A stretch of 64,000 bases of DNA from contig OX597827.1 in the NCBI GenBank assembly GCA_951406725.2, positions 29,760,001-29,824,000 on the forward strand, in the 5' to 3' direction. This DNA comes from Octopus vulgaris. Its lineage: Eukaryota. Shown in pieces: positions 1-64,000 of this stretch (positions within the stretch are counted from its first letter, which is position 1; every line of letters starts with the position of its first letter). Under the pieces are notes generated by a model. The model had not been told where the DNA came from, did no database searches, and worked only from the letters and a program-made list of their open reading frames with translations. Both the position numbers and the translations under genes were made by a program.

Positions 1-61
1 AAATTTCAGGGCTTGTGCCCTATAGTACGAATGATTATTGATGGTAAATTACGGCTTACTC

Positions 62-390
62 AAAGTAGCCGCCCTCAGCTTACACCACGGCCTCAAGATG
101 AACCCGGTGTATGGTGCATGTGAATCTCATTGTGTCTAAGAAGATCTTCAAACACTTTCCTAATCTTGGCTTCCACTTCGGCCTTTATGTTTAGGCAGAG
201 CGGTTGTTGAGTCTTTCTCAACCATGATCCATGCATAGTAATCCGTGAGATTACAATCAGGGGCATTAGGAAGCCAGAAAATGGGGCTGGTGAAATTGTA
301 TAAATTTTCCAGTGACCACTTCTGATTCTTATCGGACGTATGACAAGGAGCCGAATCCTACTGCCACACATACGGCCTTCCAGCAGCGGA
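62..390 (-). pseudogene. Degraded Tc1/mariner-superfamily transposase fragment (DD37D/maT-like C-terminal half)
   Basis: Minus strand reads AAGRPYVWQ*DSAPCHTS...FWLPNAPDCNLTDYYAW, matching the QQDSAPxH and WPPNSPDxNPxD motifs; a sister copy lies at 41160-41510. Confidence 0.7.
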
Positions 391-394
391 AGGT

Positions 395-883
395 GGAATT
401 TGAACTCAGAACGTAACGTCAGACGAAATATCGGTAAGAATTTCACCCGACGTGCTAACGTTTCTTATTTCTTTATAGCCCACAAGAGGCTAAACATAGA
501 GGGGACAAACAAAGACAGACAAACAGATTAAGTCGATTACATCGACCCCAGTGCGTTACTGGTACTTAATTTATCGACCCCGAAAGGATGAAAGACAAAG
601 TCGACATCGGCGGTATTTGAACTCAGAACGTAAAGGCAGACGAAATACCTATTTCTTTACTACCCACAAGGGGCTAAACACAGGTGGAACAAACAAGGAC
701 AGACAAACGAATTAAGTCGATTATATCGACCCCAGTGCGTTACTGGTACTTATTTAATCTACCCCGAAAGGATGAAAGCCAAAGTCGACCTCGGCGGAAT
801 TTGAACTCAGAGCATAACGACAGATGAAATACCGCTAAGAACTTCGCTCGACGCGCTAACTTATCTGCCAGCTCACCACCTTA
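395..883 (-). mobile_element. Tandem array of three tRNA-derived SINE units (family A)
   Basis: Repeated B box GAGTTCAAATTCC and core GTCGACTTTGCCTTTCATCCTTTCGGGGTCGATAAATTAAGTACCAG on the minus strand; more than 10 other copies in the window. Confidence 0.85.
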
Positions 884-2317
884 TGAATATAAAGAATATT
901 GTGGGTAAACAAATCGTCACAAATTACAAAAAGTTTCTAAAACACAGAGAAAAGCAAAAAAGAATATCATGTAATAATTAACTGTAAATTGTTGACAACA
1001 TACTTCTTTAATATGGATGTCTAAATATACCTATATGTATGTGTATAAGTACATCTTTATACAGCTGTGTGTATGAATATATGTGCATGTATCTATGTAT
1101 ATAGGTTAATAAGTAGAGCGAGAGAGGGGGGAGAGAGGTTATATTCTCAAAGGTTGTTTATTATACCCCTTGAATGTCAAGCCCAACCCTGACCAAAATC
1201 AGTGTTTACTTATCAAGCTTATCAAGCCATGGACACATAATGGTTCACTTGTCGTCAATGCATTTACCTTAATAGTCATTACTCGAGGTGTTGTGTTACA
1301 AGAAAGTAATGATTAGTTGATTGTACCTGCTGTCAGTTTTTCACACTTTAATTGTAAATCACGAAATGTTCTGAAGGAATTCCACATTTCTTTTCTTAAA
1401 TTGGGTTAGTAGAAGACGATAGACCTCTAAGATGACCTATAAGTGTATGCAACATTAATCTTTATTAATCACTGAAGGTATTGAATATGATTTTAATCAC
1501 TTCACTACTGCAGAATGTTGTTTTATATATGACATAAAGCTGGTGTTCAACTGTGGTTTTATAGCGTTAAGCAAATGAGAATTAAATGTTACTCTGAATA
1601 AGATAGACAACTGTCCTTCTCCGGTTACATTCCCTAATTGTCTGGTAAGTGTCATTAGACGCTTATCTGATCTCACATACGGAGATTTAATGAACAAGAT
1701 ATGACTTTGCTGTAGGCTTGAACTCAAAGCTTTTGAGCTGATCGTCCAATATCATACCGACTCGCCTATCTCGCTTCTGAAAAATCAGCTTGAACCTCTC
1801 ATTACATTTATTTCCTATCTTTTACTGTTACAGAAATAATTAACTAATACCAAAACGAACCAATGAGGCAGTCTCTATACGGTTCCTTGTCCTGCTAGGA
1901 ATGGCAACCAAACCTTCAAAGCGATCCCCCACCAAACAAAACAAAAAAAAAATACACCCTACTGTCTTAAAAGAACATATTGGCAGGTATAGCTGAATAA
2001 TTACAACTCCTGAAAATCTACTATATGGTCACGACTGGAATGTGTTTGATTACGGATCTATTCAGTCAGATTTGATCTAGGATTAAACAACAACATCGAT
2101 GATGAAAAGGCCAATGTTAAACTTTCCTATAACGATTTGTAATAATGCTGATCGAACAAGAAAAGTAAGGCTCTACGTGATTGTTCGGTCTGCTAAAAAT
2201 AGCAGCTATATTCCCCTCAAATTACACTGTCGTCTTAAATAAACAAAGACACATTGAATAATACATTCCAGTATTTCTCGACCGTTTATACCCAACGTAT
2301 ATCTAAAATATTTTGAT

Positions 2318-2451
2318 ACTGTGTGGTAAGTAGCTTACTTACCAACCACATGGTTCTGGGTTCACTCCCACTGCGTGGCACCTTGGGCAAGTGTCTTCTA
2401 CTTCTCGGGTCGACCAAAGCCTTATGAGTGGATTTGGTAGACGGAGCCCGT

Positions 2452-2536
<85 letters not shown>

Positions 2537-2763
2537 GTATATATGTGTGTGTGTGTGTGTGTATACGTTTGTGTGTCTGTGTTTGTGCCCATCCAACATC
2601 GTTTGACAACCGATGCTGGTGTGTTTACGTCCCTGTAACTTAGCGGTTCGGCAAGAGGTTCCGATAGAATAAGTACTAGGCTTACAAAGAATAAGTCCTG
2701 GGGTCGATTTGCTCAACTAAAGGCGGTGCTCCAGCATGGCCGCAGTCAAATGACTGAAACAAA
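2318..2763 (+). mobile_element. tRNA-derived SINE (family B) with internal (TA)n/(TG)n tract and LINE-like tail
   Basis: A box TGGTAAGTAG, B box GGTTCACTCCC, CORE-like CCTTGGGCAAGTG, internal microsatellite, tail GGCGGTGCTCCAGCATGGCCGCAGTCAAATGACTGAAAC; other copies near 23830, 37000, 40183, 44178 and 54243. Confidence 0.85.
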
Positions 2764-2859
2764 CAGAAAAATACTAATTACAGTCCCTGAGTTTGTATAA
2801 TTAATTAAAGATGGTGCTTGTGATTAAACTTAATATAAATATGTAATTACTCGCCACCA

Positions 2860-3070
2860 GGTGGCGAAATGGTAGAATTGTTAGCAGGCCGAGCAAAATC
2901 CTTAGCAGCATTTTGTCCGTCTTAACACTCTAAGTTCAAATGCCGCTGAGATTGATTTTGTCTTTCATCCATTCGGGGTCGATAAAATAAATACTATTTG
3001 ATCACTGGGATCGATAAAATCTATGGATCCTCTCCCCTGGCTCTGTGCCAAAATTTTAAATCATTATTGT
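2860..3070 (+). mobile_element. SINE family A, diverged copy
   Basis: GGTGGCGAAATGGTAGAATTGTTAGC head, AAGTTCAAATGCC B box, CTTTCATCCATTCGGGGTCGATAAAAT core. Confidence 0.75.
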
Positions 3071-3216
3071 TTACTGCCATCTTGATGGTTCTTAACGCAT
3101 CCTTTACGAGCTAATGCAGAGCGCAATTTGAACCAATTGGTGTAGGTCAGTGTTGGAACTATCATTGATCTAATTGTTCACGGCTGTCCTGGAATCAAAC
3201 AACAACTACTACTACT

Positions 3217-3742
3217 ATGCATCAATGCAACGATTGAGCTACTGGGACAGGTTGAAAGATCTGCGACTCTATTCCCTGGAACGAAGGCGGGAGAGGTATG
3301 CAGATATATATATATATATATATATATTGAGATACTGGAAGGACTGGTACCAAACTTTGGAATAAAGAGCTATACCAGACCACGAACAAGACGTCACTGT
3401 GCTGTCCCCACTGTGCCGACTGCATCATCTCGGGCAAGGACGATGTACTGCAATAGCTTGGGTTTCAAGGGCCCATAGCTGTTTAACTATCTGCCGAAGG
3501 ATCTGAGGAGCCTCCATGGAGTGGATGTAGACGTTTTCAAACGTGAACTTGACCTCTAGCTCGCCGAGATCCCGGATGAACCAATATCTAAGCAGGAAAC
3601 TCAAAAGAGGGCAGTAGCATCAAACTCCATCCTTCACCAAAAGCCTCTCCGACAAAGGTGGAAAGTGGAAAGTATATTACAATGACGGTGCTCTAGCATG
3701 GCCACAGTCTTTGGACTGAAACATATAAAAGAATAAAAGAAT
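3217..3742 (+). mobile_element. 3' fragment of a CR1-group LINE (ORF2 C-terminus plus 3' UTR)
   Basis: LSYWDRLKDLRLYSLERRRERY...ILEGLVPN is homologous to the end of the LINE at 22560-22680; ends in the shared tail and (ATAAAAGA)2. Confidence 0.8.
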
Positions 3743-3789
3743 ACTACTATTACAGCGACGATACGACACCGACTAAAACTACAACAATG

Positions 3790-4027
3790 TCTTATTTCTT
3801 TATTGCCCACAAGGGGCTAAACATTAGAGGGGACAAACAAGGACAGACAAAGGGATTAAGTCGATAATATCGACTCCAGTGCGTAACTGGTACTTAATTT
3901 GTCGACTCCGAAAGGATGAAAGGCAAAGTCGACCTCCGTGGATATTGAACTCAGAGCGTAACGGCAGACGAAATACTGCTAAACATTTCGCCTGGCGTGC
4001 TAACGATTCTGCCAGCTCGCCGCCTTA
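3790..4027 (-). mobile_element. SINE family A, full-length copy
   Basis: Minus strand runs from AAGGCGGCGAGCTGGCAGAATCGTTAGC through the B box and core to the TAAAGAAATAAG tail. Confidence 0.85.
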
Positions 4028-4218
4028 AACTACAACATTGTCGACAGAAAAGTTAGTTGGATCCACATCTCGAAGCCAGTAAACTTAAATTATTTGTCAG
4101 CAATCAACCATCTTAAACATTTAGATGTATCATAAAAGTATTTGATTATTTCTCTATTATTTACATTATTTACCTTATTTATATTTGATGGATATTTGTC
4201 TTCATCATGTTCGTTGTT

Positions 4219-4264
4219 AACACAACGTTTCGGCTGATATACCTTCCAGCCTTCATCAGGTGTC
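4219..4264 (-). ncRNA. Minimal type I hammerhead ribozyme (canonical core)
   Basis: GACAC CUGAUGA A GGCUG-loop-CAGCC GAAA CG UU GUGUU: stem I GACAC/GUGUU, stem II GGCUG/CAGCC, palindromic AACGUU stem III. Confidence 0.8.
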
Positions 4265-4470
4265 TTGGGGAAATTTCGAACCTGGGTTCTCATTCCTAAG
4301 GTATTTTTTGATGTTATTATTATTATTATTATTATTATTATCATTATTATTATTATTAATATTCAGGTCACTGCTTGGAATCGAACTCAGAATCTTGGGA
4401 TTAGTAGCCCGCGCTCTTAACCACTACGCAGTTCGATTCCAGGCAGTACCTGAATAATAATAATATTATT

Positions 4471-4552
<82 letters not shown>

Positions 4553-4555
<3 letters not shown>

Positions 4556-4678
4556 TCCAAACACTTTCCATACAATAAACATCAGAGCATCACAACAAAT
4601 CACAGCACATACCCAAGGCACACAGAGCTGCGCTCGGTAGTGAAGTGAAAGCACGCTATAAAAATAAAACTATTGAAT
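4553..4678 (+). mobile_element. Extreme 3' end of an R4/Dong retrotransposon inserted in (TAA)n
   Basis: Matches the ORF end and 3' UTR at 48060-48175 and 58554-58675; (TAA)n on both sides. Confidence 0.85.
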
Positions 4679-4741
4679 AATAATAATAATAATATCGAAA
4701 AATACCTTAGGAATGAGAACCCAGGTTCGAAATTTCGCCAA

Positions 4742-4787
4742 GACACCTGACGAAGGCTGGTGGGTGTATCAGCCGAAACGTTGTGTT
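4742..4787 (+). ncRNA. Minimal type I hammerhead ribozyme (CUGACGA core)
   Basis: GACAC CUGACGA A GGCUG-loop-CAGCC GAAA CG UU GUGUU. Confidence 0.8.
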
Positions 4788-6131
4788 AACAACAAACAAG
4801 ATGAGGACAAATATCCGTCATATGTAAATAATGTAAATAATTCCTCATCTCTTGAATATAGAACTGTATTCCTCCATTACATTCAACTGATTTTGTTATA
4901 CCACCCCTTCGTTCATTTTCCACTTTGTTCATTTTCCACTTATGGTTTGTTTGTTTTTATCCCACAGTAACCGTTAATTCTGTCTCCCAGTCTAACGTTT
5001 ATTTCGTGGGATAAAAACCTCATTTTATTAAAAATGTATTTTTACAGGAAGAAAAAGAAACATTAACTGTATAAAAGTGCAAATTATTCAGGAAGGAAAA
5101 AAATCCCGTAACTAACTCACCAAGGAAACAAGGAATTATTTTAAAAAGGGAGAGAATTAAGCAACAGAAGAGAGGGTACTAGGATCAGCCTTGATTAAAC
5201 AGGCCACTGTTAAAAAAGACGCTCCTATCGTGACGCTCCGATCCTTTTCATTGACATACTGCATCCAAGATTGCATTATCCAGTGTCACATCCATCCTAT
5301 GATTTGAAGAAGATTTTGCTATTATTTCTAGCGGGTCGAGACACCTCGTAAACGCAACCCTCACTGGTCCGAACGTAATTAATTTAGACAAATGCTCGTG
5401 TTTGTTTTGCTGGCAACAGCGTAACAAAAATATGAAGATCAGAAACCAAAAGTAAAAACGAACGCATACAGAAAACGTTTTACAATTACTAACAATCGAA
5501 TGAATAGTTGACCTTTATTAACCTTCTTTACAACAAGAATCTTAACGAGAATTTAACAAATAAACACATAATGCATTTAGGGAATTATCCCAACTTTGAC
5601 AAGTGATGAATTTCTCTTGAGATGTTGACAGATGAACTTTCACATTCTTATCTACGACCTGAATCGTCGTTACTTTTGTTATTGTATCATGTGTCGTCCT
5701 TTGTCTTATCTGTGTTCGTTTCCCAGGGGAAAGCTTGACGACATCAAACTTTATTTACGAAAATATTTCTGGCTGGGTTAGTTAAAGAGATAGAAATTAA
5801 GGAAATGAATCTAATTATAGACGTTATCTACGTTAAAGGGCTCCACCTACGTTTCTATAAATGATAGAAAACCACTTACAATTAGTAAATATTTATACAG
5901 AATCTATGAAAACAGCCAACTGCAAGCTCAGTCACATTAAATACATTTGCACATGCATGTTTCTAGATTGTTATTGCTGTGTGGAAGTAGAACACCCCTA
6001 TTGGTTGGCTCCTAATGGACTGTGCCACAATATTAATGAACATACGCAGAGAACCTTCAGGAGAGTAAAGCCGAGAGTTGTGTATTGTCGAGAGTTATTG
6101 CCATTATCTTGAGTAGAACGATTTGCAAAGA

Positions 6132-6170
<39 letters not shown>

Positions 6171-9100
6171 TTTTTTTTTTCTTCTTTCAAATTTTCTTCC
6201 ATTTCTTGCCGAGTGTCTTCCCGACTCCTAGGGCAAAGAAACTCATAGTGTATATTGGTAGGACATTAAACCAAACTCAGTAGTTCGTTCATTTTTTTTT
6301 TTTTTTTTTTTTTTTAAGTTAAATTAAAATACATGAGCAGCAACAGTTCTCACATCGACAATGCTCTTCTCAATACGTGTGATGTACCAGTTAAGACAAT
6401 CTTTTGCACTTCTTGCAGGGATGGTAAGCCAGGGATCATTCTCATATAATTTTCGGTTCCCTTCTTGATCATTCCTAGTGCTCCTACGATCACTGGTATT
6501 GTAACCGCCTTGAGATGCCACATTTTCTCAATTTCAATGAGTAGGTCTTTATATTTTCTGAGCTTGTCAAACTCTTTCGCTGAGATATTATGATCACAGG
6601 GGATGCTCATGTCGATCAATAAGCAAACTTTATTGTTTTGGTCTTTCACAACAATATCTGGTTTATTGGCCTTGATGGTTCGGTCTGTATGTACTGGAAA
6701 GTCCCACAGAATGGTTACATTTTCTCCTTCAGTTACAGCCTCAGGGTGGTGATTATACCACTTGTCGGCAGTTTTGATATTGTAATGCCGACTTAGCCAG
6801 TGGAGATATTGGCCAACTCTGTCATGTCTTAATTTATACTCCACTGATGCTAAAACTTTACATCCAGAGATTAGGTGGTCCACTGTTTCAATCATGTCGT
6901 TGCAGAATCGGCATTTTGGGTCTGCTCCATTTTTCATCACATTGGCCTGGTAGTTCCGGGTTAATAGGCTTTGGTCTTGAGCAGCCAGGATGAAACCTTC
7001 GCTCTCTGCTTTTAGCCCTGAGCTCCGCAGCCACTGATGGGTTTGCTTCTGGTCAACATCAGCTTGTTTGCTGCGGGTCACATATTTGCCGTGCAGAGGT
7101 TTCTCCTCCCACCTATCAGCCAATTGCTCGTGCGCCTTTTTCATTGCCATCATTTTCACCTTCTTTGCAACAATAGTTGCCGTACTTCCCTCGGGTTGTT
7201 CAGTTTGGGTATCCTGCACGAGATCAATAGCAAATTTTTTGCTTTCCTTGATGATAGAATGAAGCTTCTTTCGTCTCTCGTGATTTTCCACGAGCTTTAG
7301 CATCCAGTCATTCGATATTTCGAGATATTTGGCCAGTCCAATTGTGGTTGTTTTGTAAGCTAGTTCAAATTGGATCAGGCCTCGACCTCCTTGGGCTCTG
7401 GGAAGGTAAAGGCGATCTACGTCTGCCTTTGGGTGGTGCATCCTATTACAACTCAGCAGCTTGCGTATTTTTCTATCTATATTCTTTACTTCACTCATAT
7501 TCCAGTTCAACACATTGTAGCTATAAGTAACAACTGGAACTGCTAAGGAATTTATAGCTAACACCTTGTTACGTGCATTTAGTTCAGATTTCAGGACTGC
7601 ACGAACTCTCCTATAACATTCCTTCCTGATTTTCTCTTTCATGCTTGCATGCTGAATACCAGAGCCTTCATTTATCCCTAAATATTTGTATGTCTGTTCT
7701 TGCTCAAGCTCTCTTATGACTGTGTCAACATCTAACACGACTGAATTTGTGGTCTTCACTTTCCCTTTCTGGAAAGTGGCCTTGGCACACTTCTCAAGTC
7801 CAAACTCCATCCCGATGTCATCGCTGAATGCTTTCACGGTGCGCAATAGGCCTTCAAGTTCATTATTGTCTTTACCATAAAGTTTTAAGTCATCCATATA
7901 AAATAGATGGCTTATTTTTTTATTGGCAATTTTATACCCATACCCTGTTCTGTTTAATTCACTTGTAAGGGGTATTAGGGCTATGCAGAATATTAAAGGT
8001 GAAAGTGAGTCACCTTGAAAAATTCCACAGTTGATGTTTATATTTTCTGAGGCAAGTACTCCATTAGAGTGGTATAATTGGAGATTCGTATTCCACAACG
8101 ACATGTGCTTCAGGAAGTTTGAAATCACAGGGGAAATTTTAAAGATGTCCAGCGATCTCAAGATCCATGGATGCGGTATACTGTCGAAGGCCTTTTTATA
8201 GTCAATCCATGCGGTGCTGAGATTTCTGCGCTTGTTGTGACAGTTCTCAAGGATCATACGATTGATTAGCAGTTGATCTTTGCATCCGTAAGAGCCTCGG
8301 CGGCACCCTTTTTGTTCAATGGGGAAAATATCGTTCTTCTCCATGAATGCATATGTTTTCTCCGCCAGGATAGATGTTAGGATTTTATACGTGGTGGATA
8401 GACAGGTTATAGGCCGATAGTTTTTTGGAAGGTTGGTTTCGTTATTCTTTGGGAGTAGGTAAGTAATGCCACTTGCTAACCATTCAGGTGTTTTCTTTGG
8501 GTCTCTCAAAATTCCATTGAGCAGCTGAACTAGCTTACCGTGTGCGCACGGGAGCGATGCGAGCCAGAAATTCGGCACCCTATCTTTACCGGGGGATTTC
8601 CAATTATGGGCCTTCGTGAGTGCCTTTCTTAGGTCTGCTATTGTGATGTCTTCCCATGCTTGTTGTTGTAAATTTTGGTAGGATCCTTCAGTTTGTATAA
8701 TCCAGTCTGCATTTATGTTGTACGTCTTCTTGTCACTCCAAATCCTTTCCCAAAAGTTTTGAACTTCTTCCATGGGAGGGGGTCTTTAACGGTTACTTTC
8801 TCCTTCCCTATTTCTCTGTAGAATTTTTTGGCATTGGATGTGAACAGCTTATTTTGCTTGTAAAACTTGTTTCTCTTCTCAAATCTTCATATTCTTTGGG
8901 CTTTTGCTTGGACTTTTTGTTTCAGCGTTTCTTTTATTGATATCAGTTCTTCTCTTGGTGAGGATCCAAATTTTCTCTTCATCTTTCTTCCTGTTCTGGA
9001 TCTTACATCATTTCCACATATTAGTTCATTTAATATTGATATTTCCCCTCTCATAAATTCAATCTCTTTTTCAATTTTACTTCTCCAGGTTTGATTTCTT

Positions 9101-10090
9101 CCCAGGTTTTGTTTTCTTTGTTTTTTCGGGGGAATACAGCTGGTTTCAATTGCCCTAGCAGAAGCGTAAATAATTTCATTTAACTCAGTAAAATCAGGTT
9201 TTAATTCTCGTATTATTTCATTTGTTACATAGTTGCCAATTTGGATTTGTTTTTTATTTTGGTTTGTATTTGAGAGTTTATGAAGCGGTTCTCTATCATT
9301 CATACTTGTATGTCTTACAACTTCAAGCGTATTCAGGATTTTCTGCCTCATTTCTGCCATAGACTCTCTGTGTTCTTCAGCAAATGCGAGATCTTCAGTT
9401 ACTGTTGTTTTTTCGTTTTCCTGGCTATCTTTAACAGGTACAATAGAATTTCTTGTATCTTCAGGCCTTTGCGTACTTTGGTCAGATGGCAGTCTTTCAA
9501 TTAAGCCTCGTGGCGGGCTATACTGTTCATCTGATTCTTCATTTCCTTTGTGTCTTATATTTATGTCATTTTCCGTTGCGTGCTTGATCGCACTTATTTC
9601 ACTGTCTGTGAGTCTGTTATTTCTAAAGATATCCCTCCTCACATTTGCTAATTTGTTCTCGTCCAAATAGGGCCTACTGTCTTGATTCCGTGTTCTCCAT
9701 ATACTGTAAGAGTTTGCGGTGTGTCTCTCTTGAGATGGCCTACCTAATGCATAGTAATAAGCGTATATTACTTCTTTATACTCTTCTCGGGTCCATTTGT
9801 TCCGCTTACATTTTTCTTTCTGTGGTGGTTGTGGTGGTGAACTTGGAGGGCTCGAGTTGGGGGATTTCCCGTTCAAGTGACCGTCCATGTCCGTATTCGG
9901 AGAAGAGTTTGTGCCAGTTGATGACTTTTCGATCCCAGGCTGGCTCTTCCCTGGGGGACGCGCTTCCAGATTAACCATAGGACAAGCGATTTGGTATACT
10001 GATTTAGTTTTCCTTTTAGTTTCCAAAAACATTTTGGTGCTACGATAATGTTATCATTTTTTAGCTTTGATTGGCTCGTGGGGAGACGGC
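6171..10090 (-). mobile_element. Near full-length R4/Dong-clade non-LTR retrotransposon
   Basis: Single long disrupted ORF with RT and a C-terminal CCHC knuckle plus restriction-like endonuclease; the 3' end abuts (TAA)n at 6133-6169. The 5' boundary is uncertain and may extend to about 10440. Confidence 0.9.
6350..10032 (-). pseudogene. R4/Dong polyprotein (RT plus RLE endonuclease) with one nonsense codon and one frameshift
   Basis: Motifs NYRPITCL, WIDYKKAFDSI, QGDSLSP, YMDD, CRFC..ETVDHLISGC, RHD, KPDIVV..LIDMSIP..K..KY. ORFs 8887-10032 and 6350-8773 join via a TGA at 8887-8889 and a 1-nt loss in the C-run near 8775-8783. Confidence 0.9.
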
Positions 10091-10570
10091 CATCATTGCC
10101 GTTACAATTATAATCGTACCATTATAGCAGCCGTAGTCGGCTTATTATTGTTATTATCTTCACCATTACCATCACTATCATCATTATCACCACCATTACC
10201 ATCATCATCATCATCATCACCATCACCATCACCACCATCATCATCAATGATATTGTCTTATGTGTAGTCACAGCAGTATCTTATTATTGTTATTTTTGTT
10301 TTTTTATCATTATCACCATCACAGTAGTGTCTGTCTGTCTCGTTGGCTGGCTTGGTGGTTGGCTGGCTGACTGTCTTCAATGCCAGAGTTCTTGCCTGTC
10401 AAATAATACTTTCATATTTGGTTAACAATAGAGCCGAGGTGAGGTTTGTGTGTGTGTGTGTGTAGATAGATAGATAGAATATCAGCACTATTACTATCTT
10501 TTTTTTTTTTTTTGGGTGGGGTCAAAAAAAGTTCAGATGTTTACTAATATTAGCCTTAAGAAAAATTAAG

Positions 10571-11497
10571 GAAGGGGTGTCCTGTATTGTTTGTGAATAG
10601 AGAAGTTGTGTTCGACCAGAGAGAATCTTAGCATCATCATTTTTTTTCCATGTGCGTTTGTGTTATTGCAATAAAAAGTGTTTGTATATTTCGTGTAAGG
10701 TAATATTGTGGAGGTTGAAGTTGACTTTTCTAGAGATGTTTGTATGTCCAGTTAGAAGAACAGGTGTGTTTTTGCAATAAAAAGTATATGTTTACATTTA
10801 TATTTGAATATTCAGGGAGGAAGCAAAGAAAAGTCAGATTTTCATAGAAAGTTTTACGGTTTTGAAAGTCCACAAAAAGAAAAGCGTGATGTTTTTAGAG
10901 AGAAGAAAAAAAAAAAGGATGTTTACAGAGGCAATTGTGGGTATCAAAGTTTTTAAAGCTGGTCGAATGTATGATTGAAAACTGTAGATATGTAAATTTG
11001 TAAATTTTCTTAACTTATTTTGAAGGGCTGTTCTGTATTATTTGTGAATAGAGAAGCTGTGTTCGACCAGAGAGAATCTTAGCATCATTATTTTTTCCAT
11101 GTGCGTTTGTGTTATTGCAATAAAAAGTGTTTGTATATTTCGTGCAAGGTAATATTGTGGAGGTTGAAGTTGACCCCTCTAGAGATGTTTGTATGTCCAG
11201 TTAGAAGAACAGGTGTGTTTTTGCAATAAAAAGTAAATGTTTACATTTATATTTGAATATTCTGGGAGGAAGCAAAGAAAAGTCAGATATTCATAGAAAG
11301 TTTTAGGGTTTTGCAAGTCTACAAAAAGAAAAAAAAGAGAAAAGCGTGATGTTTTTAGAGAGAAGAAAAAAAAAAGAAAGAAAGAAAAAAGGGTGCTTAC
11401 AGAGGCAGTTGTGGGTATTAAAGTTTTTAAAGCCGATCGGATGTATGTTTGAAAGCTGTAGATACGTAAATTTGTAAATTTCTTAACCCACTTTGAA
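10571..11497. repeat. Direct tandem duplication, two copies of about 450-475 bp
   Basis: GAAGGG.TGT.CTGTATT.TTTGTGAATAGAGAAG begins at 10571 and again at 11022; the copies align along their length with scattered differences. Confidence 0.85.
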
Positions 11498-11610
11498 GAG
11501 AATTTCAAATACTCACGTGATATTGTAGATGTTCCAGTCTTTGAGAGTTATTTTTCCCCGTTGCTAAACTGGCCCATATTAGTGTTTCTATGGCTTTCGG
11601 CCACCGAACT

Positions 11611-11677
<67 letters not shown>

Positions 11678-11951
11678 CATCTTGTTATAGCGTACGTCGA
11701 ACGTGCGATACAACAGTTATAAAAAGAAATGGATATGCATTCAGCTATCAAGTCAGTGCATATGCATGTGTGAGTGTGTGTGTGTGTGTGCGTGTGTGTG
11801 TGTGCGTATCCGACGGGCTTCTTTCAGTTTTTACCTACCAAGTATGCGGGGGTTTATAGATTTATAGTAGATTCCCACCACAACTACAAAAGACTGACAT
11901 TGCACATGAATAAGAAATCGATGTAAATACAAGCGTAATTAATATATATAT

Positions 11952-12365
11952 GTTTCTTTATTGCCCACCGGAGGGGGGGGGGGGCTAAACATAGAGGGGA
12001 CAAACAAAGACAGACAAATAGATTAAGTCGATTACATCGACTCCAGTGCGTAACTGGTACTTATTTAATCGACCCCGAAAGGATGAAAGGCAAAGTCAAC
12101 ATCGGCGGAATTTGAACTCAGAACGTAGCGGCAGACGAAATACCTACTTCTTTATTACCCACTAGAGGGGACAAACAAGAACAGACATAGGTATTAAGTC
12201 GATTACATCGACCCCAGTGCATAACTGGTGCTTAATTTATCGACCTCGAAAGGATGAAAGGCAAAGTCGACCTCAGCGGAATTTGAACTCACAACGTAAC
12301 GACAGACGAAATGCCGCTAAGCATTTTGCCCGGCATGCTAATGATTCTGCCAGCTCGCCGCCTTA
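11952..12365 (-). mobile_element. SINE family A dimer
   Basis: Two consecutive units joined at GACGAAATACCTA, the same junction as near 645 and 33425. Confidence 0.85.
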
Positions 12366-12375
12366 ATATGTATAG

Positions 12376-12715
12376 CAGTGGTTCTTAACCGAGGTCCATA
12401 CGGTCCCTGGGGGTTCATATAAGATTTTGTAGGGTCCACACAACATAATAATAAATAATAAATCTACAATAGTATTCTAAGGGACCCTGAAAAGCTTTTG
12501 CTTTCAATGTATCTATTACTAGAAACAGTCAAGTTTCTTTCTCTGCTTTTTTACATAGATCAACCTATACAAGTTAAAGTGTGAATAACAAGATCATAAT
12601 TTTGACAGAAGTGTCTATAAGACTAGGTTTTAAATATCGAATGGCTATAGGGGGTCCCGCAAAATAAAATAGTAGCGAAAGAGGTCCGTAGATTAAAAAT
12701 GGTTAAGAACCCTTG
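12376..12715. mobile_element. hAT-type MITE
   Basis: TIRs CAGTGGTTCTTAACC and GGTTAAGAACCCTTG; 8-bp flanks ATGTATAG and ATATATAG (7/8 match) fit a hAT target-site duplication. Confidence 0.75.
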
Positions 12716-13636
12716 ATATATAGGATTGCTGTTGTTTGTGGGATTAATTTTGTCAGCACATGTCCCATTTCAATATCACCTCTAACTCCTCGATGTTTTA
12801 AACGGAATTCCCTTTGGGCAGAGCATTCAAATCAGAACTCCGTTTACAAGGAATACATCACCTCGATACATTACTTCTAACTAAATCCTATTTTGATCAG
12901 TGCCATTATTTAAATGATCTATGATCTGGTAAATAGAGTTCCTCTCCAGAGGACTGTTGATAGATATTCAGAGACTACTTTAATCTAATGTCCTCTTTCG
13001 CTTCTGTTCTTTTTCGAGATTGGTGCCATTTTCTGGCAATCAAAGACCCCGGGCGGCTTGACAGGAGTCATGGTGCTGATGACGCCTATCGATGCAGAAA
13101 CATGAATCTGTGTTGTCCTCTTGTCTCCAAACGAAAAAGATTGTCGTTTTTTTTTAATGGCATGTAACTATGGAAAAATTCTTAATTTTTGACATTATCT
13201 TCCTTCCTCATTCGGAGTCAATCACAAATGAGCCTTGGCATTTGTTTACGTTCTTGCGAAGAAAAAATAATTTCAGTAAATCACCATTTTAATTGGGCAT
13301 ATATTTAATATACCTTCATTTGCGTTTGCCGTCCAAATCCTTGCCACTGGCCACTCAATAAATCTCTTCCAACTCATTTTTGATTTAATTTATACTTGTA
13401 TATACCCATGCGTGCATACGTGAGTGTGTCTAGGTAAGGGTATATCAATGGTTGTATATATACATAAATACGTGTTTGTGTGTGTGTGTGAACCGCTCAT
13501 AACAACGGCCCACATATGGTTTCAGTATTCCAATGTGGGACTTACTTGACCTTTGAAAAGATTCACAGATGATCACAGGACTGCAGAATTTCTCATTCTA
13601 AAGAGGAAGTCTAGTCTTTGGGTCGCTGTTTAGCAA

Positions 13637-13667
<31 letters not shown>

Positions 13668-13993
13668 GAGGTCAGCTTGAGAAAGCATCAGGGATTGTGC
13701 GAGATATACAACACGAAATATTCAATGGCTTCCATACGATCTAATGGCCAGTGAAGTAACGAAATATCGGATTAATTAAATGTACGAAAATTAATTACTA
13801 AGTATTATACACCCGCGCACACATGAACACACACACACACACATAGACAAACAGACGGGGACACATACACACACACTCATATATATATATATATATATAT
13901 ATATTAACAGAAATAGATAATTGCACTCACAAATGTTATATATATATATACATACGTATATATAAGTGCGTGTATATACATACATATATATAC

Positions 13994-14047
<54 letters not shown>

Positions 14048-14088
14048 TATTAAATAGTGCAATACAGTTCATTGTTGTACCACTGTCT

Positions 14089-14168
<80 letters not shown>

Positions 14169-14252
14169 TAGTTATATCTATATAAATATGTATATGTATA
14201 TTTATATACATATATATATTTATATATATGTATATCTATATATCTATATAAA

Positions 14253-14303
<51 letters not shown>

Positions 14304-14342
14304 ATGTATATACATACATATATACATACATACATACATACA

Positions 14343-14378
<36 letters not shown>

Positions 14379-15519
14379 TAATGTGTGTGTGCATGTGTTG
14401 AGAGAAAGAGAAAGAGAGAGAAAAGAAAGTAATTTCAATTATGTTTTAATGATAACAAAAACGGAAATAATTAAATGCAAATGAAGAAAAGTTAATTAAT
14501 AAATGATAATGTGTAATTATCGCCGATTTCCCTGGGTAAATTTTAAATGATGCAAAATGTCAAATCTAAAGAGTGAACTCTTACAAGATTTTTTTCTAAT
14601 TAATTATTCTCATGTTCTAATTCTTTGAATGTTTGATGCTTATAACGGTCATATGTTCCCCAACCACCTGGTGCTTATGTGCTTTTAACAGATACTAAGA
14701 AAATTAGGATTTAGATTTCAGACAGAATTGGCCCAGACCATAACTAACTTAATAGCACCACTAGAGAAGACATTTCATCATGTTTCACGTTACTGTTAAT
14801 GTTTGGGCACCACAGCTCATTCGAGTGAAGAGAAATATCGGGGCGTGTATGTTGTTAATCTAAGATTTGTGGGAGGAATTCGTCAAGAAACTGCTCGAAT
14901 GCTATAAGGCTTTTTTTTTCTTTACTCCCCTTACATGTCTTGGCATGACGTTAAAGAGAGCAGGAACAGTCGAGGTGAGTTCATATTGTTACCGAAGATT
15001 CGAATCAAATTCAGGATTCTTTCGTTCCTATTAATGTTTAACTGCGGACAGTGGTATGAATATATTCATGCTGGATAATAGCCGTATAAGTATCCCAGTA
15101 CTGAGGAAGGGTTTCAGATATCATGGGCTCTCTCTTTAGGGTTTACTCTTTTATAAAATAGTATAAGGAGTTTTAAAACTTATTACCTGAATATGTGGGT
15201 GAACAGAGTGGAGCGCTTCATATTTTGGCTGGCCCTTTTTGTCAATTCCGAGGAAAGAGGCTGAGAATGGCATTCGTAGAGTTTCCTAGTCATATATGCA
15301 TATATAGATATACTTCTATTCTCCATTTTTTAACTGAATTGTTGCGTTTTATAGGATTTCTCTCCATAAATTTACAACACATCATTTACAAGTATTATTT
15401 TCATACTCGCAAATTTATGCTTGCAAACTACCAGCAAAATATGAAAAATCAATACTAGAAATCTTTTTTAGAAGCCCCCAAATTAAAGGAGGAATCTAAA
15501 TTCAACATTTTTACACCTA

Positions 15520-15586
<67 letters not shown>

Positions 15587-15620
15587 GGAGTTGAACGAAG
15601 ATGTTAATAAAATTCTTTTA

Positions 15621-15702
15621 CTTTCGACATATGTTTCGAAGACAACATGGTTTTATTCCAAAGGAATAAACGGTGTAGGATGCAATCTTCTCACCAGAAA
15701 AG
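15621..15702 (-). ncRNA. Hammerhead motif, decayed copy (CUGGUGA core)
   Basis: Inverted copy of 16285-16366 with A6 changed to G; retains GAAA CAUAUG UC GAAAG. Confidence 0.6.
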
Positions 15703-16284
15703 AAAGAGAGCCTCTCTCAACAAGACATTATAACAATTACGATGACTGCCTACATGATAAACAGAACGTTATTAAATATTTTTTAAAAAACCGTTAGTAG
15801 ATTTGACGTCAAAGGCAGATAGTAGGAAGAGAAGGGTTAAAGGAATAATAAGTAGAGAACCAATAGAGAGGGAGGGATACGTAGATTTAAAAAAATGTTC
15901 AAAGGCTTAGAAATAGACTTCTCTATTGAAGTAAAGTGCAAGTTAAACTAACTGTTCAAACTATAAGGACTGGCGAATTCACTTATATTAGTAAAATGTA
16001 CATTTCTGCCAGTGTTTATATTTGTACGATCGCTCTATAAGTGTGTTTACAAGGGGATTCTTAGAGAAGAGAATATGGAAGAGTTCAGAGTTGCAAATGT
16101 TACAAAATCTCTTGCCCTTATCGAAAGGAAAGGATACGGACAGTATGAACCAATCTAACTTAAAATCTATATTGTTATCTTTAAGATGCCAAACCAATTT
16201 ACTTAGCCCTATACTATGGCGTTTTTTGCTATCCCTAAATGTTAAATAATGATTTGAAATTCTCTTGGATAACTGGCTCTCTTT

Positions 16285-16366
16285 CTTTCCTGATGAGAAG
16301 ATTGCATCCTACACCGTTTATTCCTTTGGAATAAAACCATGTTGTCTTCGAAACATGTGTCGAAAG
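16285..16366 (+). ncRNA. Type I hammerhead ribozyme with long loop II
   Basis: CUUUC CUGAUGA GAAGA-long loop-UCUUC GAAA CAUGUG UC GAAAG; GUC cleavage triplet. Confidence 0.8.
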
Positions 16367-16573
16367 TAAAAGAATTTTATTAACTTCTTCGTTCAGCTCC
16401 ATTTATTTATTTATTCGTCTATAACACACAAATTACTGCACATTAACCCGGAGTTTCTACCTTTGGATAGATCGCTTCAACCGTGTTTCTGACGTGAATT
16501 TGCTACCCTGGTATCGGTTCATTGAATTTTCCATGTTAACGGTAAACATAGAATAATTCATTCACCCATTGAA

Positions 16574-16604
<31 letters not shown>

Positions 16605-16725
16605 TGGTAGGTAATGGACAGACCGTAGTTAAACTCTTGGTTTAATAGTGACACGAATGAAGAGTTTAATATGGGTCTTGTACTAGCATGAACTTAAATA
16701 TTTACATCTATTTAACCATCTCACA

Positions 16726-16777
16726 CCGTCTCTGATGAAAGGATATCCATAATATCCCAGAAATAGCTGTAAGTCTG
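16726..16777 (+). ncRNA. Hammerhead motif with degenerate stem I
   Basis: CCGUCU CUGAUGA AA GGAUAU CCAUA AUAUCC CA GAAA UAGCUG UA AGUCUG; core and stem II intact, stem I mismatched. Confidence 0.55.
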
Positions 16778-16840
16778 TATCTCTTTCCTTATACATTTCC
16801 TGAAAACTCCTCACAGCCTTGGCTTTGTTATCTCTTTTTG

Positions 16841-16903
<63 letters not shown>

Positions 16904-16906
<3 letters not shown>

Positions 16907-18512
16907 TTGCGGCCAAAATGTTCAGAACGGCATTGTTTTCGTCAGAAAATTAAATATATGTTTTTATCAAAATTGTTTTATATTCTATAATTTTCACAGA
17001 CAATAAATACAATTGGTGTAATTGGTGTAATTTGAGAGGATAATACAAAAGTTATGGATGATTTAGTGATCTACTTCAAAACCCATGGCGGCCAAAATGA
17101 TCAGAACGGTTGAAAATAATCAAAATAATCAAAAATGACTGAGAATACTGGAATTATTTAATATTTAGTGTGAAGCCCTTTAGCTTCAATCACACTCTGA
17201 CATCTTCGACTGCATGAGGAAATTAAATTTTCAATTTCTTGCTGGGTGATCTTATTCCATTCTTCCTGAAGGGCATTCCATAATTGTTCAGTTGTTTTAG
17301 GATTTCTGGCTTTCGAAAGTTCTCCTAGAATATTCCATACATTTTCAATAGGATTGAGATATGGGCTTTGAGCAGGCCAATCCATAACAATAACCTTTTC
17401 AGCCTTGAAGAAGTTCATGACCACCTTAGCCTTGTGACATGGGGCATTGTCCTGCATGAATATGGGTGGTCGCTTAGTTGAATTTCTCAGCACAGGCAAG
17501 ACATGATCTTTTACAAGTTGTTTATAAACTCCTGCATTTACCTTTCCATGTAATCGCACCAAAGGGCCCACACCATCTCCAGATATCATCCCCCAAACCA
17601 TGACACTTCCTCCACCGAATTTAACACTAGTCTTAAGGCATTTAGGCGACAATTTTTCACCTACTTTTCTACGAACGTACCTTTTCCCATCTGAGCCAAA
17701 TAACATAAACTAAGATTCATCACTGAAATGCACCGTTTGCCATTTTCTTGAGACCACAACACATGTTCGGTTGCAAAGGTAAGACGACACTTTTTATTCT
17801 TGGAGCTGATCAGTGGCTTCACTGCATTTGCTCTTGCTTGTAGGTCATGTTCAACTAAACGACGAGACACAGTTTTTCGAGATAAAGTTTTCTTCAATAC
17901 AATTCTCATTTTTCGAGAAACAGCAGCAGCAGTTTTAAATCTGTCCTTTTTAACCAACTTTACCATAGCACGATCTTCTCTCTTGGTCGTTTTTCTTGGC
18001 TTACCTGTAAACTTTCTTGCTTCACACGAACCACAATCATCGTAGACCTTAAGAATACCGTGTACAACACTTTTTGACTTGTTAACAATCTTTGCAATAG
18101 ATCCAATACTTAAATTATCCTTCCTTCGAAGCTTAATAATCTGCTGACGAATTGGTAACGGAGTAAGTGACATTATATTAACAAAGTACACTGCAAATAT
18201 TCTTACTAATGTTTAGTAAACGAACCGTCACGTAAACAAATTCAAAACATTAGAGTTCGCTGGTTAAATATACTAAAACATGCAGTAAAAGCCACCGTTC
18301 TGATCATTTTGGCCGCCATGGGTTTTGCAGTAAATCACTAAATCATCCATGCCTTTTGTATTATCCTCTCAAATTACACCAAAATCTCAGGCAATAACAA
18401 ATAATATCGTATTTATTGTCTGTGAAAATTATAGAATATAAAACAACTTTGATAAAAAATTTTATCTACTTTTCTGACGAAAACAATGCCGTTCTGAACA
18501 TTTTGGCCGCCA

Positions 18513-18515
<3 letters not shown>
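16904..18515 (-). mobile_element. Tc1 DNA transposon with IR/DR-type long TIRs
   Basis: TIRs about 16904-17110 and 18294-18515, each with two copies of GCGGCCAAAATG(T/A)TCAGAACGG; TA-flanked and embedded in (TA)n. Confidence 0.92.
17158..18173 (-). pseudogene. Tc1 DD34E transposase with a single frameshift
   Basis: Paired-like HTH N-terminus (MSLTPLPIRQQ..GKPRKTT), FSDESKF, VMVWG, QDNAPCH, SPYLNPIEN; a 1-nt loss in the A-run near 17743-17746 splits ORFs 17661-18191 and 17158-17706. Confidence 0.9.
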
Positions 18516-18566
<51 letters not shown>

Positions 18567-18570
<4 letters not shown>

Positions 18571-19050
18571 AATCAAAAAAGGAAAATACACACACTTTAC
18601 ATATAATATAATTTTTAATATATCGACCGGTTTCGCTTTCGCTATTCATGATTTTATGGTTTACTTATTTGAATATGTATTTTCTTAAGAAGAAATTTTT
18701 GTCCATGTTGTGTGTGATGATATTTACGAGTGAATGACTTCACAAGTAGAAAAATAAGGGGAGGTAATTGGTTATCGTCATTATTGTTGTTGTTGTGAGC
18801 AAGGGAGATAAAAGTTTAGTTTTCGGTAAGGTTAGGGGAATATATATGTACACACAAAAAAAAGGTTTCGAAAAACTTGTTTAGTGACGGGATTTATGTA
18901 CAGTGATGTAATCGTGAATTGAAATATGTAAAAAGATAAAAGTTGACTATGTGTGCATATTAAGACGTGTTCTGTATTTTTCAATGAAAAAGGTTTCTTA
19001 AAAGGTTCTTGTGGGTTGAAGTTATTTTTTCACGTTTATACACAACACCG
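18567..19050 (-). mobile_element. Penelope-like 3' end / pLTR remnant
   Basis: Minus strand ends ..ETFFIEKYRTRLN.., resembling a PLE endonuclease C-terminus, followed by a UTR with a hammerhead variant and (TA)n. Confidence 0.5.
18620..18654 (-). ncRNA. Minimal hammerhead variant with A3-U8 core (AUGAAUA)
   Basis: AAAUC AUGAAUA GC GAAA GC GAAA CCGG UC GAUAU; a second copy at 49134-49166 has a covarying stem I. Confidence 0.6.
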
Positions 19051-19072
19051 CTTGGCAACCGGTGTTGATTCA

Positions 19073-19105
19073 GTCAGTGACCACCTATAACGAAACCGGT
19101 ATGCC
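19073..19105 (+). ncRNA. Degenerate hammerhead variant with G3-C8 core (GUGACCA)
   Basis: GUCA GUGACCA CCUAUAAC GAAA CCGG UA UGCC; stem II is not well formed. Confidence 0.4.
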
Positions 19106-19154
19106 ATTTTATAATGATTTTTATACATTTTAATATAACTTCAGCCCATTTGCT

Positions 19155-19187
<33 letters not shown>

Positions 19188-19255
19188 TTTAAAAAAGCCT
19201 TTTCACTTAATTACACATTGTGCGGTCTCTTTTACTTAATATATATATATATATA

Positions 19256-19366
19256 AATCAAAATAAGCAACAAGTATATCCGAGGTAATGTGGTTTCATG
19301 CTACTTCAAGTAGCATGAAACGATTGTACCACATTACCTCGGATATACTTGTTGCTTATTTTGATT
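19256..19366. repeat. Fold-back palindrome in a pLTR-like repeat
   Basis: Arms centred at about 19307 (TTTCATGCTACTT C AAGTAGCATGAAA); a related non-palindromic copy lies at 35118-35300. Confidence 0.85.
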
Positions 19367-19461
19367 ATAATCACCCCATGGATTTATATAGATAACACCA
19401 TACAAAATTCTGGTGCCTTTGACTTAAGTAGCATATTCATCTGAATCTAAATTTTGCTGAA

Positions 19462-19526
<65 letters not shown>

Positions 19527-19527
19527 G

Positions 19528-19810
19528 TCGAATCCCGGACCGGGCTGCGTGTTGTGTTCTCGAGCAAGGCACTTTATTTCACGTTGCTCCAGTTCACTCA
19601 GCTGTATAAATGAGTTGCGACGTCACTGGTGCCAAGCTGTATCGACCTTTGTCTTTCCCTTGGATAACACAGGTGGCGTGGAGAGGGGAGGCTGGTATGC
19701 GTGGGCGACTGCTGGCCTTCCATAAACAACCTTGCCCGGACTTGTGTCTAGGAGGGTAACTTTCTAGGTGCAATCCCATGGTCATTCATGACCGAAGGGG
19801 GTCTTTACCC
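19528..19810 (+). mobile_element. tRNA-derived SINE (family C), 5'-truncated
   Basis: Starts at the B-box remnant TCGAATCCC, has core-like TTGTGTTCTCGAGCAAGGCACTT..CAGCTGTATAAATG, ends in CTTTACCC repeats. Confidence 0.6.
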
Positions 19811-19824
19811 CCCCCCCCCTTACC

Positions 19825-19870
<46 letters not shown>

Positions 19871-19964
19871 TTTAAAAAATCCTTTTCACTTAATTACACA
19901 TTGTGCGGTCTCTTTTACTTAAAACATGTTTCAATTATATAGAGAGATTTTACCTGCAAGGCAA

Positions 19965-22887
19965 ATGTTGGCATGGGGAAGACGCCGACACCTCGCCAAA
20001 ACTACAGGGGCCTTGAGGAGAAAAACGTCCCTGAGGAAAGATAACAAACGTCTCCAAGGAAAAAATTTACAAAAGAAGTGCGCTCTTCAGAGGTTATGCA
20101 CAAGGCAGCAGCTGAGCAAGAGTCTTTTTTGTACATGGAGCAAAAGATTGTGCAGCAGCTGACCTGGCTACAGCAAGCAAGCACAAACAAGGAACTTTGC
20201 CCACACCGCATGGCCACGACAGTCAACAGACACGGGATGACCTCCCCTAACGCCTGCACAGTCGTCACGCCAATAGTTTTACTAAATATTGGGGGACTGT
20301 TGCATCATAATAAAAGCAAAATTTCTTTCCTGAGAGACCTTGCTGCATGCAATCAAGCCCTTTGCATAGCACTCGTGGAAACTCACTTCAGCCCTGATAT
20401 TGAGGATGCAGAAGTACACGTACCAAAATATGCCATACTGCGAACAGACAGAAGGGAAAGGACCCATGGTAGAGTTGCTGTATGCATTCGTGACGACCTC
20501 ACACCCCATGTCTTACTGCCATACTCAAATTTGGTACGTGACACTCTAATTGTATAAGATAACATAATATAGTCATAATATAGCCCTATTCATGGAGCAA
20601 GCTGTACTCAGACCAACTAAGGCGAACAACATTCTGCATCTCTGCTTCACGAACAATATGGATATCATTCATGATGCGAAAGTGACGCCGATACTAGTCT
20701 CGGATCACAACATAATAGAGCTGTCTATGTTTGGGCCGAAAGCAACCAGAGACATACAGCCTAAAGGAAGCACCCGAAATCTCTCCAATCTGAACTTCCG
20801 CAAAGCAGATTGGAAATCGATCCAAAAAGAGATCCGCAGAGAGGACTGGCCGACATGTCTCACCAAACCAGTCATTGACATGAAACTAGAATGTTTCATG
20901 TCTTCTGAGCAAGCCATATGCCAGAAATATGTCCCAGAGCACAAGGCCAAAACAAATAGGAAAAAGATTCCAAGAGAGAGGAAGATCCTCATGAGACGAC
21001 GGACGAAGATTGCAAATCGACTCAACCAACATCCCAAAAGTAGTGAAAGGTCCCACCTAAAAACAACACTGATGGAGATCGAAAAAAGGCTGCAACAATC
21101 CTATGTGAGGGAGAGAGCAAAGAAACCTGGGTTATAAAAAACATTAAATCAAACCCAAAAGCCTTCTTTCATTACACGAAAGAAACAGTCTCAATACACT
21201 GCAAAATAGGACCCCTCCTCCAAAACGATGGCTCACTCACAGACAGTCCAACTCGGATCAGTGAGGTACTGAATGACCAGTTCAAAACTGTCTTCACCAT
21301 TCCGTTGGAACACATACAAGTGAACGAACCAGTGGACTTCTTTGCCGCCTCACCTATATACAGCCAGGCAGTTACGATGGAATACATTGACATTAGCGAA
21401 GAAGATGTACTACTAGCCATAGATAAATTGGACACAAACTCAACTGCTGGTCCTGATAGTCTCCCAACAATCCTCCTCAAATCGTGTAAGCATGCTCTGA
21501 CAAAACCCCTCCAGATTCTCTTCCAGAGCTTTCTTGCAAATGACAAGCTGCCAAGCAAGTTGAAAGAGGAAATAATACACCCAATCCATAAAGGTGGAAG
21601 CAGAGCAGATGCCAAAAACTATAGCAAAGTCATGGAACGGATAGTCAGAGGGAGACTAATCGCATTCCTTGAAGAAAATAATTTGCTGAGTGATACCCAG
21701 CATGGCTTTCGACCAGGTAGGAGCTGGCTGACCCAGCTCTTACAACATTATGACTGGGTGTTGAGGCAGTTACTCAACAACCCAAATGTGGATGTAATAT
21801 ACCTTGATTTTGCAAAAGCTTTTGACAAGGTGGATCATGGTATGATATGCTACAAACTGCGTGATCTCGGCATAGCTGGAAAACTTGGAGAGTGGTTACA
21901 TGACTTTCTGAAAGATAGAAGTCAGGCAGTAGTGGCTAATGGAGCCACCTCTATGAAAACACAAATAGGGAGCGGTGTTCCACGGGGCATTGTCTTGGGA
22001 TCAGTGCTTTTTATAATGTCCCTCTCAGATATGCACTCAAGTGCCCGGATAGCCACCCTTGCAAGCTACGCAGACGATACGAAAGTCTCGCAGAAAATAC
22101 AGAACTTCAGCGATGTTGCACATCTGCAGCAGGAGTTGGACTCAATTTACAGATGGGCTGAGGATAACAATATGCAGTTTAATGCTGAAAGATTCCAATC
22201 CCTGCGCTACCAGCTTCCAAAACTGAATATGAAACTTACAGGGTACACCGGTCCACAGGGAATTTCAATCCCAGAGTCTAAATCAGTGAGGGACCTGGGT
22301 ATCGACATGAGTGATGATAGATCTTTCCAAGTGCACATTACCAGGATGGCGACAAAGTGCAGACGACCGGCTGGATGGATCCTGAGAACATTCAGAACCA
22401 GAGATAAGGAAACCATGATGATCCTCTGGCGGACATTCGTCCCCTGCCGCCTGGATTACTGCTCACAGCTATAGTCACCCAACAGTGTGAAATTAACAGC
22501 GGACCTTGAAGCAATCCAGAGAAGATTCACAAAGAAGATCGTCTCTTTGCAACTGCTCAGCTACTAGGAAAGGCTGAAACAGCTAAAACTCTACACCCTG
22601 GAGAGAAGGCGCGAGAGGTATGCAGAAATATACATCTGGAAGATCCTGGAAGGAATTGTGCCAAATTTTGGCATTGAAAGCTACATCAATGCCAGAACGG
22701 GACAACACTGCATATTGCCAAAGATCCCAGCAACGCCATCGCGCTTCAGGACCAGTTACTGCAGTAGCCTGCGTTTCAGGGACTCACAGCTTTTCAATAT
22801 TCTCCCAAAGAGATTTCTTTAACACACTTAAACATTGCCCCAGCATGGCCGCGGCCTTCGGGCTAAAACATTTTTTAGGATTTAAGG

Positions 22888-22892
<5 letters not shown>
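19965..22892 (+). mobile_element. Decayed CR1-group LINE (APE endonuclease plus RT)
   Basis: APE motifs LLNIGGL, IALVETH, RTDR..GRVAV, PTKANNILHL, SDHN; RT motifs QHGFRPGRS, YLDFAKAFDKV, SGVPRG, YADDTK; many stops and frameshifts; 3' end TTTAGGATTTAAGGATTT. Confidence 0.88.
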
Positions 22893-22931
<39 letters not shown>

Positions 22932-22934
22932 CGT

Positions 22935-23225
22935 TTATATATTTGTTGTGCAAGATTTTTTATGTGAAGTCGTGTGTTGAAACAGACATTGTTGTATTTC
23001 GGAATGGTCATTTTGCCAGTTTAGCCAATAAAAACACACGCACTATATATTTGGTGTTACTTTGCTTCAGTGTTATTTATTTTTTACATTAATCTTAACC
23101 TTATTTCGGCCAGAGTTCTTTCGTCACACTCCTGTGACCTCATCAGTGGTCCTTTGTTTTCTTCTTTCTTATTTGTGTCTCTCCTTACTAACCGTCAGCC
23201 ATTTTGTATTTCTATTGTATGTGTC
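22935..23225 (-). mobile_element. Penelope-like pLTR (same family as 46493-46790)
   Basis: Near-identical to 46493-46790; contains a hammerhead; abuts (TA)n. Confidence 0.75.
23108..23151 (-). ncRNA. Type I hammerhead ribozyme (canonical core)
   Basis: GACCA CUGAUGA G GUCAC AGGAGU GUGAC GAAA GAAC UC UGGCC. Confidence 0.7.
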
Positions 23226-23235
23226 TTCATTTTCG

Positions 23236-23347
23236 CTTAGCCAGCGGGGTGGCGTCATTCGAAAGCTAAAACAATGCTAACGCATTGAGACCAGCGATGT
23301 GTAACAACTTCTGATGGTCTGGTCGGTCACGTAATCACGTGACGTGA
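23236..23347 (+). mobile_element. 3' part of SINE family D
   Basis: GACCAGCGATGTGTAACAAC.TCTGATGGTCTGGTCGGTCACG matches 61830-61882. Confidence 0.55.
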
Positions 23348-23361
23348 TATATATATATACA

Positions 23362-23793
23362 GAAAAAAGTCAAGGTAGAAAATGCTAAAATAATTTAATA
23401 AAAACATTTCAGTACCATTTTCGGTCATTGAGACTTTTTCGACTGTAAGTATGGAAAACAATTAGAGTTTGGAAAAATTAAATGAAAATTTTTAAAAAGA
23501 ATATTTGCATAGTATTCAAATACAAGGGGCATTTTCCTTGTTTCTGCCTGTCTCTGTCCCTCTTGTTTACTCGGACCCATAAGAGTAAACAAGACAGAGA
23601 CAGGCAGAAACAAGGAAAATGCACCTTGTATTTGAATACTATGCAAATATTCTTTTTAAAAATTTTCATTTAATTTTTCCAAACTCTAATTGTTTTCCAT
23701 ACTTACAGTTGAAAAATCTCAATGACCGAAACCGGTACAGAAATGTTTTTTATGATAAAATTATTTTAGCATTATCTACCTTGACTTTTTTTC
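23362..23793. repeat. Near-perfect palindrome with 210-bp arms (fold-back pLTR) between (TA)n tracts
   Basis: Arms 23362-23572 and 23583-23793 with a 10-nt spacer; each arm has a U3-A8 hammerhead variant. Confidence 0.92.
23703..23743 (+). ncRNA. Hammerhead variant with U3-A8 core (UUGAAAA); mirror copy at 23407-23448 (-)
   Basis: Consensus of the two arms is UUACAG UUGAAAA A GUC UCAAU GAC C GAAA CCGG UA CUGAAA; each arm alone has a few decaying mutations. Confidence 0.55.
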
Positions 23794-23797
23794 CATA

Positions 23798-23831
<34 letters not shown>

Positions 23832-25327
23832 CGATGGGCTCCTTTCAGTTTCCGTCTTCCAAATCCACTCACAAGGCTTTTCTCGGTAGAAGAAACTTGC
23901 CCACGGTGTCACGCAGTAGGACTGAATTTGGAACCCTATGGTAAGGACCCAAACTTCTCTGCATACAGCTGCGTCTGCGCCTATCTTTAACATAATGGGT
24001 CAGTGGTGTCAACGAACTTTAAAACATAGTTATAGTTTTACTAATGTACTCGATAAAATGTAAGTGACCCAGAGAATTAATTAGGAGAAAAAACATTGGG
24101 CGGCTCTCTTTTAAAATGAATTTTGTATTCGTGACAAAGATTACAATTTTTAGGGAAAGTGTCACTCCTTAGAGAATTAGTTGCTTTGTAGAAGAAAATA
24201 TCAAAAGATTTCATAAGAATGGTGTGGATTCGAGTTTAATATTAACCCGGCGAAATGCTAAGTGGCGTTTCGTCCATCTTCACGTTCTGATTTCAAATTC
24301 TGCCGAGGTCAGCTTTGGCTTTCATCCTTTCAAAGTCAATAAAATAAGTACCAGCGGAGTAGTGGGATCGATGAAATCGACTTATTCCCTCCTCCAAAAT
24401 TGCTGGCCTTGTGCTAAAATATGAAACCAATATTAACCTTATAATATCTAAATTATCTCTATGGTATACATATTTATTCTTAATACACTCTGGCAGATTT
24501 CAGCGTGAATGTACAACTCGACATGCTAGAAACAATACCTAAATAACATACGGTGCACGAATAACATACGGTGCTGTTTGCTGTTCTTTTTACTGATTTT
24601 ACAATTGTTTATTTTTTGTTTTGTTTTATTTTTTTATAGTTATAATTTTTTTTTACTGGTTAATATAGTTTTAGATAACCTGAATAAAAGATAGGATAGT
24701 AGGATAGTCGTGTCTGAAATGTATTCAATGATAGGCCTGCTCGATCATTGCTGACGTGAGGCTTAACCAAATAACATATGGTGGATAAGAAGTTGTTTAT
24801 TTTCTTCTATTTTATTTTGTCTGCGTATTTCATAATATTTATGATTAAGGAGTGTGTTTTTAAGGCAACGAGAAAAGAATGAAAATATGTTTGACAAATA
24901 TGCTGACCAATACCTTGACAGAGGAATTTCTTGGGCGGATGTTTTGAGGAGGCTTCTGTAGACAAGCATAGATATACGCATATATATACATACATAGAGA
25001 GACACATATATACATAAGTATATGTATAATATAAATGTATATATATAATATATATGTAGATGTATATCTGTGTATACACCTATCTACTTATTTATCTATC
25101 TCAATATATGTATATTTATGTATGCATATCTATCTATCACTATGTATGTATGTATATATGTATGTATGTATGTCCGGCTTCATATGGATGCCTTGTTAGA
25201 ACAGCGTATACTGGGTTATTAGCCTTGAGAAAACTTCTCATATAGACGCTTGAGGCATAAAAGCACTTGCTTATATGAGCCTTTCTAATACTAATACTGT
25301 TTCTGTATATAAATATATATATATAAT

Positions 25328-25753
25328 GACACCCCATTCTCGCGCCATTTCCGCTCCACCGGTCACTCTTTGCAATACCTGTCTATGTTCCGATTGTCCT
25401 TGTACGGTGGGGTGGGGCATCCGGATTCCTGTTTGCGCCGTGGAAAGGGATTAAGCTTCTTTGCGCCACATGCATGAACTCAACTCTCTTCCCCTCTTTA
25501 TCTAACCTTCTCCCCTCCCCTCTCTCCCACTCACACCTACTTCCTCCCACCCACCTCTCCTCTCTTGCTCCGAGTCCTACTTCTTCTCTTCATTCCTACT
25601 CTCCTACTCTCTTCTCTTCACTCCTACCCACCTTCTCCCTTCATCGTCAACCCTCCCTCGTACCCCCACCCACTCCTACGCAATCCAACTAATACATCTG
25701 TTTGTTGTCTACACCACCTGTCTTCGTCTTTTGTTTTGTTTTTGTGAATTCTA

Positions 25754-25757
<4 letters not shown>
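25328..25757 (+). mobile_element. Penelope-like 3' fragment (same family as 49540-51019)
   Basis: NDTPFSRHFRSTGHSL..LSLY..HPDSCLRRGKGL aligns with 50066-50240, followed by a C/T-rich UTR and the same terminus CTAATACATCTGT..TTCTACC. Confidence 0.75.
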
Positions 25758-25806
<49 letters not shown>

Positions 25807-25811
25807 GTATG

Positions 25812-25872
<61 letters not shown>

Positions 25873-25891
25873 ATATATATATATATATACG

Positions 25892-25927
<36 letters not shown>

Positions 25928-26754
25928 TGTATGTATGTATGTATGTATGTATGTATGTATGTATGTATGAAGCTATCTATGTACGAGGCGATGCTGAAAG
26001 CTCCTGGCTGTAAAGGTATCGCGAAAGGTCTGGTCTTAAGCCGAATACCTCAACCACTAAGCTACGCACCGTTACATTTAAAGCTTTGTGTTGTATGAAA
26101 GCAGAGCAAGGGTCCACAGCTTTGAGGGTTGTGATTTCCTTAGTTTGGGGGAGTGAAGATGATTTTTCTCTCCACTGAAGTTAGTCGGGTATTTTTCCGG
26201 ATTCCATGGAGAGCCTTCTTTGGGCACTTGCCTTGGCTCCCCACGGGAATAGGGACCCGATTCAGACCTATGTAATTATAGGAAATTTCGCCAGATACAT
26301 TTCTTGCCCTAGGAAAATTCGCCAAGAGAAAACATATTACAGTAATCCCTTGGCTATTGCGAGTTTTACGCTCCAAAACCCCCGGCGAAGCAGAAACAGT
26401 AATGTACTGTTTATTTTTTTATTATTATTTTTATAATCTGTATATATTTATTGATAATAAATGCAAAGCAACACCACAGAGGAATCGACGTAAGCTTAGA
26501 TAATAAACCGCGTTAAGTGAACCGAGATATTGCGAGAGATTACTGTAGCTTTTTCTCAAAATGGCGAATACATCAACTAACCTACCAATCAGAGAATGGC
26601 AATTTCTTTAAAATGAGTTATCTAGTTTACAGTCTGCTTGTCTGCCTCCTTTACGGCAAACTTTCTTTTGGTAAATTTTCCCCACGTCAATATGTTTATA
26701 AAGTTAGTTTTCCGGACACCAATCTATGTATGTTTCATTTAGTTTGGTAATATT

Positions 26755-27385
26755 GATTTCAAATTTTGGCCCAGTGCCAGCAATTTCGGGTTGCGGAGAG
26801 CTAAGTCGATTACATTGGCCCCCAGGGTTCAACTGGTGCTTATTTCATCGACTTCGAAAGATGGACTCAGAATGTAAAAAAGGACGAAATGCCGCAAAAC
26901 ATTTTGTCCGGCGTGCTAACGATTCTGCCAGTCCGCCACCTTTTAGTTTAGCAATGTTGGTGTTTGTGTCTTTACGGTGAGGAGCGATGAGCTGCCAAAA
27001 TCGTTATCATACCAGGCATAAAATGCTTAGCGGCATTTCGTCCGTCTTTAGGTTTTGAGTTCAAATTCCACCGAGGTCGACTTCACCTTTCATTGTTTCG
27101 GATTCGATGGAATAAATACCACCAGAACACTGGGATGGACGCAGTTGACTACCCCGTCCCCAGAAATTGCTTGCCTTGTACCAAAATGTGAAAGTGTTAA
27201 GCATGTATGTGTGTAAAGTCATATACATTTTTAGCAGCTTTTCGTCCGTCGCTACGTTCTGATTTCAAATTCCTCTGACGTCGATTTCGTCTTTCATCCC
27301 TTCAGTGACAACAAAGTAAGAACCAGTTGTGCACTGGGGTCGATGTAATCGACTAGAACCGAAATTGCTATCCAAAATTTGAAAC
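26755..27385. mobile_element. Cluster of diverged SINE family A copies on both strands
   Basis: Head, B-box and core motifs at about 26755-26942 (-), 26975-27195 (+) and 27235-27355 (+). Confidence 0.7.
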
Positions 27386-27560
27386 TGGTATTCATATGTA
27401 GCTGTGTGTGTATGTACGTATGTATGTACGTATGTAGGTAGGTATGTACATATGTAGGTATGTACGTATGTACATATGTAGGTAGGTATGTACATATGTA
27501 GGTAGGTGTATGTACGTATGTATGTACATATGTAGGTGTGTGTCTGTGTATGTGTGTGTG

Positions 27561-27591
<31 letters not shown>

Positions 27592-27737
27592 CTGTGTCTG
27601 TGTCTGTGTGTTTGTGTGATAATTAAATAAGCATGCCAGTAACCAAACAAATTCATTTAACTCATACCCATACCCACACACATCTTCCTTAATGCACCGA
27701 TTTGTTCTCATGTCTTATTATTCGATGATGTCATTGA

Positions 27738-27765
27738 ATTTTTTTTTATTTTCCTTCTATTTCAG
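27738..27765 (+). promoter_or_regulatory. Splice acceptor upstream of the GPCR coding exon (intron in the 5' UTR)
   Basis: Long polypyrimidine tract TTTTTTTTTATTTTCCTTCTATTTCAG; an in-frame TAG at 27834-27836 lies between it and the ATG. Confidence 0.7.
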
Positions 27766-27863
27766 AATGGTGAAATACGTTCCAATGTGACAAAGAGCTG
27801 ATTTTAGAACATATTCACGGTTGAAAGACTTTCTAGAGATTCAGTGAATTCCAAGAAACCAGT

Positions 27864-29120
27864 ATGACGTCAGAAAATGAATGCGATCTCTTATTCAATA
27901 ATGCCACTGGTAATATTGCCAACATTCTTGAACTGAACAGGTTAAAAGTTCGGGATTATATCCCTGTCTTGCTTTATATTTCAATTGGAATTGTAATAGG
28001 CACGACCGGCAATGCTGCTGTTATGTATGTCTACAGTCGCAAGATGGAACGAACCGGGACAAACAGATTTGTGGTCATGCTAGGAGCGTGTGACTTCTTA
28101 AGTTGTGTATTTTCAATGCCTATGGAGCTACTCAGAGTTTCTCAACCGCATATTTTTAGTGGGCAAGGAGCCTGTAAACTCTCTTTGTTGATTGCTTCAG
28201 CGATCGCGATAGATTCTGGACTTATAATATTCGCTATTTCTATAGACCGTTACAGACGAATGTGTCGGCCGTTTGACAAACAGCTCACCCAGAGAATGGC
28301 TGAAATTGTGTCCGTGGTACTTGTAGTTATTTCATTTATGCTAGGATGGCCTTCATGGTTAATTTATGGTACCAGAAGAACACCGACGCAAAACAGCAAA
28401 GTCAGCGGTGGGTGTGAATGTGGTATTGCTCAATCCATGTTTGATACGATATATCCACGATTATTTTACTACGCTCTCCTTATTCTTTCGGTGGCTTTAT
28501 TTTCTATAATTTTCTTGCTATATTTTCTCATTGCTATCAAGGTATGGAGACACAAAAATAAACGATTGGCAGCCACTAAAAATGTCTCAAATGCCATAGT
28601 ATCTACTACTTCACCTGTTAAACCTTCAAGTAATTCATTGCCTGGCAAGAAAATATTACCTTATCTTCCGACACAGGAGAGCGAAATTTCAGTCGATTCG
28701 CGCAATGCGTTACCAAGTCAAAGAATACCAAAGCATGTACGGATAATTCCACATGGAAATAGATCTCCTTCAAAAGGAACACTTCTTCGTGTAACAAGAA
28801 CTTCTTCCATTATGGCTTTAATAGCTGTAACTTGGGTTCTTAGCTATATGCCTCATATTATTTTGGTCATGCTGGAAATTCACGTAAAAGGATTTCGCGA
28901 AACATTGACTCCATTACAGGACATATTTTTCCAGTTAGCCATACGTTCTTATCTCCTCAACAACGCAGTTAACCCTATTATATATGGTGTATTCAATATG
29001 CGATTCCGGAGAGAAGTAAGACGAATAATTAGCTATATCCTACCACCTTGTGTTCGTCCAACCATTACTCCCACACAACCTTCTAGCCAGATGTGCAGTC
29101 AGCCGTCCATGGATGATTAG
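27864..29120 (+). CDS. Rhodopsin-family (class A) GPCR, peptide-receptor-like orphan, 418 aa, CDS in one exon
   Basis: Seven hydrophobic segments; GN in TM1, LGACD in TM2, DRY after TM3, Cys at the top of TM3 and in ECL2, SYMP in TM6, NPIIY in TM7 followed by an FRREV helix 8; N-glycosylation sequon NAT near the N-terminus. Confidence 0.95.
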   Translation: MTSENECDLLFNNATGNIANILELNRLKVRDYIPVLLYISIGIVIGTTGNAAVMYVYSRKMERTGTNRFVVMLGACDFLSCVFSMPMELLRVSQPHIFSGQGACKLSLLIASAIAIDSGLIIFAISIDRYRRMCRPFDKQLTQRMAEIVSVVLVVISFMLGWPSWLIYGTRRTPTQNSKVSGGCECGIAQSMFDTIYPRLFYYALLILSVALFSIIFLLYFLIAIKVWRHKNKRLAATKNVSNAIVSTTSPVKPSSNSLPGKKILPYLPTQESEISVDSRNALPSQRIPKHVRIIPHGNRSPSKGTLLRVTRTSSIMALIAVTWVLSYMPHIILVMLEIHVKGFRETLTPLQDIFFQLAIRSYLLNNAVNPIIYGVFNMRFRREVRRIISYILPPCVRPTITPTQPSSQMCSQPSMDD

Positions 29121-29273
29121 AACTCTTTTCCATCATGCGGTTTTCATTTACCATGCAAACAAAAAAAAATGTTTGGTTCTTCTAATTTATTTCACATGTT
29201 CTCATCGCGTTGTTCGTTGGTAAAACATTTAATTACTTTTATACGGAGGTTCAATTCGAACTGTGCTACAAGG

Positions 29274-29279
29274 AATAAA
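29274..29279 (+). promoter_or_regulatory. Candidate polyadenylation signal for the GPCR
   Basis: First AATAAA I noticed after the stop codon; weak evidence in AT-rich DNA. Confidence 0.3.
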
Positions 29280-29888
29280 TCAATAGAATAACAGAGAAAA
29301 GCCTGGTTACATATGGATTGTTGAAACGAATGTTAAAAATAATATGTCACTTTAATGAAAGTAAAGTATTTTACATATAAATTTTTCAGTGACATCTTTA
29401 ACCTGTATATATATATATATTAAAAAAAAAAGAGTTAAAAACGTATCAAGTGGAATGTTCTATTGAAAACATGAACTATGCAAATTGAAGTATTGAAGTT
29501 TATATCTTTAAACCTGTTTTGATATCTTAAATCTTTTCGGGCGAATGCTCAGGTCAAAACTAATAGAGCGCTTAAGCATTTGTAAAGAAAATAGATTGTT
29601 GCATAACGTCAAGGATTGTAAATATGGCTAATGTATGTGTGTGTGAGGTGTGTATACATGTGTATGCCTTCGTATATATGTATATTTATATATGAGCATG
29701 CGTGTGTGTGTATAAATATATATATATATATATATATAAAGCATCAAGCTAATACACTCCGTGTGCATGTACTCTTATCCGTTCATTTTATTCGTTTATT
29801 TGAATTGACTGTGTGTGGGTGTGCATACGTTATTTGTATCGAAGGAATGAGACATGACTGTTCAATACATGTTGTAAAAGGTATAACT

Positions 29889-29890
<2 letters not shown>

Positions 29891-29979
<89 letters not shown>
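29891..29979. repeat. (CT)n microsatellite
   Basis: Pure CT run. Confidence 0.98.
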
Positions 29980-29981
<2 letters not shown>

Positions 29982-30010
29982 AAGACGGGTTTTGCTCGAA
30001 ACGTTATGAC
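29979..30010 (+). ncRNA. Hammerhead remnant with CCGAAGA core (5' strand of stem I replaced by the CT tract)
   Basis: CCGAAGA C GGGU UUU GCUC GAAA CG UU AUGAC. Confidence 0.4.
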
Positions 30011-30087
30011 TCACGACTTCTCACATCATACAAACCAAACTTATTAAAATTTGTTGATTTTAATCGATATCATTGTATTGCAGAAGT

Positions 30088-30135
<48 letters not shown>

Positions 30136-30281
30136 AGTAAATATGTGAAATATTATTACTGTTAAAAACAGTAATAATGAGGTGGCTAGCAAGACTTCTA
30201 CCTAAACAGGTATAATAAGAAATATTTTAATAAAAGAAAGGTAAAGATACCGCTTACTAAAAATAAAAGCGAAAGCTTCAG

Positions 30282-30688
30282 AAAACCACCAATTCTACGA
30301 TAAATGCACACACGAGCAATATAATGAATATTTTTTAAAATAGGCCTACCTTCAGGATGGAATTTGAAAGTAGTTTACTACATACCCCACTATCAATTGA
30401 TTTCATGCTGTGCATGAGAAAACATGCTTCGCATCGTCAGTTGGAGACAGTACATAACATCTATTTCTAAAATATTCATTACGTCAACTCGTGTGCGTTT
30501 CTAACTTTAAACGTCCCGCTCCGTTTAAAGAGAAAATTATCGTAAACAATAAAAAAGTAAATATGAAATCAATTGACATCGGGGTATGTAGTAACCTACT
30601 TTTAAACTCCATCCTGAAGGTAGGCCTATTTTTAAAAATATTCATTACATTGCTCGTGTGTGTATTTATCGTAGAATTGGTGGGTTTT
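30282..30688. repeat. Inverted repeat with arms of about 125 bp
   Basis: 30282-30406 is the reverse complement of 30563-30688, with a spacer of about 155 bp. Confidence 0.85.
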
Positions 30689-30829
30689 TTTATATACGGA
30701 GATGTATTTGCATAGCGAGTGACTTGATCTGAGATCGTGTGCTTGAACGAAAACTGCAGAGTAGAAGGTGTTTATAAGCCATTTAAGAAACACAAAAACC
30801 GTTAGATTCACTTCAACATTTAAATTTAA

Positions 30830-30880
30830 TTTGTCAGAATATTTTCGTCGCTTTGAGACCGCGACCTGTTCACTGACAAA
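30830..30880 (-). ncRNA. Type I hammerhead variant with G3-C8 core (GUGAACA), fully formed
   Basis: UUUGUCA GUGAACA G GUCGC GGUCUCAAA GCGAC GAAA AUAU UC UGACAAA: perfect 7-bp stem I, 5-bp stem II, palindromic AAUAUU stem III. Confidence 0.8.
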
Positions 30881-30897
30881 ACTTCGTGCTGCATCTC

Positions 30898-30980
<83 letters not shown>

Positions 30981-31093
30981 TGTGTGTGTATAAAGTTAAT
31001 CCAAACAAGAAAACACAAAAAAAACACAACAACGCGAGGACGTGGAACAAATATAGTATTATTGGACGCTCAGGAAAGAAGGGAAGAAGGAGG

Positions 31094-31125
31094 GTTTAAC
31101 GTTTCGAGCGGAGCTCTTCGGAAAC
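31094..31125 (-). ncRNA. Hammerhead-like motif with CCGA core in a pLTR-like repeat (about 30990-31200)
   Basis: GUUU CCGAA GAGC UCC GCUC GAAA CG UU AAAC; the core looks shortened. Confidence 0.45.
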
Positions 31126-31209
31126 ATAGGAGAAGGAAAGATCCCGAGAAGGGAAGACAGAGGGAAAAAAATCGTCAACGGTACACACGAGGTCATATTT
31201 TGATATATA

Positions 31210-31285
<76 letters not shown>

Positions 31286-32260
31286 TTAATAGATTTGTGC
31301 TTGAAGATCTCAAATAGCTAATCGATACATCGAATATTCAAAAAACGTTTTCCACTTCGGGCATAAACTTTCTATCATTCAGAAAAAGCGCGACATAAAA
31401 CTTCTTGGAATTAAATAACGTTAGACGAGTCGGAAAGACGAAAGTTAGACGCCCTCAAAGTAATATGACGCTGGGCAGTTTAAGCTGATCTGGCTGATAT
31501 GAGGCTAACTTTAGACCGGTCTCAACAAATAACGAAGATTAGCAAAAATAAATACAAGTGGAGAGCATGAAATATGACGAAGAATATTAAATATTATTAA
31601 AAGATAAAAGACAAGTCCAAGTTCCCCTTCAAGATGAGGTACAGGCTCGAGGATCTGTCAATATTGCTAAGGCATTCTCGCACAACATTTGTGAATATTA
31701 ATACTTTATTTTCATCGATTTTTTTAACATTCAACGTCTTTGTTAATCTTCGACACGTTTATTGCATGCTTTGAAGTCGATTTTGATGCCGTTTATAGCA
31801 GCTCCATTATTGATGTACAGACACCTGCATAATTCTTGTTTAAAGACTGGAATCTATTCGTGTATTTCTCATGCTATGAACAATAAAAATTTTAAAAAAA
31901 ACAGTAATAAAACTTTCTAAAATGGTTTGTTTGGTATAAAATTGTAATTTATGCACATGGCCAGTAAATTTGAAAAGCTAGACATAAGTCGATACCATTG
32001 ATACTAGTAAATAATTGCTACTTTATTTCATTTACCCCGAAAAGTTTAAAATCAAAATTGATCTCCGCAGGATTTGAACTCAGAGAGTAAACAATGGAAC
32101 ATACAAACAAACTACTTTTCCGACTTCGGAACGATTGTGCCACCTTGCTTACATTGCGCAAAATTATAAGGAAATTTCTTTCTAATGTAGCCTAAGGCCA
32201 GCAATTCTGGGGCGAAGGCTTAGTCACTTGTATCATCCCTTGTATCTGACTGGTACATTA

Positions 32261-33145
32261 CGCATTCTGATCAATAAGTATCCGAACTGTTGCTATAGTA
32301 ATGAGGCTAAAGCAGGCAGAGAAAAGCCGCTTGGCACAGATTGAACTTGAACTATGTTGTACATACGCACTAAGTTTTAACGTTCTAGCTCATTTCCGCT
32401 GCTTACAGCAGTGCTTGGCAGGAAGGTGTGTGGCGTGTGATCATCGCATTGTACATGATAGAGAGAATTGAGCAGAGAATCTGCATCAAATTTTGTCAAA
32501 AGCTTGGCGATACCCACTCAAAGACCTACACACACAAAATTTTCGAAGAGTTTTCATCGTTCTGGACACAATCAAGGAGAACTTGTGCAACTGAAACCCG
32601 AGTGTCCTTTTGGTCAGCTGAAGACAGTCTTGGCGCAAACTTAGCAGACACATGTCTCATACCCAAATCTTCAATGATAATGGACTGAACTGAACCGTAA
32701 CTAATCTTCACATCCTCTGATAAATCACGGATGGTGATTCGACGATTTCCCCTCACAGCTGCACGGACATCTGCAATGTACTGGTTGTGGGTCTCCCAGA
32801 ATGTTCGTCAATATTGACATTCTTTCAACTATTTTGGAAATGTCAGAACCATCGTACACTTGTGTGCGGATCATACACTTCTCTCTTTACATTTTCTGTA
32901 TTTTTGCGCGGACCTCTGAGCAGGTATCGCCATGACAACTTTCTTTGTCATGGTCAATGTGACGAGCACGCGCTACACACCTTCCTTCAAAGCACTGCTG
33001 TAAACAGCGGAAGTGAGCTAGAACGTTAAAACTGAGTGCGCATGCACAGCAACGTTCAAGGTCAATCTTTGCCGAGCGGCTTTACACCGCGTGCTTTAGC
33101 TTCGTTACTATGACAACAGTCCGGATACATATTGATCAGACTTCG
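32261..33145. mobile_element. Mariner-derived fold-back element made of two inverted 5' ends
   Basis: TA-flanked TIRs (..CTGATCAATAAGTATCCG / CCGGATACATATTGATCAGA..) extend to inverted arms of about 250 bp; transposase N-termini on both strands (EQRICIKFCQKLG on +; NRRITIRDLSEDVKISYGSVQSII on -). Confidence 0.8.
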
Positions 33146-33259
33146 TATTTTATCGGCCCCTAAAGAATGAAAGCCAACCGGAAGAAATACTGTTTTGTCT
33201 TTTGTCCGAAGCTCTAAAGATTCTGCCAGTTTGTATTCCTGACACAAAGGAATAATAAT

Positions 33260-33830
33260 TCCTTCTACCATAAACATAAGGCCTGAAATTTGTGGGGATA
33301 GGTCTTGTCGATTACATCCACCCCTAATACTCAGCTGCTACTTATTTTACCGACCCCGAAAGGATGAAAGGCAAAGTTGACCTCGGTGGAATACGAACTC
33401 AAAAATTAAAGGGTCGGAAGAAATGCCTATTTCTTTACTACTCACAAGGGGCTAAACACAGAGAGGACAAACAAGGACAGACATAGGTATTAAGTCGATT
33501 ATATCGACCCCAGTGCGTAACTGGTACTTATTTAATCGACCCCGAAAGGATGAAAGGCAAAGTCGCCCCCGGCGGAATTTGAACTCAGAACGCAGCAGCG
33601 GACGAAATACCACAAAGCATTTCAACCGGCATGCTAACGATTCTGCCTGCTCGCCGCCTAAATAATAATAATGAAAATAATCCTCTCTACTATAGGCGCA
33701 AGGCTTGAAGTCTTGGCGGGCAGGGGGAGTCGATTGCATCGACCCCAAAATTTCACTGGTACTTAATTTATCAATTCCGAAGGATGAAAGGCAAAGTCAA
33801 CTCGGCGCAATTTGAACTCAGAACGTATAT
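33260..33830 (-). mobile_element. Cluster of three SINE family A units
   Basis: Three copies of the CCGAAAGGATGAAAGGCAAAGT core with B boxes. Confidence 0.85.
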
Positions 33831-34127
33831 TACAATGATGATAATAATTTTCTTTTTCAGCAAGGATGACGGATGATAGACACAACACAGACAAATCACA
33901 GTCATAACGATTCGTATTTCGTGAGTCTTCAATAAGCTGAGAATAATAAGAGCATTGGTGGTATCTCACCCTAGAGGTTGCTGCGATAAAATGCATACAG
34001 CACTGGGTTTCAGTCATTTACGATCTGAGATCAAAACCAACAGCAGTCAACTTTCAATTTAAATTCAAATGATATTTTGATAAACTAAATATCAATGATA
34101 TATGGCATACCGGGGAAGGGTTCGCGA

Positions 34128-34365
34128 TCGGCGAGCTGGCAAAATGGTTGGCACGCTGGACAAGAATGTTTAGCGTTTATACGTTCTAAGTTCAAATTCG
34201 ACCTCGGCAAAATTTGAACTCAGCACCTGAAGACGGCCGAAGGTGACATTACGCTTCTTCCTCTCGGTGTCAATAAAATAAGTACCAGTTGATCTCTGGA
34301 TCGATTTTATTGATTTACCCACTCTCCAGAAATTTCTGGCTTTGTGCCAAAATTTGAAAATAATA
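34128..34365 (+). mobile_element. Rearranged SINE family A copy
   Basis: GGCGAGCTGGCAAAATGGTTGGCAC head, B box with a local inversion (AGTTCAAATT..AATTTGAACT), AAATAAGTACCAG core and tail. Confidence 0.65.
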
Positions 34366-35117
34366 TAAGACATGCCGATTGTCTATAAAACAATTCTACA
34401 TACACCATTTTTTTCTTGTTTTTTTTTTGCCCATGGATGCACAATTCCACTTCCCACATTTACGGATGTTTTGTGGAAGATTGAGGGCATTAGTTAAGTC
34501 TCCCATTCGATTTCTCCAGTCCCAGAAGGAAAGTCTGCAAAGTTTATGAGCACTGCAACTTCCTACAGAAAAATAAACACAGAAGGAACAAGATTGTGGA
34601 AATGACGTTTTTAAGAATGACAATGTTCGTGATTGTGTATAAGTGTTTGTTTGTGCGTGTGTTTGTGAAACAGAGAGCGCGCGCAGATTGGGAATTTTAT
34701 ACTATACGTATGTGTGTGTGTGTATGTGTGTGTGTATGTGTGTGTGTGTGTGTGTATGTATATGAGTATATCTATATATATTAAAATCATAAGTTAGGGT
34801 GTCCACGAGATGCCGCCATGCTGAAAATAGCAGCCAGGATCTAACTCTAAAACCACATTAAGTGTTCATATAGCACAGGAAGAGAAGACAAAAAGGCAAA
34901 ATAAAACTAGTAAAAAAAATTGCTGGCTAATTCCAAATCCCGGATTTCTGACTTTGCGTTTAGAAATGCTTTGCCTGATCTAGTAGATACCCTAAGTTAT
35001 AATTTCCATAATAATTATTACCTTTGAAGGTTTTTATTTCCATGCTGGCCACTTAATAAGATTGTTATTTATTTTAAATTAACGATCTTATCCATATATA
35101 TATATATAGGTATGGTA

Positions 35118-35300
35118 GACGAGTTCAGCAAAAATTTAGATTCAGATGAATATAGTACTTAAGTTGAGGCACCAGAATTTAGTAGGGTATTACCCATACA
35201 ATTTCAAAATAAGGTGATTAAAATCAAAATAGGCAACAAGGATATCCAGAGGTAATGTAGTACGATCGTTTCATGCAACTCCATTTAATTGAACAATTAC
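35118..35300 (-). mobile_element. pLTR-like repeat related to 19256-19465, with the 3' half of a hammerhead
   Basis: Aligns with 19310-19465; minus strand has GAAA CGAUCG UA CUACAU. Confidence 0.55.
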
Positions 35301-35859
35301 ATCAATTTAAAATGTAGAGCAATCTTCAGCTGCACATAGATTTAGAATTTAATTAAATTAGAACAGATGGACTCATTAGTATAATTATACCTAAAATCTC
35401 CAAGAAGTTAAGGAGATAGACGAAGAACATGTTGTACCTATAACAGCAGAGCCGTAACTAAAATTTTCAAGAAGACAATGCCTGTCACTGATCTTTTGTT
35501 TTTTTATGGGATCATTTTTAATTCATAGACTAGTTTATCAAATCCTTTGTATATTTAAGGTTGAGAGAAACAGAAGGCAGTAACGTGATTACAATAGTCA
35601 AACAGTAATGATAATAACAACAAACCTTTTTAATTTATCCCCATTTATGTGAAACCACTTATTCAAGTTCAAGTCATTGATGCAATTTTATACGAATTGC
35701 TAATACACACACACACACACATAATAAGGGTGAAAAATTGAATATTAATTTGATTAATATGAATTGAAAACCAGTGGTGTAGCATATAAGACCATAGCGG
35801 ATCTTCTTCTAGCAAAATGGATGACCACTGTTAATGGTTCATCCCTGTTATATAATACT

Positions 35860-36135
35860 TTCACTTTAATAGTTTCAGTATTAAATTGAAAGTGTCTGCA
35901 TTACAAAAGAGAGATGTTTTTGTTTCACTTTTAACACGTAATACTGAAATAGTGGAGAAGATATGGTATTGCTGTGGGGTCGCCCTAGGCAAAAAGTCAA
36001 AATTTGTTTTGCCAATGATACTCCCCGGACCTTAAGTAAGGCATGTGTAAAATTTGAATGAAATTGGTTGTGTAGTTCTCAAGTTTTAGGGAAACACACA
36101 GACAGACACACATTCTCAGTTTTATATATATAGAT
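35860..36135 (-). mobile_element. Non-autonomous Helitron-like 5' terminus
   Basis: Minus strand starts ATCTATATATATAAAACTGAGAATGTGTGTCTGTCTG..ACCAATTTCATTCAAATTTTACAC, a layout typical of invertebrate Helitron derivatives. Confidence 0.5.
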
Positions 36136-37117
36136 TAATATATTAATAAAATTTTAATCTAAGTAGTTTTTTTATATGTAATGAATATATCAATATAGTT
36201 TTATATAAGCTAAGTATGAATTTATAGAGATACAAAACTTACAATAATTTTATAAATAAATAAAAATAAAATAAATAATCAAAGGCAGAAACGCCATAGA
36301 AAAGGAATAAAATGGCTAAATTACTAATACTATGGTAAAGTATATGTGGCTTGTCAACACCAACAGAAAAGATTTTTAGAAAAAGCATAATAATTCAAAA
36401 TATATTAGGCTAAAAATTATATTTACTTATTTAACTAATATCTATAAAAGACTGATGTTTGGTAACATCAGGTTTGTTGTTATTATTATTACTGTTTGAC
36501 TATTGTAATCACATTTGTTGGTTCCTCGTCAGGGAAACGTTGTTGTGTTGCATTTGTTAAATAATTGTAAACCGTAACCCTCCCCCTTTCGGAGGGCTTT
36601 GGTTATTGTTTAAAAATTGAATTGTGTCCCTGTTTGGGGAAATTGACAACATTTTCACTGTCTTTACGGAAGCACTTTTGTTAAAATGCCTTCGATAGAA
36701 GAAAGTCCAACAATGAATTTCGCTGCAGCCGTACACTTCTATACCAGAAGGAGGACAAGATCCAATTGATCGAAATTGCAAGAGACGGGCCTACAATTCT
36801 AGTCTGTTATATATTTTGAGTATTGTTATCACTAGCGATATCAAGATATAACTTTGTATTTTGTATTTTATGTGTAGATGTATATATATATATATAGATG
36901 TACATGTAATATGTACACATATATATACACATACTTACATGCATAATATATCTACCCATACACACATACGCACATACACACACACATACACATACATAGT
37001 GGCAGGTGTGGCTGTGTGGTAACAAACTACGTTCCAAACACATGGTCCTGGGTTCAGTCCCACTGTGTGGTGACTTGGCATGTGTCTTCTGCTGTAGCCT
37101 CAGACCAACAAAAGCCG

Positions 37118-39169
37118 GAATCATTCGCTCAAACCTTGCTGTATCCACAGATTCCATCGTACTACACTTGGAATAGAAAAAATGGGCCCCACGGAAAGCA
37201 GGTCAAAATGTTCATGGATAATCTGGCATTAAGTTTCACACTTGCCTTGGGCGAGTATACACAGTGCATCCCACTCAACAAGAGTGCTTCTACCTTCGTC
37301 TACTACTGTATGAGGTCAGAGGGCCAACGTCTTTCCAGGCCCTAAAAACCGTTCATGGACATGTCTGCACAACATACAGAGAAGCCTGCTATCGACAAGG
37401 TCTGTTAGAAGATGGTGCACAATGGGATGCAACTTTAGGAGAGACTGCTTTATCACAATTATCTAAAACTCTCAGGGCACTATTTTCAGTATTACTACAG
37501 GCATGCGAACTGTGTGATCCGACCACTCTATGGCTCAAATATAGAGTCAACCTGGCTGAAGACTTTCAGCGTCAAGCTCAACTGCTCTGTCCTGACATGG
37601 AGGGTATCAGCAATGAAATCTATAACAAAACACTCATTGAAATTGAAGACAGAATTGCTAAACAGGGTGGAAATGAATTGTCGACGTATGGCCTGCCACA
37701 AGCATTCAGTTCAGGGTCAAATAGCCTTCCCACTGCTGTCATTCGTGAAAAAACCTACGACACTCAAGCGCTTTCAAAGTATATTGTTGAAAATAAGCCT
37801 AAATTAACTTCCGGACCAGCTGCAGGCCTACAGAACTATTCTTAACAGTGTACGCCAACGCGGTGGACGAATCTTCTTCCTCGATGCTCCCGGAGGAGCA
37901 GGAAAAACATTTATTACAAAGCTTCTCCTTGCAGAAGTTAGGCAGCATCAGGACATTGCAGTAACTGTAGCCTCCTCTGGCATTGCAGCTATTTTGTTAC
38001 CCGGTGGCAGGACAGCACACTCACTTTTTAAACTCCCTCTCAATTTAGCAGCATCCGAAATGCCTTCATGCAACATCAACAAAAGCTCAGATCAGGGACA
38101 AGTACTTAAAATGTGTCATCTAATTGTCTGGGATGAGTACACTATGGCTCAGAAGGGAGCTTTGGAAGCATTAGATAGAGGCCTGAAAGACATCCGAGAT
38201 TGTCAGGCTCCAATGGGAGGTATAACGCTTCTGTTGTCAGGTGATTTCAGGCAAACTCTTCCTGTCATTCCGAAAGGCACTAGAGCAGATGAAGTCCAAG
38301 CATGCCTAAAGTCCTCTACCCTGTGGCATCATGTTACAATCCTCAGTCTCACCACTAACATGAGAGCTCAGCTACACGGCGACAAAACGTCTACAAAGTT
38401 TGCACAGGACATTTTGACACTTGGTGAAGGCAAGATGCCTCTCGATGCTGCAGGACAAATGGAAGTGTGGTCATTTTCCTCTGTTGTTAATTATGTAGAT
38501 AACCTCAAAAACAAAGTCTTTCCCAACTTCACACAAAACTACCAAAATCACAATTGGCTATGTGACAGAGCAATATCAGCTCCAAAAAACGTCGCTGTTA
38601 ACAAAATTAATCAACACCTAATGCATTCTCTTCCCGGCACTATACACACTTGCAAGTCTGTTGATACAATTCCAGATATAAATGAAGTTGTGAACTATCC
38701 TCCTGAATTTCTCAATTCACTGGAGCCTCCTGGACTGCCTCCACACATATTAGCACTTAAATTTGGAACTCCTTTAATGCTACTCCGCAATCTGGAACCA
38801 CCAAGACTTTGCAATGGAACACGACTGGTGATAAAGAAAATGATGTCACACGTTATCGAGGCGATCATTCTTTCTGGATGTGGAAAAGATGATGACGTCT
38901 TTATTCCAAGAATTCCTCTTACTCCATCAGGAGCAGAAATTCCATTTACATTCAGAAGACTGCAATTCCCCCTTCGTGTCAGCTTTGTCATGTCCATTAA
39001 CAAATCTCAGGGTCAAACCCTCTCTGTAGCTGGTCTTCTCTTGGAAGAGCCCTGCTTCTCGCATAGGCAACTGTATGTTGGCTGCTCAAGAGTAGGAACC
39101 AAAAGAAACCTTCTTGTATATGCTCCACAAGGAAAAACAAGGAACATTGTTTACAACGAGGTGTTATAA
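37118..39169 (+). pseudogene. Helitron RepHel C-terminal part (PIF1-family helicase), 5'-truncated and frameshifted
   Basis: HPTQQECFYLRLLL..RGPTSF..LKTV; Walker A DAPGGAGKT; GGRTAHS; IVWDE; GDFRQTLPV; LCNGTRL; RLQFPLR..SINKSQGQT; LYVGCSRV; frameshift near 37810. Confidence 0.92.
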
Positions 39170-39249
39170 TCTCAACAGCCAGGAGGTATATACATGATCC
39201 CCTTTTTTTAACAAAATTCATGTACTTTCATGTATTTATATTAATATAC

Positions 39250-39323
<74 letters not shown>

Positions 39324-39339
39324 ATATATATATATATAT

Positions 39340-39990
39340 TTATATATACCAATTAAGGACTGAACACGAAAAGTGGACAGTCAACATGCTAGATATAGAC
39401 GTCAAATCGCCATTCTCCACAAAAAGTCTATGTTCTCAGATCAAACTCAACACCAAACCAAAACAATAAACAAGTGAAAAATATACGAAATAAATATTTA
39501 CCCATGTACTAAATTTAGTTTCGGCTGTTATTTTCCGCAAGGAAAAGTGCAGCCATCATCAGCATGGTCCCATATAAAATGTAATTTGCTGTACTAAATG
39601 CCAACACGATACCGAAATAACGCGTGCATGGAGTACGGCCTATTACATTTGAAATATATATTTCAAATGTCTTTATTTTGGCGCGATGAGACCCGAGAAA
39701 ACTAGCCTGCAGTTAATAGTTAGCAGCAGTTAATTTATCGGTTAGAGAACAAATATTTATATAAAATTAAATTAAGGGTAAAAATTGATATTTATCAATT
39801 AGAACCAGTGGTCTAGCATATTAAAGAAAGAATCCGAAGATTAAAATATTTATATATACCAATTAAGGACTGAACCAGTCCTTAATTGGTATATATAAAT
39901 ATTTTAATCTTCGGATTCTTTCTTTAATATGCTAGACCACTGGTTCTAATTGATAAATATCAATTTTTACCCTTAATTTAATTTTATATA
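39340..39990 (-). mobile_element. Penelope-like pLTR with partial tandem copy and terminal palindrome
   Basis: Homologous to 44345-44840; hammerhead at 39502-39567; fold-back arms 39758-39872 and 39876-39990. Confidence 0.75.
39502..39567 (-). ncRNA. Type I hammerhead ribozyme (canonical core, extended stem II)
   Basis: CCAUG CUGAUGA U GGCUG..UUUUCC UUGC GGAAAA..CAGCC GAAA CUAAAUUUAG UA CAUGG. Confidence 0.88.
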
Positions 39991-40001
39991 TATATATATA
40001 T

Positions 40002-40035
<34 letters not shown>

Positions 40036-40182
40036 TGATAGTTAGACAATATACATATGCATACACACAAACACACATATATATATATGTACATTTGCAT
40101 ACATCCACACACATACACACACACATATATGTACATATGCATACACACACACACATATATATATGTATATTTTTAAACACAT

Positions 40183-40600
<418 letters not shown>

Positions 40601-41019
40601 TATAAGTGTCTTCTGTTATAGCCTCAGGCCGATCAAACCCTTGTGAATGGATTAGATAGATGGAAACTGTAAGCACTGTATTTTATTGACCACAGAAGCA
40701 AAATTGACTTTAGCGGGTTTTGAACTCGGATCGGAAGGTATGAAGCCACACTGTCAGCTCACTGCCTTAATAAGAATGCTTTCAAATTTTGGGACCAGCC
40801 GACTATTTTAAGGGTAGGAAGTTAGTAGACCCGATAATATGGTTGGTACTCTACTTTGAATGCGGAAGGTTGAAAGGCAAAGTTATCTTCTGAGGATTTG
40901 GGGTAGGAGACTAATCGATTACATCGACCTCATTGAATGACTGGTACTTATTTTAACGACCTCGAAAAGATGAAAGGCAAAGTCGATCTTGGCAAAATTT
41001 TAATGCAGCTGCTCAATGT

Positions 41020-41510
41020 TCTATGAAGACTGAAAATACCGTAAGTTATAAGATGGACAGCTGCAACGGAGACTACAAAAACCATAGCCAGCCGGGAGGG
41101 GAACCGCGGGCGTTCTGACTGTACCCACACATCAGAATTCATCTCAACATATTGTAACAAGGCCTTAGGCTCAATTCAGCTGGCTATGTGAACCTGCTGG
41201 AGACTGTGGTCAATCCTTGGTTGGAGAGGGTCGCTGCTGGAAAGTCATATGTGTGGCAGCAGGATTCAGTTTCTTGTCATACCTCCAGAAAGAGTCAGAA
41301 GTAGTTGTTACAGAATGTTTATGATGTGTCCAGCCCCAATGTCTGGCCTCCTGGTTCCCTCCATTGCAGTAATCCCATGGCTTATGTAGTCTGAGGCACA
41401 GTTGAGAAAGACATCAACACTAAGGTCGAGCTGGTGACCAAGATGAAGGAGGTGTTGGATGAACTTCCCAGGCATACAGTGACGAACGCATGCGTCAGAT
41501 TCCAGAGCCG
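41020..41510 (+). pseudogene. Degraded DD37D/maT-like transposase fragment
   Basis: LLETVVNPWLERVAAGKSYVWQQDSVSCHTS..VWPPGS..NPMAY; continues briefly after the SINE insertion (about 41918-41970). Confidence 0.7.
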
Positions 41511-41511
41511 T

Positions 41512-41917
41512 AAGGCGGCGAGCTAGTAGAAACGTTAGCATCCCGGGCGAAGTGCTAAGCGGTCTGCCGTTACGTTCTGAGTTCAAATTCCGCCGAGGTC
41601 GACTTTGCCGTTCATCCTTTACCAGTTACGCACTGTGGTCGATGTAATCGACTTAATCCCTATGTCTGTCCTTGTTTGCCCCCTCTATGTTTAGCCTCTT
41701 GTGGGCAATAAAGAAATAAGAAACGTTAGCACGCCGGGCGAAATGCTTAGCAGTATTTCGTCTGTCTTTAAGTTCAGAGTTCAAATTCCGCCGAGGTCGG
41801 CTTTGCATTTCATCCTTTCGGGGTCGATAAATTAAGTACCAGCTGCGTACTGGGGTCGATCTAATCGACTGGCCCCCTACCCAAAAATATGGGGCCTTGT
41901 GCCTTGAGTAGAAAAGA
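41512..41917 (+). mobile_element. SINE family A dimer
   Basis: Two units joined at AAAGAAATAAG|AAACGTTAGC, the same junction as near 455 on the minus strand. Confidence 0.85.
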
Positions 41918-42707
41918 CTCCGGAGCCGTCTTCAGGCCGTGGGAGAAACGGCGGGGGGTAACTACTTTGAGCAAACTTTTATCTCCCAGCCACAATATCT
42001 AGTTTATATTTCTTGATATTTTAAAATACTTAATAGGATATTATGTTTTCTTCTCCTTTTATGCAAACTGCCAGATTTAGCCCGAACAGCCTGCATTCAA
42101 ACTGAGTGTTAACTAGATTAAGTTAAATCTTCAGGTCTTTTCTCAATTGCACTTTGTCAAATTTAAAGTAGCAGAAGGTTTCTATAGAATATTCCCTTAT
42201 CGTACGTTCAATTGAGATTCAAATATATTGAAATAGCAACCCGTCAATTCTCCATGAAGGCAGAAAAATTATCTCCAGTCTGTTGCTTTTAATATGAAAT
42301 TTCAGGCATGAATTTTCCAGTCAAATGAATTACCTCAAAACCAAAAACTTAATCTGGGTAATGGGCTCGGCTCGTCGAAGTGTAAGTAGCATTTCCTTAC
42401 ACACACACACACATGCACAGAGTCATGCACACATACAAACACCTCGCACACACATAAATGTGCGTCTTTGTATGGTCGCCCTCACATTCCATTCCCATGA
42501 AGGGTTTTCAACGTAGACCTTTAACCTAATTAACACTAGAATGTAACACATAGGTAAAGGTATACGTGTGTGTGTGTGTGTGAGGACATGTATTAGTGTT
42601 TGCTTTTGTATCAAGCTATATCTAAAAACAACTTAACATTAACCTGACGGTTTCATTACTCAATGCTTTTAGCGGAGTACATTTTAAAATTTTACAAGGA
42701 AACGATT

Positions 42708-42753
42708 GACAGTAACTTCGAAATTTCGACTTCTTTGCCTTCATCAGTCTGTC
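42708..42753 (-). ncRNA. Type I hammerhead ribozyme; truncated inverted partner at 42749-42776 (+)
   Basis: GACAGA CUGAUGA A GGC AAAGAA GUC GAAA UUUCGAAG UU ACUGUC; the plus strand has CUGU CUGAUGA..GAC CAA GUC GAAU. Confidence 0.7.
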
Positions 42754-42789
42754 TGATGAGGTTGACCAAGTCGAATATGTATGTATATA

Positions 42790-43800
42790 TACAGAGGTTG
42801 GGCACGATAACAGGAACACCTTGTTAAATAGAATTGTTATTATCTAATACAGAGTTGTTTCATTTTTTGCATCGGTTATAGCTTTAATACATCGAGAAAT
42901 TGAGTCGTAGAAGTTCTGAACGGTTTTTAAGGGAATTCGGAGCCATTCTTCACGTGAAACCTCCTTTACCTCTTTCTGCACCATAAATATATGATCATAT
43001 TGAGATCCGGTGATTAGTGGATGGGGTGGGAGAACGATAAAAATCATCGACTTCAGTAACGATTTTGAATAATACTCGTCGTATGAATCGACACATTATC
43101 GTCCTGGAAGATTGCGCTATCATCAGGGAACTATGCTTCTACCTTGAGATGAACATGATCAGACAAAATACACAGATGATATTTGGCGTTAGCTCTGCTG
43201 TGTAGAGCCAGGAGAATTCTGTGATATGGCTGCCCAAATTGTCATTGTATCACTTCCATGCTTCCCAGTTGAGGTCAGGAAATTAGGGTTGAAGGCTTCT
43301 ATTCCCTGTCTCCCGAATTAAGAAAAATTGGGAATGATGATTCATTAGAGATGATATTCTTCCACTGAGTCATTGACTGTTTCTGATACTCTAGACACTA
43401 TTTTTTTTCTGTTTCTTGCTGTTAATGTGGGAACAGGAGTTTTTTAGCAATTGCAGCCCTCCTGTATTGTCCAGCTTTAGGAAACTCTCGACACAAAGTT
43501 GGAAATGTGAGGGATTAACTCTACTTTCACTTTTGCTATTTTCACTTTTGCTACTTTCACTTTTTTTCTTGTTTTGTTCTTTTTATTTGTAAGCAAAATA
43601 CGTTTCAGTCTTCTGCAGCCCCTTTCAATGACCATCACCTTTCCGCTGAAAATTATCCTTGCAAGAGCTGGCTTTACCTTGGTTTTTGAATACCAACAAG
43701 ATTTGAGAGAGTGTACTTCTTGAAACATTAAACAATTCAGCGGTTTTAGTGTCTGAAGTGACAGAAATGCGCGCTCCGACAATTTTCCAATGCATAAGTA
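42790..43800 (-). mobile_element. Highly decayed Tc1 element
   Basis: TA-CAGAGGTTGGGCACGATAA terminus; fragments IVGARISVTSDTKTAELFNVSRSTLSQI, FQDDNVSIH and LRIPLKTVQNFYDSISRCIKAI. Confidence 0.7.
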
Positions 43801-44344
43801 GATAAATGAATGATGGTGTTTCCACGCGCCCGCGTGTGTGCATGTGTGTATCTGTGTGTCTGTGTCTGCGTATGTGTGTGTGTGTATATGTGCGTGTGAA
43901 CGCGCGCGCGTATTTATGCTTGTCCAAACTCACCCAACCGCATGAGAACGATAAAGTTCGACAAAAGAATCCGATAGATACGTACCAGACTTATAAAGAA
44001 AAGTCCTGATTCTCCATTCCTTCGAGTAAACATTTCAAGGCAGTGATTCAGGACAGCTGCATTGCGATGGCTGGAGTAGAGGAGCAAAACGAGTGTGTAT
44101 ACATGAGTGTGAGTATGTGTGTGGGGTGTAAGTATGTATATATATACATAGATACATATACACACACACACACACAGATGTATGGTAAGAAGCTTGTTTC
44201 CCAACTACATGGTTCCGGGTTCAGTCACACTTCGTGACACCTTGGACAAGTGTTTTCTACTATAGCCTCAGGCCGACTAAAGCCTTGTGAGTGGATTTGG
44301 TAGACGGAAACTGTAAGAATCCCGTCGTATACATATATATATAT

Positions 44345-45022
44345 ATAAAATTAAATAAGTGTAGAAATTGATATTAGTCAATTAAAACCAGTGGCCTAGC
44401 ATATTTAAAAAAATCCGAAGATTAAAAATATTTTTTACATACAAAATTTAAAGGACTGACCACTAAAAGTGGACAGTCTATATGCTAGATATAGACGTCA
44501 AAATCGCTATTTTTCACGAAGAATGTGTTCTCAAGAAAAAACTCAGCAAAAAACCAAAGTGTAAAAATAAGCGAGACAAATGAAAATATACGAAATAAAA
44601 AACGATTACCTATGTACTAATTAGTTTCACTTGTTAATATTCACGCATATGTACACGCGAACATCTGCAAGATCATCAGCATAGTCTGTCGTTTACAAAC
44701 ATAATTTCCAGAACTAGATACAGAACGCTTGACCGAAATCCCGCATGCATAGAGTTCAACAAATTATATTTATGTGTATCTTTCAAATGCCTTCACTTTG
44801 GCGCGCTGAGATCAGAAATTTACTTTGCAGTTAATAAACTAGTGAAACTAATTAGTACATAGTAATCGTTTTTTATTTCGTATATTTTCATTTGTCTTTC
44901 ATTTAGTTTTTTGCTGAGGTTTTTCTTGAGAACACATTCTTCGTGAAAAATAGCGATTTTGACGTCTATATCTAGCATATAGACTGTCCACTTTAAGTGG
45001 TCAGTCCTTTAAATTTTGTATG

Positions 45023-45024
<2 letters not shown>
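44345..45024 (-). mobile_element. Penelope-like pLTR with inverted partial copy
   Basis: 44841-45024 is the reverse complement of 44436-44631; (TA)n on both sides. Confidence 0.8.
44610..44684 (-). ncRNA. Type I hammerhead ribozyme (canonical core)
   Basis: CUAUG CUGAUGA U CUUG..CAAG U GAAA CUAAUUAG UA CAUAG; stem I covaries with the 39502 copy (CCAUG/CAUGG). Confidence 0.82.
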
Positions 45025-45077
<53 letters not shown>

Positions 45078-45177
45078 TATGTATATTTATGTATGTATGT
45101 ATGTATGTATGTATGTATGTATGTATGTATGTATTAGTGTGTCTGTGTTTGTCCTCCCATACTCGCTTGACAAACGA

Positions 45178-45720
45178 AAATATCTGGGCTAGCTAAGTTT
45201 GGGCAACGTGAAGGCCATTCAAATTAGACCCCACACATTGTTCCAGCAAGATGGGGCAACTGCCCATACCACAAGAAAAACAATGCAGTTGCTATGGCAA
45301 TGCTTTGAAGAGAGAATAATCTTCCGCTACAGCAATGTCAACTAGCCTTCACGTTCCCTAAACTTGACTAGCTTGGATTTTTCTTGTAGGGATACCTGAA
45401 AGAGAGGGTTTACGCCAACAACCTCGAGACCCTGGTGCAACTGACGGAGAACATCAACAGAGAATTCAGAAGAGTGGGGTCTGAAACTCTTGAGGGTGTT
45501 ATGGTGCAAATTTTGGAAAGAGTACGAGTGTACAAAGTCGAAAATGGTTGCCATTTCAGCGATGTCATTTTCCATATGTGATGTTGTGGTGTTACATAGT
45601 TTGACTTGCGCGTATAAATTTCCATTATGCCCTTTATATTGTACCAAAATTTCATGCATTTATTTGTAGAATTAAGGAAGTTATTAAAAATTGAAAGACA
45701 TCAGTGACTTTCGGATACCA
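45178..45720 (+). pseudogene. Tc1/mariner (rosa/DD41D-like) transposase 3' fragment with terminus
   Basis: FQQDGATAHTT..*PSRSLNLTSLDFFL*GYLKERVY..ENGCHFSDVIF. Confidence 0.7.
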
Positions 45721-45968
45721 TATAAATGTATGTATGTTTGTATGTATGTATGTAAGTATGTATGTATGTATGTATGTATGTATGTATGTATGTGTCCGTA
45801 CTTGCTTGTGTGTGTCCTCGTAACCTAGCTGTTCGTCAAAAGATCCCGACAGAATAAGCTTTAGGCTTACAAAAAATAAGTCCTGGAGTCGATTTCTTCG
45901 GCTAAAACACTTTACGGCGGTGCTCCAGCATGGCTGCTGTCGAATGACTGAAACAAGTAAACCAATAA

Positions 45969-46016
<48 letters not shown>

Positions 46017-46022
<6 letters not shown>

Positions 46023-46479
46023 AAATTCGGTCTGTGTGTGTTTCTTCTAGGTTCTCGGGCATCCTCCATCCGATTGCGCTCAAATTTGATATGTAGAAAC
46101 CGACAGTATCAGGGTGTGTATAAGTCTTGAGAATGCGATCGATAAAGCCGTGGGAACGTGCATTTGTACGCGCAAGTACATCAGCTGTTGCGATCGATAC
46201 TACGCGTACGCGAAAAATTCTCCCAGTCAACAGCCTTATCATTACTGGTGCTTTAAGCTCTTCGTTTGCATATTTGTGTGAATAAAATGGTTTTTCCTTT
46301 GGAATAGAAAAAAGTCTATCATTACTTCTTCTTCTGCTGGTGTCTCAAATTTAGGTTAAATCAGTGTTTCTCAAAGGGGAGGCCTATGGGACGGTCGGAC
46401 AAGTTGTTTTGAGAAAATTTGGTTTAAATATTTGACAACTCAGCACCGTCCATTGGACGGGGGGCAGCGTTTTGCTCGT
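46017..46479 (+). mobile_element. Non-autonomous Helitron-like element
   Basis: 5' TATATAAAATTCGGTCTGTGTGTG..CCGATTGCGCTCAAATTTG; 3' hairpin CCGTCC ATT GGACGG (46446-46460) about 15 nt before a CTCG end (decayed CTAG). Confidence 0.55.
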
Positions 46480-46658
46480 ATACATATATATATTTGTTTT
46501 GCAAGATTTTTGATGTGAAATCGTGTGTTGAAACAGATATTGTTGTATTTAGGAATGGTCATTTTGCCAGTTTAGCCAATAAAAACACACGCACTATATA
46601 TTTGGTGTTACTTTGCTTCAGTGTTATTTATTTTTTACATTAATCTTAATCTTATTTC

Positions 46659-46702
46659 GGCCAGAGGTCTTTCGTCACACTCCTGTGACCTCATCAGTGG
46701 TC
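46659..46702 (-). ncRNA. Type I hammerhead ribozyme (canonical core)
   Basis: GACCA CUGAUGA G GUCAC AGGAGU GUGAC GAAA GACC UC UGGCC. Confidence 0.75.
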
Positions 46703-46935
46703 TTTTGCTTTCTTCTTTCTTATTTGAGCGTATCTCCTTACTAACAGTCAGCCATTTTGTAATTTGTATTCCTATTGTATGTGTCTTCATTTGTGCATCC
46801 GTATACCTCTATGTGTGTCTATGTTTAATATGTAGGGGGGAGTGCCTGTAATATTTGTATCTCCTGTTTATATACGTTCGTGTTATTTGTTTTTGTTTTT
46901 ATTTATTTTTATTTTGTTCATGTGTTTACACCTAC

Positions 46936-46991
<56 letters not shown>

Positions 46992-47538
46992 TTTAATGTA
47001 TATAGTTATTTACTTCCATTTGATTATTTATCAGTGTATTTTAATATGTTTTTAGTTTTGTTTATATTGTTACCAGTTTATGGGGATCTTCTTCTGTCAT
47101 ATGCTGTGGTGTGTGCTGGTGTTCCATTCCAGTCACCAATTCAGGCTAGGTTTATCTTCTATTATGGGTGTAGCATCCGCAATTTGTCTGATTGCTGCGT
47201 CTGTTCTATGTGTGGACAAGATTTTAACTTCTATGTTGTTGACTGAGCCCCCGTGTTCCTGCTCGGCGTGTTGGTACAGAACCGATGAGCTCTTTTCTTC
47301 CTTAAGTTCACATGAACAAAATCAAAATAAACAAAAACAAAATCAAATTACACGAACGTATATAAACAGGAGATACAAATATTACAGGCACTTCCCCCAC
47401 ACACCTACTAACGAAACATAAACACACATAGAGGTATACGCATGCGCAAATGGAGTCGCATACAATAGGAATATAAATTACAAAATGGCTGACCGTTAGT
47501 AAGGAGAGACACACAAATAAGAAAAAAAGAAAGCAAAA

Positions 47539-47582
47539 GACCACTGACGAGGTCATAGAAGTGTGACGAAAGACCTCTGGCC
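47539..47582 (+). ncRNA. Type I hammerhead ribozyme (CUGACGA core)
   Basis: GACCA CUGACGA G GUCAU AGAAGU GUGAC GAAA GACC UC UGGCC. Confidence 0.75.
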
Positions 47583-47733
47583 GAAATATGATTAAGATTA
47601 ATGTAAAAAAACAAATAACGCTGAAGCAAAGTAACACCAAATATATAGTGCATGTGTTTTTATTGGCTAAACTGGCAAAATGACCATTCCTAAATACAAC
47701 TATATATATATATTTATATATATATATATACAC

Positions 47734-47786
<53 letters not shown>

Positions 47787-47803
47787 TATATGTGTATATA
47801 TAT

Positions 47804-48175
47804 CATTAGGCATGATAAGAAAATATTCAGACAACGTATCTCTAAAAGAAATGGAGAAACTCTCAAAATACAAAGACCTGGAAATAGAGGTAACCAGAAT
47901 GTGGAACCTAAAAACAGAAACAATTCCTATCATAGTAGGTGCATTAGGCATGATAAAAAAATATTCAGACAAATACATAACAAAAACACCAGGACTTACA
48001 AACACATATAACATACAGAAAATTGCACTACTAGGCACTGCACACATCCTACGCAGAACACTTTCCATACAATAACCATCAGAGCATCACAACAAATCAC
48101 AGCACATACCCAAGGCACACAGAGCTGCGCTCGGTAGTGAAGGGAAAGCACGTTATAAAAATAAAACTACTGAAT
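47804..48175 (+). mobile_element. 5'-truncated R4/Dong copy
   Basis: DNVSLKEMEKLSKYKDLEIEV..LLGTAHILRRTLSIQ* is almost identical to 58660-58900; followed by the 3' UTR and (TAA)n. Confidence 0.9.
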
Positions 48176-48176
48176 G

Positions 48177-48246
<70 letters not shown>

Positions 48247-48448
48247 CAACAACAATAACATGAGCAACAACAATAATAAATACATTAAAATCTAAGACGA
48301 CTTCCGACATTTTCTACAAAGCTCCGGAACTTACTACTAAAGGACATCATTCCTTCCAATCTGGGCTTCCGCTTACGTTCTAAGAACAACGCCACCAACG
48401 CGCAAACACACACACAGATATATACACGCATATATAAACACACATACA

Positions 48449-48507
<59 letters not shown>

Positions 48508-48574
48508 CTATATGGAAATATATCAATGTATGTATATATGTATATACAAACATAGACATAGATGCATACATTGA

Positions 48575-48625
<51 letters not shown>

Positions 48626-48942
48626 GTATGTATGTACACACGTACGTACGCATTTATGATGTCACACCTCTTGTACGTGAAAGAGAGATAATGTCTTAAT
48701 TTTGGGGTCACATGGTATCAGGTCAACAATGAGGTCACGACAGAATGTGGCGATGCTTGAATGGGATGATATGTTCTCGAGAATTTTTAGATCACCGTCA
48801 ATAAAAAGGTCGGCGAGGGGAGGGGGAAGTGGAGGGAAACGGTGACGAAAAATATGTGTTTATTATTCATTATACACACAGAGACACTTGTACGCTTACA
48901 CATACATAAAAAATGCATATATAGATATGCATACATACATGC

Positions 48943-48992
<50 letters not shown>

Positions 48993-49133
48993 ATATAATA
49001 TGTGTGTGTGCATAAAGCATAATATATATAATAAAAGAAGGAAAATGCACACATAGTTTTACATAGTTTCACATAGTATACATAGTTTTAATGTATTTTT
49101 TAATATATTTTATAAGTGAAAAAGTATTGTGCT

Positions 49134-49166
49134 TGTCGACCGGTTTCGCTTTAACTATTCATGACA
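49134..49166 (-). ncRNA. Minimal hammerhead variant with A3-U8 core (AUGAAUA)
   Basis: UGUC AUGAAUA GU UAAA GC GAAA CCGG UC GACA. Confidence 0.6.
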
Positions 49167-49266
49167 TTGAAATTATTGTAATTTCGTATTTTCTTACTAT
49201 TTCACATATAAAATATATTTTAAATATATTAAAACTATGCAAACTTTGTGCATTTTCCTCCTTTTA

Positions 49267-49308
<42 letters not shown>

Positions 49309-49309
49309 C

Positions 49310-51019
49310 ATTACAACTCACCACGTGGGGATAATCGAATTCTCATCCTCCTTTTACTCATTAGGGGTTGGGTCAGAAGTTTGAGCGCACGCAGCCCCTC
49401 GTGGTGAGGGATCACCGCGTAAAGCCTCTGGATGTCGAGAGTGAAGAGAAGTTTAGAGGGGTCAGGAGGGAAGGAGAAAGAGTTGAACAGACGAAGCGCG
49501 TGGTTGGTATCATGGATGTGAAAATGGACTCAGTCTCAACTCATGGTTCGCCACTTCATCCTACGTGGATATTCCCTCACCACTATCCACACCGCCCTTG
49601 CTAGAGCACGTTCCGTGGATCGTGCATCTACTCTCTTCCCCAGAACACGCCCTGCAGTATCCCGCCTCCCTTTTCCCCTCACCTACCACCCTACCTCTCC
49701 AACGCACCATTCTCTAAGCTTTCTGGCATCTCCAGTCCGACCCCTCCACTTTACATATGCTAACCGACCCCTTCCTTCCTTCAAACGAATCCACAACCTA
49801 CGAGACCTCTTGGTCCACAGCTTCTTCCCCAACCCAACCTCCCAACCGGGCTCGTTCCCTTGCTCACCCTCCTCACCGGCACCCATCATCGACCCTATCA
49901 CATCACCGACTCCTTCACCTGCACTTCTACCAATATCATCTACTGCATCTCCTGCTCTCTCTGCCATTCTCTGTACATCGGACAGTTGGGACGCCGCTTG
50001 GCTGACAGGTTCGCGGAACATCCGCCTCGGCAATGACACCGCCTCGGCAATGACACCGCCTCGGCAATGACAACCCGGTCTCACGCCATTTCCGCTCTTC
50101 CGGTCACTCTTTGCATTGTTCGAATTGTCCTTGCACAGAGGCCATCCGGACTCCCGTTTGCGCCGTGAACAGGGATTAATCTTCTCTTTTCGCTCTTTTG
50201 CGCCACATGGGATCAACTCTCCTCCCCTCTTCATCTAACCTCTTCCCTTGCCTCTCCCCCCTCCTACTTCCTCCCACCCACCTCTCCTCTCTTGCTCCGA
50301 CTTCTACTTCTCTTCACGCCTACTTCTCTTCACCCCTACTCTCTTTCTCTCTTCTCTCATACCCACCTTCACCTTCCCCTTCATCGTCAACCCTCCCCCA
50401 TAAGCTCACCCCATCCCTACACATTCCTAACCCTCCTTCCCTATCCTTCCCATCCCATCCCTCCCATCCATTACACCCTCTCCCACATATCCCACCTCTA
50501 CCCGAAACCTCAGCCTAACCCAAACCCCACCCGTGCTTTCCCCACTCTCGCCTTCCTCACCTCTCAACACCATCACACCACACTACACCATACCACACAA
50601 CACATCACATCACAACACCACGCACACACCAGCAATGACCAATTCCCATCCCCACATTTTCACACCTACACATACACATACACGCACATCACCAGCCCTC
50701 TTTCAAACGCACATACGTACTCTCTTACACACATGCGCACCTTTGTTTTGGGATCACTACTACTTTGTTACCTCCCCTACTTCTTAGCTCTCCTGTGTGA
50801 CCCTTCTGTCTGGCATTCGCCATGATAGATCGGTAACCACTACACACATTTTATTCTCTCCTTGTTTCTTTCTGTGTTCCTTTCTGTGGAAGAACGTAGG
50901 CTCGAAACGTTAAAGACTTTTTCAATTCCGAAGCATTATACTAATACATCTGTCTGTTTTCTACACCACCTGGCTTCGTCTTTTGTTTTTTTGTTTGTTT
51001 TTTTTGTGTCAATTCTCCA
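49310..51019 (+). mobile_element. Decayed Penelope-like element (RT thumb plus GIY-YIG) with inverted RT fragment at its 5' end
   Basis: Plus strand: RGYSL..LTYHP..FKRIHNLRDLLVHS..IIYCISCSLCHSLYIGQ..RLADRFAEH. Minus strand 49385-49530: HIHDTNHALRL..LFTLDIQRLYAVIPHHEGLRAL (PLE RT). C/T-rich UTR and pLTR follow. Confidence 0.82.
50880..50915 (+). ncRNA. Hammerhead-like motif with CUGUGGA core (A6 replaced by U)
   Basis: CUUU CUGUGGA A GAAC GUAG GCUC GAAA CG UU AAAG in the pLTR of the upstream PLE. Confidence 0.5.
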
Positions 51020-51032
51020 TATATATATGTCT

Positions 51033-52372
51033 GATTATGCTAAACAGCGTAGGTGCGATTACACAGCCCTGCTTGCCCCTCTTAGTGACTGGGAATGCAT
51101 CGGAAGAATCTCCATTGACCATGCTGTCGTGAAACTGTTGCTTCATACTGATGAACTTGTCCGAGCAGCCGAACTTTCTCATGATCTTCCAAAGATCAGA
51201 TTCAGGACTGGTGGTAGACTCTTCAACCTGCGGAGGCTAAAGACCAAGACCAAGTTGGAAGAGGACTCAGTATGCAACTTGCTATTTGCTGACGGCAGCG
51301 CACTCAATGCCGTCACGGACACCCGGATACAGCAGAGCATGATCTGTTTTCCCACTCCCTGTAACAAATTTGACCTAAGAAACAGTACTCAGAAGACAGA
51401 AGTCACACACCAGCCTGCCCCACAGAAACCGTATTTGAAACCAACTATCATTGTCGAAGGAGAAACCCCGAGGGTTGTTAATTTCACGTACCTCGGCAGC
51501 TGTGAACGAATCGACTCCAGTAATTATTTCTTTAAAGCTTGGTACTTATTCTCTCTTCTATTTTTTCGAACCACTAGTTTTAAAGACGTTACATTACATT
51601 AGTTAGTCCCTCGTTGTCCATGATGACCAAAGACATCATGTGGGAGACGGGGGTGAACATTGACGATGAAGTCGACACTCACATCGCCAAGAGAAGCTCA
51701 GCAATCGGGTGTTTACGTGATTCAGCGAAGAAGAGGAAGGGCATTAGGCCGGCCACCAAGATGGAGGTATACCAAGCAGTGTACTGCCTACGCCACTGTA
51801 CACCTGCAATACTTGGACGGTTTACGAACGCTACACCAAAAAAGATAAACTGATTCCGCATCAACTGTCCAAGAAAGCGATTGAAAATCACCTAGCAAGA
51901 CAAGGTCCCAGACACGAACTTCTCTCGAACTGATCAGCCAAATATTTACACACTCCTGAGGAGAATGCAGATCAGGCGGGCAGGCCGCCTTGTCCGAATG
52001 CCTGACACACGATGCCCCAAGACACTGTTTTACAGCGAACTGGCAGAAGGCAAGTGCAGGCAAGGTAGACAAAAGAGCGCTTCAAGGACCCACTCGAAGC
52101 CTCTCAAAAGAGCTTTTAGATCAAGCCCTGGAGAAGCTGCGCCAACCGAGGTTCCACCTCCACGAACAGAACATGGTTGCAGGGGCATAAAGAAAACGCA
52201 AACTGTGCAAGTCGAGAGCCAATTCCTTGCCTTCAGTCCCAACAGACCACAAGTGCCTGACCTGTGGCAGGGAATTCCGGGCACGCATCGGACTAATTAG
52301 CCTCAACCGGACACATCGTGCATCCCCGTCTCCCACATGATGTCCTTGGTCATCATGGACAATGACGGACTA
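51033..52372 (+). mobile_element. Decayed RTE-clade LINE with 5' inversion and an internal inverted insertion
   Basis: Plus strand: IRFRTGGRLFNLRRLKTKTK..LLFADG..FTYLGS..IDDEV..RMPDTRCPKTLFYSEL and a C2H2-like end. Minus strand 51033-51195: LWKIMRKFGC..KQGCVIAPTLFSI. Confidence 0.85.
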
Positions 52373-53757
52373 ACTAATGTAATGTAACGTTTTCATAACT
52401 TAGCGGTTTAAAGGAAAGGAGAAGAGAGAATAAGTACCAAGCTTTAAAAAAATAAGTTCTGTAGTCGATTCGTTCGACTAAAATTTGGCTACTATTTCTA
52501 GCAAATGCAGTTACCATGTAGAGGCACCCTCTCCAGCATGTATTTCAAATTATATTTTAGCGCCGAGGGCACTACTGTAAGGCACCTTTGTCTTGCTGCT
52601 GTAGTTTTCGGAGTTGTAGCCATTTTTGTAATTGTTGCTTTATAATTGCTTTGTGTGTTAATAGAAACTAAGGATTAATTTATTTTCTTTTTCTAAAGAA
52701 GTAAATCTGATGATTGTGGGTTACCGCGTGCGTAGCATCTGAGCCACCTGTCATCTATCTCAACACTTGAGCTTCATTCATAAAGTGAATCCGATCGAGA
52801 AATCTTCTGCAGCGTCCTAGATGTAACAAGCATTTGTTAAGTCTATCTAGAACTAGATTTACTGACCTTCCCATGCCTTCTACCCGACCAAAATAATCTG
52901 CGCCCATGTCAGGTAATACCTCCTTTTAGGTCACTGATCACTCACTATCCTATGCATAATAATAAAGAATGGAGATTGGTACCAAGTTTCCCTTGTGGCA
53001 GGCTTGATAATTGTTAAGAGATTTCTTCAAACACGAAAAGATTCGTAGCCTTGTTAACCCACAAAATGACCTGTATTTCCCTCATTTTTTTAACCATCCA
53101 TCATACTCCTTGCGCATTCTTTTAAGACTGCACTGTAATCGATGATACCAACTCACTTTTGATTTTGAATGCATTGCAACTACATTTGTCATTTCTTTTA
53201 TGGTTTTGCTTGTTTTCGATTGCAGCAGAGCGCAGCATTAGGCAAATACAAAGAAGGTTTTATATTTTAGGCCGCAAAGATCCGTATTGACAAGAAAGCT
53301 CTTTGTGAAAAAAGAAAAAAAAAAGGCCTGTTGGAAAAGGAAAAGGAAATAACTTTTTTATTGTTGTTCTTGTTGTTGCTAGTTACTTTCCTGTTGCTTA
53401 CCGTCTCAGTGCTGGGACGAAAACATTGCGTCTGATAGTGGCGGTGTCGTTGTTGGCAGCGGTGTGGGCAATGGAAGTAGGCCGCCTGCACATTGGTGTT
53501 ACTATTATCGTTGTTGTTGATGGTAAAGCTTGTACTGTGCGTTTTGCTCTTGGTGAGAATGATGTTGTTGTCGTTAGTGGTGGTGCTGCTGCTGCTAGTG
53601 CTGGAGGTAGCTGCGACTTAGTGGTGGGGAAATGATTTTGTTGTTGTTTCAGCTGTAACCTTGCGCTGCTTTATTTCGATCAAACCCGTTATTGTGGTAT
53701 GAGAGAGTTTTGCTGTCTATGACCACCCCACACCGACTCTCTTTTCTCTCTCTCCTG

Positions 53758-53852
53758 GTTCTTCTTCTTCTTCTTCTTCTTCTTCTTCTTCTTCTTCTTC
53801 TTCTTCTTCTTCTTCTTCTTCTTCTTCTTCTTCTTCTTCTTCTTCTTCTTCT
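53758..53852. repeat. (CTT)n microsatellite
   Basis: Pure CTT run; source of the poly-R, poly-E and poly-L ORFs in the track. Confidence 0.98.
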
Positions 53853-54084
53853 CCTCCTCCTCCTTCTCTTCCTTCTTCGTTCGCTGTTCTCGATAAACAT
53901 TTATGTGTCACAGAAAACCTTTTTTCAAATAGGAATTTTTAAAAATTTCCAAAATGGAATTGAGAAGAGAGACCCAGTTCTGTGTTCACAACCAGTTCCG
54001 AAAATTGAAGAGTAAACTGCTAAAGTGCATAGCGAGGGTGAAGTAAATCCTTTTTCCCAGGCAAAATTTATTCTCCGTGTAACA

Positions 54085-54760
54085 CAGTGGTTCTCAACCA
54101 GAGCCCATACGGCCACCAACGGTGGGGGCGGGGGGGTCCATTTAAAATTTAATTGTTAAAATCTAATTGGTTATATTTCTAAAATACACAGAAAATTTTA
54201 ATAATTAATGTTTAGACATTTATTCCTTTATTCTTTTATCCTTTTACTTGTTTCAGTCATTTGACTGTGGCCATGCTGGAGCACCGCCTTTAGTCGAACA
54301 AACCGACCCCAGAACTTATTCTTTGAAAACCTAGTACTTATTCTATTGGTATTTTTTGCTGAATCGCTAAGTTACGGGGACGTAAACACACCAGGATCGA
54401 TTGTCAAGGTAAAGGGGGTGGATAAACACAACACAGACACTTATATTTACATATATATATATATATATATACGTCGGGCTCTTTCAGTTTCCGTCTACCA
54501 AATCTATTCACAAGGCTTTGGTCAGCCTGTGGCTATAGTAGAAGACACTTGCCCAAGGTGCCACAAAGTGGGACTGAACCGGAACTATGTTTTTGGGAAG
54601 CAAGCTTCTTACCACACAGCCACTCCTGCACCTAAATCTCCTAATTATATTTTATTATAAAAATATAATAGGATTTTTTAAAGGACATTTATTCTGGAAG
54701 GGAGTGGGGAGCAATAGAGTAAAACGTGGGTTAAAGGGCCATTATGGTTGAGAACCAATG
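54085..54760. mobile_element. hAT-type MITE (relative of 12376-12715) interrupted by a SINE
   Basis: TIRs CAGTGGTTCTCAACC and GGTTGAGAACCAATG. Confidence 0.7.
54243..54630 (-). mobile_element. SINE family B, full-length
   Basis: Reverse complement of the 2318-2763 layout. Confidence 0.85.
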
Positions 54761-54974
54761 ATGGAATACAAGAAAATGTTGATCCCTTGATTAATCGTTC
54801 CATCAGACAATCGATCAAGCAGTGTATTACAGTCCTTGCATCGCCATTCTTTATCAATGTAATTCCATCGTTAATCCAGGTCTATCCATCCCAAATAGCT
54901 GACTGATTGATTAACCACATAATCAATTAACTAATCGGTTAATTGGTTAAGAAGTAAGAATCCTTTCTGCTATA

Positions 54975-55112
54975 GATACTTAATTTATCGACCCCGAAAG
55001 GATGAAAGGCAAAGTCGACCTCGGCGGAATTTGAGCTCAGAACGTAGCGGCAGAAGAAATACCGCTAAGCATTTCGCCCGGCGTGCTAACAATTCTGCCA
55101 GCTCGCCGTCTT
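54975..55112 (-). mobile_element. SINE family A, 5' half
   Basis: Head, B box and core present. Confidence 0.85.
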
Positions 55113-55551
55113 TGATAACAAGTAATAATATATAGCAGTTAAATAGAACCAGTGCGTGTTTTTTATGTTTTTCTTTGTTTATTTTTTTCTAATTTGGCAA
55201 ATGGCCCTCCCAAAATACGAACAAAATATGCTTCAACACATGATTTCGTATCAAGAATCTTGCAAAAACAAATCTAAAAATGGAATACTAGAAGGATTTC
55301 CTTCTAAAAAGGTCGGGCTTTGAAATCTCAAATAGAAAAAGAAAACAGGCTCTGCTGTGTGAATCACACGATATTAATTTCAATAAGGAAACTAACAGAA
55401 ACATGTTTTTCTGTTGAATTAAATACTGAATTCAAAAGGATGGGTCTCTGATGTCGGTATCGAATTCTTTTCCATGAAATTCTCTACCACATTTACAGAG
55501 GCATTCTCTCACAAATACATACATACATACATACATACATACATACATACA

Positions 55552-55587
<36 letters not shown>

Positions 55588-55591
55588 TATA

Positions 55592-55797
55592 TACGGACAA
55601 TTGCATTATATAAGTAATTCATTTGTTAATAGACGAAACCGCCGGTCTGATTTTTTATATAATTTTCATGTCTTGCCCGCCTAATTGTTCTGGTGTCCGC
55701 TGAATTTTCCTCTAGAGAACATTCTTTTCTTTGTAGTTTGATCGTAGGTGATCTATTTCTAGCATACGGCCGACTACCTAGTAGTCTTGCCCTTTGA

Positions 55798-55889
<92 letters not shown>

Positions 55890-56038
55890 ATATTTGTTGT
55901 GCAAGATTTTTTCTCTAGAGGAAAATTCAGCGGACACCAGAACAATTAGGCGGGCAAGACAGATGAAAATTATATAAAAAATCAGACCGGCGGTTTCGTC
56001 TATTAACAAATGAATTACTTATATAATGCAATTGTCCG

Positions 56039-56040
<2 letters not shown>
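55592..56040. repeat. Inverted repeat with arms of about 128 bp, flanked by mirror-image (TACA)n(TA)n and (TA)n(TGTA)n tracts
   Basis: 55592-55719 is the reverse complement of 55910-56040; contains GAC GAAA CCGCCGG UC, like the 3' half of a hammerhead. Confidence 0.9.
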
Positions 56041-56084
<44 letters not shown>

Positions 56085-56112
56085 TGTATGTATGTATGTA
56101 TGTATGTATATA

Positions 56113-56173
<61 letters not shown>

Positions 56174-56740
56174 TATAGTTTTCCTTTTTGGTAAACATTG
56201 CAAACTGCTGTATATTTTAATTTTATGTGTGTATGTGTTTATGAGTGTGTGTGTATGTGTGTGTGTATGTGTGTAAATGGTAAATGTGAGCATGTGAGGG
56301 GGTGTACGTGTATGTATTACATTGGGACTTGTAAGGGAATGCGTGTACATACGTATCAATATATGTATGTATTTTATGTATGTATGTCTGAGATTTTTTC
56401 CCCTTTTTTGCAAATTTCAAACTAGTCAGTATCAAAAAAAGACAAGGCTCTTTTGTTCGAGCCACGACAGTTCTTGGTGTTTGTAACTATGTGAAGGGGT
56501 TAGTGCATGCATATATAACAGCACATATATGTATAGACACGTTATATGTTGGCGCATTCTTGCAATGGGTGGGCACATTACTTTCCTAACCAAGTGCTTA
56601 TGATTCATCGCTCTTTATGTATGCATGTATGTATGTATGTATGTATGTATGTATGCATGCGATTGCAGACATATGTTCATTCCAATGAGAAGAGAGCTGC
56701 AGAGTGCTCGGGCCTGGGATTGTATACAGTTACATATATC

Positions 56741-57090
56741 TATTAAGTCATTCCATAAATAATGCGGTTTTTTAAACTTCTTTTATTTTTCAAAATTAAG
56801 ACAAACAAAGTTCTTTTTTAATCTAAAATATACTCTCCTTCATTTTCTACAATGCTCTTCCATCTATCTGGTAGAGTTGCGAAGCCCCTCTTCCAAAATT
56901 CACTTGTCCGCGACGAAAAATACTCCTCCAATACTGTTTTGACCTCGTTTACAGAATTCATATCTTTTCTGTCCAAATGATTTTGAAGACTGCGGAATAA
57001 AAGATAACTAGACAGGGCAATATCCGACGAATATGATGGGTGGGGCATCGTTACTCATTCAAACTGCTCCAGCTTTTGGAATGTCATCCT
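56741..57090 (-). mobile_element. Mariner (DD34D-type) 3' fragment with TIR
   Basis: MPHPSYSSDIALSSYLLFRSLQNHL..LPDRWKSIVENEGEYI (decayed YSPDLAPSDY motif). Confidence 0.85.
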
Positions 57091-57156
57091 TGTTATATGC
57101 CCATCAACAACAAGCCAGCCGATACTAAAAATCTCTAGTGAGACGTCTTTATCAAT

Positions 57157-57199
57157 GTACCTGAAGAGACCCAGACTCATGGGTCGAAACATTTTGTAC
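57157..57199 (+). ncRNA. Type I hammerhead ribozyme (CUGAAGA core)
   Basis: GUAC CUGAAGA GACCCA GACUCA UGGGUC GAAA CAUU UU GUAC, followed by AATAAA. Confidence 0.7.
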
Positions 57200-58109
57200 C
57201 TAATAAAAGTCTAATACCAGATACATCTCCTACTATCAGTTAATACTATTAATTTAACTGCCGCTGTGAAGTTCCTGAAGAAGCGCCAACGGAAGTGTGC
57301 CACAACTACAGATAACAACAGGTAGCCTAATCTGTGTCAGTACTCTTCTCAACATTTAAACACACTAATCGACTTATACTTATTTATCCAAATTACTTAT
57401 TTTCATCTATCTATATAGTACTAAAAACCCCTGGCTGCTTGCTTGCTTGTCTGTCATTTAATGCAGCGAAACTGGCGCATAATGGTAAATATTAAGTTAT
57501 CCCCTGAAATGCGAATACAAACGGAATAAAATAAGTTTCGCGTAAATCGGATCAGGGATTCCTGAGATATGAGGATGGGATTTGGGGTATTCACTAATAC
57601 CCAAAACGGTGCATAATGGGAAAATGCTCGGAAAATAACATAACCCTGAAAGGGAAGAAACTCTAACTTTTCGATTAGGGACATGGTTTAAGTCTTCTGA
57701 CCTGGGCTAAAGTCTTAGTGACTTTATCTTGCCAACGAAAACATACGAGTTGTTTTTACAGTAAATGTTTCCATTTTCGATTTTGTTCTTTTAATCATTT
57801 AGAAATATTTTTAAGTAAATGTCATTTCAAAAATACAAGTTGTTTGTAGAGTAAGTATTTATATTTTAGCTTTCTTTAAACAGACAGTATTAAAATTGTG
57901 AAATGATCTTTTTCCACAGGTTTTTTTTCGAGTGCAGTCAACATATCCGGTCTTCAAACCCGCCACAAGTCACTTTTTTTCTCGAAAAGAAAGGGGTAGA
58001 GGGATTATGGGGGCCTCGGGGTTTCCCGGGAAACTCCGAGTTTCCCACCAACGGAGTTTTGCTTCGCAGGGTTTTTTTCTTTTCCAGGTTACTTGGCATG
58101 CTTCAACGA

Positions 58110-58530
58110 ATGTGACATCGAAATCACGCGTAAATGGCTCCTTTCCCCAGCAAAGGAAAGATTTGGCTGCTATTTGTAGCACGCTCTGCTACCACGTAAA
58201 AGTTATTTGCGACAAAGGCCCCGAGATGTGAGTCATGCTTTCGACCCTCTTCCCACATATTCTGCAGAGGTTCATTGCACTTGTGTGGTATATATCCCTT
58301 TTCACTGAGTTGAGATTCAATGCCTGGTCCTGGGCAGTGATGATTAGGCCTTCGGTATTCTGTTTTAAGTCACCCTTGCTGACCTTCTTCCATGATGCTT
58401 CCTGGTCTTTTAAGTTGTTTGTCTCACGGTGGATCTGACCATGTGATTCCATGCGGAGTAGGGTTTCTTCTCTCTCGTTGGCTGTTCTTGATCGGAATTC
58501 ATAAGCACTCTGAAGTTCATTTTTGGTAAA
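58110..58530 (-). mobile_element. Old R4/Dong-like fragment (distinct family)
   Basis: HGQIHR..LKQNTEGLIITAQDQAL..CRICGKRVESMTHI. Confidence 0.75.
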
Positions 58531-58553
58531 TCCTTATTATTATTATTATTATT

Positions 58554-60816
58554 CAGTAGTTTTATTTTTATTTTTATAGCGTGCTTTCACTTCACTACCG
58601 AGCGCAGCTCTGTGTGCCTTGGGTATGTGCTGTGATTTGTTGTGATGCTCTGATGGTTATTATATGGAAAGTGTTCTGCGTAGGATGTGTGCAGTGCCTA
58701 GTAGTGCAATTTTCTGTATGTTATATGTGTTTGTAAGTCCTGGTGTTTTTGTTATGTATTTGTCTGAATATTTTTTTATCATGCCTAATGCACCTACTAT
58801 GATAGGAATTGTTTCTGTTTTCAGATTCCACATTCTAGTTACCTCTATTTCCAGGTCTTTGTATTTTGAGAGTTTCTCCATTTCTTTTAGAGACACGTTG
58901 TCATCTGCCGGTACTGATACATCAATTAGAAAGCATTTTTTTCTTCATGGTCTCTGACAACTATATCTGGTCTGTTGGCCTTAATTTCTCTATCTGTGTG
59001 TATCGGCATATCCCAGAGTATGGTTGCTTTCTCGTTTTCTGTGACCTTTTCTGGTGTGTGCCTATACCATCTTTTTTCTGTTGTTATTCCATAATGTTGG
59101 CATAGCTTCCAATGTATGTAAGTTCCAACTCTGTCATGTCTGTGAATATATTCCTTCTTAGCCAGGACTGGGCAGCTAGAGATAATATGATTTATTGTTT
59201 CTTGTCCATCTCCACATATTCTGCAGTTACTTGTAATATTTCTTTTCATTACATGTTTTTGGTAATTTCTGGTGGGGAGGCTTTGGTCTTGTGCTGCAAT
59301 TAAAAATCCCTCTGTCTCTGCTTTGAGTCCTGAGCTTCTCAACCATTGCTGGGATTTTTCTTTGTCTATTTCTTTTGCGTTTAGTTTAGTCCAGTATTTA
59401 CCATGAAGGGGCTTTTCTTGCCATCGTTTTAGCATGGTTCGTTGCTGTTCTATTTTTAGTTTGGATTTCATTTTTTTTATAGCTTTTGTTGTTTCTTCAT
59501 CTTCTTCTTCTTCATGTTTATTAGGTGGTATGATTTCTTGTTTGTATTTGTCAGCTTCCTTAAATACTGAGAACAGTTTTTTGTTTTGCTCGTGTTTTGC
59601 CGCTATCTGGATCAGTTTTCCTTCCTTCTGAAGTAGATATTTTTGCAGTCCTATGGTGGTTATTTTATAGTAGTTTTCCAGCTGTATAAGGCCTCTACCA
59701 CCTTCTATACGTTGTATATATAGTCTTTCTATGTCAGATTTTGGGTGATGCATCCTAGATCCTGTCATTATTTTTCTTGTTTTCTTGTCTATTTTGGTCA
59801 GTTCATTTCGTGTCCAGTTAAGGATATTGTAGCTGTAACTTATAACTGGGACAGCTAAAGTGTTGATACCTATTATCTTGTTTTTAGCATTGAGCTCTGT
59901 GTTTAGTATTGATCTAACTCGTCTATAATATTCTTTTTTTATTTTCTCTTTCATTTGTGTGTGTTGTGTCTTATCTAGTTCATGGATTCCTAAGTATTTG
60001 TAAGTTTGGCTTTGGTCTAATTCTTTTATTTCATTTGCTTCATCTAGTGTGATGTTGTTACTCTTAACTAGTTTTCCTCTTTTCATGGTTACTTTGGCGC
60101 ATTTTTCTAATCCACATTTCATATCTATTTCTTTGGTAAATCCATGAACTGTCTTTAATAGTGTTTCCAGCTGTTTGTCATTTGCAGCGTATAGTTTTAG
60201 GTCATCCATATATAAAAGGTGGCTGATCGTTTTGCCGTAACATTTATATCCGCATCCAGTTCTATTTAGCATATCAGATAGAGGTGACAGTGCCAAGCAG
60301 AAAAGGAGTGGAGAGAGCGTGTCTCCCTGGAATATTCCTCTTCTAATGGGTATGTCTTTGGTTTTCATGAGTCCCTCTTTTGTTTGGAGGTGTAGGACTG
60401 TTTGCCATTTATTCATAGAGTGCTCTATGAATTTTATGATTGTTGGTGCTACTTTGTTAATGGCTAGTGTTTCGAGGATCCATGTGTGGGGGATGCTATC
60501 AAACGCCTTTTTGTAGTCAATCCAGGCCATACTGAGGCCTTTCTTCTTTCTGTGGCTGTCTTCAGTTATGGCTTTATTAATCATTAGTTGATCTTTACAG
60601 CCATATGAGCCTTTGCGGCATCCTTTCTGCTCTTCTGGGAACAGTTTGTTTTCGTCCAGGTGCTTGTTCAGCCTTTGTGATATCACTGCAGTAAATGCCT
60701 TGAACATAGTAGGGAGGCAGGTTATTGGTCTGTAGTTTTCTGGTTTTTCTGTTTCATTTGATTTGGGAATTAAGATGGTTTTCCCCTTCGTGAGCCATTC
60801 AGGCATTGTCTCTGTC
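58554..60816 (-). mobile_element. 5'-truncated R4/Dong retrotransposon (RT plus RLE) between (TAA)n tracts
   Basis: PEWL..NYRPITCL..WIDYKKAFDSIPH..QGDTLSP..YMDD..CRICG..RHD..RPDIVV; one frameshift in the A-run near 58935; stop at 58660, then 3' UTR. Confidence 0.92.
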
Positions 60817-60887
<71 letters not shown>

Positions 60888-60888
60888 T

Positions 60889-61265
<377 letters not shown>

Positions 61266-61269
61266 TAAT

Positions 61270-61606
61270 CACCTGACTGCTGTGGCTTGTCCCGGCCACT
61301 GCTTGACCAGGTTGAAGCATCTCTTATTTAAATTCTTGTGGAAGGGATACGTTCCAATGGTCAGTCTGTTGCCAGCATTTTCTGAGAGGCGGATTAGGTA
61401 TGCCGTGGCTCCTAATGCTCATACGCGCAAAATACGCCATACACGTGATCACAAAACGCAAATTTCACAACTTATGAAATAAATACAGCAATGTCACTCG
61501 GCGCACTGCTTCAGGAAGGTCATTGCTAGCTCTCACTGTGTCCGCAACCTTGTGCTGCCATCTGTTGGCGCGCTACAGAACTAGCCCAGGAACGATTTGA
61601 TAATAC

Positions 61607-61612
<6 letters not shown>
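61270..61612 (-). mobile_element. Probable mariner 5' end
   Basis: TA-flanked TIR-like end (..GCGGTATTATCAAATCGTTCCTG) and a decayed transposase-like start. Confidence 0.4.
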
Positions 61613-61640
<28 letters not shown>

Positions 61641-61643
<3 letters not shown>

Positions 61644-61885
61644 AGGTGCAATGGGCAGCGGACTCGCGGTTGTAGGATCGCCGTTTCGATTCCCAGACCG
61701 GGCGTTGTGAGTGTTTATTGAGCGATAACACCTAAAGCTCCACGAGGGTCCGGCAAGGTGTGGTGGCGATCCCTGCTGTACTCTTTCGCCACAACTTTCA
61801 CTCACTCTTTCTTCTGTTGGCCTACACACATTGTGACCAGCGATGTGTAGCAACATCTGATAGCCTGGTCGGTCACGGTGATTAC
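61641..61885 (+). mobile_element. tRNA-derived SINE (family D)
   Basis: GGAGGTGCAATGG head, GTTTCGATTCCC B box, 3' part shared with 23280-23345; inserted in (TA)n. Confidence 0.65.
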
Positions 61886-61887
61886 GG

Positions 61888-61946
<59 letters not shown>

Positions 61947-62858
61947 TATATGTATGTATGTGTGTGTGTGTGTGTACATATATGTGTGTGTACATATGTG
62001 TGTGTACATATAATACAGATACATACATACATACATATACATTTATACATACATACGATATATAATGAGTATACACATAACTACGTGCGCACGTGGCTGA
62101 GCGACGATGACGTTGTAAAGAAAGTCGAGGATGATCAACTGTTCGGAGCAGTTCGCTGATGAAGCGATGTGAAGAAGTCTGGCACCAGCTGAAGTGTCTC
62201 ACATACTTCAAGTGTGCAAGTCAAGTATATTGTTCGCATACAACGGTACTTCTACTGCAGAGTCTAGTACCTACTTCCTGTAGGTCATTGTGCCTATACC
62301 TACCCGTATATATGCATGTATGTGTGTATGTGTGTATGTGTGTGTAAGTCTTTATGTATGTATATGTGTATGTATGTGTGTATGTATGTATGTATGTATG
62401 TATGTATGTATGTATGTATGTATGTATGTATGTATGTATGTATGTATGTATGTATTTATGTATGTATGTATGTCATTGTTGAGTTTTATTTCAAGATTTC
62501 TTGCCAATAAAGAGCCAGTTTCTAACCTGGATCCAAGGTTCCTTTATTGGAATTTGAACAAAATCAACAGGTATTTTTGAATGTATGTATGTATGTATGT
62601 ATGAATGGAGGGATGGATGGATGGATGGATGGATGGATATGTGCAGATTTGTCTGTTTTGCTTTATGTATGAATTCTTGTGCATATAGTTGCATATCTAG
62701 ACATGCTAATATATATTTACATAATATACTTCTGGAAAGTTTTGCATAAATGGCGGTGCCCCAGCATGGCCACAGCTCATAAGCTGAAACTGGAAAAATC
62801 AAAATCAAAATCAAAATCAAATATCTTTATAGTTCCGGTGATGGATTGGATCTGTAGT

Positions 62859-63124
62859 GTCTGGGGAGAGTCATTTTCTTTTTGTGCCTTTGTGGTAAAA
62901 TTTCCACTTATTTTTATTTTCGTTGCGTCTTGCAACCTTTTCAATAGTCTTGAAAAAGACTATTGAAAAGGTTGCAAGGTGCCACGAAAATTTTAGGAAA
63001 ATAAAAATAAGGAATAAGTGGAAATTTTACCGGTGAGTGTGTTAAATTATAAGGCACAAAAAGAAAATGACTCTCCCTAGACACAACAGAATATGCTTCA
63101 ACACATGAACTCACAAAACGAAAT
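62859..63124. mobile_element. Fold-back pLTR insertion with 14-bp flanking direct repeats
   Basis: Palindrome centred at about 62953; ATTGGATCTGTAGT at 62845-62858 and 63125-63138. Confidence 0.75.
62960..62996 (+). ncRNA. Hammerhead variant with U3-A8 core (UUGAAAA); truncated mirror copy at 62916-62947 (-)
   Basis: CUA UUGAAAA G GUUGC AAGGU GCCAC GAAA AU UU UAG; the mirror copy has a perfect stem II GUUGC/GCAAC. Confidence 0.6.
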
Positions 63125-63825
63125 ATTGGATCTGTAGTTTTTTGAATTAGCTTTCTCCTTTCTGGTTTTAGGCAGTGTGTTACATATCTCAGGACCCCAA
63201 TAATTACAGGTATAAACCTGATCTTGTAATCTTGATAGAGTAACTGTAGATTTCTCAGCGGTTAGATGTAGGTATTCTCTTTTTCTCTGATCTTCAGCTT
63301 TATATTAACTTCCGCTGGGCAGCGGATTTCTACAATTGTACACAGTTTCTCTTCTCTATCCCAGATCATCATAACAGGTATGTTGCGCTTACATTTTATT
63401 GAGGTTTTCACTAGGACATTCTACCAGTACCCCGTTTTACTATGAGAGGCTATGGCTTCTACCATGTTATGGGTTCTTATTCCATTGTCCTCGGAGTTAT
63501 CCTTCCGACGGATTTCATTGCATAGTTTCTTAGCAACCACGTCATGTCTCATCGGACAACTGCTTACGATGTGGGTGATAACTTTGGTGCCAACATTTTA
63601 CTGCTTTTCCTGTATCTCTGTCACTCTTGTGCATCAGGTATTTGATCAATATTTCCTATTCCTGAATTGCAAACACATACCCTTCAAAGTGGAAGGTAGT
63701 AATCCGGTATGTATGTATGAATGTAGGTATGTATATAATCCATAAAATCCTTGAAAAGAAAGAAAAATATCAAAAAATAAAAGAATTATCAAAAATTGCA
63801 ATCCCTCAGTGCATTTTGGACCACC

Positions 63826-63999
<174 letters not shown>

Positions 64000-64000
64000 A

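What the first reader, a model, noticed from the sequence alone, without database searches (positions are those of the whole stretch)
30830..30880. Fully formed G3-C8 hammerhead variant 1.7 kb downstream of the GPCR
Seen: perfect 7-bp stem I, GUGAACA core, 5-bp stem II, AAUAUU palindrome and UUC triplet on the minus strand. It is the best candidate here for an active non-canonical ribozyme. Inference: it would cut antisense transcripts running toward the GPCR.
Basis: partly seen in the sequence, partly recalled or inferred. Interest (0 to 1): 0.7.

Follow-up and report, generated by a model that had tools for sequence, protein, structure and literature searches.

The report
Retrotransposon hammerhead with swapped core pair
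This hammerhead-shaped RNA motif is one of more than 7,000 copies spread by a Penelope-type jumping gene whose family has two paired core letters swapped; this copy carries a further rare change that likely jams it, so it is probably not a regulator of the nearby receptor gene, and cutting has not been shown for any copy.

Summary
The motif is real, exactly as described, 1,710 nt behind a GPCR ORF on the opposite strand. It is the hammerhead of a 203-nt solo pLTR fragment (window 30695-30897, minus) of a Penelope-like retrotransposon (PLE); the host is likely an octopus. Its 5' half occurs 7,079 times in the genome. Full-length parents (two pLTRs, RT + GIY-YIG ORF) carry the same G3-C8 core. 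Related PLE families keep C3-G8 with compensatory stem changes, so the swap is an inherited natural variant, not decay. But the family has U17 (6,657 exact copies); the praised UUC (C17) occurs in 21. C17 can pair with G3 (predicted 0.985), a trap reported to lower activity, so this copy is likely worse than its siblings. It has no dimer partner in the window. Only 2 of 100 copies start at the cut site, 33 start about 60 nt upstream, and RNA reads from a related organism show no drop there. The GPCR-regulation idea is unsupported. The family-level G3-C8/U17 variant is the worthwhile part: I found it in no paper searched. The scan noted single G3-C8 motifs before on other DNA.

The parts
30830..30880 (-). 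Minimal type-I hammerhead motif: G3-C8 core pair, extra G at 9.1, palindromic stem III, C17 in this copy (family U17)
30837..30837 (-). N17 = C, a sporadic change from the family's U; complementary to G3 (30873)
30695..30897 (-). Solo 5'-end (pLTR) fragment of an EN+ Penelope-like retrotransposon, between TA-rich microsatellite flanks
30896..30897 (-). Shared sharp 5' end of short copies (30896) plus one untemplated G (30897); inferred transcription start with copied cap
30695..30782 (-). First ~29 codons of the PLE ORF (ATG at 30782); the rest of the ORF is absent
   Evidence: matches the N-terminus read from the pLTR of L179
30695..30755 (-). About 60-nt 'tail' between the family's two alternative 3' ends (inferred RT start sites); this copy ends at the distal one
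   Evidence: 3' ends peak at 14-19 and 75-78 nt behind the anchor
27837..29120 (+). Neighbouring stop-to-stop ORF of a rhodopsin-family GPCR (context only)

Best explanation
The motif is the hammerhead that a Penelope-like retrotransposon family carries in its terminal repeat, left here in a short solo copy that is likely inert. Shown: the 203-nt stretch matches the pLTRs of full-length RT + GIY-YIG elements; the family has G3-C8 and U17; this copy has C17. Inferred for the family: C3-G8 was swapped to G3-C8 in its lineage, which keeps the Watson-Crick pair the active site needs, and U17 keeps the competing G3:N17 pair weak. Cleavage would then be slow and conditional on a second hammerhead (through the palindrome) or on the element's protein, as for other PLE hammerheads. 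Inferred for this copy: reverse transcriptase started inside the ORF start and copied an uncut, probably capped RNA to its 5' end, inserting at a TA repeat. A later U-to-C change at position 17 would lock G3 into stem I. The position near the GPCR is likely incidental.
For: Copy number: 7,079 exact hits of the 5' half with N at 3, 7, 8; 95 of the first 100 listed are G3-C8 (hand count); the C3-G8 version with the same stems has 0 hits; 10,166 hits of a downstream anchor. Parent: L179 has two pLTRs 4,261 nt apart (201 of 205 identical) around the ORF; L181 has a 998-aa stop-free stretch with GIY-YIG (E 1.6e-5); both carry G3-C8/U17. Nearest named relative: an Octopus vulgaris 'reverse transcriptase domain' protein, 54%. 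Two 3' ends and head-to-head truncated partners as in PLEs (PMC8557442, PMC11167929 passages). Across 9 hand-picked motifs of this and related families, 6 of 15 pairs change on both sides, including 3-8. Between subfamilies, 0 of 12 core columns but 5 of 9 loop-II columns have minor letters of at least 12% (89 copies). U17 6,657 vs C17 21. Closing G3:N17 gains 3.5 kcal/mol with C and 1.3 with U; pair probability 0.985 vs 0.675. A G3-C8 variant is reported as less active with C17 than with G17 (PMC3884650, 'data not shown'). C3G/G8C partly restores cleavage in a lizard PLE hammerhead that needs protein and is dispensable for insertion in vitro (PMC11167929). 5' ends: 2 of 100 copies within 2 nt of the cut, 33 at the upstream start.
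Against: No cleavage assay exists for either form; nearest-neighbour energies ignore tertiary contacts and protein help, and C17 is normally the best cut-site base. The 9-row covariation set was hand-picked and amounts to about three lineages, so the shuffle result (0 of 500) overstates it; the number of covarying pairs was not above shuffles (79 of 500). 7 of 147 copies have G8 (G3/A3 with G8, unpaired), so the family could spread with a broken core, which weakens the case that the pair is under strong selection. Uncut templates do not prove that no RNA is cut; cut RNA may simply not be copied. The RNA reads come from many copies in an organism that may not be the window's species, and about 16% of them were not U at position 17 (the other letters were not itemised).
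Confidence: 0.8

Rival explanations
1. The whole family's hammerhead is catalytically dead; the G3-C8 shape is a relic, or is kept for another reason such as an overlapping internal promoter or a protein-binding fold.
For: No peak of copy 5' ends at the cut; flat RNA depth and no start/end pile-up (a weak test); the G3:U17 wobble is still predicted at 0.675 and the palindrome duplex is only -0.2 kcal/mol; the 9.1 letter is G while the published PLE consensus has H; G8 copies exist; cleavage is not needed for insertion in the lizard PLE.
Against: Two transversions that restore exactly the 3-8 pair, plus compensatory changes in stems I, II and III against related families; core unchanged across subfamilies while loop II varies; related families with a canonical core also have G at 9.1 (1,483 hits).
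Confidence: 0.35
2. One reading: this copy is an active ribozyme that cuts minus-strand RNA heading toward the GPCR, possibly RNA started by the pLTR's own promoter at 30896, and so limits antisense read-through.
For: Orientation fits: the element points at the GPCR 3' end. Core, stems and an NUH triplet are intact. PLE pLTRs are reported to hold promoters (PMC6765202) and the sharp 5' end suggests a start inside this fragment.
Against: G3:C17 trap; no partner copy in 64 kb; monomeric metazoan PLE hammerheads showed no detectable cleavage (PMC4209133); further private substitutions at 30763, 30760, 30744 and 30707; a copy within 2 kb of a given stop codon has probability 0.7%, so many genes have one by chance; the only locus-like transcript hint is + strand.
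Confidence: 0.04
3. A chance look-alike, or a decayed canonical hammerhead in which two mutations happened to complement each other in this one copy.
For: No Rfam hammerhead hit.
Against: The same core is in thousands of copies and in ORF-intact elements; it aligns column by column with canonical hammerheads of related PLEs.
Confidence: 0.01

Closest known systems
Minimal type-I hammerheads in pLTRs of metazoan Penelope-like elements (Cervera and de la Pena 2014, PMC4209133)
   Same: Location in the pLTR; extra nucleotide between 9 and 10.1; G10.1-C11.1; palindromic stem III; U17 is common in their table; mostly solo copies, some in opposite-strand pairs.
   Different: Core is G3-C8; the only 3-8 covariant seen in that paper was U3-A8. 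The extra nucleotide is G (their consensus H). No octopus row in the searchable supplement file.
Engineered C3G/G8C hammerheads (PAc PLE of Anolis, PMC11167929; G3-C8 remark in PMC3884650)
   Same: Same swapped pair; partial activity in a PLE context with protein.
   Different: Those are laboratory mutants; here the swap is natural, dominant in a family of thousands and paired with U17.
Natural U3-A8 core variants (Perreault et al. 2011, PMC3088659)
   Same: Natural covariation of the 3-8 pair.
   Different: That keeps pyrimidine-3/purine-8; this reverses it.
EN+ PLEs of Neptune/Nematis type (as described in PMC8557442)
   Same: RT then C-terminal GIY-YIG, CX2-5CxxC linker (CQSNCAVC in L181), pLTRs, tail, inverted truncated partners, TA-repeat targets.
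   Different: Tail about 60 nt rather than 30-40; clade not tested by a tree.
Non-LTR retrozymes (bioRxiv 10.64898/2026.07.22.740005)
   Same: Short non-coding PLE-derived units with a type-I hammerhead.
   Different: No tandem array here; the fragment is simply the 5' end of a coding PLE.

Membership tests
PLE minimal type-I hammerhead | Literal CUGANGA core | tested here: not met
   G3 and C8; 0 genome hits for the C3-G8 form with these stems
PLE minimal type-I hammerhead | Watson-Crick pair possible between positions 3 and 8 | tested here: met
   G-C; covaries with C-G in related families
PLE minimal type-I hammerhead | U4 G5 A6 A9, GAAA, A15.1-U16.1, G10.1-C11.1, H17 | tested here: met
PLE minimal type-I hammerhead | Extra nucleotide between 9 and 10.1 (consensus H) | tested here: inconclusive
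   Present but G (consensus); related canonical families also have G
PLE minimal type-I hammerhead | Short palindromic stem III allowing dimers | tested here: met
   6-nt palindrome, duplex only -0.2 kcal/mol
PLE minimal type-I hammerhead | Lies in the pLTR of a PLE | tested here: met
PLE minimal type-I hammerhead | N17 not Watson-Crick complementary to N3 | tested here: not met
   This copy G3:C17, P 0.985; family G3:U17 wobble, P 0.675
PLE minimal type-I hammerhead | Site-specific self-cleavage | not testable with these tools
   Indirect tests negative or weak
Rfam hammerhead families | Covariance-model match | tested here: not met
EN+ Penelope-like element (parent) | Single ORF with RT and C-terminal GIY-YIG | tested here: met
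   GIY-YIG above Pfam cut-off; no Pfam RT model hit, RT read from the YVDD motif (motif recalled) and the relative's name
EN+ Penelope-like element (parent) | Direct pLTRs, optional tail, inverted 5'-truncated partners | tested here: met
Neptune/Nematis clade | CX2-5CxxC linker before the endonuclease | tested here: met
Neptune/Nematis clade | Placement in the RT tree | not tested
   No named reference sequences fetched
Non-LTR retrozyme | Tandem non-coding monomers, each with a hammerhead | tested here: not met
   Single copy in the window; dispersed copies with a coding parent

The most novel reading that the evidence does not exclude
A recently active PLE family uses a naturally reversed G3-C8 hammerhead that really cleaves (as a dimer or with the element's protein), made workable by U17 and reached from C3-G8 through an unpaired G3-G8 stage whose copies survive in the genome. 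It would be a natural, high-copy example of the engineered double mutant, with its evolutionary path recorded in thousands of copies.
Probability: 0.45. Interest if true: 0.55.

Novelty: new variant of a known kind. Interest (0 to 1): 0.38.

Why it matters
Hammerhead searches usually demand C3-G8 (sometimes U3-A8), so a dominant G3-C8 family means descriptors miss thousands of motifs per genome. Why PLEs keep hammerheads is unsettled. A lineage that swapped the pair while keeping it suggests that the catalytic fold is selected, even though most inserted copies came from uncut RNA. The natural series C3-G8/C17, C3-G8/U17, G3-G8/U17, G3-C8/U17 and G3-C8/C17 is a ready test set. This particular copy matters little.

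Tried and rejected
Rfam scans gave no hammerhead hit. Canonical core with the same stems: 0 hits. L138/L139, 3.4 kb apart, were first taken for two pLTRs but are a local duplication. L145/L147 are decayed, internally deleted copies. The upstream YAG preceded by a branch-point-like word (351 copies at up to 1 mismatch) was first read as a splice acceptor giving spliced short copies. No shared exon lies upstream of the extra G, so a capped start is preferred; splicing is not excluded. No PDB relative of the ORF. The look-up of sequencing runs: no RNA holder listed on record; not used as evidence. cannot resolve this locus, because reads come from many copies and fragmented cDNA libraries hide cut ends. 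No clade tree was built. Literature: 9 searches answered; 'hammerhead' + 'G3-C8' returned only PMC3884650, an engineered variant. Lunse et al. 2017 on ~PLE hammerhead variants, Martick and Scott 2006, Przybilski and Hammann 2007, Nelson and Uhlenbeck 2008 and a review requested by recalled id were not held. Natural G3-C8 may be reported there or in supplement file 1 of PMC4209133, which could not be searched. No measured rates for UUU versus UUC triplets were found.

Full report
Observation. It also has one extra G between A9 and stem II. The GPCR ORF (27837-29120, +; 7tm_1 E 3.3e-31) ends 1,710 nt away. The fold is more stable than shuffles (z -3.4). Rfam finds no hammerhead.

It is a repeat. 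The genome (2.8 Gb, 227 contigs) gave 2,172 first-look candidates for the 121-nt stretch. The 5' half with N at 3, 7 and 8 has 7,079 exact hits; of the first 100 listed, 95 are G3-C8 by hand count. The C3-G8 form with the same stems has none. A downstream anchor has 10,166 hits, one per 275 kb. Homology runs from 30897 to 30695, between TA-rich flanks. The host is likely an octopus, inferred from the genome size and the nearest named protein.

The parent element. Following shared upstream sequence led to decayed and then to near-intact elements. L179 has two direct repeats 4,261 nt apart, 201 of 205 identical, around the ORF. L181 has a 998-residue stop-free stretch with a C-terminal GIY-YIG above the Pfam cut-off, a YVDD motif and a CX3CxxC linker; Pfam's RT model did not hit. 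The repeat continues straight into the ORF, whose ATG corresponds to window 30782. Copies end at two places about 60 nt apart, and many have a head-to-head truncated partner. These are the PLE tail and inversion signatures (PMC8557442, passages; PMC11167929, passages and part of the main section). The window holds a solo 5'-end fragment of an EN+ PLE of Neptune/Nematis type by its linker; the clade was not tested by a tree.

The swap is inherited. The ORF-intact copies carry G3-C8 and U17. Related PLE families in the same genome (1,483 hits; 38-54% protein identity in C-terminal fragments of 4 of the 30 loci fetched) have the same layout with C3-G8. In 9 hand-picked motifs, 6 of 15 pairs change on both sides, among them 3-8, one pair of stem II and 15.2-16.2. 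The covariation score is 0.335 (0 of 500 shuffles), but the count of covarying pairs is not above shuffles (79 of 500) and the rows represent only about three lineages. I left out a further related family whose stem I needs a bulge. Among 89 distinct copies of the finding's family, 0 of 12 core columns, 3 of 26 stem columns, 5 of 9 loop-II columns and 17 of 121 other columns have minor letters of at least 12%. Against strong selection: 7 of 147 copies have G8, and PLE insertion did not need cleavage in vitro.

This copy is the odd one. All 29 other closest loci show U17; genome-wide the exact 3' half has U17 in 6,657 and C17 in 21 places, the latter scattered over subfamilies. With G at position 3, C17 can extend stem I. 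Closing G3:N17 gains 3.5 kcal/mol with C and 1.3 with U; pair probabilities are 0.985 and 0.675, and 0 in the two C3-G8 relatives tested. The mirror trap C3:G17 is the proposed cause of an at least 300-fold loss in minimal hammerheads, and a G3-C8 variant was said to be more active with G17 than with C17 (PMC3884650, passages, 'data not shown'). The copy differs from the commonest letter at 14 of 198 columns, most of them subfamily sites; 30837, 30763, 30760, 30744 and 30707 are nearly private. Stem III is two A-U pairs; the palindrome duplex is -0.2 kcal/mol. Single PLE minimal hammerheads showed no cleavage and dimers little (PMC4209133, parts 1-2 of 4). No second family copy lies in the window.

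Is the family's RNA cut? In 100 copies from chromosome C1 picked by the anchor behind the cut (89 distinct after collapsing duplicates), 2 begin within 2 nt of the cut, 13 behind it, 46 between cut and upstream end, 33 at the upstream end and 6 further up. By hand, an even spread would put about 3 at the cut, so there is no peak. The upstream end often carries an untemplated G, read here as a copied cap; splicing at the YAG there is the rival. Most copies therefore came from uncut RNA, as reported for the lizard PLE. Raw RNA reads of organism F (about 6% of two runs; 1,330 and 984 laid, mostly 90-95% alike, so from other copies) cover the element in both directions, evenly across 30837, with no pile-up of ends. 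This is a weak test and says nothing about this locus.

The GPCR idea. A copy within 2 kb of a given stop codon has probability 0.7%, so with tens of thousands of genes (number recalled) more than a hundred such neighbours are expected. The only locus-like transcript hint is a contig with 16 A>G changes in the inverted repeat at 30282-30406, which points to a + strand transcript if the run is RNA. On that strand the hammerhead is antisense and cannot cut. What survives is a small chance that the pLTR starts minus-strand RNA at 30896 (pLTR promoters: PMC6765202, section 11 part 2).

Mechanism. Shown: identity, copy numbers, family state, parent structure, covariation, position of copy ends. Inferred: slow conditional cleavage of the family's G3-C8/U17 form (about even odds; the engineered C3G/G8C form is partly active, PMC11167929 and PMC8495972 passages); origin of this copy from an uncut capped RNA; inactivation by C17; no role at the GPCR.

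Novelty. It works like a PLE minimal hammerhead but fails the literal core consensus and the Rfam models, so it is filed as a variant. Natural U3-A8 is in print (PMC3088659, passages; PMC4209133). 'Hammerhead' with 'G3-C8' returned one paper, on an engineered variant. No octopus hammerhead report appeared. The main catalogue of PLE variants (Lunse et al. 2017) and supplement file 1 of PMC4209133 could not be read, so prior report is not excluded. The retrozyme preprint was read in part 1 of 5. Earlier scan notes describe single unverified G3-C8 motifs in protist PLEs and phages; none covers this genome or sequence.

Verdict. Observation confirmed, interpretation partly supported; new variant of a known kind; interest 0.38, resting on the family rather than on this copy.

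Noticed in passing
window 30282-30406 and 30563-30687: 125-nt inverted repeat (92%) formed by another repeat family. A contig of run X6 (RNA is only a guess) spanning 30269-30556 differs at 19 places, 16 of them A>G on + and all within the arm; A>G also at 30622 and 30649. This looks like A-to-I hyper-editing of a + strand (GPCR-sense) transcript; other genomic copies reaching across this stretch are about 80-90% alike. Needs DNA of the same individual.
   Followed up: partly
window ~30385-30448, minus: A second hammerhead-like motif with canonical C3-G8 core and palindromic stem III inside that neighbouring repeat; stems I and II imperfect.
   Followed up: partly
window 46705 (-), 47536 (+), 23154 (-): Canonical C3-G8 hammerheads of a related PLE family; 46705/47536 form an inverted pair, with a GIY-YIG remnant at 47121-47300, 50% identical to the finding's family.
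   Followed up: yes
window 4267 (-), 4739 (+), 39570 (-): Further canonical minimal hammerheads, the first two as an inverted pair.
   Followed up: no
family 5' end, window 30896-30897: Short copies end sharply here. An untemplated G precedes the end in 1,039 copies; 1,485 have another letter, mostly the templated C or T, and A in 10 of the first 100 listed. Suggests RT copies the cap of an uncut RNA.
   Followed up: partly
L018, L031, L095, L114, L146, L148, L206: G at position 8 in 7 of 147 copies against T 2 and A 2; L146 and L148 look related. Possible G3-G8 intermediate.
   Followed up: partly
L272, L288: Related-family motifs with C3-G8 and U17, suggesting that U17 came before the swap (two copies only).
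   Followed up: partly
window 6350-10050 (-), 58926-61109 (-), 21047-22474 (+), 37222-39169 (+), 17158-18212 (-): Long ORFs that read like non-LTR RTs, a PIF1-type helicase and a Tc1/mariner transposase (labels from recall, no family search).
   Followed up: no
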